IMG/VR virus record: IMGVR_UViG_3300035390_000014 | Span: 128,001 to 192,000 of that record | DNA from: a virus | Lineage: Duplodnaviria; Caudoviricetes | DNA length: 64,000 nt | Reading direction: 5' to 3' (one strand) | Part shown: piece by piece, positions 1 through 64,000 of the stretch | Layout of the letters: every line of letters begins with the position of its first letter | Position numbering within the stretch: position 1 is the first letter of the stretch | Position numbers and translations under genes: made by a program | Notes under the pieces: generated by a model | Seen by the model: the letters and a program-made list of their open reading frames with translations, nothing else | The model's database searches: none | Told to the model about the DNA's origin: nothing

Positions 1-64
1 TAATGGTTAGGACATAAGGTTTTCAACCTTAAAATCGAGGGTTCAATTCCCCGTGGAATCACCA
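1..64 (+). tRNA. trnE: tRNA-Glu(TTC), 5' end cut off by window edge
   Basis: Anticodon arm taagg-ttTTCaa-cctta, T-loop GTTCAATT, ends ACCA. Confidence 0.85.
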
Positions 65-74
65 ATAATTCTTT

Positions 75-89
75 AGAACATATTATAAA
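75..89 (+). promoter_or_regulatory. Phage promoter motif AGAACATA(T/A)TATAAAT; near-perfect copies also at 1554, 7801, 8124, 14421, 17428, 18115, 21630, 29462, 32597, 45635, 48340
   Basis: 12 near-identical intergenic copies, all on + and all upstream of genes, tRNAs or ORF-free structured segments. Confidence 0.75.
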
Positions 90-101
90 ATTACATATAA
101 T

Positions 102-848
102 ATGGAGTACAATATGAATGAATATCTAAAATATTTGCAGGAAAACTTATCAGAACCTCAAGAAGATATTATAGTAAATGAAATGTCATACTTTGTTTCA
201 GGAAGTGTTAAACAAATTTTAAATAGAGTACCAGTGGTTACTAAAAAAGAAATGTTATCCAGATTACAAATTGGAGATATTATGGTGGCTTTTACTGCTA
301 ATAAACCTTTGAGAGATAAATTTGGTGCTAAACAATATGGTAAAATATTAGCAGCATTTCAAGGTAGTCCTTATACATCTAGTAAAGTTGTAGTAGATAA
401 AAATTATGCAGCTGGTTATGGCATTACAACAAATATGAAAGTGCCTTCTGATAATAAAGTTGAAAAAGTTCCATTAGCTCAAGCTATAAGAGATCGATCT
501 GAAATATGTTTGATAAGAGTTAATACCTCAGATGCTATAAAGAAAAAAGCAATGAAGTGGGTTAATTCTAAAATGGGTTTAGCATATGCTGAATCTGATC
601 TTTTAAAAACTACATGGGATAGATTTACTAATAGAAAATTTCTTCCATTTTTTAAGAAAAACAATATGGATCCAAATGAATTAAAAGATTTGCAACACCC
701 TTTATTTTGTAGTACTATTATTTCAATAGCTTATTATGTAGCTGGATATAGAGATAAATTTAATGATCATCATCCTTATGATGTATGGCCAAGAGATTTT
801 ATATTGGATAATAATACAGAAAAAATTTGTAAAATAGATTATAGTTAA
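102..848 (+). CDS. Permuted papain-like (YiiX/YebB-type NlpC/P60) protein, possibly virion-associated
   Basis: LQIGDIMV start, AMKW..SKMGLAY, C-terminal LFCSTII and VWPRDF motifs; the usual catalytic His is not evident (YTSS). Confidence 0.55.
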   Translation: MEYNMNEYLKYLQENLSEPQEDIIVNEMSYFVSGSVKQILNRVPVVTKKEMLSRLQIGDIMVAFTANKPLRDKFGAKQYGKILAAFQGSPYTSSKVVVDKNYAAGYGITTNMKVPSDNKVEKVPLAQAIRDRSEICLIRVNTSDAIKKKAMKWVNSKMGLAYAESDLLKTTWDRFTNRKFLPFFKKNNMDPNELKDLQHPLFCSTIISIAYYVAGYRDKFNDHHPYDVWPRDFILDNNTEKICKIDYS

Positions 849-854
849 AAATAT

Positions 855-937
855 GCGTCGGCTGGGTATAGGTGAACCCAAGAGACTGTAAATCTCCCGC
901 TTCGGCTGTGTAGGTTCAATTCCTACTCGGCGCACCA
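855..937 (+). tRNA. trnY: tRNA-Tyr(GTA)
   Basis: 7-bp acceptor gcgtcgg/tcggcgc, loop CTGTAAA, long variable arm, A73, CCA. Confidence 0.92.
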
Positions 938-940
938 TAT

Positions 941-1024
941 GCACGGACTGAGTATTTGATGAACTCAAGAGAAGGTACCCTCCGCTTTAGAGCTTTGGTG
1001 GTTTGAATCCATCTCCGTGCACCA
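941..1024 (+). tRNA. Atypical tRNA-like gene with degenerate anticodon arm
   Basis: Perfect acceptor gcacgga/tccgtgc + ACCA, D arm gagt/actc, T arm ggtgg-tttgaat-ccatc, variable hairpin; anticodon arm only gag/ctc with loop AAGGTACC (no U33). Confidence 0.65.
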
Positions 1025-1057
1025 TTTATTAATAACAGTGAAACAAGGTGAGACAAA

Positions 1058-1534
1058 ATGAAGATTATTTCTGGTGGTCAGACAGGGGCAGACTTAGCTG
1101 GACTTGATGTAGCAAAAGATCTTGGTATTAAAACAGGCGGATGGGCGCCAAAAGGTTGGAAAACATCAGATGGTCCCAGGCAAAAATTACTTGAAAGTTA
1201 TAACCTACAAGAATCTACATTAGGTTATAGAGGGCGGACTCATGAAAATGTAAAAGATTCAAACGCAACAATTAGGTTGGCAGTTGATTTTACTACACCT
1301 GGTGAAGTATGTACAATGAATGCTATTAATAGTTGTAAAAAACCTTGGATCGATATTGATCTATTATCCCAAAGACCAGTTCAAGAAGTTATTGAATTTT
1401 TGATTTTGGTTAAACCTACCACTTTAAATATTGCTGGTAATACTCAACATACAAAAGGTTATGATATTCATAGATTAACTTATATGTATTTGAAAAAAGT
1501 TTTAAGTGAGTATAAACGAATCTATTTGAAATAA
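1058..1534 (+). CDS. SLOG-superfamily protein (YpsA / putative molybdenum-carrier family)
   Basis: IISGGQTGADLAGLD, GGWAPKG, RT.ENV.DS.AT, LNIAGN motifs. Confidence 0.8.
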   Translation: MKIISGGQTGADLAGLDVAKDLGIKTGGWAPKGWKTSDGPRQKLLESYNLQESTLGYRGRTHENVKDSNATIRLAVDFTTPGEVCTMNAINSCKKPWIDIDLLSQRPVQEVIEFLILVKPTTLNIAGNTQHTKGYDIHRLTYMYLKKVLSEYKRIYLK

Positions 1535-1577
1535 GAAATTATTTCAAATCATTGTAACATATTATAAATAATATATA

Positions 1578-1641
1578 GGCTGGTCGATCGCATGACCGTT
1601 CCGATAGGTAAGAGCAAAGGTCGTTAATATTGCCGCCAGTC
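1578..1641 (+). ncRNA. Candidate small multi-hairpin RNA or structured leader
   Basis: Closing stem ggctgg/ccagtc, hairpins gttc/gagc and gcaa/ttgc, GC-rich island 8 nt after promoter motif at 1554. Confidence 0.3.
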
Positions 1642-1664
1642 AAACTAAAATAGGAAAATTATTT

Positions 1665-2018
1665 ATGAGACAATGGATGGTTGATCCAAAGTGTATGTGT
1701 CAAAAGCATTTATGTGGCTGTCATGTCGAACATCATATGTTTGTTGGTAGTATGAAAAAGAAAATAAAGATGGATGGTTATTTAAAAAATAATTTGTTAG
1801 AACCTAGATCTTTATTTGAAAGACATAAAGTTCTTTCAGAAGAAATGACAAGACGAGGAATGAATCATAAAAGTCCTCTTGAAGAAAATGAATGTGAATG
1901 TATTTGTTATTTAGATGAATATCAACAAAATTGGGAAATTGATAAAGAATCAGCTTTAAAGGATTTACTAAGTAGATGTCCTGAATGTAAAAAACGATAT
2001 AAGGAAAATTGTAAATGA
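1665..2018 (+). CDS. Pyrimidine-dimer DNA glycosylase / endonuclease V-like protein
   Basis: MRQWMVDP..C.KHL.G.H.E.HM N-terminus; H..L..EM.RRGMNHKSPL. Confidence 0.7.
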   Translation: MRQWMVDPKCMCQKHLCGCHVEHHMFVGSMKKKIKMDGYLKNNLLEPRSLFERHKVLSEEMTRRGMNHKSPLEENECECICYLDEYQQNWEIDKESALKDLLSRCPECKKRYKENCK

Positions 2019-2476
2019 AAATCTATACAGCAGGTCCAATCTCTGGACAGAGTTATGATCAAGTAATGACTAGATATAGAGGTCAGGTTAAAGCTCTTCA
2101 AGAAATGGGGTATGATGTTATTTGTCCTATGACTGGAAAAGAATATCTTAGAACTGAAATTGAACTTAAAGCTCATGGACTTGACCAACACCCAGTATCT
2201 ACTAATCATGCTATTAAAGAAAGAGATAGATGGATGGTTGGATCAGTTGATGTTGTATTAGTTGATTTTACCGAATGTGCTGGAGTTGTTTCTATTGGTT
2301 CATGTATGGAATTAGCTTGGGCTGATGAACTTAAAAAACATTCAATTGTTGTTATGGAAGAAGGTAATATTCATCAACATTGTTTTATTCTTGAATGTGC
2401 TGATATAGTATTCCCAACAATGGAGCAAGCATATAGATATTTACTTCATCTTTCAATGGGAATTACAATGGAATGA
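2015..2476 (+). CDS. Nucleoside 2-deoxyribosyltransferase-like protein
   Basis: IYTAGPI, RDRWMV..VDVVLV, SIGSCMELAWA motifs. Confidence 0.75.
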   Translation: MKIYTAGPISGQSYDQVMTRYRGQVKALQEMGYDVICPMTGKEYLRTEIELKAHGLDQHPVSTNHAIKERDRWMVGSVDVVLVDFTECAGVVSIGSCMELAWADELKKHSIVVMEEGNIHQHCFILECADIVFPTMEQAYRYLLHLSMGITME

Positions 2477-2629
2477 AAACTGAATTTGATGTAATGTATA
2501 GACCAAGATGCATTGCTTTAGGTCTTAATATTGGTAATAATCATATAGTAAAAAAGAAATGGAAGAATATTTTTTTTGAACTTGATGTATTATTTTGGAC
2601 TTTTGGTTTAGAGTTTAAGTGGAGTTAAT

Positions 2630-2884
2630 ATGGAATTTATAAATTGGTTATCTTTAGGCTCAGGTTTAATATCAGCAATATGTTGGTATTATGCAAGTGT
2701 TGTTAAAGTTAGTCATAAACAAGAAGTTGAGTGGCGAAAAAAACATGGTATAAGTAATTTTAGTGGCATTGAGTTAGATGGAAGCGACATATCTGGATCT
2801 TTCAGAGTTCAGAGACAATATAACTGTGTTGCTTCTATTTTTGCAGGAATTGCAATTATACTTCAAGGACTTGTAAATATATAA
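2630..2884 (+). CDS. Small two-TM membrane protein
   Basis: Two hydrophobic segments; RBS GGAG upstream. Confidence 0.55.
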   Translation: MEFINWLSLGSGLISAICWYYASVVKVSHKQEVEWRKKHGISNFSGIELDGSDISGSFRVQRQYNCVASIFAGIAIILQGLVNI

Positions 2885-2892
2885 TAAAATAT

Positions 2893-2980
2893 GGTAGGAA
2901 TGTTGAAATTGGTAAACATGCGAGGTTGTGATCCTCGTGCCTTAAGTGGTTTGCGGGTTCGAATCCCGTTTCCTACCCCA
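2893..2980 (+). tRNA. trnH: tRNA-His(GTG) with encoded G-1:C73 and an unusual long variable arm
   Basis: G-gtaggaa/ttcctac-C-CCA, anticodon arm cgagg-ttGTGat-cctcg, about 15-nt variable region tgccttaagtggttt. Confidence 0.85.
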
Positions 2981-2998
2981 AAATTAAAATGAGGTATT

Positions 2999-3649
2999 AT
3001 GAAAAAATATATTATTTATAGAATTACTAATACTATAAATAATATGATTTATATTGGAGTCCATCAAACATTTGATTTAAATGATGATTATATGGGGTCT
3101 GGTAAATATCTTATTAATGCTATTAATAAGTATGGCATAGAAAATTTTAGTAAAGAAATAATGCAAATATTTAATTCATCTAAACAAATGTATGAAATGG
3201 AAAGTTTATCAGTTGATGAAAATTTTGTTAAACGAAAAGATACTTATAATTTAAAAGTTGGTGGATTTGGCGGGTTTGATCATGTAAATCAAAACTCAGA
3301 TATGCAACGAGAGAAAGTATATTTAGCTCTTAAAAAAATGAAAGAATTAGCTAAAGATCATGAATGGACTAAACAAAGATCTGATAAAATATCTAATTCT
3401 ATGAAACAACAATATAAAGATGGTAAAAGAAAACCACTAGATCCTTATTCTTTTTTAGGTAGAACTCATACAGATGAATCAAAAGAAAAAATAGGTCAAA
3501 TGAACTCTTTTCATCAATTAGGAAAAAAGAATTCTCAATATGGTACTTACTGGATATATAATAATAATTTAAAACAAAATAAAAAAATACCAAAAGATGA
3601 ATTTGATATGTGGAAATCTAAAGGTTGGTTAAGAGGTAGAAAATTTTAA
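2999..3649 (+). CDS. GIY-YIG (Seg-like) free-standing homing endonuclease
   Basis: YIIYRITN..NNMIYIG, Y.GSG, YNL..GG, NUMOD3-like HT.ESKEKI, NSQYGT.WI. Confidence 0.88.
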   Translation: MKKYIIYRITNTINNMIYIGVHQTFDLNDDYMGSGKYLINAINKYGIENFSKEIMQIFNSSKQMYEMESLSVDENFVKRKDTYNLKVGGFGGFDHVNQNSDMQREKVYLALKKMKELAKDHEWTKQRSDKISNSMKQQYKDGKRKPLDPYSFLGRTHTDESKEKIGQMNSFHQLGKKNSQYGTYWIYNNNLKQNKKIPKDEFDMWKSKGWLRGRKF

Positions 3650-3666
3650 ATTAAAAGGAATATATA

Positions 3667-4251
3667 ATGGCAATATTTGAAATAGAATTTAATAAAACTA
3701 TGGGCCATGAAGGTGGTTATAGTTATGATCCAGATGATGTTGGAGGTGAAACTTATAAAGGAATCGCTAGAAGATATCATAAGGGGTGGAGTGGATGGAA
3801 TATTGTTGATTCTTTAAATGATAATTTAGATTTCCCTAACTGTTTAAATAGAAATGAAGAATTACAATTTAAAGTTAAATCATTTTATAAACAACATTTC
3901 TGGGATCGCTTTCAAGGAGATTTAATTCATGATCAAAGTATTGCTGGTGAGTTATTTGATACTGGTGTAAATATGGGTCTTAAGCGAGCAGTTAAATTTT
4001 TACAGAGATCATTGAATTATTTAAATCGTAATGGTAATCTTTTTCCTGATATGGTTGATGATGGAGTCTTGGGTCGTGGTACATTAAAATGTTTAAATTA
4101 TTATTTAAATAGAGATAATCCAGAGATACTTCTTAAAATAATGAATGTATTACAGGGACAACATTACTTAAATTATATGAGTAAAAGTCCAAGACAGGAG
4201 AAGTATTGTAGAGGTTGGTTTAATAGAGTAACTTTATCAAAAGGTTATTAA
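3667..4251 (+). CDS. Glycoside hydrolase family 108 muramidase (endolysin) with C-terminal PG-binding domain
   Basis: HEGGYS.DPDD.GGET.KGI catalytic motif, FDTGVNMG, LQR.LN, DG..G..T, GWFNRV. Confidence 0.9.
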   Translation: MAIFEIEFNKTMGHEGGYSYDPDDVGGETYKGIARRYHKGWSGWNIVDSLNDNLDFPNCLNRNEELQFKVKSFYKQHFWDRFQGDLIHDQSIAGELFDTGVNMGLKRAVKFLQRSLNYLNRNGNLFPDMVDDGVLGRGTLKCLNYYLNRDNPEILLKIMNVLQGQHYLNYMSKSPRQEKYCRGWFNRVTLSKGY

Positions 4252-4500
4252 AAAAGATACAAAAAAAAGACAATATATAAATTATATAAATTATATTGTC
4301 TTCAAAAAGAAATTACTTTCTTTTTATGAGGAGGTTAAATTCCTTATAAAGGAAACCCGATCTATGCTGAAATAGCACATCATACCATCAAACTTTTTAG
4401 AGTTATAATTTAAGACCATAAGTATTGGGTAAGATTACAATCGACCATGCAAAAAATATATAGAAAGGAAATCAGGACAAAACTTTCTACATATGGTTAT

Positions 4501-4512
4501 TAATATATATAG
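4501..4512 (-). promoter_or_regulatory. Second recurrent motif CTATATATATTA; + copies at 6039, 9430 (TTATATATATTA), 15683; - copies at 4501, 21569, 48787
   Basis: Six intergenic copies; at 21569 and 48787 the orientation matches downstream minus-strand genes. Confidence 0.55.
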
Positions 4513-4551
4513 AATTAAATCTTATTATGGAAGAAGGAAACAGGTGAAAAT

Positions 4552-5106
4552 ATGTCAGAATTGCTAAAGTTAATGAAAGACGATTTGCATAAAGCAATGA
4601 AACGTGAAGTAGAATTTCGTAAAGATGGAATTAAATCCGGACTCATATATGAAACTTGTATGGCTGTTAAAGATGTCGTTAGAGCTATAATATCTATGTA
4701 TCCAGAAATAAAAATTAAACCTGATAATGCAACAGATGATGATACAATTAAACTTCTTAAAAAATTTATAACTTTAGAAAAAGTTAGAGAATTATATCTA
4801 CAACATCATTTATCTGGAAGTATGGTTACTGGACTATCAGCAAGTAAGTTAAATGTTTTACAAAAAAGTACAATAACTGATCTTGGTGATAAACTTACTT
4901 CACCAAAAATTAAAATAGCTCAAACTTATCTTCCTGATACAGCTACTTTTACTGCTGATGATATTCATGAGTGGATTAAAAGAAATATTAATTGGGATAA
5001 CTACAAAAATAAAATGCAAGCTATGGGTCCAATTATGAAACATTTTGTTGGAGCTGATGGTAATATAGTTAGAAGAATCATTGAAGGGTATACTAAATAT
5101 GAGTGA
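4552..5106 (+). CDS. GatB/YqeY-like protein
   Basis: MSELLKLMKDDL.KAMK start; C-terminal KMQAMGPIMK...ADGNIVRRII. Confidence 0.65.
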   Translation: MSELLKLMKDDLHKAMKREVEFRKDGIKSGLIYETCMAVKDVVRAIISMYPEIKIKPDNATDDDTIKLLKKFITLEKVRELYLQHHLSGSMVTGLSASKLNVLQKSTITDLGDKLTSPKIKIAQTYLPDTATFTADDIHEWIKRNINWDNYKNKMQAMGPIMKHFVGADGNIVRRIIEGYTKYE

Positions 5107-5293
5107 TTTATTTAATGATCTATATCAATTGGAATTATATATAAAAAGAAAGATTGAAGCTTTTGAAAATTCAAATAAATGTACGGTTGCATCAATTGAT
5201 TATAAATCTTATTTGTTTGATGCATCAGAAGATAGTTTATGTCCAACATTAGGTAGAACAGTTAGTGTATCAATCAAAAGAAAGATAAGTTAA
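5099..5293 (+). CDS. Hypothetical protein
   Basis: ATG overlaps the end of the upstream gene; start moved from 5081. Confidence 0.5.
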   Translation: MSDLFNDLYQLELYIKRKIEAFENSNKCTVASIDYKSYLFDASEDSLCPTLGRTVSVSIKRKIS

Positions 5294-5301
5294 AATAATA
5301 T

Positions 5302-5377
5302 CGAGGATGTGGTGTAATCTGGTAACACGTACGCTTTGGGAGCGTGAGTCGCAGTTCGAATCTGACATCCTCGACCA
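5302..5377 (+). tRNA. trnP: tRNA-Pro(TGG)
   Basis: cgaggat/atcctcg, loop TTTGGGA, A73, CCA. Confidence 0.9.
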
Positions 5378-5388
5378 AAACCATTTTA

Positions 5389-5462
5389 CGGGAAGCGATC
5401 AAGGAGACAAGTATGCTTTGGAAGTATGCGATAGGCTGGTTCGATCCCAGTCTTCCCGACCA
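5389..5462 (+). tRNA. trnP: Second tRNA-Pro(TGG) with atypical D arm
   Basis: cgggaag/cttcccg + ACCA, loop TTTGGAA, T arm gctgg-ttcgatc-ccagt; poorly pairing D arm. Confidence 0.75.
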
Positions 5463-5477
5463 ATTTAAAGGTGACAT

Positions 5478-5660
5478 ATGAGAGATCCTAAGCGAATAAA
5501 AAGAATTCTAAAAGCAATAGAAATTATTTGGATAAATAGTCCTGATTTACGTTTAACTCAAATAATAATGAATGCTTTAAAAAGCAATAACGATCCATAT
5601 TATATTGAAGATGATGATTTGGAAAAAGCTCTTAATGAGTATATGAAGGATATGCAATGA
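5478..5660 (+). CDS. Conserved phage hypothetical protein
   Basis: MRDPKRI..IL..I...W...PDLRL.Q motif; RBS present. Confidence 0.65.
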   Translation: MRDPKRIKRILKAIEIIWINSPDLRLTQIIMNALKSNNDPYYIEDDDLEKALNEYMKDMQ

Positions 5661-6028
5661 ATAAAATAAAAAAAATCTATTATGCTCACCCCGTAAGTTT
5701 GTATAATACTCCACAAGAAGAAAGAGATTTAGCAACCCTTAAATATCTATGGCCAGATGCAGTAATTTATAATCCTAATTCACATCATGATCAACAAGGT
5801 TATAAAGAATGGGGATTTAATTGGTTTCTTGATAGAGTTAGTGATTGTGATTTACTTGTATTTAGATCTTTTCCTGATGGCAAAATAGGTGCTGGTGTTT
5901 GGAAAGAAGTAAACTGGGCTAATGTAGAATGTGCTATTCCTGTAATAGAAATACCAATGTTAATGGAATCTCGAGTATTAAGTGTTGATGATACCAGAGA
6001 ATATTTAAAACATACTGGTAAGAGATAA
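5657..6028 (+). CDS. Nucleoside deoxyribosyltransferase-fold protein
   Basis: IYYAHP, V..CDLLVF, GAGVWKEV.WA. Confidence 0.6.
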   Translation: MNKIKKIYYAHPVSLYNTPQEERDLATLKYLWPDAVIYNPNSHHDQQGYKEWGFNWFLDRVSDCDLLVFRSFPDGKIGAGVWKEVNWANVECAIPVIEIPMLMESRVLSVDDTREYLKHTGKR

Positions 6029-6036
6029 TTTCCTTT

Positions 6037-6090
6037 AACTATATATATTAATATACATAACATAGTATAAAGTATTTGTATATTAATTTT
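6037..6090 (+). repeat. About 50-bp regulatory direct repeat, second copy at 15681-15730
   Basis: actatatatattaatatacataa...aagtatttgtatattaatt in both intergenic regions, each followed by AAAGGAG. Confidence 0.8.
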
Positions 6091-6101
6091 ATTTAAAAGG
6101 A

Positions 6102-6500
6102 GTGAAAATGGAAGAAAAAACATCAGTAGGTATTTCAAAAGTTAAAGAGTGGAAAGGTTCAAGTGTCTGGTATAAAGTTAACTGTGCATGTATGGCTGGA
6201 GAATGCGATTCATTAATTCAAATGTCTTTTGATAAAGATTTTGGACATATTGATGTTGAGTTTTATAAAACCATTATGTGGGGTGATTATTATCAGAAAA
6301 AATGGTGGTGGCAAAGAGGTTGGTTAAGAATTAAAATGGCTACTAAAATTATCTTTAAAGGTTATACTGAACATGAAGGATCTTTTATGATTGAAGGTAT
6401 AGATCATTTAAATTCTTTTATTACAGCTCTTGAGGAAGGAAGAGGGAAACTGAAGCAATTTCAAATTGACTTTGAAAAGGAGAATAAAAGTGACTCTTGA
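6102..6500 (+). CDS. Hypothetical protein
   Basis: ORF with AAGGAG RBS. Confidence 0.65.
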   Translation: MKMEEKTSVGISKVKEWKGSSVWYKVNCACMAGECDSLIQMSFDKDFGHIDVEFYKTIMWGDYYQKKWWWQRGWLRIKMATKIIFKGYTEHEGSFMIEGIDHLNSFITALEEGRGKLKQFQIDFEKENKSDS

Positions 6501-7089
6501 TTATAAAGATCCAGATGAAATAGTAAAAGGTAAAGATTTGAAAGAAGGTGATTGTGTTAGATCAAGATCATGGTCAGAAACAAAAGATGGTAATGATATG
6601 GGTATTATTTTATCAACAACATTTCATGATACCGAACGTGGTAAAAAATTAAAAAAGTTTTATGGTGATGAACCAGCATATGAAATATATGATATTAATT
6701 GTCCATGTGATAGTTCATTATTAACCAGATTAGATCCCGAAGCAGAGTTTAAAGTTATTCGTTCAAGAAAGGATATACTTTATACTTTCAGAACAATTGA
6801 TTATCAACTTCTTCAACGTTCAAGATCTTTAATGGCTGAAAGTATTGAATTAGGAAAGGTTCAAGATGAAGCTGTTGAGCGTATGAATGACAGGTGTGAT
6901 AAAATAAAGAAAGAATTGGAAAAAGATTTTACTTGTAAACATGCTCATGCAAATATTGATAAAATATTTTGTGATACACCAGATATTAATAGTTGTCCAG
7001 ACGGATATCAAAAATTGTATACAGCAGAAAATTGCCCAGAATTAAAAAAAATAGAAAAACCTTTTGATAAAGGTATAGAAATAATTTAA
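6490..7089 (+). CDS. Hypothetical protein (GTG start at 6490 inferred)
   Basis: AAGGAG upstream of GTG at 6490. Confidence 0.6.
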   Translation: MTLDYKDPDEIVKGKDLKEGDCVRSRSWSETKDGNDMGIILSTTFHDTERGKKLKKFYGDEPAYEIYDINCPCDSSLLTRLDPEAEFKVIRSRKDILYTFRTIDYQLLQRSRSLMAESIELGKVQDEAVERMNDRCDKIKKELEKDFTCKHAHANIDKIFCDTPDINSCPDGYQKLYTAENCPELKKIEKPFDKGIEII

Positions 7090-7246
7090 CAAATGTGTGC
7101 AACACTGACGGAATCTTTAAGGTCTGGAACTTTGCAACTTCCCACCTTTTGTAAGATTTTGTGTATTACGGCGATACCAAAGATGGAAGTCGGTAATAGG
7201 TAGACGTACCGTTTGGGTTGGATCCCATGGAGCACATAACAATTTT

Positions 7247-7320
7247 AGCGCTATAGCTCAATGGTAGAGCATCCGGCTGATAACCGGGCGACGAAAGTTC
7301 AACTCTTTCTAGTGCTACCA
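7247..7320 (+). tRNA. trnI: tRNA-Ile(GAT)
   Basis: agcgcta/tagtgct, anticodon arm with loop CTGATAA, A73, CCA. Confidence 0.9.
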
Positions 7321-7336
7321 AACCTTAAAAGGAACT

Positions 7337-7795
7337 GTGATGGAATTTTTTAAATTTCGAGCGAATAAGATATTATTGGGTTCATTTTTATTAATCTATT
7401 TAATTGGTTATACAGCAGCAATATGTTCTGCAAATATTGATGTAGTTTATGTATATAAAGTATGTCCTGTATTTAATGTATATACAACTCACTTTATTGA
7501 TGATGAAACAGGATCAAATAAAGGTATTATAAATGTAATAAGACCAGAAGATAGAGATACTAATGTCGTAAAACATGAACTAATTCATGCTAAACAATGT
7601 TATAGGACTTTCTATTTAGGAACAATCTTTGCTTACTTCAATAAATCATACTTAGCTAAATGTGAGGCAGAAGCATATTCTATTGAGATTAATAATGAAT
7701 TTGGAGTAGTTGAATATGCTAAACTGATACAAGATTGCTATGCTCCTAATGTGCCAATTGAAAAAATTGAAGGTTATATAAGAAACTATTTATAA
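7337..7795 (+). CDS. Secreted/membrane protein with HExxH zincin-like motif
   Basis: N-terminal hydrophobic segment; VVKHELIHAKQ...CEAEAY. Confidence 0.55.
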   Translation: MMEFFKFRANKILLGSFLLIYLIGYTAAICSANIDVVYVYKVCPVFNVYTTHFIDDETGSNKGIINVIRPEDRDTNVVKHELIHAKQCYRTFYLGTIFAYFNKSYLAKCEAEAYSIEINNEFGVVEYAKLIQDCYAPNVPIEKIEGYIRNYL

Positions 7796-7818
7796 CATAT
7801 AGAACATAATATAAATGA

Positions 7819-8124
7819 ATGATGTGTATAGGAGAATTAGTTATGACTTGGGATTGGGAAAAATTAATAGATGAACAACAAAAAAAAGAACAAGAAAAAC
7901 AGAAATCCAAACCAATAAAAAAATCAATATCTACTAAAATTCTAACATGGTTTGAAAATAACATGATTGTATTTTATTTATTATTGGCATTGTTAATTAT
8001 AGGATTTGTATTTTCAATGTTTTGGATTACTAAAACTGGCAGTTATTGGCTATTCTATGAGGACATGGTCCAGGATACAATTAAAGAAATGGTAAAACCA
8101 GAGTACTTAATTCATCTTAAATAA
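7819..8124 (+). CDS. Single-TM membrane protein
   Basis: Hydrophobic stretch MIVFYLLLALLIIGFVFSMFWI. Confidence 0.6.
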   Translation: MMCIGELVMTWDWEKLIDEQQKKEQEKQKSKPIKKSISTKILTWFENNMIVFYLLLALLIIGFVFSMFWITKTGSYWLFYEDMVQDTIKEMVKPEYLIHLK

Positions 8125-8160
8125 GAACATAATATAAATCCTAATCAAGGAGATTATATT

Positions 8161-8784
8161 ATGACTGAAATATTTAATGATAATGAAGGTAATTCTTCAT
8201 CAATGAATTTAGTTTGGTTATTATCATTAATAACAATCGTAGGAACTTGGATATTATTATCAATAAAAACTGGTACATTGCAACATGTTACTGGTGGTGA
8301 TGCTTTATGGTTTACATCTTTATTTAGCGGAAAGATAGTTCAAAATTTTTATGAAAAGAGAAAACCATCACCAATACCAGTACCAGGTGTCAAATCTGGA
8401 ATAATTCAAGATAGTGAAGGCAACATAAGTCTTTCTAGAATAGTATGGATATTAGCTGTATTAGGAATAGTAGGAACTTGGGCATTTATATCTTTTAAGT
8501 TAGCATTATTACAACATTTTTCAACTGGTGATGCTGCTTGGTTTACTGCTTTATTTGGTAGTAAGGTTGGTGGAACTGTCATTGAAAGGAGTAATTATGC
8601 TTCTTACGGTGAAGGCGACTATGATGATTCAGATGGTTTTGAAAGATCAATGGGAGATGGAGAAATGGGATCTGCCGATAAAGATAAATTGATTATCCAA
8701 CTTCAAGAAACGATTAAAGTCCAAACAGATTTTAATAAAAATTTAGTTGAAACAATACATCCTAAAGATAAAGAGGAATTATAA
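8161..8784 (+). CDS. Holin-like membrane protein with internally duplicated 2-TM domain
   Basis: DNEGNSSSMNLVWLL..GTW...GDALWFTSLFSGK repeats as DSEGNISLSRIVWIL..GTW...GDAAWFTALFGSK; acidic tail. Confidence 0.5.
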   Translation: MTEIFNDNEGNSSSMNLVWLLSLITIVGTWILLSIKTGTLQHVTGGDALWFTSLFSGKIVQNFYEKRKPSPIPVPGVKSGIIQDSEGNISLSRIVWILAVLGIVGTWAFISFKLALLQHFSTGDAAWFTALFGSKVGGTVIERSNYASYGEGDYDDSDGFERSMGDGEMGSADKDKLIIQLQETIKVQTDFNKNLVETIHPKDKEEL

Positions 8785-9323
8785 TGACTAAAAAACTATT
8801 ATATGAAACTTATCTTGAAAAAACAGGTGATAGAATTTCTTTTGAAGAATGGATATTATCAGAATCTAAAGTGAAGAAATTAGGTTCTTATTGGGATGCA
8901 ATGAAACGATATGGAATTGTTGGATTAGCTTCTTATATATCTGGAAATAAAAGTATAACTGATAGTGCAACTGGTGGAGTATTATCAGTTCCTCTTAGTA
9001 TGGTATTATCTGCTGGATATAAAAAAACATCATCTATTTGTGCATCTAGATGTAAAAATCAATTATGTAAACAAAAATGTTATTTAAATTCATGTGGTAT
9101 AGTAATAAAAGAAATACATGATGCAATGAAAGATGTTAAATCTAAAACAAAAGATTCAAAAAAAATATTAAAAAAATTAGACAAACAACTAGTTAAATGG
9201 GTTAAAAGATATAACCAACATAGAAGTAAAATTAAAGAACTAGTTGATGAAGAACAGAAACCAGATAATAATTCAGTTGCAAGTATGGCTAAATATTATG
9301 TAGGTAACCAGGATGATTTATAA
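8784..9323 (+). CDS. Hypothetical, probable virion head protein
   Basis: N-terminal YLE/LSE motif, Cys-rich middle, basic coiled coil. Confidence 0.5.
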   Translation: MTKKLLYETYLEKTGDRISFEEWILSESKVKKLGSYWDAMKRYGIVGLASYISGNKSITDSATGGVLSVPLSMVLSAGYKKTSSICASRCKNQLCKQKCYLNSCGIVIKEIHDAMKDVKSKTKDSKKILKKLDKQLVKWVKRYNQHRSKIKELVDEEQKPDNNSVASMAKYYVGNQDDL

Positions 9324-9328
9324 ATAAT

Positions 9329-9402
9329 GGGGACATCGTATAGCGGGAATACATTGCCCTTGCACGGCAAAAACCAGAGTTCGATTCTCTGTGTCTCCAC
9401 CA
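9329..9402 (+). tRNA. trnA: tRNA-Ala(TGC)
   Basis: ggggaca/tgtctcc with G3:U70, loop CTTGCAC, A73, CCA. Confidence 0.92.
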
Positions 9403-9472
9403 TTATTAATTCATTATAAAAAACAATTATTATATATATTAATAACTATAATGCAACACATTAATTTGTATT

Positions 9473-9610
9473 TTATAAAAGGTTAAGAACGGAAAGATTA
9501 TACATAAAATAACTCAGGTGGTAGAGTATTTGCCTCAAAAGCAAACTGTCGTTGGTTCAATTCCAACTTTTAACAAAACCTAATCTTTTATATTACTTAA
9601 CCTTTTATAA
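9473..9610 (+). ncRNA. Scaffold RNA Y1 (Y-RNA-like): tRNA-like cargo in D-anticodon-T order, anticodon CAA, acceptor end fused to scaffold
   Basis: 15-bp outer stem ttataaaaggttaag/cttaaccttttataa, AACG/ATATTA loop, inner stem gaaagatta/taatctttt; arms actc/gagt, tttgc-ctCAAaa-gcaaa, gttgg-ttcaatt-ccaac. Confidence 0.85.
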
Positions 9611-9622
9611 GATACAAATTTA

Positions 9623-9761
9623 AATGAGAGAACGAAAAATGATTACAGATTATTACTATGATTAAGTAAAGGTCGCAGGTTCGAGTCCTGTCATAAGGGA
9701 AACTTTATGTAACTCAGTTGGTAGAGATTATATCAACAATCATTTTTATATTACTCTCATT
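9623..9761 (+). ncRNA. Scaffold RNA Y2: permuted cargo (anticodon-T-acceptor-D), acceptor capped by GAAA tetraloop
   Basis: aatgagag/ctctcatt, AACG/ATATTA, aaaaatgatt/aatcattttt; ttact-atGATta-agtaa, gcagg-ttcgagt-cctgt, cataagg-GAAA-ctttatg, D arm actc-agttggta-gag. Confidence 0.88.
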
Positions 9762-9768
9762 ACATTTT

Positions 9769-9863
9769 TGTAGATCGCCGGTGGGTGACTATGCACCTTG
9801 GAAAACATAACTTTAGATGACTGGTAATTATCCGGTATATATCTAATTTCCCGGGGATCTACA
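9769..9863 (+). ncRNA. Unassigned structured RNA inside the array
   Basis: Terminal stem tgtagatc/gatctaca plus ccgg/ccgg; hairpins ggtg/cacc, ttagat/atctaa, actgg/ccggt. Confidence 0.55.
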
Positions 9864-9872
9864 ATACAATTT

Positions 9873-10002
9873 GCCCTCATTGAGAGCGTTTCTACCAAGG
9901 AGCCATAATGTTGAATCTAGATAGATGTTATGGAAATTGATTAGAGCGAGAGGTATTCTCATTGGTCTTAGGATCAGATAGGTTCGAGTCCTATTGGGGG
10001 CT
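9873..10002 (+). ncRNA. tRNA-like RNA whose D arm is replaced by a roughly 80-nt extended hairpin
   Basis: Acceptor gccctca/tgggggc, T arm atagg-ttcgagt-cctat, nested stems tgagag/ttctca, cgtttcta/tagagcg, ccataa/ttatgg; hairpin with loop CTTAGG; no CCA. Confidence 0.65.
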
Positions 10003-10011
10003 GAATAATTT

Positions 10012-10161
10012 TAATGGAAGAACGGAAAATAATTACAGTAGTCCATTAGGAGGACGTGTTTGGAGGTTCGAATCCTTCTTTCCCCACCACACATTTATGG
10101 GGAAATAGGCAAACTGGTACAGCCGCGTAATACAACAATTATTTTTAAATTACTTCCATTA
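10012..10161 (+). ncRNA. Scaffold RNA Y3: permuted tRNA-Leu(UAG)-like cargo with A73-CCA in the acceptor linker
   Basis: taatggaag/cttccatta, AACG/AAATTA, gaaaataatt/aattattttt; gtcc-atTAGga-ggac, ggagg-ttcgaat-ccttc, tttcccc-A-CCA-cacatttat-ggggaaa, D arm ggc-aaactggtaca-gcc. Confidence 0.88.
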
Positions 10162-10240
10162 CTTTTTTATGCCGGGTGATACGTATGTTTATCCATACGC
10201 CGGCTCCATTATTATAATAATAAAAAACAGGGAGATTAGG

Positions 10241-10717
10241 ATGAAAATGAAAACAAGTTTAATTTATGGTTTAATTTTGGTAATGGTTTCTATGTTAGCA
10301 ATTTCATGTAGTCAAAGGAAATTGGTAACAACTCCTGTTTTTAAAATGACTATTGCTGAAGTAAAAGTTGCAGCTCCTGAACCTGCAACAGTAACTGATA
10401 TCAGAGAAAGCATAATGTTTAAATATGATAGCTCTGTTATTGAAGAAATTGAAATGAAAAAGGTTGAAGAAATTGCTGGAGTAATGGCACTTTATTCTGA
10501 TACAGACCTAGTCCTTAAAGGTTATGCAAGTTCAGAAGGTACAACCGAATATAATACTGAACTTTCTTTAGCAAGGGCTGAAGTTGTAAAAGCTGAATTA
10601 CTAAGCCTGGGTGTTTCAGAAGATCGCATTCTTATACTAGGTCATGGAGCAACCAATGAATTTGGTGAGCTTCTAGATTTAAACAGAAGAGTCCTTGTTT
10701 TAAGCATGGATGAATAA
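10241..10717 (+). CDS. OmpA-family peptidoglycan-binding lipoprotein (start moved from 10169)
   Basis: Signal peptide with lipobox LAISC; IMFKYDSS, LKGYASSEG..EYN.ELS.ARA, GHG, LNRRV; RBS before 10241. Confidence 0.85.
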   Translation: MKMKTSLIYGLILVMVSMLAISCSQRKLVTTPVFKMTIAEVKVAAPEPATVTDIRESIMFKYDSSVIEEIEMKKVEEIAGVMALYSDTDLVLKGYASSEGTTEYNTELSLARAEVVKAELLSLGVSEDRILILGHGATNEFGELLDLNRRVLVLSMDE

Positions 10718-10725
10718 CAATATTT

Positions 10726-10810
10726 AAGTCAGAACGAAAAGAGATTACAGTAAAAATTAATGCTTCCAAACAGCAATACAATACAACAATTTCTTTTGAA
10801 TTACTGACTT
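10726..10810 (+). ncRNA. Scaffold RNA Y4: minimal form carrying one anticodon-like hairpin
   Basis: aagtcag/ctgactt, AACG/GAATTA, aaaagagatt/aatttctttt, cargo tgct-tccaaac-agca. Confidence 0.85.
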
Positions 10811-10824
10811 TACATTTTTAAACT

Positions 10825-11090
10825 ATATGAGGTTTGTCGTTTTGAAATATGAAACGAATACTTTAATCAGGATTTGTATTTTGCTATTTTATTGCCCTGG
10901 ATAATACCGGCCCCCAATGGGACTGCCTGGTTACTGGGCCTGCATAACCCACGCGCGTGGTTGGCACTTTAGATCCTGAAAAAGTAAAAAATAGCTGAAA
11001 ACGTGGAGACTATCCACTACTAGATTTGACAACCTAGAAACTAGTACACAGTAAGCTGAGATTGTCAGTCTTAGAATCTGTGCCTCATAT
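10825..11090 (+). ncRNA. Unassigned structured RNA of about 265 nt
   Basis: 8-bp closing stem atatgagg/cctcatat; GC-rich interior with hairpins ccacgc/gcgtgg, gtgga/tccac, tactag/ctagta; no ORF in the track. Confidence 0.5.
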
Positions 11091-11102
11091 TACAATTTTT
11101 AG

Positions 11103-11249
11103 AGAGTTAGAACGAAAAAATATTCCAGATATACAATATAGGTTCAATCCCTATTTTGGGCTCCAAGCATGCCCATGCTGACAATTGGCTGTCAACTTGT
11201 CTTAAACAACAGGTGTAATAAATAAAATATTTTTTAAATTACTAACTCT
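11103..11249 (+). ncRNA. Scaffold RNA Y5: permuted cargo (T-acceptor-D-anticodon) with U73-CCA in the linker
   Basis: agagttag/ctaactct, AACG/AAATTA, aaaaaatatt/aatatttttt; atagg-ttcaatc-cctat, tttgggc-T-CCA-agcat-gcccatg, tgac/gtca, acttgt-cttaaaca-acaggt. Confidence 0.85.
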
Positions 11250-11256
11250 TTTATTT

Positions 11257-11301
11257 AAAATATTCGTCATAACCTTAACCAGTTATGACGAATATTTTTT
11301 T
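11257..11301 (+). terminator. 17-bp hairpin plus T-tract between RNA array and vWA gene
   Basis: aaaatattcgtcataac / gttatgacgaatatttt followed by further Ts. Confidence 0.7.
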
Positions 11302-11350
11302 GCCGACAATAGGAACGAATCATTTTAAACGTGAAAAGGAGAAAATCCGA

Positions 11351-12958
11351 ATGGTTAATTTACCTGTTCGAATTGAAGAAAAATTTGTTAACGCAAATTT
11401 AAGAAAAATTGGGCAAGACATTGAAACAACTATGTCTTTATTTGGCACTGATATGAACAGAGCTACACATTATAACACCAAAGAAGAGTTAGCAGCTATG
11501 AGCGAAAAAGAACATAGAAATATGTTTTCTATTGATCGTTCAATCTATGGCTGTATTGCTTGTCTACCTGGTACAACTGATATTTCTAAAATGAAAGTTG
11601 TTACCAATCTTTTAGGTATCTCATGGGAGCATGGATCTGATTTTCAAGTCACTACTCCTATTCTTACAATAGAACAGGAAAGATTAATCATTGATCATCT
11701 GGTATCAACACTTCCTCCAAATAGAATGATAAATTTGTTTGCTTCTTTTGAGGATAGTCGAGTTAACAATACCCGTATGAGAAAAACAGTTCTTCCTTTT
11801 ATTCTTAACTCAGGTAGTCTTGGGTGGTGGGCAGTTAAGTATAGAAGTAAATTGAAAACTGTATTATCTCATTGTTGGGGTAAAAAGATGACAAGTGTTA
11901 TTGTTTCTATCATTGGGAAAAGAGCAAAGACCCAAAAAGAAAATGATATCCTTGATTCCTTTATTGGTAAGTATATTGTTATCGTTGAGAAGACTAAACG
12001 TAAGGCTATATTTGAATGTCTACGTTTTATCTTTTCTGTTGGTGATAATTTTACCAACCATCTTTTTGTAAATTTCCATGCTTCAAAAACTGATTTCTCA
12101 AAAGCAAAAGGTTTGCCAAAAGAAGTAATTGAAGGTATAAGAGCGGCTTATCACCCAACTCTGGATAAAGCTGAAACCTTAAAAGTTGCTGAGTCGTCAA
12201 TGACTAACAAGGAAAAACGTTTGGTCCAAAACCAGGCTGTTAAAACTGGAGTTAAAATTGAATGGGACCCTAAGACACAACCATTGGTCGAACTCTTTAT
12301 ATACGGGTTTAAAATGGGGTTCACCAATGCAATACATGATGCTATTCTACAAAAATCTGATAGAGCTGGTCAAGCATTGCCATTTACCTATGATAAAGTT
12401 GGGATCATTTGTGACGATAGTTTTTCAATGAGTGGTTCTGAAGATCAGAAACTGAAAGCATTGGCTATAAGTTATGCTACAGTTGAAACATTGAAAGGTG
12501 TTGGTTCTACGACTCTGGTGGCATCTACTTCTGGTAGACGTCCATCATATACCAATAGTCCAATGGGTGAATCAAATCTGGCAAAACCTTTACTTAAATT
12601 GTTAAAGAGAGATGTAGATGTTATCTTTGTTGTATCTGATGGTTATGAAAATGCACCAGAAGGTAGATTTGGAGAAGTGTTGAAAATTGCCAGGGATAAA
12701 GCTGGAGTAACAACCCCAGTATATCATTTTAATCCAGTTGGAGCTGCTGAAAGTAAAGTTGCTGTAAAAAGATTATCTAATGATGTTCCGGTGACTCCGG
12801 TGACTAATCCAGAGAAAATGGGTCTTTCATTATTTAAGACAATGATAGCAGCTGATCCAAAACAAGGGATTGTTAGATTGTTTAACATGGTTCTTCCAGA
12901 ATTGGAAAAGACTAAACTATTATACTCTCGGGTTAACCTAGAAGCTATAAGCGAATAA
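11351..12958 (+). CDS. Helical N-terminal region plus C-terminal vWA domain; Ro60/TROVE-like (inferred); start moved from 11285
   Basis: MIDAS motif DDSFSMSGS, VFVVSDGYEN, VYHFNPV; long predicted-helical N-terminal part; AAGGAG before ATG 11351; vWA solid, TROVE relationship inferred. Confidence 0.6.
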   Translation: MVNLPVRIEEKFVNANLRKIGQDIETTMSLFGTDMNRATHYNTKEELAAMSEKEHRNMFSIDRSIYGCIACLPGTTDISKMKVVTNLLGISWEHGSDFQVTTPILTIEQERLIIDHLVSTLPPNRMINLFASFEDSRVNNTRMRKTVLPFILNSGSLGWWAVKYRSKLKTVLSHCWGKKMTSVIVSIIGKRAKTQKENDILDSFIGKYIVIVEKTKRKAIFECLRFIFSVGDNFTNHLFVNFHASKTDFSKAKGLPKEVIEGIRAAYHPTLDKAETLKVAESSMTNKEKRLVQNQAVKTGVKIEWDPKTQPLVELFIYGFKMGFTNAIHDAILQKSDRAGQALPFTYDKVGIICDDSFSMSGSEDQKLKALAISYATVETLKGVGSTTLVASTSGRRPSYTNSPMGESNLAKPLLKLLKRDVDVIFVVSDGYENAPEGRFGEVLKIARDKAGVTTPVYHFNPVGAAESKVAVKRLSNDVPVTPVTNPEKMGLSLFKTMIAADPKQGIVRLFNMVLPELEKTKLLYSRVNLEAISE

Positions 12959-12968
12959 GGAGAATAAA

Positions 12969-13994
12969 ATGGAAATTACAATTGCAGAAGTGTTGAAAGG
13001 ATGTACTCCTGGTCGTATGCAAAGCGCTGGGTATATGCAGATGGTTCCATTACTATCTGAACCTGATATGATTGATAAAAGATTTGGAGCATTTACTGGA
13101 ATACTATCAAGTACCCATGATTATGGAACAGTTCATTTAGAAAATAAAGAAGACTTTCCAACAATCATGCCCATGGGAACTGCTATTTTAACTACACAAA
13201 GTGCTCAGAATCATGCTCTTGGTAAAGTTAAATTAATGACCAGAATGTCCGAATCAAATATTGATACAGCAGCTTGTATCCAGGATACTCAGGGTGGGAT
13301 CATTAGAAGCGGTGTTCATAGTTTATCAATCCTCCCATATTCAATTCGTGAGAAAGCGTTGGAAATAAAGGATAAGAGAGGTTATAGTAAACTATGGCCT
13401 GCTATCAAAGTATTTAATGAGGAAGTTGGGATTGAAGAAGGTAACTACCGTTCCATGGGTCATCTTGAACATTACCTGGAAACATTTGGTGATAAGCTTG
13501 ACGAGTTCATTGGTCAGTTTGAAATTGTTCCAAATCAAGTCGGAGCAATTATTTTGTTAAATGGTCAAATTGCTGGTGTTGAAAGAGCACCCAATTATGA
13601 TTTCTGGAAAGAATTGTGGAAACCATTGATTCGTGAATGTTATGGTTCTGCATCTTTGGTATTTGCTAAGAAAGGTGAGAAACCTTCACCACCACTTGGA
13701 AGAATGCCGATTAATGATCACTTGGTTAAAAACATTGATGATCTTGAAACTGAATATAATAAGGCTGAAAAACATGAAGAAGATACTGTAAAGAATCTTA
13801 TTCGGAATTTTATTCAGCAACCATTTACTGCCACTCGGGAAGAAAATGAACCCAATGGTACTATTTGTGTGGATCATCTTAGTGGTGGTCAATTCACTGG
13901 ACAGATTGTTAGAGACAGCGCATTTGTTGTTTATGCCAGTCTGGTTCCAGATAAGAATGCTCGATTTAATACAGCAGCAGCATTTACAATTTAA
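12969..13994 (+). CDS. ARPP-like (ARG/Rhodanese-Phosphatase-associated) protein, tightly linked to the vWA gene
   Basis: GRMQSAGYMQMVPL, HDYGTV.LEN, QNHAL, AACIQDTQGG, QVGAIILLNGQIAGVERAP recalled from vWA-associated bacterial proteins; 10 nt after upstream stop. Confidence 0.5.
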   Translation: MEITIAEVLKGCTPGRMQSAGYMQMVPLLSEPDMIDKRFGAFTGILSSTHDYGTVHLENKEDFPTIMPMGTAILTTQSAQNHALGKVKLMTRMSESNIDTAACIQDTQGGIIRSGVHSLSILPYSIREKALEIKDKRGYSKLWPAIKVFNEEVGIEEGNYRSMGHLEHYLETFGDKLDEFIGQFEIVPNQVGAIILLNGQIAGVERAPNYDFWKELWKPLIRECYGSASLVFAKKGEKPSPPLGRMPINDHLVKNIDDLETEYNKAEKHEEDTVKNLIRNFIQQPFTATREENEPNGTICVDHLSGGQFTGQIVRDSAFVVYASLVPDKNARFNTAAAFTI

Positions 13995-13996
13995 TA

Positions 13997-14145
13997 ATAT
14001 GCCTACCTAACACAGTAATTGGTGAGGGTGAAAGCGTCCCGTGGAGGGAACAATGCTAATTGTCGGCAGGGTTCGACCCCCGATAAAAGCGACCGGAGCG
14101 AGCATAAAGCGGAGGTCATAAACGCAGATCATGCAAAAGGCATAT
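13997..14145 (+). ncRNA. Unassigned GC-rich structured RNA downstream of the ARPP-like gene
   Basis: Closing stem atatgcct/aggcatat; hairpins ggg-tgaaagcgt-ccc, acaat-gcta-attgt, ggg-ttcga-ccc, gacc/ggtc; followed by a terminator. Confidence 0.65.
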
Positions 14146-14198
14146 AGTTGGGGTGGTGATATTAATTTATCATCATCCCAACTAACTATTTTTTTTTT
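14145..14198 (+). terminator. Intrinsic terminator
   Basis: tagttggg..gat / atc..cccaacta then a T-tract. Confidence 0.75.
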
Positions 14199-14226
14199 GT
14201 ATTCTTTTTTATAAAAAAGGTGATGT

Positions 14227-14406
14227 ATGAAATATTTTGAAGATGATGGTAAACCAGTTAAATGTCATAAATGTGGAAGTGAAAAAATTAAATTAACAAC
14301 TAAAGATATGATTGATAATATGGTATGTGAAGTTGAATATTCATGTGGTGATTGTGGAACATATCTTGCATATTGGTCATATGGATATTTTGAAACGGAT
14401 TGTTAA
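14227..14406 (+). CDS. Small Zn-ribbon protein (59 aa, below the ORF-track cutoff)
   Basis: Hand translation MKYFEDDGKPVKCHKCGS...CEVEYSCGDCG; RBS AGGTG. Confidence 0.6.
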   Translation: MKYFEDDGKPVKCHKCGSEKIKLTTKDMIDNMVCEVEYSCGDCGTYLAYWSYGYFETDC

Positions 14407-14436
14407 TTTTAAATACAAATAGAACATATTATAAAT

Positions 14437-14512
14437 GGTCCCATAGCTCAGTGTGTAGAGCATCTGGCTTACATCCAGAATGTCCCTAGTTCAAATCTAG
14501 GTGGGATCACCA
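14437..14512 (+). tRNA. trnV: tRNA-Val(TAC)
   Basis: ggtccca/tgggatc, loop CTTACAT, A73, CCA; begins right after the promoter motif. Confidence 0.92.
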
Positions 14513-14533
14513 AAACCAATAAGGAAAAATGAA

Positions 14534-14974
14534 ATGATTGAATCTAAACTAGTGAAAATTAAGAAATTACATAAAGATGCTATTATACCAAAATATCAAA
14601 CAATAGGTTCTGCTGGATTTGATTTAAGTTCTATTATTGATTGTAAACTTTTTCCAAATCAACAAGAGTTAATCCCAACAGGACTTTCCGTTGAAATCCC
14701 ATTAGGGACTGAATTACAAATTAGACCTAGAAGTGGACTTGCTAAAAATTCTATGATATCAATAACTAATTCACCAGGTACATTAGATTCAGACTATAGA
14801 GGTCCTATAGGAATCATTCTTATAAATCATAGTCCTTTTGTTTTTGAAATAAAGAAAGGTGATAGAGTAGCTCAAGCAGTATTATGTCCAGTGTATCAAG
14901 CTAACTTTGAAGTTGTTGATGAACTCTCAAACACAGACCGTGGAGAAAACGGTTATGGAAGCACTGGTAAATAA
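14534..14974 (+). CDS. dut: dUTPase (trimeric); start moved from 14501, which lies inside tRNA-Val
   Basis: SAGFDL, IPTG, QIRPRSGLA, PGTLDSDYRG, GDRVAQ, RGENGYGSTG motifs. Confidence 0.95.
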   Translation: MIESKLVKIKKLHKDAIIPKYQTIGSAGFDLSSIIDCKLFPNQQELIPTGLSVEIPLGTELQIRPRSGLAKNSMISITNSPGTLDSDYRGPIGIILINHSPFVFEIKKGDRVAQAVLCPVYQANFEVVDELSNTDRGENGYGSTGK

Positions 14975-15048
14975 CACTCTTTTTTAGAACAAATTATAAA
15001 TGGTTATAGGCCCGAATTAAATTTATAATTTGTTTAAGGGAGCGTTAA

Positions 15049-15357
15049 ATGGCTAAAATTGGTAAAAAACGTCTAACTGGAACTAAGTTAAGAGATTACA
15101 ATTTTATTCACTCACAAAAAAGAGCAAGACAAAGATATAATTTAGTTATATCTAGATCTAATTATGAACAGCTCTGTACGGAGATAAAACAAAAAAAATT
15201 TGTATCTCTAACGCGCACCTATAAAAAGAGTTATCAAGAAGTATACAAAGTTAAGTTTAAAAATACAACCTTGTATGTATTATATAAAGAAGATGGTAAT
15301 AGAATAACAACAATGTTACCTTTTCAAAGATTTGAAAGATTAAAAAAAGAAGCATAA
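15049..15357 (+). CDS. Basic hypothetical protein
   Basis: ORF with GGGAG RBS. Confidence 0.55.
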   Translation: MAKIGKKRLTGTKLRDYNFIHSQKRARQRYNLVISRSNYEQLCTEIKQKKFVSLTRTYKKSYQEVYKVKFKNTTLYVLYKEDGNRITTMLPFQRFERLKKEA

Positions 15358-15363
15358 TTAAAT

Positions 15364-15446
15364 GCAGAAGTCGGTCAACGGTAGATCACCTGCCTTCCAA
15401 GCAGGCGCTTTAAGCATTGCGGGTTCGATTCCCGTCTTCTGCTCCA
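15364..15446 (+). tRNA. trnG: tRNA-Gly(TCC) with long variable arm
   Basis: gcagaag/cttctgc, U73, CCA, cctgc-ctTCCaa-gcagg; 13-nt variable region cgctttaagcatt. Confidence 0.88.
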
Positions 15447-15465
15447 AAATAAAGATGAGGTCGAT

Positions 15466-15678
15466 ATGAAATTTGAATTAATTGGTGATGAACTAAGATC
15501 ATTTCAACAATGGAATAGTGAACATAAGAAAGTATGTAAATTAATAAACGGTGAAAATCAGCCTGCTATTGGCGGTCGTCTAACATTTTCATTTACTCCA
15601 ACTGGTTTAGGTCCAGCGATCAGTGTAAAATGCGCTTGTGGTGAGATGCATAATTGCACTAATTATGATTCCTGGTAG
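15466..15678 (+). CDS. Conserved phage small protein
   Basis: AIGGRLTFSFTPTGLG..VKCACG. Confidence 0.6.
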   Translation: MKFELIGDELRSFQQWNSEHKKVCKLINGENQPAIGGRLTFSFTPTGLGPAISVKCACGEMHNCTNYDSW

Positions 15679-15742
15679 TAAACTATATATATTAATATAC
15701 ATAATATAATAAGTATTTGTATATTAATTAAAGGAGATTAAT

Positions 15743-16654
15743 ATGAAAAGACAAGCGTTAGTAGATCAATTCAAAAAGGTTGGATTGGTGCTAAAAATTA
15801 CCAATGGTCCGATTGGTAGAACAACAAATGATGATATCTTTCAAATGGACGTTGGTCGTAAGGTCACTGGAACAAGACGTATTGAATGGTTTGAAATCTG
15901 GCCTGGTCATGATGATAACAAAATTCAAATTCTTGATATTGACAATAAACTTAATCAGGTTCTTCTTTTGGTTCATGAACCTGAAAGAATTTTTGAAACA
16001 GAAGAGAAAAAGCAAACTGGAAAATGGAGAGATACTCCAGAAGAAAGAAAACAATGGTTTGAAAACAATAGAGTTAAATATCGTGAAACTGAAACTCATT
16101 TCTATATCATTGAAAAATCTCCATCTTTTGTTAGGCATTTTCTCATGGGTGTTGATGAACGTCAACTTTTTGTTGCTCAACTCATTAATGGAACAACATC
16201 TATTAATGAGGCAAGAAAACAATTAGGAAGTAGTGTTAAGTTTCATGAAGGTGTTAGAAAAATGTCACCTAAACGTCAAGGTGAATGGTTCTTTCTTAGA
16301 GCAACCAGAAAACAAGAAGACTTGATTGATTTGTTAATTCAAAAAAATAAAGCATGGATTGTTAAAAAAGCCAATATTGGTGCTTATTCAGGTAAGCCAA
16401 GAGGTAATCCACATGTTGCTGATGAATTAGTTGTAATTAATGTTCATCCTGAATCTCTTGAAAGACTTGGTTGGTCTAAAAATAAACGTAAGAGAAATCC
16501 TAGAAGAGGAATTCCTATTAGAACAACCCAGGTTTATGTTCGTGGTGCCATTAGGCATATTGATCATAAAACTATTAAGTATTCTCATTGGTATCAGGTT
16601 GTTCTTAACAACGAAGGTAATACTGAAAGTGCTACTCAAAGCTGGATAGATTAA
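15743..16654 (+). CDS. Hypothetical protein
   Basis: 303-aa ORF after regulatory repeat and AAAGGAG. Confidence 0.75.
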   Translation: MKRQALVDQFKKVGLVLKITNGPIGRTTNDDIFQMDVGRKVTGTRRIEWFEIWPGHDDNKIQILDIDNKLNQVLLLVHEPERIFETEEKKQTGKWRDTPEERKQWFENNRVKYRETETHFYIIEKSPSFVRHFLMGVDERQLFVAQLINGTTSINEARKQLGSSVKFHEGVRKMSPKRQGEWFFLRATRKQEDLIDLLIQKNKAWIVKKANIGAYSGKPRGNPHVADELVVINVHPESLERLGWSKNKRKRNPRRGIPIRTTQVYVRGAIRHIDHKTIKYSHWYQVVLNNEGNTESATQSWID

Positions 16655-16662
16655 ATTAAATA

Positions 16663-16737
16663 GGTGGTATGGTCCGAGAGGCTAGGCACTGGATTGCAAA
16701 TCCAGATACGTGGGTTCGACTCCCTCTACCACCTCCA
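16663..16737 (+). tRNA. trnC: tRNA-Cys(GCA)
   Basis: ggtggta/taccacc, U73, CCA, loop TTGCAAA. Confidence 0.92.
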
Positions 16738-16749
16738 ATTAAAAGGTGA

Positions 16750-17349
16750 ATGATGAAATCTCAAGTAATGGAATCGTTGGATTTAAAGATTACTGGACAT
16801 TTGAATTTATTTAAACTAACGTATGAGAATAAGAATGGGGATATAAAACCTTGGTTATTGGCATCCAGAAAAAGTGTGCCTAAAGTAATGTCAAGAGATT
16901 TTTCTCCGGATGCAGTTGTTATAATGGCTATGGTGAAAGAAACGCTTGAGTATGTTATTCTTAGAGAGTATCGACCAAGTGTTGATGGGGTAATGATTGA
17001 ATTTCCAGCCGGGAAAATTGATCCTGGTGAATCAATTGAGGATGCTGTTAGAAGAGAATTAAAAGAAGAAACAGGGTTTGACTTAGTAGGAATAACACAT
17101 CAAAGTCCGCCCTTATATTCATCCTCAGGAATGACAGATGAATCAATAGTGTTTGTTAAATGTATGTGTGAAGGCGAACTCTCAATAGACGGTCTTGAGG
17201 AATCAGAAGAGATTCAACCTTTTACATGTAGTCCTCTTTATCTTCAAGAACTCCTACATGAAGAAAATGTTTTCTATGATGTTAGGTTGTGGATGGCACT
17301 TAATACTATTGATATACCAAGGAACATTACAGGGGTTAGAAATAGATAA
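16750..17349 (+). CDS. Nudix hydrolase (ADP-ribose pyrophosphatase-like)
   Basis: Nudix box GKIDPGESIEDAVRRELKEETG; EFPAG, SSGMTDE. Confidence 0.9.
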   Translation: MMKSQVMESLDLKITGHLNLFKLTYENKNGDIKPWLLASRKSVPKVMSRDFSPDAVVIMAMVKETLEYVILREYRPSVDGVMIEFPAGKIDPGESIEDAVRRELKEETGFDLVGITHQSPPLYSSSGMTDESIVFVKCMCEGELSIDGLEESEEIQPFTCSPLYLQELLHEENVFYDVRLWMALNTIDIPRNITGVRNR

Positions 17350-17526
17350 AAAAGAATAAAAAAGGGTTGCTCATTTAGGACTCTTTTTTTTTTGTATAAA
17401 TTTTGTGAGATAGAAACATAAACATATAGAACATATTATAAATGATAGAGTCGACTATAAAATAAATAAATTACCATATCTGAGTTGGTCGCAGATTCAA
17501 GGTATTAAATTAAGGAAATAAGTAAC

Positions 17527-17727
17527 ATGGCACAAGGAACAGTAAAATGGTTTAACGACGAAAAGGGTTTTGGATTCATTGAAAGAGATGGAGCTCCAGA
17601 TGTATTTGTACATTATTCAGAAATTCAGAGTAATGGTTTTAAAAAATTAGAAGAAGGCGATAAGGTCTCTTTTGATGTAGAAGAAGGTACAAAAGGTCCA
17701 CAGGCTAAGAATGTAATCAAATCTTAA
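17527..17727 (+). CDS. cspA: Cold-shock protein
   Basis: GTVKWFN.EKGFGFI (RNP1), VFVHYS (RNP2), KGPQAKNV. Confidence 0.97.
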
Positions 17728-17736
17728 AGGTGAATC

Positions 17737-17982
17737 ATGGGTGATTGGAGTGTTCCAATATCAATAATAGCGTTATATATTGCTATGTTTATATTTGCAA
17801 TATTGTGGTTTGAAGAAATTTTAAAAATTAAATTTTATTGTCAACTTTATTTAACAATAACTTGTACTGCAATACTTTGGTGTTTTTATTTAGGAAGCAA
17901 AAGTTATACAATAATTTATTCTTCAAATAAAGATGAAGCAGGTGTTAAACGATTTATAGAATTTCCAATCATCTGGATGTAA
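17737..17982 (+). CDS. Membrane protein
   Basis: Two hydrophobic segments. Confidence 0.5.
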   Translation: MGDWSVPISIIALYIAMFIFAILWFEEILKIKFYCQLYLTITCTAILWCFYLGSKSYTIIYSSNKDEAGVKRFIEFPIIWM

Positions 17983-17994
17983 TATGTAATATAC

Positions 17995-18086
17995 AACCAC
18001 GTTGAGGGATGAAAGATTCCCAAAGTTGAAATCCTTAGGGAGACGAGATATCAATGAACCCTTTGAAGTAAGTAAACTACGTGGTT
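17995..18086 (+). ncRNA. Candidate structured RNA
   Basis: 8-bp closing stem aaccacgt/acgtggtt, hairpins ggga/tccc and caaag/ctttg. Confidence 0.4.
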
Positions 18087-18152
18087 TACACATTAGAAAT
18101 TTTCTTTGACATATAGAACATATTATAAATGATGAATTTATATAGGTGATAT

Positions 18153-18650
18153 ATGTATGAATGTTATAAATGTGGAAGAGAATTTAGTAAAGCTGAGGGG
18201 TTATCCAAACATGTAAAATCATGTGTTGGTAAAAGGTATTGTAAACAGTGTGGCATAGAAACAAAAAATCCAAAATTTTGCTCATCTAGTTGCGCTGAAA
18301 CTTATAACAATACTCAGTATTTATTAGAAACAAAAAAAGAAGAGGCAGTATCTTATGAACTATCTGCTAAACCTTATTTTGAATTATCAATACATGACAG
18401 AAAAGAAATTTTATGGCTTGAACAAAAGCACAAATGTTTGACTTGTGAATTTGATTTGTATGATCCTATAAATGTACCATATGAAATATATCATGTAGAT
18501 GGTAATGATACTAATAAACAAAGATCTAATGAACAATTGTTATGTTGCAATTGTTATAATATGAAACCAAATTATAGATTCAAAGGTATAAAGCATACTA
18601 AAGAATCTAAAAAAATAAAGAAAAAGATGTTAACAATTATGCCCCTATAG
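18153..18650 (+). CDS. Zn-finger / degenerate HNH protein
   Basis: CYKC..H...C, CKQC...FCSSSC, CLTC...HVDGN..N...N..LLCCNC. Confidence 0.7.
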   Translation: MYECYKCGREFSKAEGLSKHVKSCVGKRYCKQCGIETKNPKFCSSSCAETYNNTQYLLETKKEEAVSYELSAKPYFELSIHDRKEILWLEQKHKCLTCEFDLYDPINVPYEIYHVDGNDTNKQRSNEQLLCCNCYNMKPNYRFKGIKHTKESKKIKKKMLTIMPL

Positions 18651-18715
18651 CTCAGCGAAAAGAGCATGAGGTTTCTACCCTCTGTGCGCAGGTTTGATTC
18701 CTGCTAGGGGTTCCA
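18641..18715 (+). tRNA. trnR: tRNA-Arg(TCT), overlapping the last codons of the upstream ORF
   Basis: gccccta/taggggt, loop TTTCTAC, T arm gcagg-tttgatt-cctgc, CCA. Confidence 0.85.
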
Positions 18716-18732
18716 TTTTTAAAAGGTAGATT

Positions 18733-18936
18733 ATGAATAAGATAACAGTTTTATATTGGATAGGATATAATTATTCAGATATAAATATAGACCATGAACA
18801 ATCATATGACTATTCAGAAAAAACAAAAAATGAACTTATCAATCTATTTTTAGGTCACGGTCATCATGTAATGTTACAACAACGAGATGAAACATTATTA
18901 ATATCAATAGATGATCGTCAATTTAAACAAAGATAA
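18733..18936 (+). CDS. Hypothetical protein
   Basis: ORF with RBS. Confidence 0.5.
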   Translation: MNKITVLYWIGYNYSDINIDHEQSYDYSEKTKNELINLFLGHGHHVMLQQRDETLLISIDDRQFKQR

Positions 18937-19075
18937 AAGGAGGTCAACATGAAAAAAATGTATTGGAAAGGTAACTGGGCATAGGTAAATAGACCACCCT
19001 AATACAAAGTATAATTTATATTAACGACTAAAATCTAGTTAAAACAAATTATATTTATTATTAGGAGAACTACAA

Positions 19076-19405
19076 ATGACTTTCAAAGAATTAAAAAACA
19101 GTATCAAAAAACAATTAAAAGAAACAGCTAACACTATTCGTATTTTAAAAGCAGCAAGAAAACCTCATGTCTATAATAGCAACCCTGCATTATATGATAA
19201 GTTAGGTGATCTAGATTCACTCAGGTATAGTATAAGACATAAACACATTGCTTATTGCATGTTTTTCAATGGAACTGAATATGGTGATATTGAAAGAAAA
19301 TGTAATGAGAGTCCATACATTGGTAGAATTGATCAGTATAAAAAAGAATGGTCTTATATTGTGGAGGCGAATCAAGATGCAAAAACTGTACGTGATAGTG
19401 CGTAA
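19076..19405 (+). CDS. Hypothetical protein, often paired with PTH2-like genes
   Basis: AGGAG RBS; RHKHIAYCM..G..Y..IE. Confidence 0.6.
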   Translation: MTFKELKNSIKKQLKETANTIRILKAARKPHVYNSNPALYDKLGDLDSLRYSIRHKHIAYCMFFNGTEYGDIERKCNESPYIGRIDQYKKEWSYIVEANQDAKTVRDSA

Positions 19406-19667
19406 GGATCTAAGTCCTTCACAAATAGCTGTTCAAGCAGGTCACGCAGTAGCAGAATATTTAGTTAATGATTCAAAGACTTGGAAAAATGAGATCCTAA
19501 TTTATTTGGGAGTTCCTGGTCTTAGACAGTTACATAGATGGATGATGAAACTTGATAATCAAGATGTTAAATATACTGCATGGCGAGAACCTGATATTAA
19601 TAATGAAGTGACAGCAATAGCAAGCACTGGTTCAAGTGAATTTTTTAAAACATTGAACCTATTATAA
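19377..19667 (+). CDS. Peptidyl-tRNA hydrolase type 2-like protein (start moved from 19248)
   Basis: KLYVIVRKDL...AVQAGHAVAE, EPD...VTAIA; GGAGG before ATG 19377. Confidence 0.75.
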   Translation: MQKLYVIVRKDLSPSQIAVQAGHAVAEYLVNDSKTWKNEILIYLGVPGLRQLHRWMMKLDNQDVKYTAWREPDINNEVTAIASTGSSEFFKTLNLL

Positions 19668-19743
19668 GCCGGTGTAGCTTATTGGGAGAGCCGAGAACTC
19701 TAAATTCTTGATTGAGTAAGTTCGATCCTTACCATCGGCACCA
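19668..19743 (+). tRNA. Amber suppressor tRNA, anticodon CTA
   Basis: gccggtg/catcggc, A73, CCA, D arm gctt/gagc, gagaa-ctCTAaa-ttctt (anticodon 19700-19702), T arm gtaag-ttcgatc-cttac. Confidence 0.88.
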
Positions 19744-19771
19744 AAATAATAATCATCCTGGGGATTAAAAT

Positions 19772-20407
19772 ATGTATTATACACTTTATAAAACTACCAA
19801 TATATTAAATGGGAAATTTTATATTGGGTGTCATAAAACAAATGATCTCCATGATGATTATATTGGTTCAGGCAAATATTTAACTAATTCTATTAATAAA
19901 TATGGTATAGAAAATTTTATCAAAGAAATAATGCAATTATTTTTTTCATCTGAACAAATGTATGAGATGGAAAGTTTATTAGTTGATGAAAAATTTGTTG
20001 AAAGAAAAGATACTTATAATTTAAAAGTTGGTGGTGAAGGCGGTTTTGATTATATTAATGAAAATGGATTAAAATGTAAAACTCCTTTTATGTCTGATGC
20101 ATTTATTAATGCTAGAGAAAAAGTAATATTAAAAAGAAAAACCGATCTTGAATATGCTAAACAACATTATAAAAAAACAAGAGAAGGTTTAAAAAAATAT
20201 TATAAAACTAATTATAATGCATTTAAAAATCAACAACATACTGAAGAAACAAAAAAGAAAATAGGTTTAAACACCTCTTTTCATCAAAAGGGTAAAAAAA
20301 ATTCTCAGTATGGGACAATGTGGATAACCGATGGTATTAATAATAAAAAAATAAAAAAAGTTTCTATGATTCCAGAAGGTTGGAATAAAGGTAGAAAATT
20401 GAAATAA
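19772..20407 (+). CDS. GIY-YIG homing endonuclease, paralog of 2999-3649
   Basis: YTLYKTTN..NGKFYIG, shared DNA blocks such as aaaagatacttataatttaaaagttggtgg. Confidence 0.88.
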   Translation: MYYTLYKTTNILNGKFYIGCHKTNDLHDDYIGSGKYLTNSINKYGIENFIKEIMQLFFSSEQMYEMESLLVDEKFVERKDTYNLKVGGEGGFDYINENGLKCKTPFMSDAFINAREKVILKRKTDLEYAKQHYKKTREGLKKYYKTNYNAFKNQQHTEETKKKIGLNTSFHQKGKKNSQYGTMWITDGINNKKIKKVSMIPEGWNKGRKLK

Positions 20408-20486
20408 GTCCCTGTATACCCTCTGATTACGAACCAGATGAAAGGTTAACGGACACATGGAGGTTCGAATCCTCTCAGGGATACCA
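20408..20486 (+). tRNA. Atypical tRNA-Arg(ACG)-like gene lacking a canonical D arm
   Basis: gtccctg/cagggat + ACCA, T arm ggagg-ttcgaat-cctct, tctga-ttACGaa-ccaga only 7 nt after the acceptor strand, 20-nt segment 3' of the anticodon arm. Confidence 0.7.
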
Positions 20487-20608
20487 AAAGTAAGCACCGG
20501 AGTTATCGGTGAAAAGATTGCTGGTGGAAGTCAACATGTTCATGCGATGGGGTTTAATTGGAGGGTATCTACGAATGCCCTCCAATTATTCCGTTGGAAA
20601 ATTTATAC

Positions 20609-20652
20609 AAAAAAAAGAGACTTACCACATATGTAATGTGTGCTCTTTTTTT
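20609..20652. terminator. Bidirectional terminator at +/- convergence
   Basis: A-tract, gag...ctc-bounded hairpin, T-tract. Confidence 0.55.
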
Positions 20653-20655
20653 GTA

Positions 20656-20850
20656 TTAATTTAATTTATATTTTAATTCTTTAACTTTTCTATTAAATTC
20701 ATCAACTTTACTTTCATATTTTTTTCTGGCTTCTTTCATTCTATGATCTGATGATGTTGTGAGACCTAAAAATATAGCTGTATTTAAATTAAGTTTAATT
20801 AAATCCAATTCAATTTGCATCTCATTAATTTTTTCAATAATATTTGACAT
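20656..20850 (-). CDS. Coiled-coil hypothetical protein
   Basis: ORF track; minus-strand islet. Confidence 0.55.
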   Translation of the reverse strand: MSNIIEKINEMQIELDLIKLNLNTAIFLGLTTSSDHRMKEARKKYESKVDEFNRKVKELKYKLN

Positions 20851-20950
20851 AATGACTTATTTTTCCTTCTTTTCAGATTTCTTTTCTTCATCTTCATCAA
20901 TTTTCTTCAAAAACCAATAACAATTAACAAATAAATTTTTAGATATTTGT

Positions 20951-21217
20951 TCATCTGTTATGTCTTCCGCCATTATTATTCTCCTTTAAATTCAAAGGTT
21001 GTAACAAAGATAATGTCTTAGCGGATATATAAACATTGATATAACCCATTACCTTTGTCACACCCTTATTAAGATTGCTAAGATGAACCTTAGTAAGAGT
21101 GTGACCGACATTAGTTTTCCTTCCCCAATGCCTTCGGAAGTTTAAAAATTTTATTTTTTCTTTGCGAGATATATCAATCCCCAAAGAACCAGCCCGACCA
21201 TAACTATGTATGGCCAA
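20951..21217 (-). CDS. Hypothetical protein
   Basis: ORF track. Confidence 0.5.
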   Translation of the reverse strand: MAIHSYGRAGSLGIDISRKEKIKFLNFRRHWGRKTNVGHTLTKVHLSNLNKGVTKVMGYINVYISAKTLSLLQPLNLKENNNGGRHNR

Positions 21218-21253
21218 TAATTACAGAAAAATAACATATTTTTTCTCCATAAA

Positions 21254-21499
21254 TTAATAATTAATAGTATAAGTATAACCAAATTCATTATACTTAGATA
21301 CATCCACATCCTTTATTGCTCCAGCCTTTTTTAGAACTATTATAGCTCTAAAAATATGCATAACAGGAACATTAGGAAGTAACTCAGTCACATCTTGATC
21401 CCGAAAGAAAAATGGGAACCCATTCCAATTATAATCTGTTTTAGAATGACGATCTTGAAGAGTTCTAACTGCTGCCAGGACTTGAATAAATAAATTCAT
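21254..21499 (-). CDS. Hypothetical protein, possibly winged-helix
   Basis: AGGAG RBS; downstream of motif at 21569. Confidence 0.55.
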   Translation of the reverse strand: MNLFIQVLAAVRTLQDRHSKTDYNWNGFPFFFRDQDVTELLPNVPVMHIFRAIIVLKKAGAIKDVDVSKYNEFGYTYTINY

Positions 21500-21661
21500 G
21501 TTATTCTCCTATAAAAAATTATATATACCGGAATATCTGAGTGATAATCCTTATATGCTATTACTCAATAATATATATAGTAAATCCATCTAAATGGGAT
21601 CCCTAAATAAGAAACTATTTTCAACAAAAGGAACATATTATAAATTAAAGGAGAATGATTT

Positions 21662-22132
21662 ATGAGCGAAACAATTATTGTAGCACCACATTCAGACGAC
21701 GAAATTATTGGATGTTTTCAAATTTTGGACAACCCAGATATAAAACCTATTATTATTTACACAGAAGATATGGACAAAGAAAGACAAAATGAATGTAGAG
21801 GAATAAGAGAACATTTCTCAATTAAAGGTCAAATGTTTCTCCATAGTATCCCACCTCAATTTTTAAATACATTAAATACATTTTATTTTCCAGGTCCTGA
21901 TGAAATTCACCCAGCTCATAGAACTCAAGCAGCTATAGGTGAAGCGTTGGCAAGACAAGGGTTGAATGTTATTTTTTATTCTACAAATATGAATGTTCCT
22001 TTTATTGAGGAAGAAACATTTCCAGATAGAAAAAAAGAAATGTTAGATAAAATTTATCCTAGTCAATCTGATTTATGGAAGTATGACCATAAGTACTTTT
22101 TGTTTCGTGGATTTATGAAATGGATCTTCTAA
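21662..22132 (+). CDS. PIG-L/LmbE-family deacetylase
   Basis: IIVAPHSDDEIIG and HPAHR zinc motifs. Confidence 0.85.
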   Translation: MSETIIVAPHSDDEIIGCFQILDNPDIKPIIIYTEDMDKERQNECRGIREHFSIKGQMFLHSIPPQFLNTLNTFYFPGPDEIHPAHRTQAAIGEALARQGLNVIFYSTNMNVPFIEEETFPDRKKEMLDKIYPSQSDLWKYDHKYFLFRGFMKWIF

Positions 22133-22362
22133 GTAATATAGTTGGTTGTATATCATTAATAACAACTGTCATTGGAATGTATTATGTTTCTAAAAAAATA
22201 AAAACTGGTTTTATATATTATAGTATAAGTTTAATTGCTCAATTGATTTTATTTATACTAATATCTAATTGGTTTTTAGTTTTACAAATGGTAGTATTAT
22301 TATCATCTAATGTATATATTTATTGGAAATGGAGAAAAGACGATGTCATTAGTAATAATTGA
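22120..22362 (+). CDS. Small PnuC-like multi-TM protein
   Basis: Three TM helices, ..NVYIYWKW end. Confidence 0.45.
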   Translation: MDLLSNIVGCISLITTVIGMYYVSKKIKTGFIYYSISLIAQLILFILISNWFLVLQMVVLLSSNVYIYWKWRKDDVISNN

Positions 22363-22636
22363 AGATGATATATTAGAGAAATGTATTGATAAATGGGGTG
22401 CTAATTTTCAGGTTGAATTAGCAGTAGAAGAGATTGGTGAATTAATTGAACAATTAGGTTCAACTCTTAAATCAATTAATCAATATAAAAGAGATAGAAT
22501 TGGGTTAGAAAGATTAATGGAAGAATTTGCTGATGTATTTTTAATGATGCAGCAAATGAGAGCAATTGATCAAAAATTATTTGATGATATTTCTGAATAT
22601 AAAGTGGAGAGATTAAAGGAGAGATTAGAAAAATGA
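22343..22636 (+). CDS. MazG-like nucleotide pyrophosphohydrolase (start moved from 22310)
   Basis: Q...AVEEIGELI and EEFADV acidic motifs. Confidence 0.75.
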   Translation: MSLVIIEDDILEKCIDKWGANFQVELAVEEIGELIEQLGSTLKSINQYKRDRIGLERLMEEFADVFLMMQQMRAIDQKLFDDISEYKVERLKERLEK

Positions 22637-22860
22637 AAGATCTTAGTTTTGTATTGAGTATTGGTAGTAGTGAAGATGGGGAAATAGCAAGTAGACAATT
22701 AACTGTTGAATGGAATAAAGAATTAGAAACTAATATGAAAGTATATCATAATTTAGATCTTAAAAATTCTATTAGTGGGATACTTTTAGATCAAATAAAA
22801 GAATCAATTACTTTAGAATTAATAGAAGAATTAATAGATGATGCCTTAGAGGTGAATTAA
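22633..22860 (+). CDS. Hypothetical protein
   Basis: ATGA overlap with upstream gene. Confidence 0.55.
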   Translation: MKDLSFVLSIGSSEDGEIASRQLTVEWNKELETNMKVYHNLDLKNSISGILLDQIKESITLELIEELIDDALEVN

Positions 22861-23835
22861 ATGAGTAGATTAATTTATGTTCCTCAATATCCAGCTAACA
22901 TGCGCTATCAGGAATGGTGGCTTTCTGAGTTCACTAAAGAGTTTGAAAAAGAATATGATGAAGTAGAAATTCTTGGACTAAATTGGTTGGTACAAAATAT
23001 GGATTATGTTAGTAGTGAATATGATACAGCCATGTTTTCTCCAATTAATAAAGCTGCTAGATTTGAAACATCACAAATGGATGACTATATGGCTCTTGAT
23101 ATACGTGATGATGATACCCTATTTCTCTCTGACATAAGCTTTCCTGGGTTGTTTTGTAATGTCCTATACCATAAGACGTGTCCAAAAATGTACGCGTTCT
23201 GCCACGCCACATCGCTTAATAAGTATGATTATTTTGCACCTATGCGTAAACATAAAAAGAAAATTGAATTAAATCACGCTCAGTTATTTGATGGTATTTT
23301 CTTTGGAAGTTATTATAGTATAAATAAAACTAAATGGTCTGAAAAAGGTATTAAGTGTCATAGAGTAACACTACCAGCGCCTCCAGAAGATTTAATTAAA
23401 CCAGTCCATGTCAGTGATTATAGAGATATTGATATTGTTTCTGTTTGTAGACCTTCTATTCAAAAGGTAAATAAAAAACTTGAGAAAAAAGTTGAACAAG
23501 CTTTAGGTATTAAAATACATAGAGAAGAAGTTAATACTTGGGAACAGTATAATATTTTACTAGCCAGATCAAAAGTATTACTAATTTCGACAAAAGAAGA
23601 CACTTTTAACTACACGATCATGGATGCTATTAGATGTGGTTGTATTCCGTTGGTTCCTAATACATTATGTTTCCCTGAAATTGTTCCATTGTATTGGCGA
23701 TATAGTCATGCAGGAAATTTAATTTTAAAATTGCAACATATATTTAATGATAAAACATTTATTTTACCAGAAATGATTTGTCAAGATGAAGTTGATAATT
23801 TTTTTAAAAATATAATTAAAATAATGAAGAGGTAA
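22861..23835 (+). CDS. GT-B glycosyltransferase, candidate DNA-modifying enzyme
   Basis: LARSKVLLISTKEDTFNYTIMDAIRCGCIPLVP GT4-like motif. Confidence 0.75.
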   Translation: MSRLIYVPQYPANMRYQEWWLSEFTKEFEKEYDEVEILGLNWLVQNMDYVSSEYDTAMFSPINKAARFETSQMDDYMALDIRDDDTLFLSDISFPGLFCNVLYHKTCPKMYAFCHATSLNKYDYFAPMRKHKKKIELNHAQLFDGIFFGSYYSINKTKWSEKGIKCHRVTLPAPPEDLIKPVHVSDYRDIDIVSVCRPSIQKVNKKLEKKVEQALGIKIHREEVNTWEQYNILLARSKVLLISTKEDTFNYTIMDAIRCGCIPLVPNTLCFPEIVPLYWRYSHAGNLILKLQHIFNDKTFILPEMICQDEVDNFFKNIIKIMKR

Positions 23836-23839
23836 ACAT

Positions 23840-24694
23840 ATGTTATGTGATTATGGTTGTGGTAAAGAGGCTACTCACCAATTTAAAAACGGTAAGTGGT
23901 GTTGTTCTAAACTATCAGTACATTGAGCTAAAATAGTTTCTATTAGGTCAATAGAAATAAAGAAAACTGCTAATACTCAAAAACATAAAGATAAAATGAG
24001 TAAAGTAATTAAAAAAATATGGAAAGACCCAAATCATATTTATAATGATAAAGAACATCAGAAAAAGAGAAATAAAATCTTAAGTAAAGCTCATTCTAAA
24101 CCAGAAACAAAAAAACTTAGATCAAAAATAATGAAAGAAAAATGGAAAGATAAAAATTCTGGATTGAATAACTCTAAAAGAAGTGAAGGAGCTTCAGAAT
24201 CAATGATAAAAGTTTGGAGTTCTCTTAGTGAAGAAGAAAGAAATCAGTGGTGTATTAACTGTTCTGTAGGATGGACTGAAGAAAAAAGGATAGAAAAATC
24301 TAAAGTTGCTAAACAAAAATGGTCAGAAGATGATTATAGAATTAAAATGAAAGATGGTAGACATAACTCTCCAAATAAGGAAGAAGAACAACTAGAAGAA
24401 TTATTAAATAATTTATTTCCCAATGAATATAAATTTGTAGGAAATTTTGATTTATTTATAAATGGTAAAAATCCAGATTTTGTAAATATTTTAAGTAAAA
24501 AAGTTATAGAATATTTTGGTTCTTATTGGCATAGTGAATTAATGACAGGTGAAAAAGAATATATTCATGAAAATAAAAGAATAAATCATTTTATAAATAG
24601 TGGATATAATTGTTTAATTATTTGGGATTTTGAATTTAAAAATAAGAAAGAACTTATTAAAAAATTAAAAAAATTTAATCAGGAGATATTATAA
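23840..24694 (+). CDS. Homing-endonuclease-like protein with in-frame TGA at 23924-23926 (track shows only 23996-24694)
   Basis: Hand translation MLCDYGCGKEATHQFKNGKWCCSKLSVH*AK... continues in frame into 23996; C-terminal Vsr/DUF559-like PDF...IEYFG.YWH domain. Confidence 0.65.
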
Positions 24695-25200
24695 TGCCTT
24701 TTCGGACTTTTTTTGACTGGTGTTTTGATGGAAACATTAAAAATGAAATACCTAGTGGTGAAGGGGTTCCTGAGATTTTAAAATATAATTCACCAATTCA
24801 TTCAGATTTTTTGATGAAATCTTTTGTTACAAATGGTAAGTTGAATCATTACTTAAATAAATATCTTAATAATATTGGAGTTAGATATATTAGTAAAGAA
24901 GATTTATTTTATTTTTATAAACAATGTGTAATTGATTTTAAAATTAAAAGAGGTGATATTCATTATGTTGGGTGGTCAAAAAATGATATCTTATTTACTA
25001 AATTATCAAAGAAAAGACCTTTATTAAAGAAAGATGAAATACAAATATTATGTGAAATAATTGATAAATCAGATGATAAGGATTCTATATATAGGTCACT
25101 TGGTATTGATAAAAAAGAAGTAGAGAAAAAGAAAATAAAAAAGAAAGTCACCAAGATAAGTAGTAAGAATTTTATTGCTCAAAATTTTGGAATAATGTAG
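24694..25200 (+). CDS. Hypothetical, possibly clamp-loader small subunit (T4 gp62-like)
   Basis: Size and position near the polymerase; weak resemblance only. Confidence 0.3.
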   Translation: MPFRTFFDWCFDGNIKNEIPSGEGVPEILKYNSPIHSDFLMKSFVTNGKLNHYLNKYLNNIGVRYISKEDLFYFYKQCVIDFKIKRGDIHYVGWSKNDILFTKLSKKRPLLKKDEIQILCEIIDKSDDKDSIYRSLGIDKKEVEKKKIKKKVTKISSKNFIAQNFGIM

Positions 25201-25209
25201 GAGATTTTT

Positions 25210-25398
25210 ATGAATTGTCATAATTGTAAAGCAAGTATGAAAAAAATGGGACAAACCAATACCTGGATACAAAAACATTTTTACTGGTGCCCAGAATGTG
25301 GAACATTTGCAATAGAAGAACACGACATTAAACTCCAACCAGATACTATATGGTATAAACCAGGTTATTTATTAGAATTTAATAAGGGGAAGAAATGA
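25210..25398 (+). CDS. Small Zn-ribbon protein
   Basis: CHNC ... CPECG. Confidence 0.6.
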   Translation: MNCHNCKASMKKMGQTNTWIQKHFYWCPECGTFAIEEHDIKLQPDTIWYKPGYLLEFNKGKK

Positions 25399-28300
25399 AA
25401 ATAATGCAATCATTTGCAGATTGTTTAGGTTGTAAATTAATTGATGCAGATTCATGCATTATGGATACTAATTCAAGAGCTGATTTAACCCAGGTTGATG
25501 TTGTTTTTGTTGCCGAAAATCCAGGTAAGGATGAAATTAAACAAGAGAAACCAATGGTTGGTAGATCAGGAAAAACATTCAGAAAATTTTTTGACCAATA
25601 TATTAAAAAAGATTATAAATGGCTATTAACCAATGCTGTTATGTGTTTAACATTAGATGAAAAAGGTAATACAGGAACTCCTGATGACGAAACAATTGAA
25701 AGATGTAAAGTAAATTGTTTTAATATAATTAAAACTTGTAAACCAAAATTGATAGTACTTCTTGGGACTAGTCCAATGAAAGCATTTGGTATTGCTGAAA
25801 ATGGAGTAACCAAAAGACGTGGTCAATTTTTTAAATGGGAAGGGTTTGATGTTCTATTAACAATTCATCCAAGTTATGTTAATAGGGATAGAAAAGAAAG
25901 AGAACCTATATTTGAAGAAGATATAAAAACTGCGGCTGAGTTTCTTAGTTCTGATGAAGTGGGAAGTTTTGATCTTACTCCAAAAACAGCATTTACTAAT
26001 GATAGTTTAGCAGTTGGTAATAAAGGAATCTATAGATATCAAATACCAAAAAAGTTTTACACAGAAGACTATAGATTGGTTGATATACAATTCCTGAGTC
26101 GAGCTGAGAAGGTCTTATACATTTTTAGGGATAAGGATAACAATAAAGTATATCACACTGAAAATGATGACTATTACTGTTATCAATCACCTGCTGATGT
26201 TGAGGCAAGAAAGATTGTGTCTTATGATAAATTAGATATTGTTAAATTGCCTTATAAAGATAAAATAAAATTAAATAGTGATATAACATATGAAGGTGAT
26301 TTAAGAATAACTGTTAAACATGCCTTTGATTACTATGCCCAAAACAAAGGTGAAGCAAAAAGAATATCATCTAATATTATGTTTTGTGATATTGAAATTG
26401 ATGTTGGAATTAACAATCAAACATTTCCTCAACCAAGTGAAGCATTGTATCCAGTTGATTTAATCACAAGCATATTTCAAACACCTAAAAAGAAAATTTG
26501 TTATATATTGGATAATGGGTCAGAAGAAATTAAACCAATTGAAGATGTTGAATTTAAAATCTTTAAAAATGAAAAGAATTTAATTTTAGCATGGATTAGA
26601 GATTTTAAATTTTATGATCCTGATTTTATGTCTGGTTGGAATTTTATTGGTTTTGATATGGAATATATGTTCAACAGAATGAAGAGACTTAAAATTCCAA
26701 TTTCAACTATGTCAAAATTTAAAGAGTTTTATTGTGATGGTGAAAGATTTTTATGTAAGTTACCTGGTTGTATTGTATTGGATCAGATGCATCTTTATAA
26801 AATGTTTACCTTTACTAAAATGGAAAATTATAAATTAGACTTTATTGCTTACCATGAATTAAAAAGAAATAAATTGGAGTTGCCTGCAAAGTTTAATAAA
26901 ATGTATTGGGAGCATTTGAATACTCTAATTGAATACAATGTTTTAGATACTGTATTGCTTGAAGAGTTGGAGAATAAAGTAAACCATATTAATCTTTTAA
27001 ATGAGTTGAGGACTATTTGTACTGCAAGTTTTGAAGCAGCTGCTTCACCTCAAAATCAGGTCGATTCAATTGTTGTTAATTTTTTAAGAGAAAAAGGTCT
27101 TTCATCTAAGAATGCTGAAACCCATGCTAAAAAGAAATACCCTGGAGCATTTGTATTAACTCCAGACCCAGGCATTTATGATACAGCAGTTGACTTTGAT
27201 TTTAAATCTCTATATCCATCTCTTATTAGAACTTATAACATTGGACTAAACAACTTTATAATGAGAACAAAAGAACCCATATTAGGTTATGATCTTGCAT
27301 ATAATAGAGATTTACTTCCGGATAAAATTTCAATGATAATGGATCCAATGTTTTCAAATAAAGAAGTTGTAATGAATAAAGAAGATATCTTTAAACAAAT
27401 TGAAGATGAAGAATTGATTCATACAGTTAATGGTTGTTTCTATACTAACCATGAAAAAGAACTTTCTTGGTATAGTTTAATTCTGGAGAATCTTCTTAAT
27501 TCCAGAACCAATTATAAAAACTTAATGTTTAAAGCTAAAGATGAAGGCAACAAAGAATTAAAGGAATTGTATTTTACTAAGCAGTTAGTATATAAGGTTG
27601 TCGCAAATACACTTTATGGTGTCATTGCTAATAAATCATTTAGATTCTTTAATTTAGCTTGTGCAGCAGCTATCACATTAAGTGGGCAAGAGGCATTGAA
27701 AGCTTCTGTTATTGAAGGTAATAATTATATGTCTCATTTAAAAACTGGTGATGCATTAGTTAGAGAACCAATAGCAAGTAAAGTTGAAATGTATCATGAT
27801 CCTGAATCACCAACTGGAGCATTTCCAACAAGAGAATTTGATTATATAATAACAGGAGATACCGATTCAATTTTTTGTTGTTTTGAAGCATTTAAAGGTG
27901 ATAAATCAGATGAAGTAATACATGGACATTGTGGAAAAATTCAAGATTATTTGAATGGTGAAATAATGAAAGAAATAGTTGAAGCTCATAATGTTAGATT
28001 TGAAGAATGTAAATTAGTTTTAAAAAATGAGTTGATTATTTCAAGAGGATTATTTCTTGCTAAAAAGAGATATGCTATTCATGTAACTAATAATGAAGGC
28101 GTTAAATGTGATGAAGTTAATTACATGGGAATTGAAGTTAAAAGGTCCGACTTTCCAAGTCATTCAAAAGTGTTTCTAAAAGAGTTACTTGATATTGTTT
28201 TAAAACAAGAGAATATAACAGTACCAAAACTTTTTAAATTTGTTCATAGTAAAGAAAAAGAGTTTAGAAAATTAATTTTACAAGGAAGTAAAACAGTAGG

Positions 28301-28670
28301 CCGTCCAGTTTCTTTTGGTAAAGAGCTAAAGAAATATAAAACTATACCTCAAGGGGTAAGAGCTATGTTAGCTTTTAATGATATCTCATATACAGCACAT
28401 TACCCTGGTTCGAGGGGATATATGTTTAGGGTTAGAGGGATTGATTATACTAAGGCGCCACAGGAAGTAATTGATAATTACGAAAAGAATTTTATTGTTA
28501 AAGGTAGAAAGTTAGAGGTTATAGCTATACCTGATGAAGAAGATTTTTTGCCAGATTATTATATTCCTGATGTTACAGGTAATCTTGATTTTGCTTATAC
28601 AGCAAGATATAAATTAATGTTGGATCCATTAATTAAAGTCCAACAGGCACAAAGGATATTAACTATATGA
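25395..28670 (+). CDS. Family B DNA polymerase with N-terminal family-4-like uracil-DNA glycosylase domain
   Basis: UDG: CLGC, VFVAENPG..E, VGRSG, IHPSY; exonuclease DIE, GWN..GFD, YN..D; polymerase DFKSLYPS, K..AN..YG, GDTDS. Confidence 0.95.
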   Translation: MKIMQSFADCLGCKLIDADSCIMDTNSRADLTQVDVVFVAENPGKDEIKQEKPMVGRSGKTFRKFFDQYIKKDYKWLLTNAVMCLTLDEKGNTGTPDDETIERCKVNCFNIIKTCKPKLIVLLGTSPMKAFGIAENGVTKRRGQFFKWEGFDVLLTIHPSYVNRDRKEREPIFEEDIKTAAEFLSSDEVGSFDLTPKTAFTNDSLAVGNKGIYRYQIPKKFYTEDYRLVDIQFLSRAEKVLYIFRDKDNNKVYHTENDDYYCYQSPADVEARKIVSYDKLDIVKLPYKDKIKLNSDITYEGDLRITVKHAFDYYAQNKGEAKRISSNIMFCDIEIDVGINNQTFPQPSEALYPVDLITSIFQTPKKKICYILDNGSEEIKPIEDVEFKIFKNEKNLILAWIRDFKFYDPDFMSGWNFIGFDMEYMFNRMKRLKIPISTMSKFKEFYCDGERFLCKLPGCIVLDQMHLYKMFTFTKMENYKLDFIAYHELKRNKLELPAKFNKMYWEHLNTLIEYNVLDTVLLEELENKVNHINLLNELRTICTASFEAAASPQNQVDSIVVNFLREKGLSSKNAETHAKKKYPGAFVLTPDPGIYDTAVDFDFKSLYPSLIRTYNIGLNNFIMRTKEPILGYDLAYNRDLLPDKISMIMDPMFSNKEVVMNKEDIFKQIEDEELIHTVNGCFYTNHEKELSWYSLILENLLNSRTNYKNLMFKAKDEGNKELKELYFTKQLVYKVVANTLYGVIANKSFRFFNLACAAAITLSGQEALKASVIEGNNYMSHLKTGDALVREPIASKVEMYHDPESPTGAFPTREFDYIITGDTDSIFCCFEAFKGDKSDEVIHGHCGKIQDYLNGEIMKEIVEAHNVRFEECKLVLKNELIISRGLFLAKKRYAIHVTNNEGVKCDEVNYMGIEVKRSDFPSHSKVFLKELLDIVLKQENITVPKLFKFVHSKEKEFRKLILQGSKTVGRPVSFGKELKKYKTIPQGVRAMLAFNDISYTAHYPGSRGYMFRVRGIDYTKAPQEVIDNYEKNFIVKGRKLEVIAIPDEEDFLPDYYIPDVTGNLDFAYTARYKLMLDPLIKVQQAQRILTI

Positions 28671-29281
28671 AAGAAATAAGAGATTATGATTGGTATAGTA
28701 ACGAATGGCCATTTTTATTTCAAGTTGAAGATTTAAAAAGAGATTTAAAAACTAATGGAGTTTTGGGTCATTGTAAAAATAAAAATTGTAAACATTCTGT
28801 GGAAAATGATGGATGGTATTTGTTAAATAATGCTGATCTTTATTATAGAAATTGGGGATTAATAAGAAATTGGGATACTTATAATTTTTATTGTAGTCAA
28901 GAATGTAAAGAAGAATGTCCTATATATGGTAAAACAGCTTCCGCATTAATTAAACAATATGGATTAATTATAACTGATAATGATGAAGATGCTGATGAAT
29001 GGGGAAGTGAACCTTATACTTCATCAGAAAAACAAGAGTGGAGAATAAATGTTTTTGAAAGAGAAAATGGGAAGTGTCAATTTTGTGGAGGAAAAGCAAT
29101 ACATGTTCACCATGAAAAACCTGTTAAAACTCACCCAATATTTGCATTAGATCCTGATAATGGTATATGTGCTTGTATTAAATGTCATTATAAATATGGA
29201 CATAAAACAGGAACCCCATGCTCTACTGGAAATTTAGCTCAAACAATTTGTAAAAAAATTGTGAAGGAGGTATCATTATGA
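28667..29281 (+). CDS. HNH endonuclease
   Basis: CQFCGG...HVHH....DNG...C.KCH..H. Confidence 0.8.
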   Translation: MKEIRDYDWYSNEWPFLFQVEDLKRDLKTNGVLGHCKNKNCKHSVENDGWYLLNNADLYYRNWGLIRNWDTYNFYCSQECKEECPIYGKTASALIKQYGLIITDNDEDADEWGSEPYTSSEKQEWRINVFERENGKCQFCGGKAIHVHHEKPVKTHPIFALDPDNGICACIKCHYKYGHKTGTPCSTGNLAQTICKKIVKEVSL

Positions 29282-29489
29282 AAAGAGATTATTCAAATTT
29301 TATTGATGAAACTTATATACATAATGAAGACTTAGTACCATGTATAAAAGAGGAAATTAAAAAAACTATTAAGGAAGATCCTATAGATGATGCAGTTGAA
29401 AATATTATGGAATTAATATTTGAAACTAGATATGAATGGTAGGAAATAATTTAACATAATAAGAACATATTATAAATTAAAGGAGAGCT

Positions 29490-30146
29490 ATGGAAACCGT
29501 TAAGCTAATCGAATGTATTAACACATGGCAGGGAGAAGGTGTAGATACCGGACAAAGAATGTTGTTGTGTAGATTTAAGTATTGTAATAGAAAATGTTCT
29601 TGGTGTGATACTCTTGTTAAAATGAGAGCAGTCCAGGAAGCTGAATTTAAATTGGCCAAACTTCAAGAAATTATAGATGAAGAACGCACTGGTTTAATGA
29701 TAACAGGTGGTGAACCAACATTTTCAAGTCAGTTGCAACAAACAATTTCCATGTTAAATACTTTAGATTATCCTGTTGCTAATGTAGAAACAAATGGTTT
29801 AGGGTTGTTGGAATTGATTAAGGAAGTTAGTCATGATAAAAATGTTCATTATAGTTTTTCACCAAAATTATTCAATGATCAAGATATTGAAGATGCACTT
29901 GACTTAGCAGAAATACTTAGTTCTAACCCTAATGTATTTCTAAAAATTGTATTTGGATATGAAAAATTAACTATAGAATTTATTGAAGATGTTATTAAAT
30001 TCTTTCCTGCAAATAGGATTTATTTAATGCCTCTTGGTAAAGATAGAGATCAAATGTTTGGTAATGCTCCAGACGTATTTGATGCAGCAGAAAAGTATAA
30101 AACTAACATTAGTAGTCGTATGCATCTTGTATATGATTTTGTGTAG
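29490..30146 (+). CDS. queE: 7-carboxy-7-deazaguanine synthase-like radical SAM enzyme
   Basis: TWQGEG..TG, CNRKCSWCDT, ITGGEP, VETNG, SPK, YLMP, RMHL. Confidence 0.85.
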   Translation: METVKLIECINTWQGEGVDTGQRMLLCRFKYCNRKCSWCDTLVKMRAVQEAEFKLAKLQEIIDEERTGLMITGGEPTFSSQLQQTISMLNTLDYPVANVETNGLGLLELIKEVSHDKNVHYSFSPKLFNDQDIEDALDLAEILSSNPNVFLKIVFGYEKLTIEFIEDVIKFFPANRIYLMPLGKDRDQMFGNAPDVFDAAEKYKTNISSRMHLVYDFV

Positions 30147-30152
30147 TTTGTT

Positions 30153-30398
30153 ATGAAAAATAAAAAATTAATCGACTGGTTAAGTGAATACCCAGATGAT
30201 TATGATATTAATTTTTCTCAATATACCTCAATAATTGACGAAGATACTGATGAAGAATATTTCATAGTTTTAGATGATCCAATTGTTGGTATATTGAAAA
30301 ATGATGATACTAAAGAAATTCGTTTATTCACAAGATCAAGTAAAGAGAGAGTTGTAAAACAAATAGAATCTGGTGAAAACTGGAAAAAATTAATTTAA
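30153..30398 (+). CDS. Hypothetical protein
   Basis: ORF 6 nt after the QueE TAG. Confidence 0.55.
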   Translation: MKNKKLIDWLSEYPDDYDINFSQYTSIIDEDTDEEYFIVLDDPIVGILKNDDTKEIRLFTRSSKERVVKQIESGENWKKLI

Positions 30399-30410
30399 GG
30401 GGAACTAAAA

Positions 30411-30737
30411 ATGGGTATGATTCCAATCGCAGTAGGTGACAATGTAATTTGTAAGGCAATCGCTGAAAGTATGAAAACAGATGGTGGTCTTTATATTCCA
30501 TCAACTGCACAGAAACAGCTACCACAGAAAAATGCAGTAGTTGTATCAGTTGGTGAAAAATGTGAATCTATTTTTAAAACAGGAGACACAGTAGTTGTAC
30601 ATCAGCAAGCTGGACAAGCAATGGTATATGGTAAAGATGTTTATATGGTTTTTAAAGAACCAGAAATTTATGGTATTGTAGATAGAGCTGAGATGACCGA
30701 AGCAGAGGCTATTGACGAAACTATGAAACGTAGATAA
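30411..30737 (+). CDS. groES: Co-chaperonin GroES/Cpn10
   Basis: GD.VI, T.GGLYIP.TA, VVSVG, GD.V, E.EIYGIV. Confidence 0.85.
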   Translation: MGMIPIAVGDNVICKAIAESMKTDGGLYIPSTAQKQLPQKNAVVVSVGEKCESIFKTGDTVVVHQQAGQAMVYGKDVYMVFKEPEIYGIVDRAEMTEAEAIDETMKRR

Positions 30738-30795
30738 ATAAAAATGGGGAAGTGTTATAGATATTTAATAACACTTCCCTTTTAAGGAGAATAAA

Positions 30796-31143
30796 ATGGG
30801 TGAAAAACCATATATAGAAACTAAGCGAATTATGATTGATAGAAAATATAATCCTAAGTATGGTGACGATAAAATTTGTAAATGTGGTCATCCATATTAT
30901 AGACATTTTGATAGTTATGAAAATATGAACCCTTGTGGTTGTAAATATTGTGATTGTTTTACATTTGAATTAAAAATAAATGTTGTTAATTATTTAGTTC
31001 ATATTACTGATACTGGTAGACGAACGATTGAATGTGAAACGAAAGAACAAGTTTACGATGCCCTTGGTGAAACATCATTAGGAGCATTATATGAAGTAAC
31101 TAGTCCTACTGGTAAAGATATAGAAGAATTTATTCCATTTTAA
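30796..31143 (+). CDS. Cys-rich hypothetical protein
   Basis: CKCGHPYYRHFD...CGCKYCDC. Confidence 0.6.
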   Translation: MGEKPYIETKRIMIDRKYNPKYGDDKICKCGHPYYRHFDSYENMNPCGCKYCDCFTFELKINVVNYLVHITDTGRRTIECETKEQVYDALGETSLGALYEVTSPTGKDIEEFIPF

Positions 31144-31153
31144 GGAGAAAAAA

Positions 31154-31819
31154 ATGATTTTAGTGAAACCAAGTTTTGAGATTAGAACTGATCTCGATGG
31201 TATGAAAATGCTTAGAAACATTGAAGAAGCTGGTAGAGTATGTTATAAATCAGAAGATAAAATTACTGATGAATCTGCTGAAAAATTTGTGAGAGGAATT
31301 ATAAAAAGTGGTCATCATTCAGTGATTGAACATGAATCATTGAGCGTTAAATTTATTTGCGACCGTGGTGTTACTCATGAAATGGTAAGACATAGACTTG
31401 CTGCTTATTCTCAAGAAAGTACTAGATATTGTAACTATGGTAAAGATAAATTTAAAAATCAAGTTACTTATATTATTCCGGTTTGGTCAAATATTCCAGA
31501 AGGAGTGTACAACGATACATATATTTGTAAAACAGGCGGTGAACAAATATGGTTTAATGCTATGCTTAATTTAGAACAAGATTATTTAAATCTTTTAAAT
31601 GTAGGTTGGGTTCCTCAACAGGCTAGATCTATTCTTCCAAACTCATTAAAAACTGAAATTGTAATGACATGTAACGTTAGAGAGTGGAGACATGTATTCA
31701 ATTTAAGAACTTCAATGGCCGCTCACCCTCAAATTGTTGAAGTTATGAAACCACTACAACAAAAACTTCAAGAGATGGTCCCAGTAATTTTTGATCAGGA
31801 AAAGAAAGTTAATAAATAG
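31154..31819 (+). CDS. thyX: Flavin-dependent thymidylate synthase
   Basis: GH.SVIEH, THEMVRHR..AYSQESTRY, QARS.LP. Confidence 0.93.
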   Translation: MILVKPSFEIRTDLDGMKMLRNIEEAGRVCYKSEDKITDESAEKFVRGIIKSGHHSVIEHESLSVKFICDRGVTHEMVRHRLAAYSQESTRYCNYGKDKFKNQVTYIIPVWSNIPEGVYNDTYICKTGGEQIWFNAMLNLEQDYLNLLNVGWVPQQARSILPNSLKTEIVMTCNVREWRHVFNLRTSMAAHPQIVEVMKPLQQKLQEMVPVIFDQEKKVNK

Positions 31820-31828
31820 AGGTAACTA

Positions 31829-32572
31829 ATGGAAATTATATCCAAAGACATTAAAATAAATAAAGATCTTTTTGATCAAACTTATCCTTTACTAGATAAG
31901 TTTAAAACTTTAGCTCCAGGCACATTTAAACATTCCCAAAATGTAGTTAATATGTGTGAAACTGTAGCTGTTGAATTAGGACTTAATGTCGATGTTTTAA
32001 AAGCAGCAGCTTTATATCACGATATAGGTAAGATGAATAATCCTACATATTTCGCTGAAAATCAAGGTGATGATAATATTCATGATACATTAGACCCACA
32101 TGTTTCATATCAAATTATTTCGAGACATGTAGGTGATAGTGTTTTATATCTTATTCAAATAACTGATTTACCTTTTGAAGTTATAGATATTGTTTCCCAA
32201 CATCATGGAAATACTGTTTTGCAAGCTTTCCATAATAAATCTAAAACTGAACCGGAAGATAAATTTAGATATAAATGTTCTAAACCAGAATCAGCAGAGG
32301 CATTAATTCTAATGTTATGTGATTCAGTTGAAGCAACAACAAGAGCTATGTATAATGCTGGAAATGGTAATGAAGATTTTATCAATAAAGCAATAGACGG
32401 TACTATATCTAGATTGATGGATGATCAACAATTAGACAATATGAAAATTGGCACGTTAAATACTACTAAAAAAATTCTTGTTAAAGAACTTGAAAGTATT
32501 TATCATAAACGAGTATCATATGAAGATGAAACACCAACAATAGCTGAAGCACGGATAGAAGAAAATAAATAG
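31829..32572 (+). CDS. Stand-alone HD(IG) domain of PgpH / 7TM-HD type
   Basis: APGTF.HS..V, ALYHDIGK..NP.YF.ENQ, I..HV, QHHG.T, LML.DSVEA. Confidence 0.85.
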   Translation: MEIISKDIKINKDLFDQTYPLLDKFKTLAPGTFKHSQNVVNMCETVAVELGLNVDVLKAAALYHDIGKMNNPTYFAENQGDDNIHDTLDPHVSYQIISRHVGDSVLYLIQITDLPFEVIDIVSQHHGNTVLQAFHNKSKTEPEDKFRYKCSKPESAEALILMLCDSVEATTRAMYNAGNGNEDFINKAIDGTISRLMDDQQLDNMKIGTLNTTKKILVKELESIYHKRVSYEDETPTIAEARIEENK

Positions 32573-32640
32573 ATGTAGAAATTATTATGAAATTCAGTAA
32601 CATATTATAAATATAATATAAGCGAAAGAGTGAGGAAATT

Positions 32641-34035
32641 ATGTCAGATAGTAACTATGTATTAGCGGGATTTGAAACTTTAGCTACATACTTTAAAAAT
32701 TTTTCAGTTAGAAATTTACAAGGTAATTGGGATGATAATTTCACACCAGAAATTATGTCAAACTTTTTATCCCAGACATGTCATGGTTTCCTGCATTCTT
32801 TTGGTCAAAATTTTACAGGGAAAAAGAAATATGATAAATATGTAGCTACAGAGGCAGCATTATTTAGAGACTGTAGGGCATTTGGTATTTTTAATGATTG
32901 TAATTTTATAGCTGATAGTGGCGGTTTTCAAGCTTCTATTGGTCGTATTGATGAACATGAAACTGATAGACTTGTCGACTTATATCATGAGTTTTTGACC
33001 AATGAACATGATTGTATTGACAAAGCTTTTATTCTCGATTTACCTCCGGGTCCTGGTTGTAAACTATTTAAGAATTTCGATGATGTTTATTATGGAAATG
33101 AGAGAACTTATAATCTTGCAAAAAATCTTCCAGATGAAGCAAGAGAAAAAGTTATTTATATTCACCACTTTAGAACTCCAAAACTATGGGATATATTCAC
33201 TGATCTATTAAATTCGGATGGGATGTTTGATGCATTTCAACATTTCGGTACTGGTGGTATTGTAGCTAATATGTCTTCTGATACTGCTATACCATGTATT
33301 ATATATGTATTGCCATTAATTCCTGTATTGAAAAAAGCTAAAGAAGCTGGTCGAAAAGAACTTGACTTTCATATTTTGGGCGGTGCTAATTTTAGAGATA
33401 TCTTCTTCTATGAAATTTTTCAAAAGATTGTTAAAGAAACACATGATATTGAATTAAGAATTAGTTATGATAGCTCTGGTGTATTTAAAGGATTGATGCG
33501 TGGTCGAACAATGCATATTTTGGATGATCAAAATATTGTAAGAAAAATAGATGTTCGGTCTAATTGTCTTGATAAAGGATATATCACCAATGATAAAATG
33601 AATGTTGAAGATATTATTAAATATAAAATGGATGATATGTCTGATAGATTCAACTTAAAAAAATTAGATCCATTTCAAATATACTGTCCTGATTCAGGTA
33701 CCTTCCCAGATAACTTTAGAATGTATGCTGCTATGTTAGTATTAAGGACATATGCAGATGTTCAATTAATGTTAAGACAAAAAGCACATGATCTATATCC
33801 AGTTTATCAATCAGGTGATTTACAAGAATTTACCCAACAATGTTTGACCGTAACTCAAAATGTTAACCAGGGTAAAATAACTAGAAAACAAAAAGCTAAA
33901 ACTAACTCATTAATTAATTCAATAAAAATGCTTGTTAACTTGGATGAAGATTATTGTAAATATATTGTTAATAAACATTTGGCAAAGGATGAGTTCACTG
34001 ATTTAAATCATACAACAAGATTACTAACGGTGTAA
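32641..34035 (+). CDS. tRNA-guanine-transglycosylase-like (DpdA-like) protein
   Basis: TGT signature ADSGGFQ, ILDLP, FHILG and YDSS; QueE-like gene nearby. Confidence 0.65.
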   Translation: MSDSNYVLAGFETLATYFKNFSVRNLQGNWDDNFTPEIMSNFLSQTCHGFLHSFGQNFTGKKKYDKYVATEAALFRDCRAFGIFNDCNFIADSGGFQASIGRIDEHETDRLVDLYHEFLTNEHDCIDKAFILDLPPGPGCKLFKNFDDVYYGNERTYNLAKNLPDEAREKVIYIHHFRTPKLWDIFTDLLNSDGMFDAFQHFGTGGIVANMSSDTAIPCIIYVLPLIPVLKKAKEAGRKELDFHILGGANFRDIFFYEIFQKIVKETHDIELRISYDSSGVFKGLMRGRTMHILDDQNIVRKIDVRSNCLDKGYITNDKMNVEDIIKYKMDDMSDRFNLKKLDPFQIYCPDSGTFPDNFRMYAAMLVLRTYADVQLMLRQKAHDLYPVYQSGDLQEFTQQCLTVTQNVNQGKITRKQKAKTNSLINSIKMLVNLDEDYCKYIVNKHLAKDEFTDLNHTTRLLTV

Positions 34036-34037
34036 TT

Positions 34038-34397
34038 ATGGATAGAACACAGCCATTAGAACCAGGCGATGTTGTATGTGATCAATGTAATGGTACAGGA
34101 GAACCTGGTAATAATAAAATTGATCCTGATGATAAACTTAGTATGGTTCCATGGTATTGTGATAAATGTGGCGGAACTGGGAAACTTGATTGGATAGAAA
34201 ACATAACTGGAAGAAGATCAAGAATGTTTTCAATTAATTGGGAGAAAGAGTTTTCAACAGATTATACTTATAGAAGCGTTGAAGAGCAAAAAATGTTTGA
34301 AAAAGCAGCACAAAAAATTGCTGATGATATTGACCGAGATATTATAAAAAGGATTACAGATGGAGTTGAAACTGGAAGCTGGGGAAATAATTTGTGA
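34038..34397 (+). CDS. DnaJ-type zinc-finger small protein
   Basis: CDQCNGTG ... CDKCGGTGKLDWIENITG. Confidence 0.7.
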   Translation: MDRTQPLEPGDVVCDQCNGTGEPGNNKIDPDDKLSMVPWYCDKCGGTGKLDWIENITGRRSRMFSINWEKEFSTDYTYRSVEEQKMFEKAAQKIADDIDRDIIKRITDGVETGSWGNNL

Positions 34398-34704
34398 TAA
34401 ATGCGATGGCAAAACATTTATTCAATATACTGAAAAACGAGGTAATGGTTTCTATCCAATGAAAATGGTTTGTCCTAAATGTAAAGGTCATGGTAAATTA
34501 GATTGGGTAGAAAATATAACTGGAACTAAAAAAGAAGAAAAAGATCCATACCCAAGTCTTGCAAATCATTTCATGACCTGGGGTTGGAGTGAACCAGAAC
34601 CAACTAAAAAAACATACCAAGATATTAAATGGGATATAAATCCAAGGTTTAAAAAGCAATTAGAAAGACGTATGATAAAAGATTTAAACAAATCACGGAG
34701 GTGA
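34360..34704 (+). CDS. DnaJ-type zinc-finger small protein (tandem paralog)
   Basis: CDKCDG ... CPKCKGHGKLDWVENITG. Confidence 0.7.
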   Translation: MELKLEAGEIICDKCDGKTFIQYTEKRGNGFYPMKMVCPKCKGHGKLDWVENITGTKKEEKDPYPSLANHFMTWGWSEPEPTKKTYQDIKWDINPRFKKQLERRMIKDLNKSRR

Positions 34705-34707
34705 TGT

Positions 34708-36279
34708 TTGATAACAGAAACATTTCTAAATTCATGTTATAGTGTTGTTATAAACAAGACTATAAAAATTAAAAAAAATAAAGCATTATATAGAGATATC
34801 CTTTTAGTTTTAAATTTCCATGAATCTAAAGAACAGCTTGAAATTCCTATGGGAGTAAAAACTAAATTTGATTGTTTAAAGAAAATATGTCAAATGAAGT
34901 TGGATGACAAGTCAACTCAAAATTCTATTGATAGTTTGATGTATAGTAAAAAATATCAAGGACTGGGAGATTTTTTAGAATTTAAAAGAACTGAAGTAAT
35001 AAATGATACTAGTGCTGTTGACATAGTTAAACAAATTAGACTTAAAAAGACTTATAATTCTCTATTTGATAATTATGATAATTTAAGTACATTTGTTAAT
35101 CAATTTAGAGATGGTTCATTTGATAGTTTAGATGATTTAGCTTTGGATTATGAAAATATCATTCAACAAATGTATCTAAATATGATGAATGAAAAAAGAG
35201 GAGTTTCAATTGAGTCCTCAGCTTCATTAGATTTAGCAGCAGATGATTATACACATGTATTGGATTTAATTGTTAAAAAATATGAAAGAAAAAATACAAC
35301 TCCAACTGGTTATGCAATTCTTGATAATGAAGTTTTAAATGGAGGTGGTGAACCGTCTCGTATCTACATAATTGCTGGAGCACCTGGATCAGGTAAATCA
35401 ACTTTCTTAAATAATATAATTGTTAATGCGGCAACTCAAAGTGTTGATTTATTTGAAGAGAAGAGAGATCCAGTCGAAGCAAAGGTAGAAGGTATTGAAA
35501 ATGTTTATATTTATATAACCCTTGAAAATACTATTGAGGAATCTCTATTAAGAACATATCAACCATTATTTAAAAAAGATAAAAATGATGTATTAAGAGA
35601 TATATCAAATGGAGTTGATATAAAGAAAAAAATAAATGATAAGTTGAAAGCTTGTAAATCAACTATCATAATGAAGTATTTCCCTGCTATGAGCGTATCA
35701 TCGTTAGATTTAATGGCTGTTGTTGATGATGCCATTGCTGAATATGGTAAAGGCACCATAAAGGGTTTATACGTTGATTATTTGGATTTAATGAAATGTG
35801 ATACTAAATATGATATGTATAGACTTGAGCTTGGTCATATCACATTATCAATGAAAACATTAGCAGTTGAATATAATATACCTGTGTGGCTTCCTACTCA
35901 ATTGGGTAGAGGTGCATATAGAGTTCAAAATGCAGGAGAGTTGAGTTTGGATCAAATTACAGAATCAGTTAAAAAGGTTGAGCATGCTGATTTTGTTTTA
36001 TTGATGACAAGAGATCCAGTTAATGACAATAGAGTATATGGAAAAGTCGGTAAGAATAGAAGTGGTGTAAGTAATGTTAGTTTAGAGTTTGATGTTAATT
36101 TTGCACATTTTAGATTTAATAGTGTTAGAAAAATTAACAATCCAGCAGCTCCAGATGCAATATCAAATCAACAACAAGCAAATAATTTTGTACCTATCCC
36201 AATATCAAATAAACCATTGATTACTAAACCATCAAGTACTATTCCTAAAAGTTTTGGTGGGATGGGTGAAATTTTTTAA
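34708..36279 (+). CDS. Replicative DnaB-like (T4 gp41-like) helicase, TTG start
   Basis: Walker A GAPGSGKS, ITLEN, VDYLDLM, PTQLGR, GKNRSG. Confidence 0.9.
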   Translation: MITETFLNSCYSVVINKTIKIKKNKALYRDILLVLNFHESKEQLEIPMGVKTKFDCLKKICQMKLDDKSTQNSIDSLMYSKKYQGLGDFLEFKRTEVINDTSAVDIVKQIRLKKTYNSLFDNYDNLSTFVNQFRDGSFDSLDDLALDYENIIQQMYLNMMNEKRGVSIESSASLDLAADDYTHVLDLIVKKYERKNTTPTGYAILDNEVLNGGGEPSRIYIIAGAPGSGKSTFLNNIIVNAATQSVDLFEEKRDPVEAKVEGIENVYIYITLENTIEESLLRTYQPLFKKDKNDVLRDISNGVDIKKKINDKLKACKSTIIMKYFPAMSVSSLDLMAVVDDAIAEYGKGTIKGLYVDYLDLMKCDTKYDMYRLELGHITLSMKTLAVEYNIPVWLPTQLGRGAYRVQNAGELSLDQITESVKKVEHADFVLLMTRDPVNDNRVYGKVGKNRSGVSNVSLEFDVNFAHFRFNSVRKINNPAAPDAISNQQQANNFVPIPISNKPLITKPSSTIPKSFGGMGEIF

Positions 36280-36380
36280 GAAACAAACTCACTTCAAGAA
36301 GACTTCCCATATAGAACATATAATAAAGTTAATCAGTTAAAAACATTTATTTGTATTATACACTATAAGGAGGAGTTATT

Positions 36381-37313
36381 ATGAATAAGAGAGTTAATTA
36401 TATGGAGCTTTTAAAAGAATCTGTTGCTGATCGTGCTCATGACACCACAAAATCAGTAGATGTAAAAGGCCCATTTTTGGATCCAATTCTTGGTTATGAC
36501 GGTGGCGGAGAGCTTACTACCTTTAAAGATGCTTCATCTATTTTAGAAAGATATTATTTCAATCAAGATGCTGACAAAGGTGTTTCTGTTACTAATGAAG
36601 ATGCCACTATCCCACAAGTTGGTGATAACAAAGGTGCTTTAAAAGATGTTCCAGAAGACGTTGATAAATCTAAAGCAGATGCTAAAAAAGCAACTGAATT
36701 AAAAGAAGATGAATTGATGGAAGACGACCTTCTTGAAGATGATGTTGAAAATGCAGTTATTGAAAGATTAATTGCTGAGATGGAAGAAGATGAAGGTCTT
36801 CTTTTTGAAGATGAAGAAATGTTAGAAGGAGAGAGTGCACCTCAAGACCCAGCTGCTAAATTTCATAAAACATCTGGTTTAGATGGTGATGATGAATCTA
36901 TTGTTGATGGCGACGATCATGATGGTGGAGAAGGTGCTGTTAAAAAAGCTACTTTCCCTGCTGGTTCTGACGGTGTTGGTAAAGGCATCAAAGCCGCTAT
37001 GAAAGAAGATTTAGATATATTTGACGATCTTCTTCAAATGGAAGCAGAAGATGCCGAGGCAGGTATTGTTCCTGGTGGAAAAGAAAAACCAGAAGACGAT
37101 GAAGACGATGTGGTTGATGTTGATAAAGAAATGAAAGACGTCAAAGAATCTGGTTCGCCAATTGGTAACCCAGGTACTGCTGACGAATTTGAAAATCTTG
37201 AAGAAGCATTTGATATCTTTACAGAGGCAATGGAAGATGATGATGACGATGATGACGATGATGATGACGATGAAAAACCAGCTAAACTTGGTGATAAAGA
37301 TATAGTAGTTTAA
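36381..37313 (+). CDS. Highly acidic protein, probable prohead scaffold/core
   Basis: D/E-rich with poly-Asp tail, repeated L/M-x-E sites, upstream of portal. Confidence 0.5.
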   Translation: MNKRVNYMELLKESVADRAHDTTKSVDVKGPFLDPILGYDGGGELTTFKDASSILERYYFNQDADKGVSVTNEDATIPQVGDNKGALKDVPEDVDKSKADAKKATELKEDELMEDDLLEDDVENAVIERLIAEMEEDEGLLFEDEEMLEGESAPQDPAAKFHKTSGLDGDDESIVDGDDHDGGEGAVKKATFPAGSDGVGKGIKAAMKEDLDIFDDLLQMEAEDAEAGIVPGGKEKPEDDEDDVVDVDKEMKDVKESGSPIGNPGTADEFENLEEAFDIFTEAMEDDDDDDDDDDDDEKPAKLGDKDIVV

Positions 37314-37382
37314 ATAATTTAATACATGTGAGTGTGTATATCATGCTCACATGTATTAAAATCCGTAAGAAAAGGAATTATT

Positions 37383-37673
37383 ATGAAAGAGAAAATAATA
37401 AAAGTAAAAACTGTTAATAAAATGCTTCTTATAAAAGGAAAATTATCAAGAACTCCTTTAGAAGCAATTATTAAAAGCGAAACTGAGTTAAAACTCTTAA
37501 AAGCTTCAATGATACATCAATGTATTGATTTTGTGGTAGAAGATTATATTAAACCAGAACCAATTAAAAAATCAATAGAAAAACCAATTGCTACAAAGAA
37601 AAAAATAGAAAAGAAAAAAATAGAAAACCCTACAACTATACTTGAGAAATTATCAATTGAAACTGACGAATAA
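37383..37673 (+). CDS. Hypothetical protein (start moved from 37332)
   Basis: AAAGGAA RBS before ATG 37383. Confidence 0.55.
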   Translation: MKEKIIKVKTVNKMLLIKGKLSRTPLEAIIKSETELKLLKASMIHQCIDFVVEDYIKPEPIKKSIEKPIATKKKIEKKKIENPTTILEKLSIETDE

Positions 37674-37695
37674 TTTTTAATCACAGGAAAAATAA

Positions 37696-37998
37696 ATGAA
37701 AAAGATTATTAAAATTTTACAAACGAATGTCGAACCACTATTGATTGTGGATGAAGATGATTCAGAATTAAATGAATATATTCAAAATCTTTCTAATCTA
37801 TTATCAGTAGGACATGTAACTATATTAGAAACAAGTTCTTCAAGTCATATTGTTAGACCACAAAAAATTATTTCTATAAGTGTTACTGAAGAAGGAACAA
37901 GAAAAAGAAAATATACTAAAAAGAAAGATATAAAAGAAGAACCAAAAGAAATTTCTATTGAAACTAAAATACATGAGGATATAATAACAGATGGATAA
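37696..37998 (+). CDS. Hypothetical protein
   Basis: ORF with RBS. Confidence 0.6.
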   Translation: MKKIIKILQTNVEPLLIVDEDDSELNEYIQNLSNLLSVGHVTILETSSSSHIVRPQKIISISVTEEGTRKRKYTKKKDIKEEPKEISIETKIHEDIITDG

Positions 37999-38440
37999 TA
38001 TAAATCCTACAGCTATCATTGGTATATTATCGGCAACCTTTATATTATTTATTTTTATAAAAAATATATTTAGACAAAGCCCTGATCAATATAAAAAAAG
38101 ACAATCTTATGTTGACAAACATGAACAATATATGAAAGTTCTTGATTACTATATGGAAAAAGCATTTGATATAATTTATAAAGATAGAATTTTAGTATAT
38201 TCAATTTCTGGAACTAAACCCGATGAAGAAGACATAAAAAAACATTCAATTGATTTTGCAAAATTGACATTGAAATTATTAGGTACTACTCTTGCAGAAG
38301 AGTATATTTATTTATACGGCGATGAAGATACATTTGTGTTTACTATTATAGAATATTTTAACACTAAAGCAGAGCATGACGAAATTAAACAAGCATCCAT
38401 AAATAATATAATGGAAGGTTCAGATGACCAAATTATATGA
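37991..38440 (+). CDS. Membrane-anchored protein
   Basis: N-terminal TM helix. Confidence 0.6.
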   Translation: MDNINPTAIIGILSATFILFIFIKNIFRQSPDQYKKRQSYVDKHEQYMKVLDYYMEKAFDIIYKDRILVYSISGTKPDEEDIKKHSIDFAKLTLKLLGTTLAEEYIYLYGDEDTFVFTIIEYFNTKAEHDEIKQASINNIMEGSDDQII

Positions 38441-38657
38441 GCAATTTTTTAATGAAGTAAAAAAACCTTCTATAACCTATGTCGATAAAAATGATAAAAT
38501 CGACAGAGAAGTTGGTAGGTTATCTGTTCAAGTTTCTAGAGATAAAGAGGATGCTTTACATAAGAGAATGAAATTTCATAGAGACAAATATAAATATTAT
38601 AAAAAACAAATCATGGACAAATATAGCTCGAAAGTTAAATCTCAAGCAAGGAAATAA
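38424..38657 (+). CDS. Small basic probable head protein
   Basis: N-terminal FFNE motif; immediately before portal. Confidence 0.5.
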   Translation: MTKLYEQFFNEVKKPSITYVDKNDKIDREVGRLSVQVSRDKEDALHKRMKFHRDKYKYYKKQIMDKYSSKVKSQARK

Positions 38658-38659
38658 AT

Positions 38660-40558
38660 ATGGCTGGATTAAAAGATAATTTTGAATTATTAAAGAGAAC
38701 CATTATTGGTACTAAGACTACTAATATTGATGCCAAACTAGATCAAGCGGTTACAGATATAACTAACTTTAAATCTCAAAGTGGTAGAAATGGTTATATT
38801 GATTTAGTCAGAAATTTAATATCTAAATCTACCGGTTCATTTAATATTGATTCCTCTTCTAAAGGTATGTTTGGTCAAGGATCAACCTCACCCGCTATGT
38901 TTGGTCAACAAAAAAGAATGCAACGATATAAAACTTATGCAGGAACAATTTCAACTATTGATTATTGTTATAGAGCATTGGATGTATTAACAGATAATAT
39001 ATGTTCGCCAGATGATATAACAAAAACAACATTAGAAATTAAACCTAAAAAGTTTTTAGAAGATGAAACCCCAACTGAATCTAAAACGGTTCAAGTAAAA
39101 GGGTTAGTTCATAAATTAAAGATAGAAGAACATTTACCTTTAATAGTAAGAAATACTCTTTTGTTTGGAGATTTCTTTTGTGAAATAGCATCACCAAAAA
39201 CGGCTTTAACTAGTTCATCGTATTTAGCAGAACAACAACATTTATTTGAGTCTGGTGTCATAGAAGAATTTGCTGTTCCAATTAAAGGAAAAGATGATTG
39301 GAAAATAAGAATGAATTATGAAGGCTTTGTAGAACTAGGAACTGAAGTTTTAATTGAAGCTGGTGAAACAGATAAAACTGATGGAAAAAAAGATGCATCA
39401 GATGTTGTTTTATTATTTCATGATCCATCAAGAATTGTAAAACTACAAAGTGAACTATATCCAATTTGTTTTGGGTATTTAGTATTTCCAAAAGCTAATG
39501 TAGTTCCTCATTTATCAATGCAAGATCAAGCGGTCAATGACATATGTAATTCAATATTAAAAAATCTTTCTAAAAAAGTTCCTCAAATTGCTGAATTTAA
39601 TGGTAAAGAATTAAAAGATATTGTTGCTTCAATGGTGGCAAGTGGCCAGGATCAATCTAAAGCAACTAGTATTAGATATGTTTCGCCGGATAGAATCCAA
39701 CATTTCATGAGACCATCAACTAAATATGAGCCTTATGGCGAATCTATATTTGATGCTTGTCAGTTCACAGCTAAATGTTTAGTTGCAATGGAAACAGCAT
39801 TAGCAGTTCAACGTCTTGCTAAATCAACAGAAAAAAGAAAGATTGCTGTTGAAATTGGTTTACCAAGAGATGCAAGAAAAATGATTGAAAAATTAAAAGA
39901 GGAACTTAGAAAGAGGAAAGTAACTCTGGATAATTTTGGAACTGTTGATACTATACCTTCTATGATAACAACATTTGAGGATGTTTATATTCCTCAAAAA
40001 GATGGTAAGCCATTTGTTGATATTAGTACATTCAATGAAGGTAATGTTGATATCAGAAGTAAGGTTGACGAGTTGAAATTTCTAAGAGATAGTGTTGTTG
40101 CCTCATTGGGGGTTCCACCTAGTTTTATTAACATTGAGGAAAATCTATCTAATAAAGCAGCTCTAACAGAAGAAAATATTCTTTTTGCTAGAACAATTGT
40201 TAGTCATCAAAAATATATAACACATCAAATGAATAAACTTATACAAAAAGTTTATGATATAATTAGTCCAGAAGAAGCCTTATCAATACTTGATAATGTT
40301 TTGATAGCTCTACCAAGTCCTAAATCTCTTCAATATGAAAGAGAAGCAAGATATTTAAGTGAGTTGGCAAATCTTATTGAAACTCTTGAAAGAGTTGGTA
40401 TACCAAGAGAATACACTAAAAAGAAATATCTATCTAACATAGATTGGGAAGACTTGAAAAATTATGAGGTTGGTGAAAAAATTGAGAAAGAATTAGGAAC
40501 CGAGAAAGAGGATGATCCAATGGCTGGAGGTATGGCTGGAATGGGTGGTGGTTACTAA
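38660..40558 (+). CDS. Portal protein (T4 gp20-like)
   Basis: GD.F.E, YGESI, ETAL.V.RLA...R...V, ED..IP, L.VP.SF.., LTEE.I.FAR; head-gene context. Confidence 0.85.
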   Translation: MAGLKDNFELLKRTIIGTKTTNIDAKLDQAVTDITNFKSQSGRNGYIDLVRNLISKSTGSFNIDSSSKGMFGQGSTSPAMFGQQKRMQRYKTYAGTISTIDYCYRALDVLTDNICSPDDITKTTLEIKPKKFLEDETPTESKTVQVKGLVHKLKIEEHLPLIVRNTLLFGDFFCEIASPKTALTSSSYLAEQQHLFESGVIEEFAVPIKGKDDWKIRMNYEGFVELGTEVLIEAGETDKTDGKKDASDVVLLFHDPSRIVKLQSELYPICFGYLVFPKANVVPHLSMQDQAVNDICNSILKNLSKKVPQIAEFNGKELKDIVASMVASGQDQSKATSIRYVSPDRIQHFMRPSTKYEPYGESIFDACQFTAKCLVAMETALAVQRLAKSTEKRKIAVEIGLPRDARKMIEKLKEELRKRKVTLDNFGTVDTIPSMITTFEDVYIPQKDGKPFVDISTFNEGNVDIRSKVDELKFLRDSVVASLGVPPSFINIEENLSNKAALTEENILFARTIVSHQKYITHQMNKLIQKVYDIISPEEALSILDNVLIALPSPKSLQYEREARYLSELANLIETLERVGIPREYTKKKYLSNIDWEDLKNYEVGEKIEKELGTEKEDDPMAGGMAGMGGGY

Positions 40559-40609
40559 GAATTTTTTAAGAACAAATAAATAAATAATACCTTATAGGAG
40601 GAAACTATC

Positions 40610-40795
40610 ATGCAACAAAAAGTATGTCCAATATGCGAGGCTCAGGAGATGTTTGCTAAAACAGATATTGCTCCAGCACAAGCTAAAATTGTAGAATGGA
40701 CTTGTGGTTTTTGTGGTCATAAAGAAACCGATACAATTCAAATGACTGAATTAGGTGGATATGTAACTGAGACAGAAAGATTAGATCATATATAA
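40610..40795 (+). CDS. Zn-finger miniprotein 1
   Basis: CPIC ... WTCGFCGHKETDTI. Confidence 0.7.
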   Translation: MQQKVCPICEAQEMFAKTDIAPAQAKIVEWTCGFCGHKETDTIQMTELGGYVTETERLDHI

Positions 40796-40842
40796 ACCAT
40801 AAAAAAATAAAATTATTTAAATTATTTACGGAGGAATATAAC

Positions 40843-41061
40843 ATGGCACTTACACCAAAAATTTGTCCAGTATGCCAAGGCGCTGCAGGAATGCCTTATA
40901 TGAAAGGTGTTGTAACACAGAAATTTGATATGACTACTAAGGTTCCAGAGATTACTGAATGGACTTGTCCATATTGTGGTCATAAAGAAACCGACACAAT
41001 TGAGTTCGCCCAATCAGGCGGAAATTATAACAGCGGTATTGTTCAGGGTCCAGTTGCCTAA
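40843..41061 (+). CDS. Zn-finger miniprotein 2
   Basis: CPVC ... WTCPYCGHKETDTI ... NSGIVQGPVA. Confidence 0.7.
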   Translation: MALTPKICPVCQGAAGMPYMKGVVTQKFDMTTKVPEITEWTCPYCGHKETDTIEFAQSGGNYNSGIVQGPVA

Positions 41062-41143
41062 TTCTAAGGTTGGGGGTTAAACTTTCCATGATGGAAAATC
41101 ATTTTTAGCTCCCTTCCTAATCATTCAGTTTGGAGGAAAGATT

Positions 41144-41428
41144 ATGTCTTTTAAACTTTGTACTTCTTGTAGTAATGAGAATTGCGGCACAGCTACGAAT
41201 TATATGACTGGTACGATAACACAACCATTTGACCCTACTAATGATGATCCTCAGATTACTGATTTTGTTTGTCCGTATTGTGGATATACAGAAACTGAAA
41301 TTCTACCTTCTCCACCTGTTATGTCTAATTTTAATAGTGGGATTGGAAGATTAATAGAACCAGTAACACTTGATGTTAGTTATTGGGGAGTTTATAATAG
41401 CGGAATAGTTCAGGGTCCATTAGCTTAG
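41144..41428 (+). CDS. Zn-finger miniprotein 3
   Basis: CTSC ... FVCPYCG ... NSGIVQGPLA. Confidence 0.7.
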   Translation: MSFKLCTSCSNENCGTATNYMTGTITQPFDPTNDDPQITDFVCPYCGYTETEILPSPPVMSNFNSGIGRLIEPVTLDVSYWGVYNSGIVQGPLA

Positions 41429-41436
41429 GTGGTAAT

Positions 41437-42186
41437 ATGAAAAAATATGATATTAATAAAATGTTAGAAGAATGGGGTAGTACTGGTTTATCCGGTGTTG
41501 GTCCATTTCCAGGACAAGATAATGACCCGGAGGATGTTGACAGTCTTTCCGCTGATTCTGGTTCGTCAAATTCTTCTGATTTAACCACTCATTTTCAAGG
41601 TCCATCCGACCCAGAAAATAGACCAGGCCCTGACCAAAAGAAATTGCCTATTAAAGAAGCACCAGGTGATGTAATGTCTACATCAAGTCCAGCTCCACCA
41701 GTAAAAGAAAAACCACCTACTCAACCAAAACCGCCGCCTATGAAAACACCAGATATGCAAGCTCCTCCAGGTGGTATGGGTGCTCCTCCAGGTGGTATGG
41801 GTGGAGAACCTGGTATGGAAGATCCTTCTATGATGGGTATGGGTATGGGAATGCCTGGTCCAGCAGATTCTGGGGAAGTTGGTAGAATATATGAACTTAA
41901 AAAAATATATTCTAGATTAGTATCAATGCAATCATATTTAGCTGGAACAACTGATGTTAATTTAATTAAACTTAGAAACTATGTTTCACAAACAATGGAT
42001 TTATTCAGAACATTGATTTCTAATATTGCTTTATATAAAGATAGATTAGATGAAATAATTATTGTTTTTTATAAAGTTGTTGATAATGTGTATGTTATTT
42101 TATCTAAATATTATAAAGATAAAGACAGTGGTAAAATGGTTCAGGCAGTTGAAGGTAAACTTATTAATAATCCATTTGAAATATAA
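41437..42186 (+). CDS. Pro/Met/Gly-rich protein with helical C-terminus, probable head component
   Basis: N-terminal MLEE, tandem APPGGMG (21-bp repeat). Confidence 0.6.
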   Translation: MKKYDINKMLEEWGSTGLSGVGPFPGQDNDPEDVDSLSADSGSSNSSDLTTHFQGPSDPENRPGPDQKKLPIKEAPGDVMSTSSPAPPVKEKPPTQPKPPPMKTPDMQAPPGGMGAPPGGMGGEPGMEDPSMMGMGMGMPGPADSGEVGRIYELKKIYSRLVSMQSYLAGTTDVNLIKLRNYVSQTMDLFRTLISNIALYKDRLDEIIIVFYKVVDNVYVILSKYYKDKDSGKMVQAVEGKLINNPFEI

Positions 42187-42196
42187 AGGAAATTAT

Positions 42197-43699
42197 ATGA
42201 ATACTGTCAAAATGATAAGTATTATAAATGAGAAATATAAACTAAATTCATTTTTAGGGGTAGATATTATAAAGCAGTATTTAAAAGATAAAGCAGATAT
42301 TGATATGGTATGTGTAACATATCAATTATATGTGCATAATAATATGTATCATGAATTAAGAAAAAATGAATTTGACAATGGTGAAGTAGTTTGTGAGATT
42401 GGTTACCTAGTTAATATTCTTCAAATAATAAAAAATTACGAAGATGGTGTAGAAGATTTATCTACTGGATTAATAATGTTAGATGATGACCAATGGAAAA
42501 CTGTTCATAGTGTTATTGAAAATGCAAATTCTATTGATATAAATAATATTGAAATATTTGGATTTTCATCTCTTTATATTACATTTTTATATTTATTTTT
42601 ATATGCAGCTATTATAAAAAGAAGAAATCCAAATATTAAAATTGTATTTGGTGGGTATCATGTGACCCTTAGTGAAAGAATAAGAAAGTTATTATTAAAA
42701 ACTAATATAGTTGATATAACAATATCTGGTGATGGTTGTAAACCAATGTTAGATATAGCTCAAGGAAAAATAACAGAAGGTGATTATTTTGGAAAGTTTG
42801 AACAAACTCCATCATTACCGCATTATACTAAAATACGAAGAAGAATAGGACCACCAAATTTTTCTACTTTATCATCTGTGGGTTGTAAATTTAATTGTTA
42901 TTTTTGTGCTAGTTCTAGAGAATTTATAGAATGTGATTTAGATTATCTAAAAAAATATATAGAAAGAGAAAATAAAATATACCGCATTAATCATATTAGC
43001 TTTGCCGATGATTGCATCAATCCCACAATCTCGAGAGCAATAGCACTTTGTAATGTTATGAAAAATTTCCCAAGTATAACTTGGAATGCACATTTTGTGT
43101 GTTCTCAATACAATGATAAATTATTAGAAGCATTAGTAGATAGTGGTTGCACTGAATTATTTTTAGGAACTGAAGCATTTTCTGATGATATTTTAGATGT
43201 TATAAATAAAAATTGTAATAAGAAAAAATATTTAGAAACTATTCATAAATTATGTGATGCCGGTATAAAAGTTGTTCTTGGAATTATATGTGGATTACCA
43301 TCAGAAACAGATGAAAAATTTCAAGAAACATTAGATGTTGTAATTAACTTAGTTAAAAACTATGAAGACTTAATTACAATAGCTCCAGTTTGTATTAAAA
43401 TGTTTCCAGGTTCTGAAATGTATAAAAAACCAGACAAGTTTGGTATATCATTTACCTATTGGAGTAAAGATATTATAAATAAATATTGGAAATATAAGAT
43501 AGAAGAAGAATTTCCTGAATTATTACCATTAATTGAAACTATACCTTTTTTGTTTTCTATAGAAGGAGTTTCTGGGAATGATCGTTTTGAAAGACAGGCA
43601 AGATTTTTGCCATTTAAAAAGAATTTATTAATTTATGGTAATGGTGAAAGTCTATCTCTATATAACAATGTAAATGAATTAAAACCAATAACATTGTAA
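42197..43699 (+). CDS. B12-binding-domain radical SAM enzyme (start moved from 42062)
   Basis: KIVFGG.H, GC...CYFC (CKFNCYFC), FADD, G.EAFSD; AAAGGA RBS. Confidence 0.85.
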   Translation: MNTVKMISIINEKYKLNSFLGVDIIKQYLKDKADIDMVCVTYQLYVHNNMYHELRKNEFDNGEVVCEIGYLVNILQIIKNYEDGVEDLSTGLIMLDDDQWKTVHSVIENANSIDINNIEIFGFSSLYITFLYLFLYAAIIKRRNPNIKIVFGGYHVTLSERIRKLLLKTNIVDITISGDGCKPMLDIAQGKITEGDYFGKFEQTPSLPHYTKIRRRIGPPNFSTLSSVGCKFNCYFCASSREFIECDLDYLKKYIERENKIYRINHISFADDCINPTISRAIALCNVMKNFPSITWNAHFVCSQYNDKLLEALVDSGCTELFLGTEAFSDDILDVINKNCNKKKYLETIHKLCDAGIKVVLGIICGLPSETDEKFQETLDVVINLVKNYEDLITIAPVCIKMFPGSEMYKKPDKFGISFTYWSKDIINKYWKYKIEEEFPELLPLIETIPFLFSIEGVSGNDRFERQARFLPFKKNLLIYGNGESLSLYNNVNELKPITL

Positions 43700-43715
43700 A
43701 TGAATTAAAACCAAT
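43669..43715 (+). repeat. 21-bp direct repeat at the 3' end of the radical SAM gene
   Basis: tgtaaatgaattaaaaccaat at 43669-43689 and 43695-43715. Confidence 0.9.
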
Positions 43716-43735
43716 TTAAATAATAGGAGTATATA

Positions 43736-44392
43736 ATGAGCTCTTTTATATTAGAAAGCGCTATATTACAGGAAGCTAAGATAGTTAAAGAAACTCCTGG
43801 TAAAGCAATATTTCGTTGTACCATTCAAACTGCGGATGATATTAATGCAAATAAAAGAATGTATCCAAGAATGGTTCTTGAAAATGGTATGCAAAACTGT
43901 GCCCCAAGAATGAGATCAAGAGCATTCTTATCTGAATTAGATCATCCGATTCCTCAAGGTGGAGCGTTTGACCAAATAAGACAAACTACAGTTCAATTAA
44001 AAGAAGTATCTCATATTATTAGAGATTATGAATGGAAAGGTAATCACCTAGTAGCTGAGATGGAAACAACCTCAACTCCAAATGGTGGAATACTTTGTGG
44101 TCTATTAAGAGACAATTCTGGAATTGGATTTTCTATGCGTGGATTAGCAGAGTTAGAAAGACTTCAAGAATATAATATGGTTAAAGGTCCTTTAACTATT
44201 ATTGCATTTGATGCAGTTTCCCAACCTTCACATAAAGCGGCCGTAGTTAACTTTAGTGAAATGCAATTTGAATCTTCAATGTTAATGGAAAGTGTTGGAC
44301 AAATATGTGTAAATGGTAGATGTTTCTTACCAGACTATTTTGATAAATTAGTAGAATCTAGGATAGTTACATTTTTTGATAAATGGGTGTAG
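43736..44392 (+). CDS. Prohead core protease (T4 gp21-like)
   Basis: NANKRMYP, ELDHP, VSH, GFSMRG, FDAV..PS. Confidence 0.92.
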   Translation: MSSFILESAILQEAKIVKETPGKAIFRCTIQTADDINANKRMYPRMVLENGMQNCAPRMRSRAFLSELDHPIPQGGAFDQIRQTTVQLKEVSHIIRDYEWKGNHLVAEMETTSTPNGGILCGLLRDNSGIGFSMRGLAELERLQEYNMVKGPLTIIAFDAVSQPSHKAAVVNFSEMQFESSMLMESVGQICVNGRCFLPDYFDKLVESRIVTFFDKWV

Positions 44393-44395
44393 ACA

Positions 44396-44809
44396 ATGAG
44401 TAAATTAATTGATATCTATCTTGAATCTTTAAACGAAGGTGTACTTAGCACTGCAGCAAAATATTGGGCACCTAAAGTTGGAAGAGTAGCCAAAACTACT
44501 GGTAAATTTTATGGAAAAGCAGCAATAAAACATGCTCCTGCTGCTGCTTATGCTGTTGGAAAAACTGCACAAACAGTTGCCAAACCAATAGTAAATGCTG
44601 GAAAAAGTGCTGGTAAAGCTATTGGACATGGAGCTGTTAATGCTGTTAGATCAGCTGGAAATAGCATGGCTAATTCAATAAAAAAACGCTGGGCTAAACA
44701 TATGAAAGATAGAAAAAGTAATAAGAATATGAGAAACCTTCATAAAAATATTGCCAGAAATAAAGCTTTGGCCAAATCTAATGCTAATAATGTAAAAAAG
44801 ATAAAGTAA
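44396..44809 (+). CDS. Basic Ala/Lys-rich probable internal head protein
   Basis: IYLESLNEG pro-sequence; in frame with the protease TAG. Confidence 0.55.
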   Translation: MSKLIDIYLESLNEGVLSTAAKYWAPKVGRVAKTTGKFYGKAAIKHAPAAAYAVGKTAQTVAKPIVNAGKSAGKAIGHGAVNAVRSAGNSMANSIKKRWAKHMKDRKSNKNMRNLHKNIARNKALAKSNANNVKKIK

Positions 44810-44817
44810 GGAGATAT

Positions 44818-45114
44818 ATGAATATAATCGAATGTAAAGAAATGCAGAGAATTAAAAAACATGAATTGATACCAACTGTTATAGATCACATTTTTACTAT
44901 ATGTAAAGAAGATAAAAATTTTACTATTCAAGAAAGAATTGGAAAAATAGATAGTAGATTAACTCAAGCAAACACTCAAATTTCAAAACATAAAAAACTA
45001 TTGAATCAATCTAATAAGATTAAAAAAGAATTATTAGAGAAGATAAAAGCGATAGACGATGAAAGTTTTAAAATTAAATATAAAGTATTAGAAACTTTAG
45101 GAAGTGATATATGA
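44818..45114 (+). CDS. Coiled-coil hypothetical protein
   Basis: AGGAG RBS. Confidence 0.6.
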   Translation: MNIIECKEMQRIKKHELIPTVIDHIFTICKEDKNFTIQERIGKIDSRLTQANTQISKHKKLLNQSNKIKKELLEKIKAIDDESFKIKYKVLETLGSDI

Positions 45115-45524
45115 ATATTATTGAAACTAAAATCCCTGATATAAATATAGAAAATATAGATCAATCTAAAGTTAACTTAGCAGAAAAAATAATTAATAAC
45201 ATTAATCCTTTATTCGATGATTTGAGACAAGAAAAAATAAATGATTTTAAGTTTAAAGTAAATGAATTTAAACAAATTAAATCAACTGTATTATCTAATA
45301 AAAGTGAGATTGAAACCTTATTTGTACATTACAAAAGAAAACAAAAAGTTAAAAAATTATTGGAAAGAATTGATAAGTTAGTTTCTTTAGGTATTGTTAA
45401 CGAAGGTCAAACAAAGCAAGAAACTATAATTTTATTAAAAATTATTGACAAGTTACCAACTGATAAGTTAAACTTTCATCTAAAAGAAACCATGAACACA
45501 ATATCAAAACGATTTCCAACTTAA
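45111..45524 (+). CDS. Hypothetical protein
   Basis: ATGA overlap with upstream gene. Confidence 0.6.
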   Translation: MNIIETKIPDINIENIDQSKVNLAEKIINNINPLFDDLRQEKINDFKFKVNEFKQIKSTVLSNKSEIETLFVHYKRKQKVKKLLERIDKLVSLGIVNEGQTKQETIILLKIIDKLPTDKLNFHLKETMNTISKRFPT

Positions 45525-45552
45525 TAAGTAAAAGTATCAAAATAGTATCAAC

Positions 45553-45600
45553 TCTGAGTTTGTTTCTTAAATGTCTTGAGAAACAAACTCAGAGTTTTTT
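45553..45600 (+). terminator. Intrinsic terminator before the capsid promoter
   Basis: aactctgagtttgtttct / agaaacaaactcagagtt plus T-tract. Confidence 0.85.
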
Positions 45601-45703
45601 TCCGTTGGGAAATGTTCTAACTAGTAAAGTAAATAGAACATAATATAAATTCTTACTTGGATTATTATGTTAATTTATTATATCTACCATAGGAGGTATT
45701 ATT

Positions 45704-47155
45704 ATGAAAGAACTTCTACAAGAAGTGTACCAAACAACTAAGAAAATTTCTGGTGTGGATCCTTCCAAACCTGGAAATATGAAACAAGTCCTTGTCGATG
45801 ACGTTGCCTTCAATACTTATGTTACAGGTTTAGCTGAGTCTATTGAAAACAAAAAAGACAGAGAACAATTTACACTATTAGCAGAAAACACAAGAGTGAA
45901 CTTACTTGAAAATTCAATGTTTCAGATCAACCCTTACGAAACTTTGACTCTTCCTATTCTTAGAGTTTTCTATCCAAAACTTATTGCCAAAGAACTTATT
46001 ACGGTTTCTCCTATGGACAAACCTGAAACTATTAAAGCATTTTTGAAAGCTACTTTCAGTCCTTCTAATAGTTCTACTAAATATCCTTCTCCTGTAACTG
46101 GACAAGATATTTCTAGTGGTCCTGTTGTTGGTACTCCAGTATCTGCTTCAATGCCTGTTCCTTCTGACGCTTTCGATATTTTAGCAGTTGCTGGTGTTTC
46201 TAGTGACGAAGCTCATCTTGAAAGAGATTATGAAATTACAGCTGTTTCTGATGATGGTACTGCTTGGACAGAAGTATCTATTGTACCTGCAGTTGAAGGA
46301 CATTTTTCTTCAAGTGTAACTGTTAATTCTACTTCAGATGTTATTTCTGGTAAAGTTAATTATCTTGACGGACTTGTTGATGTATCTAGTACTACTGGTA
46401 CAGTTAAGTTCATCAAATACAAAGTTACTTTTTCACTAGAAGAAAATAAAATCAATCCTTCTGTTCAATTAAGTGTAGACAAAGTTCGTCTATATGCGAA
46501 AGACAGACAGATCAGTGCAAACTGGACTATTAACATGGAACAAGACATGAGAGCTCTATTTGATCTTTCTATGCAAGCTGAAATTGTTAATGTCCTTGGA
46601 CAACAAATCGCTCTTGATATTGATAGAGAGATTATCAATGCATTGATTACTGCTAATGCAAGATTGAATACTTCCGACCATGTTGGAACATTCGCTAGAA
46701 CAGCTCCATCTGGATACACTTGGGGTGACAAATATTGGCATGAAAATATCATCCCAGTATTGAATAAACTATCTGCACAGGTTTACACTGATACTAACAT
46801 GGAAGCTGCAAATGTTATTGCTGCTAACCCTCTTGACGTAGCTATTCTTGAAGATCTCCAGGGATTCAACTATACTGGTACTTCTTCTGTAGATGGTAAC
46901 ATGGGTTATAGAAGCGCAACAGTTGCTGGTGGAAAATGGAAAGTATTGACTTCAGCAGTAATTCCTCAAGGAACTATGTTGATGGTTTATAAACCAGTTG
47001 AAGAACTAAAGAGTGTATATATCTATGCTCCGTATGTTCCTGCTGTCCTTCACCCATATCCACTGGGAGCTACACCTTCTCTAACAATCCTTAGCAGATA
47101 TGCTACTGCATTGATTAGAAGTAATGGTATCTGTGCTTGTACAATTACTGCATAA
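45704..47155 (+). CDS. Major capsid protein (T4 gp23-like)
   Basis: LP.LR..YP.LIA.ELI.V.PM, WTI..EQD.R, IALDIDREII, YAPYVP, SRYA; own promoter and AGGAGG RBS. Confidence 0.9.
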   Translation: MKELLQEVYQTTKKISGVDPSKPGNMKQVLVDDVAFNTYVTGLAESIENKKDREQFTLLAENTRVNLLENSMFQINPYETLTLPILRVFYPKLIAKELITVSPMDKPETIKAFLKATFSPSNSSTKYPSPVTGQDISSGPVVGTPVSASMPVPSDAFDILAVAGVSSDEAHLERDYEITAVSDDGTAWTEVSIVPAVEGHFSSSVTVNSTSDVISGKVNYLDGLVDVSSTTGTVKFIKYKVTFSLEENKINPSVQLSVDKVRLYAKDRQISANWTINMEQDMRALFDLSMQAEIVNVLGQQIALDIDREIINALITANARLNTSDHVGTFARTAPSGYTWGDKYWHENIIPVLNKLSAQVYTDTNMEAANVIAANPLDVAILEDLQGFNYTGTSSVDGNMGYRSATVAGGKWKVLTSAVIPQGTMLMVYKPVEELKSVYIYAPYVPAVLHPYPLGATPSLTILSRYATALIRSNGICACTITA

Positions 47156-47181
47156 TAAAGTAATAAAATATTATTATAATA

Positions 47182-47220
47182 TAACTCCCTTAGCTATTGA
47201 TTTAGTTAAGGGAGTTTTTT
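47182..47220 (+). terminator. Terminator after the capsid gene
   Basis: aactcccttag / ttaagggagtt plus T-tract. Confidence 0.85.
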
Positions 47221-47279
47221 CCGTATGCATAAGAACCTATTTTATTATAAAAGAACATATATTAAAAAGGAGATTATAA

Positions 47280-48353
47280 ATGGGAAAACATATTATTAAG
47301 GATATTGAATTTGTAGAATGCCCATATTGTGAAAAAGGGAAAGATAATCAATTTCAAATGATTCATTGGACACATTTAAAAAAAATACATGGGAAAAAAA
47401 TTGATGATGTTTTAATTGAATTTCCTGGAATTCCAACAATGACAAAAAAAGAATCTGATAGAAGAAGAATTGCCGCTAAAAAAGGGACTAAAGAAAGTAG
47501 CAAAACACATTCTAAATTAAAAACTATTAAATGTATACACTGTAAGAATGAAATTCAAGTAAAAAATAATACATCAAATACACAAGCATGTAAAGAATGT
47601 TTAGAAAAAGGATTAGAAAATCCTGATGGAAAAACTAAACAAGTAGCAAATATTAATAGACAAAAAACATTAAGAAAAAAATATGGAGTTAATAATGCTG
47701 CAAATATTCCAGGTGTTACAGAAAAGAAAATAGAAACATGTGAAAATAAATATGGTGGTGTTGGATTTGCTAGTGATCAATTAAAAGAAAAAACAATAAA
47801 TACTATTAAAGAAAAATATGGTGTTGATAATATAATGAAATCTAATCCTGGTAAAAAAGGTTATATCAAAACATGTAATAAAAAATACAATGTTGATAAT
47901 ACAGTACACCTACCAGAAATAGCAGAAAAAATATCTAAAACTAAAAAAGAATATTTTAAAACTCACGATCACCATCATAAAGGTAAAACATACGAAGAAA
48001 TTATGGGTCAACCCAGAGCTGCTGAAAGAATAGAAGAACTTCGTGTATCCGGAGCAATTGGTCAATCATTAACCCCATTCATATCAGCGCCACAATTAAA
48101 ACTATTTGAATTAGTAAAACAAATATATCCAGAAGCTATAATGGAATATCCAATAGATATTTTTTGTATTGACATAGCTATAGAAGATTTAAGAATTGCT
48201 ATAGAGTATGATGGTAGTTATTGGCATGATAAAGAAAGAGATGATTATAGAGATTATGTCTTAAAAGAAAAAGGTTGGTCTACAATAAGATTTGAAGATT
48301 ATGTTCCATCTAAAGAAGAACTAATATTAGAAATCAATAAGAACATATTATAA
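47280..48353 (+). CDS. Free-standing homing-endonuclease-like protein with C-terminal DUF559/Vsr-like PD-(D/E)xK domain
   Basis: Repeats KKYGV.N, IDIA...RIAIEYDG.YWH. Confidence 0.75.
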   Translation: MGKHIIKDIEFVECPYCEKGKDNQFQMIHWTHLKKIHGKKIDDVLIEFPGIPTMTKKESDRRRIAAKKGTKESSKTHSKLKTIKCIHCKNEIQVKNNTSNTQACKECLEKGLENPDGKTKQVANINRQKTLRKKYGVNNAANIPGVTEKKIETCENKYGGVGFASDQLKEKTINTIKEKYGVDNIMKSNPGKKGYIKTCNKKYNVDNTVHLPEIAEKISKTKKEYFKTHDHHHKGKTYEEIMGQPRAAERIEELRVSGAIGQSLTPFISAPQLKLFELVKQIYPEAIMEYPIDIFCIDIAIEDLRIAIEYDGSYWHDKERDDYRDYVLKEKGWSTIRFEDYVPSKEELILEINKNIL

Positions 48354-48360
48354 ATTAAAG

Positions 48361-48453
48361 ATATGCCGGGCTCTGACTATGTAAATTCTTCTCTCTCATA
48401 AGTCGAGCAAGTAAAAAGGACCACATGTTATCGGGGACGTGTGGTCCTTTTTT
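48361..48453 (+). ncRNA. Candidate small RNA with own promoter (48340) and terminator
   Basis: Hairpin gctc-t-gac-tatg / cata-a-gtc-gagc with pyrimidine-rich loop, then aaaaaggaccacatgt / acgtgtggtccttttt; no ORF. Confidence 0.5.
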
Positions 48454-48475
48454 CCGTAGGCACATAATGATTACA

Positions 48476-48514
48476 AAAAAAATACCCAATCTATAAAAGA
48501 CTGGGTATTTTTTT
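48476..48514. terminator. Bidirectional terminator at the +/- block junction
   Basis: A-tract, aatacccaatct / agactgggtatt, T-tract. Confidence 0.75.
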
Positions 48515-49062
48515 GCGGAGTTTAAACCACCTTTACATAATACACCCCCGACATTACTTCCTCGTTAGTGTTACATAAATCTTTTTTTTGATTTATTTAT
48601 TAAAAGGACATCCCTTACAGCATTCATTGCCTTTGTTACAATCAAAGCATTCAGATGGATATTTGCATATTTCGCACCAATAAGCTTTTGTAAAGATTCC
48701 TTGTACCAGATGTTCGTGAATAAATTTCCACATAATCAAGTCTCCTTATAAAGTTAAGTTGCAATAATCTCTTACCTATGACTTAATAATATATATAGAA
48801 TATTTAATTATATTGGATTCTATTCAGACATAAATAAATTCTGATAAGCAGATTTATGAATCTCTCCACTATTACCACCGATCATTTTTTGTTTTGCCTT
48901 TTCATCTTTTTCTAAATACTTATAAGCATCTTTATGAAACTCACCAGTATTGTTTCCTATTATTATTTCCTTTACTTTAGAAAACATTATAATATCTCCT
49001 TTAAAATATAAACAACATAAATAATTGATTCAATTGATAAAATTAAAAACCACCAATCACGT

Positions 49063-49272
49063 CTATTTAACAGCTTCTTTTTTGGCGTCTGTTGCTTCGA
49101 ACTGCTTGACGTAATTTTTTGCCTCTTGGTTTCCACACCCAGATACGATTGGTCTCGCACTGGTGTATTCACTGATCGGACTTCGCAAACCTTTAATATC
49201 TTTAGCATAAAACACCGCCCATGAATAACAGTCATCTCCACCAAATTTTACTGCTCTATATTTTTTCGCCAT
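49063..49272 (-). CDS. Hypothetical protein (start moved to MAKKY at 49272)
   Basis: TAATG overlap with the RNase H stop. Confidence 0.55.
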   Translation of the reverse strand: MAKKYRAVKFGGDDCYSWAVFYAKDIKGLRSPISEYTSARPIVSGCGNQEAKNYVKQFEATDAKKEAVK

Positions 49273-49679
49273 TACAATATTCCTTTTTGAGCAAGAGAAT
49301 CGGCTATAGTATTTTGTTCTCTTGGTACCCATTGAATAGTTACATATTTTTTTGAGGTTAACCATTCATATAATTGAACAGCGTTAACCCATAAAGGTTT
49401 AAGATTATTGGATTTACATTTCCATTGACCTGTAACCTGCATGATTACCAATTTTGAATCACCATAGATATCAATGTGAGTTATCTTCTTATCCTTCACA
49501 AGATATTTCAACAACTCAATCAATCCCATATATTCAGCATAGTTATTAGTTCTATCCTCACTTGCTGTTCTTGATTCATGGTCCACTATATTTTCTTCGG
49601 TATCCAGGATTGCCCAACCACATTGAGCTAATCCTGGATTCCCTTTAGAAGACCCATCAAAGTATCCTTTACAATGCAT
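49272..49679 (-). CDS. rnhA: Ribonuclease HI
   Basis: FDGSSKGNPG, TNNYAEY.GL, GDSKLV, WVPREQN..AD.LA. Confidence 0.93.
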   Translation of the reverse strand: MHCKGYFDGSSKGNPGLAQCGWAILDTEENIVDHESRTASEDRTNNYAEYMGLIELLKYLVKDKKITHIDIYGDSKLVIMQVTGQWKCKSNNLKPLWVNAVQLYEWLTSKKYVTIQWVPREQNTIADSLAQKGIL

Positions 49680-49727
49680 ATTTCTCCTTAAACGTGCGAT
49701 GTAGGGATCACTAGATCCAGTCCCACA

Positions 49728-49910
49728 TTATTCGTTTTTTACAAACTTGTTATTAAATTCTATTCCATAAGGAATAATTATAATACAACATACTCCACCA
49801 ACTATAAATCCTGCACCAACTGATACTATGTTTCCAATCCCAATACCAAAACATACTCCAGCTCCTATAGCACAGAACCAGAACAAACATAGTAATCCTT
49901 CTTTACCCAT
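49728..49910 (-). CDS. Small membrane protein
   Basis: Gly-rich hydrophobic hairpin; resembles 53255-53443. Confidence 0.55.
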   Translation of the reverse strand: MGKEGLLCLFWFCAIGAGVCFGIGIGNIVSVGAGFIVGGVCCIIIIPYGIEFNNKFVKNE

Positions 49911-50121
49911 TTGGTTTTTCCTCTATTTTTATTTTTGGATTAAATCTAAGAAATGCTATACCATTGATACATACCCATACCCTTCCATCAGATCCAATTT
50001 GAATACCTAAATCTCCATTGAATATCTTATCGTCTGGAAGATTCTCAATTGATATAACCCCTTGACTATGTGTTTCATTCATCTCTTTAAAGACAATTGG
50101 AGCTCCAGATAAATCACTCAT
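49903..50121 (-). CDS. Hypothetical protein
   Basis: GDLGIQIGSDGRVWVCING..FLRF. Confidence 0.55.
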   Translation of the reverse strand: MSDLSGAPIVFKEMNETHSQGVISIENLPDDKIFNGDLGIQIGSDGRVWVCINGIAFLRFNPKIKIEEKPNG

Positions 50122-50443
50122 AGGTTTTCCTCATATAATCTGATGCCTTAACAACATCAAGAGATGGCCATAACCGTTTGCAATATCCAAGTTCAGGGAT
50201 ATCCCAATGACCCATACTTCCACCAGGTCCTTCTCTTTTGGCTTCTACACCATAATCAATTGCCATTTTGCGAATCATCTCAGACCCACCACTATGGTCT
50301 TCCCGACTCTCACCTTTTGTCACAACTGTCCATGACATACACTCAGCATCACATTGTTTTGGATATCCAGTTTTTCCCATAATAAATGGGCACTTTTTTG
50401 TTGAGCAAAGATCAGTTGGTATTAATGGAACTTTTTTATTCAT
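50114..50443 (-). CDS. Cys-rich hypothetical protein
   Basis: CPF..C..ECMSW..GYC. Confidence 0.55.
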   Translation of the reverse strand: MNKKVPLIPTDLCSTKKCPFIMGKTGYPKQCDAECMSWTVVTKGESREDHSGGSEMIRKMAIDYGVEAKREGPGGSMGHWDIPELGYCKRLWPSLDVVKASDYMRKTYE

Positions 50444-50446
50444 TTT

Positions 50447-50899
50447 TTATCCTCTTGTTTTTTCAATTCCATATGGATATTGAACCTCAGGTCTGTTTGG
50501 TTTTTCATCGAACTTTTCCCAAGGAAATGTCACCCAGTCATTACATGTTTCCACCCAATAATCAGGTGTGATAACTGAGCGATCCTTAACAAACAATACT
50601 GCAGTTATTGGTTTAAACCCTAACCATATACCAATATCTTTTAATGTTTTGCCAGTATCGGCAATGTCATCAACAAATAAAACTCTTTCAAGTTCATCTT
50701 TATTTAATTCATGAAGCAATCCCTTATCAAGATATTTAAGATCAAGATGATGACTCATATGAACTGCAATTGGTAATCCACCTCTTTTAGGTCCATAAAC
50801 AAAATCCAATTCTCCATGAATTGCATGACCCTCAATATAATTAACCATTTTATCAAGCATATGATCATAATCGTTATATGTTACAATTCTATTTTCCAC
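50447..50899 (-). CDS. Type I phosphoribosyltransferase
   Basis: GPKRGGLP, PRPP-binding LFVDDIADTGKTL, WV.FPWE. Confidence 0.88.
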   Translation of the reverse strand: MENRIVTYNDYDHMLDKMVNYIEGHAIHGELDFVYGPKRGGLPIAVHMSHHLDLKYLDKGLLHELNKDELERVLFVDDIADTGKTLKDIGIWLGFKPITAVLFVKDRSVITPDYWVETCNDWVTFPWEKFDEKPNRPEVQYPYGIEKTRG

Positions 50900-51068
50900 T
50901 AAACCTCTCCTTCTTTAGCAGCTTTTAACATTTTCTCTGCAAGTTCCGGACTACTGTCAATTCTATGTCTCATTTCCCAACAGTTATCGCATTCTTTAGT
51001 TCCCAAGTATGATGTATCTTTTCCACACCATTTACATTTATATGTTTGCTCTGGCATTATTATTTCTC

Positions 51069-51449
51069 CTATCTTATTTTTTTAGTTGCAGCCATTCTAA
51101 TCGTTTTATATATAGTTGGAATATCTAAATCTTTGTTAAAATTAGATCTATATCCAAATCCTGCAGAAGGACCTTTTATTTTCTTTACAAGATCAACAGA
51201 TGATGATGTTAATTTTATCATCACCTTACCAATTGTTTTTTTATCTTTTCCCAAATAATTAGATAATTCATTAACAGTTAAACATAATTTTTGTTGATTT
51301 AAAATCCAAAGAATTTCTTCACCAATAGTTTGAAACATTCTTTTTGGGGCTTTTATAACAAGCCCTGATTGAGTTTGTAACATACCTCTACCATATAATC
51401 TTTTTTCAAGTTTAAGCACTTCTGATGATTTTCTCATTTTACCATCCAT
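51069..51449 (-). CDS. Winged-helix DNA-binding protein
   Basis: LTVNELSNYLGKDKKTIGKVM HTH pattern. Confidence 0.5.
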   Translation of the reverse strand: MDGKMRKSSEVLKLEKRLYGRGMLQTQSGLVIKAPKRMFQTIGEEILWILNQQKLCLTVNELSNYLGKDKKTIGKVMIKLTSSSVDLVKKIKGPSAGFGYRSNFNKDLDIPTIYKTIRMAATKKIR

Positions 51450-51840
51450 TATCCCAATGAATAAAAGTTGTTATATCCGGCATATTACTTTTATACCGAA
51501 TCTCATTATCAACTATCAAATCAATTTTAAAATTATTACATAAGATTCCTTTTGACTCCCACCAATAGAAATCATCACACCACCAATAACCCTTTTCATC
51601 CTGGTTCATTGGAACTCGAGAATTAAATCTCAAATAATCAACGACTGATAAAACATTGCAACCTTGATAATGTATTCTTTCAAAATAACCAAGTTTTATC
51701 AGTTCAGCTCTGATTTGTTCTTCTGGTGGACCAGATATAATAAAAACCTCAACTCCACTATTAACAAGAGCTTTCATTTGTGGTTTAAATACTTCTGGAC
51801 TAGTATTTATTGTTCCATGGATATCAAAAGCTATTTTCAT
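51439..51840 (-). CDS. HAD-like protein
   Basis: IAFDIHGTI, IISG, SKG..C...IDLIVDN. Confidence 0.6.
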   Translation of the reverse strand: MKIAFDIHGTINTSPEVFKPQMKALVNSGVEVFIISGPPEEQIRAELIKLGYFERIHYQGCNVLSVVDYLRFNSRVPMNQDEKGYWWCDDFYWWESKGILCNNFKIDLIVDNEIRYKSNMPDITTFIHWDNGW

Positions 51841-51843
51841 AGT

Positions 51844-52104
51844 TTAACCCCCGTTAACTTCAGTCATTCCAAACATATGTTGAGTATCACAATAGGGGCA
51901 TGTCAATATTTTATCTCCCATAGCAACAGTTGGTTGTTTACTTCCGCAGGTAACAATACCAGCTTTATCAACATAAACAAATTTCCTCATGGGAGTTACA
52001 AATTTAAAATTCTCTGTAGGTTCAGTTAATTTTATTTTGGAGGCATCAAAAGTTTTGTAACAGAAATCGCAATTAAAAGTACCAACGGCATCTTCAAATT
52101 TCAT
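51844..52104 (-). CDS. Zn-ribbon protein
   Basis: CDFC ... CPYC. Confidence 0.55.
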   Translation of the reverse strand: MKFEDAVGTFNCDFCYKTFDASKIKLTEPTENFKFVTPMRKFVYVDKAGIVTCGSKQPTVAMGDKILTCPYCDTQHMFGMTEVNGG

Positions 52105-52107
52105 TTT

Positions 52108-52323
52108 TTACCCCTTTACAGATAAATGAACATCACTATTAGTTCCACCAGTTACAACAAGTGTTTTGTTATCTCTCAAAACACAAATCAACCCAGCTAT
52201 TTGACCTCTTACTCCAGCACCCATTGTATCACCAGATGCAATAAGCGGTTTAGCGGAGCTACTTGGTTTAGCCATAAAATAATCAACAATCATTTGTTTT
52301 AATTCTTCTCTTGTCATTGTCAT
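52108..52323 (-). CDS. Hypothetical protein
   Basis: ATGA overlap with the nadE stop. Confidence 0.5.
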   Translation of the reverse strand: MTMTREELKQMIVDYFMAKPSSSAKPLIASGDTMGAGVRGQIAGLICVLRDNKTLVVTGGTNSDVHLSVKG

Positions 52324-53252
52324 CTTCTGTCTGCTCCTCCATCTATAAAATCAATTTTATTTGGAAATCTTGGATTTATACCATGTACTGACTCAAGTAA
52401 ATTTTTTCTTGAAATACTATAAGGATTTTCTCTTTTGTAATGAGTATTTTCATACATAGTCAATACCTGAGAAATTTGACCACCACGTTTAACAATATCT
52501 GGAAATTTTCCATTTGAATACTCTTCCAGAATTTTATCTACTTCTTCATAACTTTCAACATCACCGAATTGATCCAAGTCTGAATCAGTGATACCTAAAC
52601 CATCAGTTGGGACTGCTTCAATAACAGATCTGATAGTTCTTCTTTTATCAGAATTAACTGGACTGAAATTATAATATTGTTTTAAAATACCATATACTTC
52701 AGTTTTCCAGAGATTTTGAATCATTCCATAGTCACCAACATCACCATGGATTGTCCAAAAACCTAACTTATATTCAGTTAGATTATCAGTAGATAAAACA
52801 AGTCCCTGGTTAACATGGGCAAGATGATAAAGTTGAATCATTCTTAACCTAGCTTTAATGTTACCAAGTCTTATTTTATCTGCATAAGTATGAGTTAAAG
52901 CTTCTTCCATTGGCAATTCTATATTATTGATTAAACCATAATATGTACTGGTTAAATCCATAGTTCTAAAATCATTGCAAAATAATTTACCAAGTTTCTC
53001 AGCTCGATCAATTTCCTCCTGGGTATTAACTTCAATTATCAGAGATCGACCTATGAGTTTTATATCTCTATCTAACTGAGTTTTACATCGTTCACATACT
53101 TCTTGTGCCAATAGACCTACTGCAGCGCTATCAGCACCCCCAGAAACACCCAATACCAAACTTTTGATATTAGGATATTCAACCAGGTAACCAACCGTAT
53201 AATCGACTACATTCTCTCTTATACGGTTTAATTCATGACTTGAAGTTATCAT
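52320..53252 (-). CDS. nadE: NH3-dependent NAD synthetase
   Basis: LGVSGGADS, GNIKARLRM, STDNLTE..LGF.T.HGD, KTEV, PTDGL. Confidence 0.93.
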   Translation of the reverse strand: MITSSHELNRIRENVVDYTVGYLVEYPNIKSLVLGVSGGADSAAVGLLAQEVCERCKTQLDRDIKLIGRSLIIEVNTQEEIDRAEKLGKLFCNDFRTMDLTSTYYGLINNIELPMEEALTHTYADKIRLGNIKARLRMIQLYHLAHVNQGLVLSTDNLTEYKLGFWTIHGDVGDYGMIQNLWKTEVYGILKQYYNFSPVNSDKRRTIRSVIEAVPTDGLGITDSDLDQFGDVESYEEVDKILEEYSNGKFPDIVKRGGQISQVLTMYENTHYKRENPYSISRKNLLESVHGINPRFPNKIDFIDGGADRR

Positions 53253-53254
53253 TT

Positions 53255-53443
53255 TTAATCCTCAAATATTTTATCAACATTTTTAGCAAACCAAAATCCA
53301 ACTGGAATAGAAGCAATGGCATATGAACCAAAAACTAACCACCCAACTCCAGATGAAAATATATGACCAAAACCAAAACCCAACCCTATTCCTCCAAATA
53401 CAAGAGAAATATAAAATATCCATATCGCAGATTCTTCATTCAT
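53255..53443 (-). CDS. Small membrane protein (start moved from 53479)
   Basis: AGGAG RBS before ATG 53443. Confidence 0.55.
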   Translation of the reverse strand: MNEESAIWIFYISLVFGGIGLGFGFGHIFSSGVGWLVFGSYAIASIPVGFWFAKNVDKIFED

Positions 53444-53453
53444 TTTTGTTCTC

Positions 53454-53792
53454 CTATATTGGTCTGTATACAACTTCATTCAATCTTACATCTTCAAAAT
53501 CCCATGAGTCTGGCACATATTTATATTCAGTTCCATCGAACCAAATGTCACCTTTTCTCCAGACTCCCATCCACCCAAGATCATCCCGATAATATACAAG
53601 ACATGGAACTCCCATAACAACTTCCCGATTAGGACGAAATTCTTGATATTGGATTGGTTTGGGTGCATATGGATCTTCTTTTTCTGGAAACATTAAATGA
53701 TCATCTTCAGCTATTTCCAATGACTCTCTAGCAATATCACCAGTTAATAGGGAACTCATAATTCCCTTCTGCTTATAAAAATTAGACATCAA
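53454..53792 (-). CDS. Hypothetical protein
   Basis: ORF track. Confidence 0.55.
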   Translation of the reverse strand: MMSNFYKQKGIMSSLLTGDIARESLEIAEDDHLMFPEKEDPYAPKPIQYQEFRPNREVVMGVPCLVYYRDDLGWMGVWRKGDIWFDGTEYKYVPDSWDFEDVRLNEVVYRPI

Positions 53793-54954
53793 ATATTCCT
53801 TTTACATATTCTTCAAATTTAGGATCCAAACACATTGCTTTACCAGATGAATCTGAAACCTTTGCCACAGGGCGACCATTACATTCAGTCATTTTCATAA
53901 CTATTTGTTGAGGAGTTACACCCAAATCATTTGTAAAATTTGTGCCAATACCATAAGATGTTTTGATTTCAGATGAAAACTTTTTAAACAAATCAACAGC
54001 TATTGGGAATGTTAATCCATCACTAAACACAGCAACTTTGGATTTTGGATCTATCCCAAGATGATTATAATGTTTAATTAATGTTTCACACCAGTGATAA
54101 GGACAACCAGAATCATGTCTTGCTCCATCAAACAACTTTGCAAAATACAAATCAAAGTCTCTAATAAAAGCATTAAAACCAACTGTATCAGATAATGCTA
54201 TTCCTAAATCTCCACGATAAACATCTGACCAAGATTGAAAAGCAGCCTTTTGAGAATCCTCAACACGACCTAATTGCTGATGTGCACAAATATACTCATG
54301 GGCCATTGTTCCGGATGGAGTTAATCCATATTCCATGGCAAAATGAATATTAGAAGTTGCCTTTATATATCTGGTTTTAGAAGCCATTTTAAGCAATTCT
54401 TTATGCCATTCATATGAGAATCTTCTCCGAGTTCCAAAGTCAGATATTCTGAAATCTGAATCCTTATGAATATGATTATCCAAATAAGCTATTTTTTCAT
54501 TAAACTTATCTTTGCCTACAAGATAAGTGTTTATTCCTCCATCCCCATTGTGATGATGAAACAATTCACTGACTGTTGCAAGAATTGGAACCTCAAATGG
54601 AATTGTCATTAACCAAGGACCCTCAACAATAATATTAAAACCATTTGAAGTATCAAATCTAACATAGTCATAATTTAATTGAAAATTTCTAAGAAACTCA
54701 ATAAAACCTGGTTTGAAAAATCTGATTGATCTGAGATAATCAATTTCATCGTTTGTAAATTTGAGTTTGCAAAGTTCTTGTATCCAAACTCCAATGTCAT
54801 TAAAGAGCTTACCCCCATCAGTTGTTCTTTCGTTAAATAAAGTTCCATTACGATCTTTAAAATCATATCTAACCCAGGCATTTGGATAATTTTCAAATAC
54901 TGCCTGCATCATTGTTAGTTTATACAAATCTGTATCACATAATGATTTAATCAT
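53782..54954 (-). CDS. pncB: Nicotinate phosphoribosyltransferase
   Basis: DTDLYKLTM, DFGTRRR, TSN, GTMAHE, RHDSG, FSDGL, GIGT, VAKVSD..GK. Confidence 0.95.
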   Translation of the reverse strand: MIKSLCDTDLYKLTMMQAVFENYPNAWVRYDFKDRNGTLFNERTTDGGKLFNDIGVWIQELCKLKFTNDEIDYLRSIRFFKPGFIEFLRNFQLNYDYVRFDTSNGFNIIVEGPWLMTIPFEVPILATVSELFHHHNGDGGINTYLVGKDKFNEKIAYLDNHIHKDSDFRISDFGTRRRFSYEWHKELLKMASKTRYIKATSNIHFAMEYGLTPSGTMAHEYICAHQQLGRVEDSQKAAFQSWSDVYRGDLGIALSDTVGFNAFIRDFDLYFAKLFDGARHDSGCPYHWCETLIKHYNHLGIDPKSKVAVFSDGLTFPIAVDLFKKFSSEIKTSYGIGTNFTNDLGVTPQQIVMKMTECNGRPVAKVSDSSGKAMCLDPKFEEYVKGIFDV

Positions 54955-55626
54955 TTATCTCTCCCATGATTCTTTTTTATGTTCATCTTCTACATTATTT
55001 CCATCCCTGTCCAAGTCTTTCCAACTATTCATTGCATCAATCCTAGAACCTAGAATCATTGCATGTAGTCTTCTCCATAATCCACCCAACATTTCTTTAA
55101 GATATTGATACATCCATTTAAGAGGATTATTAAGTAAAGTCCAAAATGCAGACCATGGCCAATACCCCATCCAGAAAGCTATATGTTTAGTACTTGTTGC
55201 AACAGTTGGGATATTTTCGTATCTCATATGTTCAAAACAAGCACGTTTTTGATTTTCTGGAATAGTCTCAATAGTCACTTTGGGATCGATTTGTCTTTTC
55301 TCTTTAAATTCATTAAACGATCTATCCCAGTTCCTTCGACTTTCAGTTAAATAAAAGATATATTTAACAATACTATATACAACCCCAATTAGAATATAAG
55401 CAAGACCGTATTTAATAAATGATGCTGTATTTAAAGAAATCCAATCTGGTAAACTAAAATCACTACATAGTTGAAGTAGAACAAGAAATGCCACTGTTGA
55501 AGTCAGAGCAAACCCTGGACTTTCATCTTCCAGAAACCAAATCAACAATACATTCCAGACAACAAACGGTACCATAAATGTCCAGCTAAACCAGCCAATA
55601 ACAATCCATTGCATCCAATCCATCAC
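54955..55626 (-). CDS. Membrane protein
   Basis: Three or four TM helices, WMGYWPWS. Confidence 0.65.
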   Translation of the reverse strand: MMDWMQWIVIGWFSWTFMVPFVVWNVLLIWFLEDESPGFALTSTVAFLVLLQLCSDFSLPDWISLNTASFIKYGLAYILIGVVYSIVKYIFYLTESRRNWDRSFNEFKEKRQIDPKVTIETIPENQKRACFEHMRYENIPTVATSTKHIAFWMGYWPWSAFWTLLNNPLKWMYQYLKEMLGGLWRRLHAMILGSRIDAMNSWKDLDRDGNNVEDEHKKESWER

Positions 55627-55961
55627 ATTTTCTCCTTATTTTTTAATTCATATTTAATTACTGCTTCATTTGCCATATTCCAATAAAATGCATCTTTACC
55701 TTTGTTTTGAAGATACAACTTTGATATCCAATAATCAACTTCTTCTGAAAAGTTGTTATGGTCTTCTTGTGGAATAAATGTAAAAAGAAAATCATCTTTT
55801 CCATTTGGATGAATATCAGCTTCAACTCCATGTGTATAACATAAAGATCCACCAACATAACAACCATTAGATGCTGTACCATTATAAATCCCTTTAAGAA
55901 TTTTCAATACTTCTTCTTCTGAGATTTCACAATCATCTTCTCGAAAATCATTAATTATCAT
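55623..55961 (-). CDS. Hypothetical protein
   Basis: Coupled ORF. Confidence 0.55.
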   Translation of the reverse strand: MIINDFREDDCEISEEEVLKILKGIYNGTASNGCYVGGSLCYTHGVEADIHPNGKDDFLFTFIPQEDHNNFSEEVDYWISKLYLQNKGKDAFYWNMANEAVIKYELKNKEKM

Positions 55962-57664
55962 TACTTCATTCCTATGCTATAAAGTTTATTATCAGTAAAG
56001 AACCTTGTTGAAACTCCACGTTTGCAAAGCTTCATTGATGAACTTAATTCTTTATCTTTAATCACTTTAACCTTTGATGAACTTGGGTTATCACTGAAGA
56101 TTTCCATTTGATCATCATAAATTAAAATAACTATACCATTATCAAGCGTTACAAAATTGACTTCATTCATATCAATAGTGTTTATAAATCGAGTAGTATA
56201 CATCGCACAGGTAACAGTCCCAGTCATAATCATAAGTTTATATTCTTTATCCTTTTGATTAAAAACTGAAAATACTGCAACACCACTATCATATTTGGCA
56301 TCTAATACTTTATAGTCATCAAGTTCATCAACTCTAATTCTTATAAGGCGACTATGAACTTTATCAGGCAATGGGACTGTTACATGCTTTGCCCCAAGCA
56401 AATCCTCAACAATTACATTTTTAAATAATTGACTTGAATTTTCTGATATTGACCATACCTTTTTACTAACCAAAAGTATATTGGTTATATGAGATGATTC
56501 TGCAAATCTTGTTTCTATAAGGTCTCCTTTATTTTTAATGTAAATAGTATTATCAACAATCATCATTTTTTCAGCAGCCATTTCAGATCCAGGATAAACT
56601 TTGATGCTGGGCGCTAAAGATTTCAATTCAATTTCACCATCATTGATTTTAACAAGCGTTGGGATTTGTCTTAAAGGTGTATGAACCACTTCAACATTTT
56701 CACCAACTCTATGTATCATTGAATTGCCAATGTAAATAGATTTCTTAGTTCTGGTGACAGAAATTCCATTTAAATTATTATGATCTAAAATAGTATCATC
56801 GTAATTACTATGCTCTTCAATTTTAAAGTTATCAGTTGATGTTACGACAATATATTGAACTGTAACATTAACTTCTCCAGCTCTTGACGGAGGTAATTCT
56901 CTTTTACCTTTTTCAAATAGATTAATAAACCAATCCATATAATTAGTTGGTATCCTGCTAAAGTCCCTAACTGATTTTGCAAAAGTTGTATTTTTATTGA
57001 ACACGGAAATATTCGCTCTCATTCTCTTTTCCATGTCATGTCGTTTGAAGTCTTGATGCTTTCCTTTAAAAGGATGAATACCAATAAACAATTGACAAGC
57101 TATAATGGCGAATGAATACCAATCGGTTAATTCATTAAATGTTTTTGCAGTCCAATCTCTAATGGATGGCATTATCACTGTGGCGGGAAATGATTTGGTT
57201 TGATATGAATTAACATCAATGAAATAAGCATCCATAAAATTCTTTTCATCAACCAAATAATTCAATTCATTACCATCTACCTGAATACATTTAGCGGCAT
57301 GTATTTCTTTTATTGTATCTTGCATCCTGGAGATTAAAGCAATGATTGTGTCGTTTGAAATGTTATTTTGGTTTATAAACGTGTTTGTAAACAGTTTACA
57401 TAAAGGGGTAACGTTATCAATGAAATCCATTGTAAAACCAACCCTAACCCCCTTAGAGTCGCTAATTATATCTTTAGGGATTAATACCTTGGGATGTTTT
57501 ATCTCTTGAAGTTCATAAATCTTTCCGTCGGGAATCATCTCAGAAGGGTTATGATATATTTTATATATTGTTTTGTTCCTTCTATATATCTTAGCTTCTC
57601 CGCCCGATGTTACAAAGTCGTTACCAACGATTTTGACTTTTTGTCCTTTGATAGTATAATCCAT
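55961..57664 (-). CDS. Protein-kinase-like protein with C-terminal beta-rich extension
   Basis: GGEAKIY, YKIY, DGNELNYLV, FID.NS, DWYSFAI....LF.GIHPF. Confidence 0.8.
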   Translation of the reverse strand: MDYTIKGQKVKIVGNDFVTSGGEAKIYRRNKTIYKIYHNPSEMIPDGKIYELQEIKHPKVLIPKDIISDSKGVRVGFTMDFIDNVTPLCKLFTNTFINQNNISNDTIIALISRMQDTIKEIHAAKCIQVDGNELNYLVDEKNFMDAYFIDVNSYQTKSFPATVIMPSIRDWTAKTFNELTDWYSFAIIACQLFIGIHPFKGKHQDFKRHDMEKRMRANISVFNKNTTFAKSVRDFSRIPTNYMDWFINLFEKGKRELPPSRAGEVNVTVQYIVVTSTDNFKIEEHSNYDDTILDHNNLNGISVTRTKKSIYIGNSMIHRVGENVEVVHTPLRQIPTLVKINDGEIELKSLAPSIKVYPGSEMAAEKMMIVDNTIYIKNKGDLIETRFAESSHITNILLVSKKVWSISENSSQLFKNVIVEDLLGAKHVTVPLPDKVHSRLIRIRVDELDDYKVLDAKYDSGVAVFSVFNQKDKEYKLMIMTGTVTCAMYTTRFINTIDMNEVNFVTLDNGIVILIYDDQMEIFSDNPSSSKVKVIKDKELSSSMKLCKRGVSTRFFTDNKLYSIGMK

Positions 57665-58555
57665 TTACCAATCCTCATGAAAACAACCTATAGAAAGGTC
57701 ATCATCATTTATAAAACCTTTCTTAAGATATTCTTTCATTACCTTTTTAACACGTCTACTTAAAAAGGCACCCTTAGTCAATTTGAAATTCATCATTGAT
57801 GAAACGACATCTTTATAATTGAGTTCATTTTCTTCTGGTGTTAATGTTTGCTCAATAATCTTTGGCATCTCAGTTATAGAACCTTTCGGACTATCATTCA
57901 TAACTACATATCTTAATTCATTGTATAATTTCTTATACTGAATTTCTCGATTAAATACGAATGACTCAACTCCATCACTTGCTATAAAGAGATCCTGTAC
58001 TTCGTCTTCATGTATATGAATATCAAAACAATCCATACTTTGCCCTCTTAAATATTCACCTTTTTCAGTTTCAAAGAAAGCAGCCACATTAGAATTTTTA
58101 TAATTTTCAAACCCATCAATTTGATATCTCAAATAAGCCGGAGCATTTGGTTTATATATCATTCTTCTGATATTTACGTTACCATTGGGTTGTTTCCAAC
58201 ACAAAACACCATCACCATACATATATACATGATAATATTTACCAAATTTATATGCAATAATTAATGTTGCATCAAGACTATCAACCTTAGTATAAAACCT
58301 AGATTGAGTTTTCAAAGCATCAATAATTATACGTTCTCCCATTGCGTCAGGATATAAATCTGGAAGACGACTTTGATGCTCTTTTAAATATTTCAATGCT
58401 GTATGACATAAAATCCTTGCCCCAATATCACTATCCTTTGCTTGAGAACAACCATCAGCAAGAATAATATATGGACAAGGATTACTTCCAGATAAGATAT
58501 AATCTTGACATATGTCATGACTATGTCCTATCTTTAAAAAAGTATCAAGATTCAT
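57665..58555 (-). CDS. PP2C-like phosphatase
   Basis: GHSH..CQDY, LADGCS, ATL, GDG, ASDG, DD.SIG. Confidence 0.85.
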   Translation of the reverse strand: MNLDTFLKIGHSHDICQDYILSGSNPCPYIILADGCSQAKDSDIGARILCHTALKYLKEHQSRLPDLYPDAMGERIIIDALKTQSRFYTKVDSLDATLIIAYKFGKYYHVYMYGDGVLCWKQPNGNVNIRRMIYKPNAPAYLRYQIDGFENYKNSNVAAFFETEKGEYLRGQSMDCFDIHIHEDEVQDLFIASDGVESFVFNREIQYKKLYNELRYVVMNDSPKGSITEMPKIIEQTLTPEENELNYKDVVSSMMNFKLTKGAFLSRRVKKVMKEYLKKGFINDDDLSIGCFHEDW

Positions 58556-58665
58556 TGGTGACTCCTTAATAAATTAACCTACTTAAACCCGTCCAAAATG
58601 CTACCCATCCAATAACACCAAAAATTACTTTACCCATGAACGCCCACAAGGTTCTCCATTGTACA

Positions 58666-59121
58666 TCAGTCATTAAGTGCCTTCATTACATCTTTGATAT
58701 TGTATTCATCAATTTGCTGAAAACATTTATCACCGATAACTATTTCAACATCAAATTCAACTCCATTTTCATCAAAATAAGTTATCTTTGCTTCTTGTGG
58801 AGATGCATGAAATTGTTCATTGGTAATATCCCATCCAACCAAATCAGAATATATATCCTCTGCATATTCTCTTTTAAGGTCTACTCCCCTTAACCGAACT
58901 GCTTTCATAATTGCATCATCTGAATATCTATCACCTGACATAACCCACGGAGTTATATAGACTAGAATGTCTTCCCAGATATCACCACATGCTTTATAGT
59001 CTTTTGTTTCTTCTTCGTAATGGTCGCCATCACCAGACATATTCTTTGTGGTTAACATCCAAATATTCTTTGTTTTTGGAACTTTTATTCTTGAGCTTTT
59101 TTTAAATGTAATAGATTTCAT
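58666..59121 (-). CDS. Hypothetical protein; MSGDGDHY motif resembles WENDGDNY in 61719-62159
   Basis: ORF track. Confidence 0.55.
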   Translation of the reverse strand: MKSITFKKSSRIKVPKTKNIWMLTTKNMSGDGDHYEEETKDYKACGDIWEDILVYITPWVMSGDRYSDDAIMKAVRLRGVDLKREYAEDIYSDLVGWDITNEQFHASPQEAKITYFDENGVEFDVEIVIGDKCFQQIDEYNIKDVMKALND

Positions 59122-59123
59122 GG

Positions 59124-59393
59124 TTACTCCTTTTTTTCTTTGTTTGAAAGATTTATATTGAATGTTTCAGATGATGCTCCATCAGTTGGATCTTCATTAA
59201 TCTCACCAAGATGCCATAACAGTGCTTTACCAGCTATGGTAATTTCTTTGTCCTGTGTTGCCAATCCTTGTTGAACAAGATCCCATCCACAATTTGGATA
59301 TGAGAACATTGGTGGAAATTTGCCATATTTAGTAAAAGCAAGACACCCTTTAAGCATTGCAATTTGATCTTTTTGTTTTATAACATCTGTCAT
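59124..59393 (-). CDS. Hypothetical protein
   Basis: ORF with RBS. Confidence 0.55.
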   Translation of the reverse strand: MTDVIKQKDQIAMLKGCLAFTKYGKFPPMFSYPNCGWDLVQQGLATQDKEITIAGKALLWHLGEINEDPTDGASSETFNINLSNKEKKE

Positions 59394-59404
59394 TTTTATT
59401 TTCC

Positions 59405-59686
59405 TTATTTACATGGTAATGGTTTAAGATCACCCCATGTATCTGGTTGATTGGCAATCCAATACATTCTTCCATTTATTTCAATTACCTGGTTTCCGGC
59501 TATACATTTAATCCCATGCAAAACATTTTCTTTATATTCAATAATTTTTGGAGTGGGAATCTCTACAACTTCCTCAGTATAATTTTCATCTACAGAGTTA
59601 TCTCTATGTTTAATAACTTGTGGAATAGCAATTGCAGCAAGAATTCCAATAATTACTATTCCAATTAGATATTCTATAATATTCAT
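59405..59686 (-). CDS. Type IV pilin-like protein without leader peptide
   Basis: MNIIEYLIGIVIIGILAAIAIPQ aligns with mature pilin FTLIELMIVVAIIGILAAIAIPQ, including E5; two C-terminal Cys. Confidence 0.7.
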   Translation of the reverse strand: MNIIEYLIGIVIIGILAAIAIPQVIKHRDNSVDENYTEEVVEIPTPKIIEYKENVLHGIKCIAGNQVIEINGRMYWIANQPDTWGDLKPLPCK

Positions 59687-59743
59687 TTTTACCTCCGGTA
59701 AAATTTGGGGATCCCGATAATATCTGGGACCCCCAAGATTAAA

Positions 59744-60481
59744 TTAGAATGTTAGGTTCTGGGAAGGACCTCCAGTACCAAGGTTCTGACTCTGAGAAGA
59801 AATGGACTGACTAACAAATCCAAATACTTTAGCCGCCTGTGCAGAGGTCATACCACCAACATCAACAAATTGATCAAGACCAATATCCTTGACAAAAGCA
59901 TCAAGGTAATCTCTAATCTCAGATGCATAAGATGATTTGGTATCATAGAATCCAATAACAATGATCTTAACAGATTCAAGAATTTCTTTCATCTTAATTT
60001 CTTCAATCTTATCAACTATGGATTGAGCTCCAAGAGTTGAAGCATTGTCCATACCATCAGTATAAACAAATACTATTCCATTGGTACCGATATCAGATTT
60101 ATCCAGGACTTCTGCATATTTCTGAATTGCAGCAAGACCATTGAACACAGCATCATAAAGACATGTAGACCCACCAATTGACTGGGAGGGTTTGTAATCA
60201 TCTTCATCAATTTCCATAACCGGTTTAAATCCATGATCTTCTTCAATCCTGGACCCGAACTTTGTATAGTGAATCATCAGTTTATCAGCACGAGGACTTT
60301 TCTTACATGCCTGATTTACCAATTTCTTTCCATCACACATAATACCACGTACACCATTTGTTGAAGGACTTACATCCTCGGCAATTGATACCAGTGTGTA
60401 TTCATCTTCAGGGTTTGCCATATCTTCAGGGTCAACTCCAGAAAAACCAAAAGCATTATTCTCAGGTATTTCAAATTTCAT
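59744..60481 (-). CDS. vWA-domain protein (TerY-like)
   Basis: EDVSPS, T.LYDAV, VYTDGMDNAS. Confidence 0.8.
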   Translation of the reverse strand: MKFEIPENNAFGFSGVDPEDMANPEDEYTLVSIAEDVSPSTNGVRGIMCDGKKLVNQACKKSPRADKLMIHYTKFGSRIEEDHGFKPVMEIDEDDYKPSQSIGGSTCLYDAVFNGLAAIQKYAEVLDKSDIGTNGIVFVYTDGMDNASTLGAQSIVDKIEEIKMKEILESVKIIVIGFYDTKSSYASEIRDYLDAFVKDIGLDQFVDVGGMTSAQAAKVFGFVSQSISSQSQNLGTGGPSQNLTF

Positions 60482-60493
60482 ATTTATATCTCC

Positions 60494-61297
60494 TTATGCA
60501 AGAAATTTATCGCTCGTTGTAATGTTGCCACCAGCTGCTTTAAAATCAGCAATGAAAGAATCACCAAGATTTTCAAATCCGGTTACATTTGACATTGTAT
60601 CTTCAAGAAGATAAAGTTTCTTGATATACACTGGATCAGAGAAGTTTTCCATGATATCCCTGACTGTATTGGCAACACAATGACTTTTGGCTTGACCAGC
60701 AATTCCAACAATATCAGCTTCCTCAAGAGGTTCGATAAGACCTTTATTATTCAATCCAGTTGTTGAATCTTCTGGATCTACGACCTCAGCTTTAACAGCA
60801 GAGTAATGTTCAGTCTTAAAGTTAGACCCTTTTGTAATTGGTCTAAAACTTCTATAGGTTTCTCTTTCCCATTTATGAATTGCAGCCATAATGGTAGGAG
60901 TCATCGCCCATCCAGGAGTTCCAATAAGACAATGGTAAGGCCAAATTACAAGAGGGTATCTTCCACCATCTTCAAGTGCTTGGGTATAATGAAGTGCCCA
61001 TAATCTCAAATTTGGATCCATTGGAATGATATCACCATTGTCAACATCTGCATATGTAATCAAATCAAATGGATTAACCGGGGCACCATCTTTTCTAATC
61101 CAAAACATGGGGTGGAAAATCTGATACTGACTATGACTATCAAAAGTCACATAAATCTTTTTGAGCCTTTCCATCAATCTTTCAATCATCGTGGCTGTTC
61201 TAATGGAGTCTTCAACTGCACCTGGAACAAAGAGTGTTCCCCAATCTGCATTACAAAAGTCTTCCTGCGGGTCAATAATCAATAATCTTGCGTCCAT
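60494..61297 (-). CDS. pncA: Nicotinamidase / isochorismatase-family hydrolase
   Basis: IIDPQ.DF, D.H, WP.HC..GTPG, KG, G.A.SHCV..T. Confidence 0.8.
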   Translation of the reverse strand: MDARLLIIDPQEDFCNADWGTLFVPGAVEDSIRTATMIERLMERLKKIYVTFDSHSQYQIFHPMFWIRKDGAPVNPFDLITYADVDNGDIIPMDPNLRLWALHYTQALEDGGRYPLVIWPYHCLIGTPGWAMTPTIMAAIHKWERETYRSFRPITKGSNFKTEHYSAVKAEVVDPEDSTTGLNNKGLIEPLEEADIVGIAGQAKSHCVANTVRDIMENFSDPVYIKKLYLLEDTMSNVTGFENLGDSFIADFKAAGGNITTSDKFLA

Positions 61298-61310
61298 TTT
61301 TAAATCTCCT

Positions 61311-61703
61311 TTAAACTTGTTTTTTCAAGTTTAATTTAATTAATAATTCTAACTTTTCATTAGTTCTATGATAGTTTGTATTCAGATTTATATAAGCATC
61401 ATCATACCCACCACCGCCACAATCAAATTCACAAATAAGAAATAAATTTAATAAAGCATACATACCACCCATCTTCCTACTATCACCAGAATATTGAGCA
61501 ATATAATATACTCCATCTTCCTTTAATTCTTTAATTGCATCATAAAGTTCAACTCCAGCTTCTTCAACAATATCATCAATATCTTCTTCAAGACTACATG
61601 CATACTCTTTTAAATATTGTTGATAAGATTTTTTGTCTTCTTTACAATAGGTAAATGTAAAATAATCAGGTATATAAAAAACTCGAGCAGTTGCTCCACT
61701 CAT
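61311..61703 (-). CDS. Hypothetical protein
   Basis: AGGAG RBS. Confidence 0.55.
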   Translation of the reverse strand: MSGATARVFYIPDYFTFTYCKEDKKSYQQYLKEYACSLEEDIDDIVEEAGVELYDAIKELKEDGVYYIAQYSGDSRKMGGMYALLNLFLICEFDCGGGGYDDAYINLNTNYHRTNEKLELLIKLNLKKQV

Positions 61704-61718
61704 TTTTTCTCCTTTAAA

Positions 61719-62159
61719 TTAAGCTATCTTTTCTAATTTTACATCACATGGTGAATAATAAATAAACCCATTTTCAAACACCCTTGAATAATAATATTCA
61801 GAACTTCCCATTAACACATAATTGAGATCCATAACAATATCAAGGATCTCTTCTGGTTCAGTTTCTCCTTTATTTATTAAAGGTTTATCAGAGGCATATT
61901 TTATTACAATATCCTGTGCTTTATCTTCATTACCTTCATTGAAATTACCAATTCCACCATCACCATTATTACATGAAACAAAGATATCTTTACACATTTG
62001 AAGTACAGCTAATGCATAATCTTTATTGTCAACTGTTATGGTTCTGGTTCTATAGTTATCACCATCATTTTCCCATGAAGTGATACTAATAGTATAACCC
62101 TTTTTTACTGCAAGTATTTCATCCAATATCAATACCTCCAAATAATTCATCAATACCAA
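61719..62159 (-). CDS. Hypothetical protein
   Basis: SWENDGDNYRT motif. Confidence 0.6.
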   Translation of the reverse strand: MVLMNYLEVLILDEILAVKKGYTISITSWENDGDNYRTRTITVDNKDYALAVLQMCKDIFVSCNNGDGGIGNFNEGNEDKAQDIVIKYASDKPLINKGETEPEEILDIVMDLNYVLMGSSEYYYSRVFENGFIYYSPCDVKLEKIA

Positions 62160-63942
62160 CTATTTTAATTCCTTTCTTTTTAGCTGATTTTGTTTTGTTA
62201 GATTCCTTTGTGGGGTCAGCAACTACCAATATCTGAGTATCTTTACTAACCTTGTCCATGATCTCATACCCACCTTTCGCTCGCAATAACTCATAGTAGA
62301 CAGATTTCTTCTCAGGAAATTTGCCAGTGAAACATACCTTAATAAAGTCATCATAATTTTGGACAACTTCTTTCTTTTTCTCAGGAAGTAATTTACCAAG
62401 TTCCTCTAAATATTTATAATTTTTATAAATTCCATCAATGATAGCCATTCCTCTTTCTTTTCCAATGTTTGGAAGAGCTTCTAATTCTGTTATGTGCATT
62501 CCTGATAGTTGAAGCAGACTTCTTTCAGCCAAAAGATCTTTACTAAGAGAACGACCAATACCAGGAATATTTAAAGCTGCAAGCAATTGCCACTCAAACA
62601 CTCCAAGACCTTTCACTTTACTAATTTCATAATAAAGATTGTTAGCAGAAGTTTTTCCAAAACGAGGCATTGACTCAATTTGAGCTAATGATAAGTTGAA
62701 AATATCAATGAGATTCTCAACACCCAAGCTATCCATCATCTTTTGAATAGTTGGTTTACCAAGTCTATCAATACCAATTCTAATTACAGCATCAGACAAT
62801 TTATTTAAAAGCTTTCCTGGACACTCACTATTGGAACAAGTCAACTGAGGGTCCACATATGTCAATTCAGACCCGCATACAGGACATGGGGGTATCACAA
62901 TCGGTGTTCTATTGTCACCAGGTTTAGAATCAGAGATATAAGGAATAACATCTCCAGCCCGTTCAACTTTAACATGATCGCCAATATGAAGATCTCTATC
63001 AAGAATATTTTTCCAGTTATGCAAAGAAGGACTTGCAATTGAGGCGCCACTTATTTCAACAGGATCAATTTTTCCAACAGGGGTAATATCATGTTTACCA
63101 GGACTGAACTCAATATCTCTTAACACCGACCATTCAAAAGGATTTTCAAATTTGAATGCAATTGCTGATTTAAGATGATGACTTGTTGCTCCAAGAGATT
63201 TAGCATAATCATTATCTGCAACTCTAACAACAATACCATCAACCGGAAAGTTCATTCCTTTAACATCTTCAACAAGGTTTACCCATAAACTTTCGCCCAT
63301 GGCTTGAAGTTCAGTAAATGTGTAATCAGTATAAACATATTCAAAGTCAACAAATGCAAGAATCTTTACTGGCGTCATATCATCACGACTTAAGATACCA
63401 CCAACAGCATTTCTTTCATTCTTATAATTTTCACCACTTTTTCTGGTGATGGTTCCTTTGATTTCCTGAAACTTTGATTTTGTAAAAAGTATTTCTCCTC
63501 TCACATTATCATTATCATGATTTTTCAAAATATTCATAAAAGCAAGTTTGTCAGTTATATCTTCTCCAATCTCACCATCACCCCTTGTTGCTAGAACTCC
63601 ATCCATTAACTGACCAGACACACCGTCAAGTTTTGGCATGACTCTGAATACTTCTTCTAATGTCCTTGCATTTTTTGAACACCACTTAATAATTTCATTA
63701 TATGAATAAGCTTTATCCAAACTGAGCATCTTAACTGAATGGGTAATCTTGCTGGACGAATCAACTTTTGGTGTACGAACCTCTTTTAAATATTCGTTGT
63801 CAGGTTCAATTTTCAAAAGTCTATTTACAATTTGATCATATTCAGGATCATTTATAAGGGGTTTATTTAAAACCCAATATGAATGGTCATGAGCTTTAAT
63901 TTCATTTTCAATTTGAATTGCTTCTGCAGTCCTTTTTGTCAT
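62119..63942 (-). CDS. ligA: NAD-dependent DNA ligase with BRCT domain
   Basis: H...MLSLDK, KLDG, ATRGDG..GEDIT, VRGE, RNA, DG.V, AFKF, RAGDVIP, Zn finger CPVC..C..C, BRCT. Confidence 0.96.
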   Translation of the reverse strand: MTKRTAEAIQIENEIKAHDHSYWVLNKPLINDPEYDQIVNRLLKIEPDNEYLKEVRTPKVDSSSKITHSVKMLSLDKAYSYNEIIKWCSKNARTLEEVFRVMPKLDGVSGQLMDGVLATRGDGEIGEDITDKLAFMNILKNHDNDNVRGEILFTKSKFQEIKGTITRKSGENYKNERNAVGGILSRDDMTPVKILAFVDFEYVYTDYTFTELQAMGESLWVNLVEDVKGMNFPVDGIVVRVADNDYAKSLGATSHHLKSAIAFKFENPFEWSVLRDIEFSPGKHDITPVGKIDPVEISGASIASPSLHNWKNILDRDLHIGDHVKVERAGDVIPYISDSKPGDNRTPIVIPPCPVCGSELTYVDPQLTCSNSECPGKLLNKLSDAVIRIGIDRLGKPTIQKMMDSLGVENLIDIFNLSLAQIESMPRFGKTSANNLYYEISKVKGLGVFEWQLLAALNIPGIGRSLSKDLLAERSLLQLSGMHITELEALPNIGKERGMAIIDGIYKNYKYLEELGKLLPEKKKEVVQNYDDFIKVCFTGKFPEKKSVYYELLRAKGGYEIMDKVSKDTQILVVADPTKESNKTKSAKKKGIKIVGIDELFGGIDIG

Positions 63943-64000
63943 TCTGTTCTCCTTATATATCTTCTATTGGTATAAACCATGTTTGCCAGGTAGACCCATA

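What the first reader, a model, noticed from the sequence alone, without database searches (positions are those of the whole stretch)
19377..19743. Amber suppressor tRNA abutting a PTH2-like gene, in a phage that is not recoded
Seen: complete tRNA with CUA anticodon starts at the base after the PTH2-like stop. Long genes here (PolB, portal, ligase) have no in-frame TAG, so code 11 holds. A73, a short variable loop and a canonical T loop argue against tRNA-Pyl and a Gln identity; the amino acid is undetermined. Inference: conditional amber read-through, for example to disrupt host termination or extend phage proteins, with a hydrolase to recycle stalled peptidyl-tRNA.
Basis: partly seen in the sequence, partly recalled or inferred. 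Interest (0 to 1): 0.7.

Follow-up and report, generated by a model that had tools for sequence, protein, structure and literature searches.

The report
Stop-readthrough sensor operon with suppressor tRNA
A large sediment phage that uses the normal genetic code carries a real UAG-reading tRNA at the end of a small conserved operon, and the operon's short leader appears to switch on two upstream genes, one of them a tRNA-hydrolase look-alike, only when that UAG stop is being read through; this gives an otherwise unexplained phage suppressor tRNA a concrete target.

Summary
A canonical 76-nt tRNA with anticodon CUA (window 19668-19743) starts at the base after the TAA stop of a 96-aa PTH2-fold gene. 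The 203-kb phage fragment is not recoded: 31 of 278 ORFs end in TAG, and reading TAG as sense gives no gain in coding coverage.

The tRNA is under selection. CUA tRNAs lie just downstream of the PTH2-like gene in 13 of 13 related contigs. Sixteen of 21 stem pairs show compensatory changes, and the anticodon loop is invariant.

It has a strong Shine-Dalgarno and reads MKKMYWKGNWA-UAG-VNRPP-UAA. Leaders with one or two TAGs followed in frame by R(x)PP (RGPP, RDPP, RPP) occur in 12 of 13 informative relatives. In all 10 folded loci the Pro-Pro codons or leader end pair with the Shine-Dalgarno of the next gene.

Best reading: UAG read-through carries ribosomes onto the stall and anti-SD site, which switches on ORF109 and the PTH2-like gene. 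I found no other conserved UAG target. The inserted amino acid and the hydrolase's substrate are unknown.

This scan has noted the same design on other phage DNA. I found no paper that describes it.

The parts
18937..18943 (+). Shine-Dalgarno (AAGGAGG) of the leader ORF
   Evidence: Read from the sequence. The same strong SD stands before the leaders of the relatives.
18949..19002 (+). Leader ORF MKKMYWKGNWA-UAG-VNRPP-UAA. The in-frame TAG is at 18982-18984, Arg-Pro-Pro at 18991-18999 and TAA at 19000-19002.
   Evidence: It is the only SD-preceded short ORF in the 203-kb record with a TAG followed by R.?PP, and the TAA-gated and TGA-gated controls found none. Homologous leaders occur in L007-L010, L012-L016, L028 and L029.
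18998..19065 (+). Hairpin whose outer stem pairs the end of the leader (last Pro codon, TAA and two more bases) with UAUUAGG, which includes the first bases of the next gene's SD
   Evidence: Folding gives z = -3.9 to -4.9. The same pairing of PP codons with the SD appears in all 10 loci folded, built from different sequences. The spacer is 99% identical to L008, while the flanking genes are 76-88% identical.
19063..19067 (+). Shine-Dalgarno (AGGAG) of ORF109, sequestered in the hairpin
19076..19405 (+). ORF109: a conserved 103-124-aa all-helical protein of unknown function that overlaps the start of the PTH2-like gene by 29 nt
   Evidence: Alignment A4, with invariant R54, H57, Y60, C61, E73 and W92. 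The model has pLDDT 88. No Pfam or PHROG family and no fold match was found.
19377..19667 (+). 96-aa PTH2-fold protein with no in-frame TAG
   Evidence: Pfam PF01981 E 9e-5; phrog_3668 'hydrolase'; at least 202 metagenomic homologues. Foldseek's top 15 hits are all Pth2 (2zv3, 3erj, 1xty, 1q7s) with TMq 0.73-0.80. No in-frame TAG here or in the relatives.
19668..19743 (+). tRNA with anticodon CUA at 19700-19702, A73, A31-U39 and an encoded CCA

Best explanation
The element is a genuine UAG-decoding (amber-suppressor-type) tRNA. It is the last member of a conserved operon: a UAG-containing leader, an SD-sequestering hairpin, ORF109, a PTH2-fold gene and then tRNA-CUA. With no read-through, ribosomes on the leader terminate at UAG (18982-18984), the hairpin keeps the ORF109 Shine-Dalgarno paired, and the two proteins are made poorly. 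When charged tRNA-CUA reads the UAG, the ribosome goes five codons further onto Arg-Pro-Pro-UAA. That site is a slow or stalling one, and it is also the 5' arm (the anti-SD) of the hairpin. This frees the SD, so ORF109 and the overlapping PTH2-like gene are translated. Output of the PTH2-like protein is thus tied to suppressor activity. Its likely job is either to limit suppression by hydrolysing acylated tRNA-CUA or to clear peptidyl-tRNA produced by read-through. The rest of the genome keeps TAG as an ordinary stop. A host synthetase must charge the tRNA. Lys is the best guess (A73, U35, A31-U39), and Gln is the least likely by tRNA similarity. Shown here: the tRNA, the synteny, the in-frame TAG-to-R(x)PP leaders and the PP-codon/SD pairing. 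Inferred: read-through, stalling, induction, the enzyme's substrate and the amino acid.
For: - **The tRNA is real and selected.** Sixteen of 21 stem pairs show compensatory changes and the loop CUCUAAA is invariant across 12 sequences.
- **Synteny.** A CUA tRNA lies 0-1.6 kb downstream of the PTH2-like gene in 13 of 13 related loci whose PTH2-like proteins are 54-96% identical.
- **The anticodon is kept through replacement.** In L007 the tRNA is only 71% identical while the adjacent gene is 93% identical, so the tRNA was exchanged but CUA was retained.
- **The leader is conserved.** A strong SD, an ATG, one or two TAGs and then an in-frame R(x)PP (KDPP in L009) occur in the window and in 12 of 13 informative relatives, although the peptides differ. 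Every gating stop is TAG, although TAA is the commonest stop in these genomes.
- **The leader is unique.** It is the only such ORF in 203 kb, and TAA-gated and TGA-gated controls found none.
- **The hairpin is conserved.** The PP codons or leader end pair with the SD of ORF109 in 10 of 10 loci, z = -2.9 to -5.1. The spacer is 99% identical where the flanking genes are 76-88% identical.
- **The motif is a known arrest motif.** RGPP and RAPP are strong, EF-P-resistant arrest motifs found near the C-termini of small uORFs, and RDPP is partly permissive (PMC12992588; PMC10951233).
- **The enzyme fold.** The gene has a PTH2 fold.
- **No other target.** No competing UAG target was found.
- **Amino-acid hint.** A31-U39 favours LysRS on CUA tRNAs in E. 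coli (PMC1483225).
Against: - Nothing is experimental. Expression, charging, read-through and stalling are all unobserved.
- The window's motif is RPP followed directly by the stop, not the canonical R-x-P-P. Stalling there would have to come from Pro-Pro-stop termination.
- The relative G004 keeps ORF109, the PTH2-like gene and tRNA-CUA but has no such leader.
- The PTH2-like gene has its own GGAGG upstream, so it may be translated without ORF109.
- TAG ends 11% of ORFs here and 22% in G004, so an efficient suppressor should carry a cost.
- The Lys that precedes the AAQ motif in archaeal Pth2 is Gln here, so hydrolase activity is not assured.
- The record is only about 65% complete.
Confidence: 0.58

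Rival explanations
1. This is an ordinary accessory suppressor tRNA. It is one of about 25 phage tRNAs carried to make translation independent of the host. It causes low-level, untargeted UAG read-through, or buffers amber mutations. It sits next to the PTH2-like gene only because gene order is conserved in this lineage, and the leader is an unrelated small ORF or an RNA structure.
For: CUA tRNAs occur in cultured standard-code phages that lack any such neighbour: Serratia BF, Rhizobium RHph_I1_18 and Aeromonas Akh-2. XacN1's authors found no target (PMC5852040). In XacN1, Xoo-sp13 and RAS14 the PTH2-like domain and the CUA tRNA are far apart. The whole tRNA region is syntenic among the relatives.
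Against: This does not explain why every gating stop in the leaders is TAG. It does not explain why R(x)PP stays in frame behind the TAG across very different leader peptides. It does not explain why the PP codons always pair with the next gene's SD.
Confidence: 0.17
2. The leader senses release-factor-1 capacity or general termination efficiency, for example RF1 being depleted or inhibited during infection, rather than the phage tRNA itself. The tRNA-CUA is then an output or a helper that clears ribosomes waiting at UAG.
For: The architecture reports any UAG read-through, whatever its cause. The phage also carries a tmRNA and an ArfB-like GGQ protein, so it has a rescue theme. No RF1/RF2-type factor was found in the fragment.
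Against: The strict co-location with a CUA tRNA in 13 of 13 loci points to the tRNA as the partner. Double TAGs in many leaders need efficient decoding, which near-cognate read-through seldom gives.
Confidence: 0.12
3. This is a stage on the way to TAG recoding, following the Borges et al. model: low GC makes TAG rare, a suppressor tRNA is then acquired, and in-frame TAGs later accumulate in late genes.
For: The genome is 30% GC, TAA is the dominant stop and the suppressor sits in a standard-code genome (preprint 10.1101/2021.08.26.457843).
Against: TAG is not depleted in this lineage. It ends 22% of ORFs in G004, more than TGA does. No structural gene carries an in-frame TAG. The tRNA is old and conserved across diverged relatives that show no recoding.
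Confidence: 0.08
4. The tRNA is a non-functional relic, or the anticodon is an assembly error.
For: None beyond the oddity of a suppressor in a standard-code genome.
Against: The stems covary and the anticodon loop is invariant. An independent assembly gives identical sequence. Thirteen relatives carry CUA at this place.
Confidence: 0.02

Closest known systems
Suppressor (CUA) tRNAs of cultured standard-code jumbo phages, e.g. Xanthomonas phage XacN1 (PMC5852040)
   Same: A CUA tRNA sits in a code-11 jumbo phage that has tRNAs for all 20 amino acids, a tmRNA nearby and a PTH2-like domain protein. In-silico read-through of ordinary TAG stops yields nothing in either phage.
   Different: Here the tRNA abuts the PTH2-like gene, and a conserved UAG-bearing leader provides a target. 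In XacN1 the two genes are far apart, and I saw no such leader in the roughly 5 kb I held around each.
RAPP/RGPP-type ribosome arrest leaders (ApdA, ApdP, ApcA; SecM-type RAGP) that unmask a downstream Shine-Dalgarno (PMC10951233, PMC12992588, PMC7897499)
   Same: A small upstream ORF carries R-x-P-P close to its C-terminus (RGPP or RDPP in the relatives), just before a co-oriented gene whose SD lies in a hairpin.
   Different: The arrest motif is reached only after one or two in-frame UAGs. I saw no secretion signal or membrane link. The regulated genes are tRNA-related. The window's own version is RPP followed directly by the stop.
prfB (RF2) autoregulation through an in-frame UGA (established knowledge, not tested here)
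   Same: The decoding outcome at an early in-frame stop codon sets the expression of a factor that acts at the termination or rescue step of translation.
   Different: prfB uses a +1 frameshift and senses its own product. Here the mechanism is read-through by a dedicated tRNA, and the sensor sits in a separate leader.
Stop-codon-recoded phages (TAG read as Gln, code 15: crAss-like, Lak; Borges et al. preprint 10.1101/2021.08.26.457843)
   Same: The phage encodes a CUA tRNA. Lak phages also carry a homologue of this PTH2-like protein.
   Different: There is no genome-wide in-frame TAG, and TAG remains a normal stop. The tRNA is least similar to the phage's own tRNA-Gln genes.
Archaeal/eukaryotic peptidyl-tRNA hydrolase 2 (Pfam PF01981; PDB 1xty, 2zv3, 3erj, 1q7s)
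   Same: Same fold (TMq 0.73-0.80). It shares the VRxDL...AxQxxHA motif and an acidic residue in the ExD loop.
   Different: It is only 96 aa and 15-23% identical, and it sits at the Pfam threshold. The Lys before the AAQ motif is Gln. It is paired with an overlapping helical ORF of unknown function.

Membership tests
tRNA (Rfam RF00005) | A cloverleaf that scores above the family's gathering threshold | tested here: met
   51.7 bits against 29. ARAGORN draws a cloverleaf with 7/4/5-6/5-bp stems. Sixteen of 21 pairs covary.
Amber suppressor tRNA | Anticodon CUA in a normal 7-nt loop with U33 and a purine at 37 | tested here: met
   The loop C32-U33-C34-U35-A36-A37-A38 is invariant in 12 sequences.
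Amber suppressor tRNA | It is aminoacylated and inserts an amino acid at UAG in vivo | not testable with these tools
   No Lys/Asp/Asn-, Gln/Glu- or Tyr/Trp-type synthetase was found in the 203-kb fragment. The only indirect support is the conserved in-frame coding signal behind the leader TAGs.
tRNA-Pyl | One base between the acceptor and D stems, a small D loop without GG, a 3-nt variable loop and a non-canonical T loop (feature list from memory) | tested here: not met
   Two bases (U8, A9), a 7-nt D loop containing GGG, a 5-6 nt variable loop and the T loop TTCGATC. 'Pyl' is only ARAGORN's label for the anticodon CUA.
Pth2 peptidyl-tRNA hydrolase (PF01981) | Sequence match at the curated threshold | tested here: inconclusive
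   23.1 bits against a cut-off of 23, covering profile positions 2-81 of 115. The family profile against the PDB gives E 5e-4 to a Pth2 chain. Many homologues carry a precomputed PF01981 hit.
Pth2 peptidyl-tRNA hydrolase (PF01981) | Pth2 fold | tested here: met
   pLDDT 93.4. The top 15 Foldseek hits are all Pth2-family structures.
Pth2 peptidyl-tRNA hydrolase (PF01981) | Active-site Lys before the AAQ motif, and a catalytic Asp (their catalytic roles recalled from memory of the S. solfataricus work) | tested here: inconclusive
   The Lys position aligns with Gln16 here, and with Gln, Tyr or Glu across the family. E71, P72 and D73 are invariant near the Asp position. I made no residue-level structural superposition.
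RAPP-like arrest-peptide leaders | R-[A/G/D/S]-P-P near the C-terminus of a small uORF | tested here: inconclusive
   The relatives have RGPP (L012, L013/14, L028, L029) or RDPP (L010, L015/16). L009 has KDPP. The window, L007 and L008 have RPP followed directly by the stop.
RAPP-like arrest-peptide leaders | The downstream gene's SD is sequestered by a structure that a ribosome at the arrest site would open | tested here: met
   The PP codons or leader end pair with the SD in 10 of 10 loci.
RAPP-like arrest-peptide leaders | Demonstrated elongation or termination arrest | not testable with these tools
   This needs toeprinting or an in-vitro PURE translation assay.
Stop-codon-recoded (code 15) phage | In-frame TAGs in many genes, and higher coding density when TAG is read as sense | tested here: not met
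   Coverage is 0.903 under code 11 and 0.902 with TAG as sense here, and 0.910 against 0.901 in G004. Every long in-frame extension behind a TAG is a separate gene with its own start codon.

The most novel reading that the evidence does not exclude
The operon is a self-monitoring suppression circuit. ORF109 and the PTH2-like protein form a dedicated negative-feedback enzyme that de-acylates or otherwise disables the phage's own tRNA-CUA. The leader measures UAG read-through and sets it to a chosen level, which gives standard-code phages a controllable 'stop-codon read-through state' during infection.
Probability: 0.25. Interest if true: 0.9.

Novelty: new variant of a known kind. Interest (0 to 1): 0.78.

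Why it matters
Suppressor tRNAs have been annotated in many standard-code phages without any known target; the XacN1 authors, for example, found none. A conserved leader that can be translated to its stall and anti-SD site only by reading UAG would be the first natural target for these tRNAs. It would also be a natural sensor of suppressor-tRNA activity, which extends arrest-peptide regulation to a new input. The parts are small and portable (a 17-codon leader, a roughly 70-nt hairpin and a tRNA), so the model is directly testable in E. coli or in cell-free translation. It could also serve as a read-out for amber suppression. Finally, it raises the question of what a Pth2-fold enzyme does to a suppressor tRNA or to its products.

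Tried and rejected
- **Protease read-through fusion.** I considered a TAG read-through fusion of the head protease (43736-44392) with the in-frame next gene. I rejected it because 8 of 9 relatives end the protease with TAA.
- **Programmed read-through elsewhere.** All seven long in-frame extensions after TAG start a separate gene 1-4 codons later, often through TAGGAG, which is stop plus SD.
  - tblastn across every TAG site against relative G004 gave only antisense or out-of-frame artefacts. It also found the JAB/E1-like gene pair, which has TAG at the same junction in both genomes.
  - Orthologue stop codons are not conserved.
  - There is no tandem-stop enrichment after TAG.
- **Parent isoacceptor of the tRNA.** Pairwise identity and a FastTree of 89 tRNAs were uninformative; Gln is the least similar. 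blastn against the E. coli genomes found no match.
- **Searches of viral contigs.** The exact tRNA pattern and the PTH2 peptide patterns found nothing. The loose first look for PF01981 in the window's own genome missed the borderline gene.
- **ORF109.** It has no Pfam or PHROG family, no Foldseek match and only generic helical VIA matches with Z of 6.4 or less, and no usable Atlas hit.
- **Complex prediction on ORF109 with the PTH2-like protein.** No verdict.
- **Promoter and terminator scan.** Nothing above the shuffled controls, and no terminator between the gene and the tRNA.
- **RNA evidence.** No RNA holder is listed among the public runs.
- **Leader motif in distant phages.** A search of the roughly 3-5 kb loci I held from XacN1, Xoo-sp13, RAS14, Lak-B5, phiAS5, Serratia BF, RHph_I1_18 and Akh-2 found nothing convincing.
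- **In-frame TAG inside the PTH2-like gene.** Earlier notes report this in other genomes. It is absent here and in all relatives I examined.

Full report
**1. The observation**

ARAGORN finds 11 tRNAs in the window. The last one, at 19668-19743 (+), has anticodon CUA. Rfam's tRNA model scores it 51.7 bits against a threshold of 29.

The sequence shows the ORF 19377-19667 ending in TAA at 19665-19667, so the tRNA starts at the next base. The cloverleaf is ordinary:
- a 7-bp acceptor stem with G1-C72, and A73;
- U8 and A9 between the acceptor and D stems;
- a 4-bp D stem and a 7-nt D loop containing GGG;
- the anticodon loop CUCUAAA;
- a 5-6 nt variable loop;
- the T loop TTCGATC and an encoded CCA.

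This is not the tRNA-Pyl architecture. 'Pyl' is only the program's label for the anticodon CUA.

**2. The genome**

The window is bases 128001-192000 of a single 202,719-bp contig with 30% GC. It is an IMG/VR virus record, linear, which CheckV rates about 65% complete. Its genes include a family-B DNA polymerase, a DnaB-type helicase, a portal protein, a T4-type major head protein, a head protease and an NAD-dependent ligase.

It holds 26 tRNA calls that cover all 20 amino acids, plus a tmRNA, all on one strand between 106 and 148 kb. It also has a 130-aa ArfB-like protein with a GGQ motif. I found no RF1/RF2-type factor, no bacterial Pth, and no Lys/Asp/Asn-, Gln/Glu- or Tyr/Trp-type synthetase. 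Public runs that hold this DNA are sediment, marine-sediment and vent metagenomes.

**3. The genome is not recoded**

Greedy ORF coverage is 90.3% under code 11 and 90.2% with TAG read as sense. Of 278 ORFs, 185 end in TAA, 62 in TGA and 31 in TAG. Extension lengths and tandem stops behind TAG do not differ from those behind TAA or TGA. Every long in-frame extension behind a TAG is a separate gene that starts 1-4 codons later, often through TAGGAG, which is stop plus SD.

A 244,552-bp relative, G004, carries the same tRNA. It has 91.0% coverage under code 11 against 90.1% with TAG as sense, and it ends 69 of 320 ORFs (22%) in TAG. TAG is therefore not even depleted in this lineage.

Among 79 orthologue pairs between the two genomes, TAG/TAG pairs number 2 against 1.8 expected. 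Searching across every TAG site found no real frame in which a TAG aligns with a sense codon.

**4. The tRNA is under selection**

- The CTA anticodon is present, with no differences, in an independent sediment assembly.
- Homologues of the 96-aa neighbouring protein are numerous in metagenomes.
- In all 13 related loci I fetched (54-96% protein identity), a CUA tRNA lies just downstream. It abuts the gene in five loci, follows one small ORF in seven, and follows two ORFs in one.
- An alignment of 12 CUA tRNAs shows compensatory changes in 16 of 21 stem pairs and an invariant anticodon loop.
- In L007 the flanking gene is 93% identical in DNA but the tRNA only 71%. The tRNA has been exchanged while the anticodon CUA was kept.
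- With the anticodon masked, the nearest sequences to this tRNA are other phages' CUA tRNAs (Serratia BF, Rhizobium RHph_I1_18), not its own genome's tRNAs.

**5. Which amino acid**

I could not identify a parent isoacceptor; the phage tRNA-Gln genes are the least similar. A73, U35 and A31-U39 are the features that favour LysRS over GlnRS on CUA tRNAs in E. coli (PMC1483225). Two relatives have U73. Lys is a guess, not a result.

**6. The neighbouring gene**

Pfam PTH2 matches at the threshold (23.1 bits against 23). The AlphaFold model is confident (pLDDT 93.4). Its top 15 PDB matches are all Pth2 structures, with TMq 0.73-0.80 and 15-23% identity.

The family keeps R9, D11, Q20, H23, W36, N38, E71, P72, D73 and T79. 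The Lys that precedes the AAQ motif in archaeal Pth2 aligns with Gln16. I therefore call it PTH2-fold and leave its activity open.

An overlapping upstream ORF (19076-19405, 109 aa) is conserved with it in every locus. It is all-helical and matches no known family or fold.

By tblastn, the PTH2-like domain occurs elsewhere only in tRNA-rich huge phages. I checked five of these. Four also carry a CUA tRNA: XacN1, Xoo-sp13, RAS14 and Lak-B5. In the three whose flanks I could read (XacN1, Xoo-sp13, RAS14) no tRNA gene lies beside the domain gene. The search pattern found none in phiAS5.

**7.

Notes from this scan on other genomes describe CUA tRNA/Pth2-like pairs gated by in-frame TAGs. I tested that idea here.

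The PTH2-like ORF has no in-frame TAG in the window or in any relative. However, 127 nt upstream of ORF109 lies a short ORF with a strong SD at 18949-19002: MKKMYWKGNWA-TAG-VNRPP-TAA. It is the only SD-preceded short ORF in the 203 kb with a TAG followed by R.?PP, and TAA-gated and TGA-gated controls give none.

Homologous positions in the relatives carry leaders with quite different peptides but the same grammar. Each has one or two TAGs followed in frame by RPP-stop (L007, L008), RDPP (L010, L015/16), RGPP (L012, L013/14, L028, L029) or KDPP (L009). Every gating stop is TAG. One relative, G004, lacks the leader.

**8. The hairpin**

In the window, a hairpin at 18998-19065 pairs the last Pro codon, the TAA and two more bases with UAUUAGG, which is the start of ORF109's SD. 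The fold has z = -3.9 to -4.9.

In all 10 loci folded, the Pro-Pro codons (CCNCCN) pair with the GGAG(G) of the next gene, although the stems between them differ in sequence. The non-coding spacer is 99% identical between the window and L008, where the flanking genes are 76-88% identical. No terminator-like U tract follows the hairpin.

**9. The mechanism I propose**

Termination at the leader UAG leaves the hairpin closed. Read-through by charged tRNA-CUA brings the ribosome onto R(x)PP, which lies on the anti-SD arm, and this frees the SD of ORF109. The PTH2-like gene overlaps the end of ORF109 by 29 nt, so it may be translated by coupling.

RGPP and RAPP are strong, EF-P-resistant arrest motifs typical of small regulatory uORFs, and RDPP is partly permissive (PMC12992588; PMC10951233). 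The window's RPP-stop would have to rely on slow termination after Pro-Pro; that point comes from my own knowledge and was not tested.

Synthesis of ORF109 and the PTH2-like protein would then report that suppression is active. Whether the proteins damp suppression or clean up after it cannot be decided here.

**10. Comparison with what is known**

Suppressor tRNAs in standard-code jumbo phages are published. XacN1 has two CUA tRNAs and no target was found. Atu_ph07 has a UCA suppressor and two Pth genes.

The Borges et al. model of suppressor acquisition before recoding fits poorly, because TAG is common in this lineage.

Arrest-peptide leaders that unmask a Shine-Dalgarno are a known kind, and so is stop-codon sensing in prfB. 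A leader that reaches its arrest site only through the operon's own suppressor tRNA was not found in the papers I searched. The same design has been noted by this scan on other phage DNA, so this window adds a member in which the hydrolase gene itself is not gated.

**11. Verdict**

The feature is a new variant of a known kind, namely leader-peptide translational sensors combined with phage suppressor tRNAs. Everything beyond the comparative sequence evidence is inference.

Noticed in passing
window 18153-18650 with tRNA-Arg 18641-18715; also G000:C1:115804-116568 with tRNA-Leu(UAG) at 116559: Two ORFs run 10 nt into the next tRNA gene and use the tRNA's own U8-A9-G10 as their TAG stop. If RNase P cuts at the tRNA's 5' end, these mRNAs would lose their stop codon. 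That may relate to the phage's tmRNA and ArfB-like gene.
   Followed up: no
window 19772-20407: A GIY-YIG (Seg-like) homing endonuclease gene lies directly behind the tRNA-CUA. It is about 71% identical in DNA to genes of T4-like Klebsiella and Escherichia phages, and it is absent at this place in the close relatives L007 and L008, so it looks like a recent mobile insertion.
   Followed up: partly
window 15364-15446 (Gly, 83 nt) and 2894-2980 (His, 87 nt); G000:C1:124858-124949 (Lys, 92 nt) and 126695-126783 (Met, 89 nt): Several tRNAs that normally have short variable loops carry long variable regions of 13-20 nt here. The cause is unknown.
   Followed up: no
window 9503-9575: ARAGORN's 73-nt 'tRNA-Leu(CAA)' has no long variable arm and no CCA end. 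It lies in the array that earlier notes of this scan read as Y-RNA-like tRNA mimics, so it is probably not a decoding tRNA.
   Followed up: no
G000:C1:114299-114691 (L017:1438-1830) and G000:C1:109075-109464: A 130-aa ArfB-like protein with a GGQ motif (RF-1 domain, 68 bits), and a tmRNA with tag ADNFADDYALAIAA. Together they give the phage a ribosome-rescue kit. In several relatives the tmRNA lies 0.7-1.6 kb behind the tRNA-CUA.
   Followed up: partly
L007:3507-3582 compared with window 19668-19743: The tRNA-CUA of L007 is only 71% identical to the window's, although the adjacent PTH2-like gene is 93% identical. L008 shows the reverse (tRNA 92%, gene 79%). The tRNA cassette seems to be exchanged between relatives while the anticodon is kept.
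   Followed up: partly
G000:C1:9471-10520 and the next gene downstream on the minus strand: A JAB/MPN-type gene ends in TAG and is in frame with the following E1-like (GxGxxG) gene, both here and in relative G004. The TAG is part of TAGGAG (stop plus SD), so I read them as two genes, but read-through would fuse them.
   Followed up: partly
L003:2496-2570 (Aeromonas phage Akh-2): This T5-like phage's Sup-CUA tRNA has G3:U70 and A73, the alanine identity signature. Different phage suppressor tRNAs may therefore insert different amino acids.
   Followed up: no
L027 (G004:C1:177010-180300): Relative G004 keeps ORF109, the PTH2-like gene and the tRNA-CUA, but a tRNA-Arg(ACG) sits where the leader should be and no TAG/R(x)PP leader is present. 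G004 also uses TAG for 22% of its stops.
   Followed up: partly

Follow-up and report, generated by a model that had tools for sequence, protein, structure and literature searches.

A leaderless phage mini-pilin, starting at the mature-pilin register, from a phage-only family of small envelope proteins

To our knowledge, every type IV filament subunit described so far is made with a leader, removed by a dedicated peptidase. All class III signals feature a leader ending with Gly or Ala, which must go before the pilin can be assembled; Glu5, which forms a pair with the N-terminal amine of the following subunit, is important in filament assembly, together with Gly14 and Pro22 (PMC10191384). Minor pilins devoid of Glu5, located at the filament tip, are reviewed in the same paper. 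The literature searched contains no relevant paper on natural leaderless pilins, nor does it report a peptidase-free, "pre-cut" subunit for any type IV filament.

Protective phage-made pilins have been shown experimentally only in 2026: P-FimU, made by a phage, enters the pilus of Pseudomonas and stops phages that bind to its tip, and PilA-like genes, including truncated copies of about 60 residues, are found in virulent Pseudomonas phages, where a role is proposed (PMC12952977). The gene described here, encoding a leaderless mini-pilin, is comparable to these phage-encoded pilins (prophage P-FimU, P-PilA and truncated PilA; Sztanko et al. 2026, PMC12952977), being likewise a phage gene for a type IV pilin-like subunit. 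Like the truncated PilA copies, it keeps mainly the N-terminal helix, and a role in entering or inhibiting the host pilus, against other phages, is proposed for both. As far as can be judged from its sequence, the mini-pilin is nevertheless different from the known phage pilins: P-FimU and P-PilA, as described, resemble host FimU or PilA, whereas the mini-pilin has no leader, is pilin-like in its helix only (residues 1-34), and carries, on a stalk, an unrelated two-Cys mini-domain, or head, from a family unmatched in family libraries, GenBank phage records and the papers searched.

PfsE, from the filamentous phage Pf, inhibits type IV pili, preventing superinfection (PMC8764522). Its likeness to the mini-pilin lies in being phage-encoded: prevention of superinfection via pilus inhibition is a property of PfsE, and is only proposed for the mini-pilin. 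PfsE is a peptide of about 30 residues, which binds PilC and is not pilin-like; this description sets it apart from the mini-pilin. Pilin genes from Geobacter encode a leader that is cleaved. Geobacter PilA-N (PDB 2m7g, 6vk9, 9egp) provides the best sequence matches, with residues 2-34 in register and E values from 5e-4 to 3e-3: like the pilin part of the mini-pilin, it is little more than an alpha1 helix; it polymerises in cellular filaments, and has no WGD mini-domain.

The features of the locus are reported in Table 1. Unless otherwise indicated, positions refer to the window, i.e. the whole stretch of 64,000 nucleotides analyzed, which corresponds to bases 128001-192000 of a 202.7-kb virus record (30% G+C; estimated to be 65% complete). 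The NAD ligase of this record shares less than 30% identity with its counterpart from any cultured phage.

Table 1. Position of the mini-pilin gene, of its parts and of the related features.
Feature	Position	Strand	Basis or remark
Leaderless mini-pilin gene (P0001)	59405..59686	(-)	93 codons + TAA
Shine-Dalgarno GGAGG	59692..59696	(-)	5 nt before ATG
Pilin alpha1N-type hydrophobic helix, residues 1-23 (Met1, Glu5, Gly14, Pro22)	59618..59686	(-)	mature-register alignments
Acidic stalk, residues 30-58	59513..59599	(-)	no conserved sequence; low-confidence coil, 4/25 identity to orthologue
Two-Cys beta mini-domain (CxxG...WGD...C), residues 59-93, Cys61 + Cys92	59408..59512	(-)	conserved in family
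Stable hairpin in the 57-nt spacer from upstream-gene stop to ribosome site	59705..59736	(-)	folding energy
245-aa upstream gene	59744-60481	(-)	same reading frame as mini-pilin; TAA + 19 codons between
PP2C phosphatase gene	57665..58555	(-)	downstream of mini-pilin; Pfam
Paralogue pair	G000:C1:23513-23830 + 24068-24445 (L002 1495-1812 + 2050-2427)	(-)	outside window

The initial annotation had described a protein starting at the mature-pilin register (M1..E5), without a prepilin leader or cleavage site, and had named an alternative upstream start as a point to be checked. The check was run, and no leader-bearing start exists. Between the initiator ATG (59684-59686, minus strand), separated by 5 nt from GGAGG, and the TAA of the preceding 245-aa gene, the frame contains 19 codons, none of which is ATG, GTG or TTG; moreover, the residue at -1 is Lys, not Gly or Ala. 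No start can therefore supply a prepilin leader ending with Gly or Ala. A non-canonical AUU, six codons upstream, was rejected as an alternative start: it also gives Lys at -1, and it precedes the ribosome site. Read-through from the upstream gene, which lies in the same frame, was rejected as well, because its stop is TAA, which the tRNA with a CTA anticodon found in the window would not read. This tRNA (19668-19743, plus strand; labelled Pyl by ARAGORN), a possible amber suppressor, is one of the 11 tRNA genes of the window.

Models for the prepilin signal agree with the lack of a leader and of a cleavage site: the mini-pilin scores 8 bits against the Pfam N_methyl model (PF07963; cut-off 21.2) and 12.1 against TIGR02532 (cut-off 16.3), in both cases below the cut-off, while its paralogue P0002 passes both. 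Of the two components of a class III signal (IPR012902), the hydrophobic alpha1N segment of 20-25 residues with Glu5 is present, and the leader ending with Gly or Ala for the prepilin peptidase is absent. The conclusion that prepilin peptidase can neither cut the mini-pilin nor be required by it is thus supported.

The start at the mature register is also borne out. The first 23 residues align, residue for residue, to mature type IV pilins, with Met1 at the position of Phe1; Glu5, Gly14 and Pro22 are kept, as in most canonical members of the family. When PDB chains were searched by phmmer, 18 of the 19 matches were type IV pilins or pseudopilins, the top one being Geobacter PilA (E 5e-4), and in the chains numbered from the mature N-terminus residues 2-24/34 of the query aligned with residues 2-24/34 of the chain. 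The NCBIfam models for PilA, GspG and ComGC match residues 3-31/43, with E values from 3e-5 to 3e-4, and the phage "pilin" family PHROG 3433 scores E 3.7e-4. A pilin-type consensus, written by hand from the canonical members of the family, is matched at 16 of the 23 residues. A profile of the mini-pilin subgroup drew more than 7,000 proteins: among the matches listed, all those external to the family carry PF07963. The similarity to pilins ends at about residue 34, and a whole-length likeness to a host pilin, head included, is not found. That the helix is really of pilin descent is supported by the canonical prepilin leader of the full-length members of its subgroup, described below.

The nearest relative, P0016, encoded by contig L014, is 47% identical overall and has a leader ending with K-G, followed by F; in the BLASTP alignment Met1 of the mini-pilin faces Phe1 of mature P0016. 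The ribosome-site context CCGGAGGTAAAA is common to the two genes, and the PP2C gene directly following P0016 encodes a protein 58% identical to the PP2C of the window, which indicates P0016 as the positional orthologue. The two genes differ by a 15-nt in-frame gap, covering exactly P0016 codons 3-7, N-K-G-F-T, when placed by eye against the proteins (MAFFT places it slightly differently); as a consequence, the initiator Met occupies the position that Phe1 has in a cut pilin. All four full-length members of the subgroup (P0016, P0051, P0052, P0033) carry the leader, with K-G followed by F-T-L-I-E; a fifth copy is a fragment on L026, whose N-terminus falls off the contig. The leaderless state is therefore derived. 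The leaderless, in-register form is a single case, from one contig: the mini-pilin matched only itself in a search of 5.8 billion clusters, and no leaderless start was found by exact-pattern scans of metagenome and viral contigs.

Within the neighbourhood, the PP2C and kinase genes are confirmed by Pfam, and for the 245-aa gene no vWA domain was matched in Pfam at E<=1. The mini-pilin and PP2C are separated by three small ORFs (58566-59393, minus strand), of 89 aa, 151 aa and 35 aa, the last being hydrophobic: they are absent from the orthologous locus on L014, and the 151-aa ORF has a match in PHROG 8562, a family without a known function. The whole 71-nt stretch around the hairpin reported in Table 1 has a folding energy of -25.9 kcal/mol (z -3.2); the hairpin is not called by the terminator scan, and might act either in termination or in processing. 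The ribosome site of the mini-pilin might itself be covered by a second, small stem.

Genes for a prepilin peptidase or a filament machine were searched for in the 202.7-kb phage record, and none was found. The PF01478 candidate reached 12.5 bits only, and was discarded; a weak match to the type II/IV secretion ATPase model PF00437 turned out to be a 523-aa DnaB-like helicase (PF03796, E 1.7e-20; 34708-36279, plus strand). As one of the paralogues encoded by this phage, P0002, is a true prepilin, the host must be equipped with prepilin peptidase and with some type IV filament machine.

The mini-pilin is a member of a family of small, single-pass envelope proteins, found in phages only and not described before. 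About 50 members were found, which share one N-terminal membrane helix, a disordered stalk of about 30 residues and a 35-residue, two-Cys beta mini-domain. The tiny C-terminal domain with two Cys, already pointed out by the initial annotation, is thus the mark of a family: the two cysteines are 30-31 residues apart in 48 of the 48 aligned members. In the mini-pilin their spacing is 31, and all the invariant columns of the head are present, including the W-G-D motif and the Gly that follows the first Cys by three residues; the single N-terminal membrane helix, a length within the 60-150 aa of the family and a phage-like contig complete the picture. When the head profile was run against 1.84 billion proteins, 41 matches were obtained at E<=1e-3, nearly all of 60-130 residues; the mini-pilin scores 83.8 bits (E 5.6e-19). 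The head domain is not covered by any Pfam, PHROGs or NCBIfam model, and no member of the family is found in PDB.

Genes for phage replication (topoisomerase, PTPS, helicase, SbcC) are present on all the contigs examined, and the usual site of the family genes is between a topoisomerase subunit and the PTPS gene. Among 50,697 GenBank phage records, no tblastn match was found for the mini-pilin, nor for P0012, the orthologue of the anchor paralogue described below, and no GenBank phage has a DNA match for the mini-pilin locus. In IMG/VR scans with the family patterns, the pattern matches were not confirmed. All five confirmed matches from prokaryote genomes and JGI contigs were rejected as members: four are chance occurrences within unrelated enzymes, and one extends over 11 residues only.

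Two paralogues are encoded by the same phage, 104 kb away (G000:C1 23.5-24.4 kb), in tandem, upstream of a gene for a 341-aa PTPS fusion. P0002 features a textbook prepilin signal, with a leader ending with K-G and then F-T-L-I-E (Pfam N_methyl E 1.3e-7), while in P0005 a plain membrane helix is combined with a long, basic tail on the cytoplasmic side; the mini-pilin, P0002 and P0005 share the last 35 residues or so only. Pairs composed of a prepilin and a basic-tail anchor recur in many aquatic metagenome contigs, between the topoisomerase subunit and PTPS. Eight family copies, with mixed anchor types, are found in tandem on one 6.9-kb contig (L016:2487-5478). In four of these eight copies the stalk includes an additional loop, Cys-x7-Cys or Cys-x8-Cys. 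Another observation from the same contig concerns P0042, which features a pilin helix with Glu5, but with Glu replacing Gly at -1, and is therefore probably uncleavable.

The structure of the mini-pilin was predicted by AlphaFold2, from the 48-sequence alignment. The model contains a helix (residues 3-29, pLDDT 94-97), a low-confidence stalk (30-58, pLDDT 63-66) and a three-stranded mini-domain (59-93, pLDDT 93-95), which, when folded alone, has a pLDDT of 89.5. At full length the pTM is 0.38, which suggests the lack of a fixed packing between the parts: in the model the helix ends at residue 29 and the head is separate, with no pilin head packed on the helix, a picture unlike the classical pilin lollipop. 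No convincing match was found for the head fold, either by Foldseek against PDB (best E 1.7) or by a wide VIA-align search (best Z 2.6); the clusters retrieved from the ESM Atlas were all viral or hypothetical. The head is probably locked by a disulfide, and is therefore probably located outside the cytoplasm; an activity there is argued for by the invariance of the two Cys and by the anchors of the relatives, which are clearly N-in.

The N-terminal anchors, in contrast with the heads, are of various types. According to our own count over the 48 aligned members, about 19 (some 40%) are canonical prepilins; a leader and an aromatic residue 1, but no Glu5, are found in about 5, basic-tail signal anchors in about 13 and short tails in about 10. 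Leader-bearing members without Glu5 (P0003, P0004, P0006, P0008) look like the tip-located minor pilins; the mini-pilin represents the opposite case, where Glu5 is kept and the leader is lost. Two of the short-tail members, in which a stop codon lies immediately upstream, genuinely lack a leader, and do not resemble pilins. P0043, also a candidate leaderless member, was discarded as a truncated gene call, since its frame extends to a canonical prepilin leader (L024:4941-5279): as this case indicates, apparent leaderless pilins in protein databases need to be checked at the DNA level. The presence of the same head on plain anchors and on prepilin signals lacking Glu5 indicates that a pilin helix is not needed for the core function of the family.

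Helix and head follow different patterns of conservation in the two subgroups. In the P0002 (sister) subgroup, heads are identical at 34-35 of 38 positions (about 90%), versus 9-12 of about 28 for the anchors: nearly identical heads on divergent anchors indicate that pilin features are dispensable there. In the mini-pilin subgroup the helix is the best conserved part, with 20-23 of 30 identical residues; the corresponding figures are 14-23 of 38 for the head and 3-7 of 26 for the stalk.

On these bases, it is tentatively proposed that the mini-pilin is a pilin-like subunit, independent of prepilin peptidase, which engages the pilus machinery of the host. Of the initial interpretation, in which the protein enters or jams this machinery for superinfection exclusion and bypasses PilD, the pilin descent of the helix and the independence from the peptidase are supported; an action on a pilus machine or on other phages is a proposal. 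Engagement of the assembly platform, without cutting, is favoured by the importance of Glu5, Gly14 and Pro22 in assembly, taken together with their conservation within the subgroup. The mini-pilin would be inserted N-in/C-out, as are its relatives, and would join the inner-membrane pool of mature-type pilins without the intervention of prepilin peptidase; by its helix and Glu5 it might then dock on the assembly platform of a host type IV filament, candidates being a type IV pilus, a type II secretion system or a competence pilus. Not having a pilin head, it could act as a rare, odd subunit displaying the mini-domain, or else poison or terminate the filament. What the phage would probably gain is a remodelling of the surface of the infected cell against further phage attack. 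As no basic leader is present, the membrane orientation of the mini-pilin is uncertain: no basic residue precedes the helix, while Lys26 and Arg28 stand just after it, and the positive-inside rule would favour the opposite orientation. A wider scenario appears rather unlikely, in which the phage lineage runs a diversifying set of mini-pilins, polymerised or displayed by the pilus or secretion machine of the host, the mini-pilin described here being a "pre-cut" subunit, either assembled or capping or poisoning the filament, with no peptidase step.

The swapping of anchors across the family, taken together with the tethered-head model, makes it nearly as likely, hence quite possible, that the helix merely tethers the mini-domain to the inner membrane, with all of the activity residing in the periplasmic head; loss of the leader would then be neutral, and the register a by-product of a small in-frame deletion. 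Such a protein could be, for example, a tethered blocker of the injection or wall-digesting apparatus of an incoming phage, by analogy with lipid-anchored exclusion proteins. The interchangeability of anchors among the 48 aligned members, the conserved heads on divergent anchors of the sister subgroup, the predicted architecture (helix, floppy stalk and independent head), the existence of truly leaderless, non-pilin anchors and the tandem arrays of diversifying copies are all in line with this. Yet, a mere anchor would not need a helix which, within its own subgroup, is better conserved than the head, Glu5, Gly14 and Pro22 included, and a buried glutamate is unusual in a simple anchor.

The loss of 15 nt may instead have disabled the protein, because of a wrong or mixed orientation or of a failure to assemble, so that a recent loss-of-function variant, not yet decayed, is being observed. 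It is the sole such allele found, the leader is kept in the four full-length members of the subgroup, and the basic residues, absent before the helix, are two just after it; on the other hand, the frame is intact, the ribosome site is strong and every invariant residue of the head is kept, and with 47% identity to the nearest orthologue an old deletion would imply that the gene has remained intact through a long divergence. A crippled allele thus seems improbable. Even less credit, almost none, is given to a role in lysis timing or to some other envelope function unrelated to pili, the mini-pilin being in this case a single-pass protein with a periplasmic disulfide domain, like the T4 holin or antiholin partners: the general architecture, with an N-in helix and a small periplasmic two-Cys domain, would fit, but no match to holin, antiholin or spanin families is found in Pfam or PHROGs, the surrounding genes are those of replication, NAD metabolism and kinases, not those of lysis, and multi-copy arrays are atypical of lysis genes.

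A natural subunit-like protein starting at the cut site would test whether cutting, with N-methylation, only lifts a block, and also whether the leader is needed for the correct membrane orientation. Finally, the family to which it belongs is small, phage-only, multi-copy and fast-changing, and swaps pilin signals with plain anchors: it is likely to represent a class of phage tools, still unexplored, which act on the envelope of the host and perhaps serve in the competition between phages.
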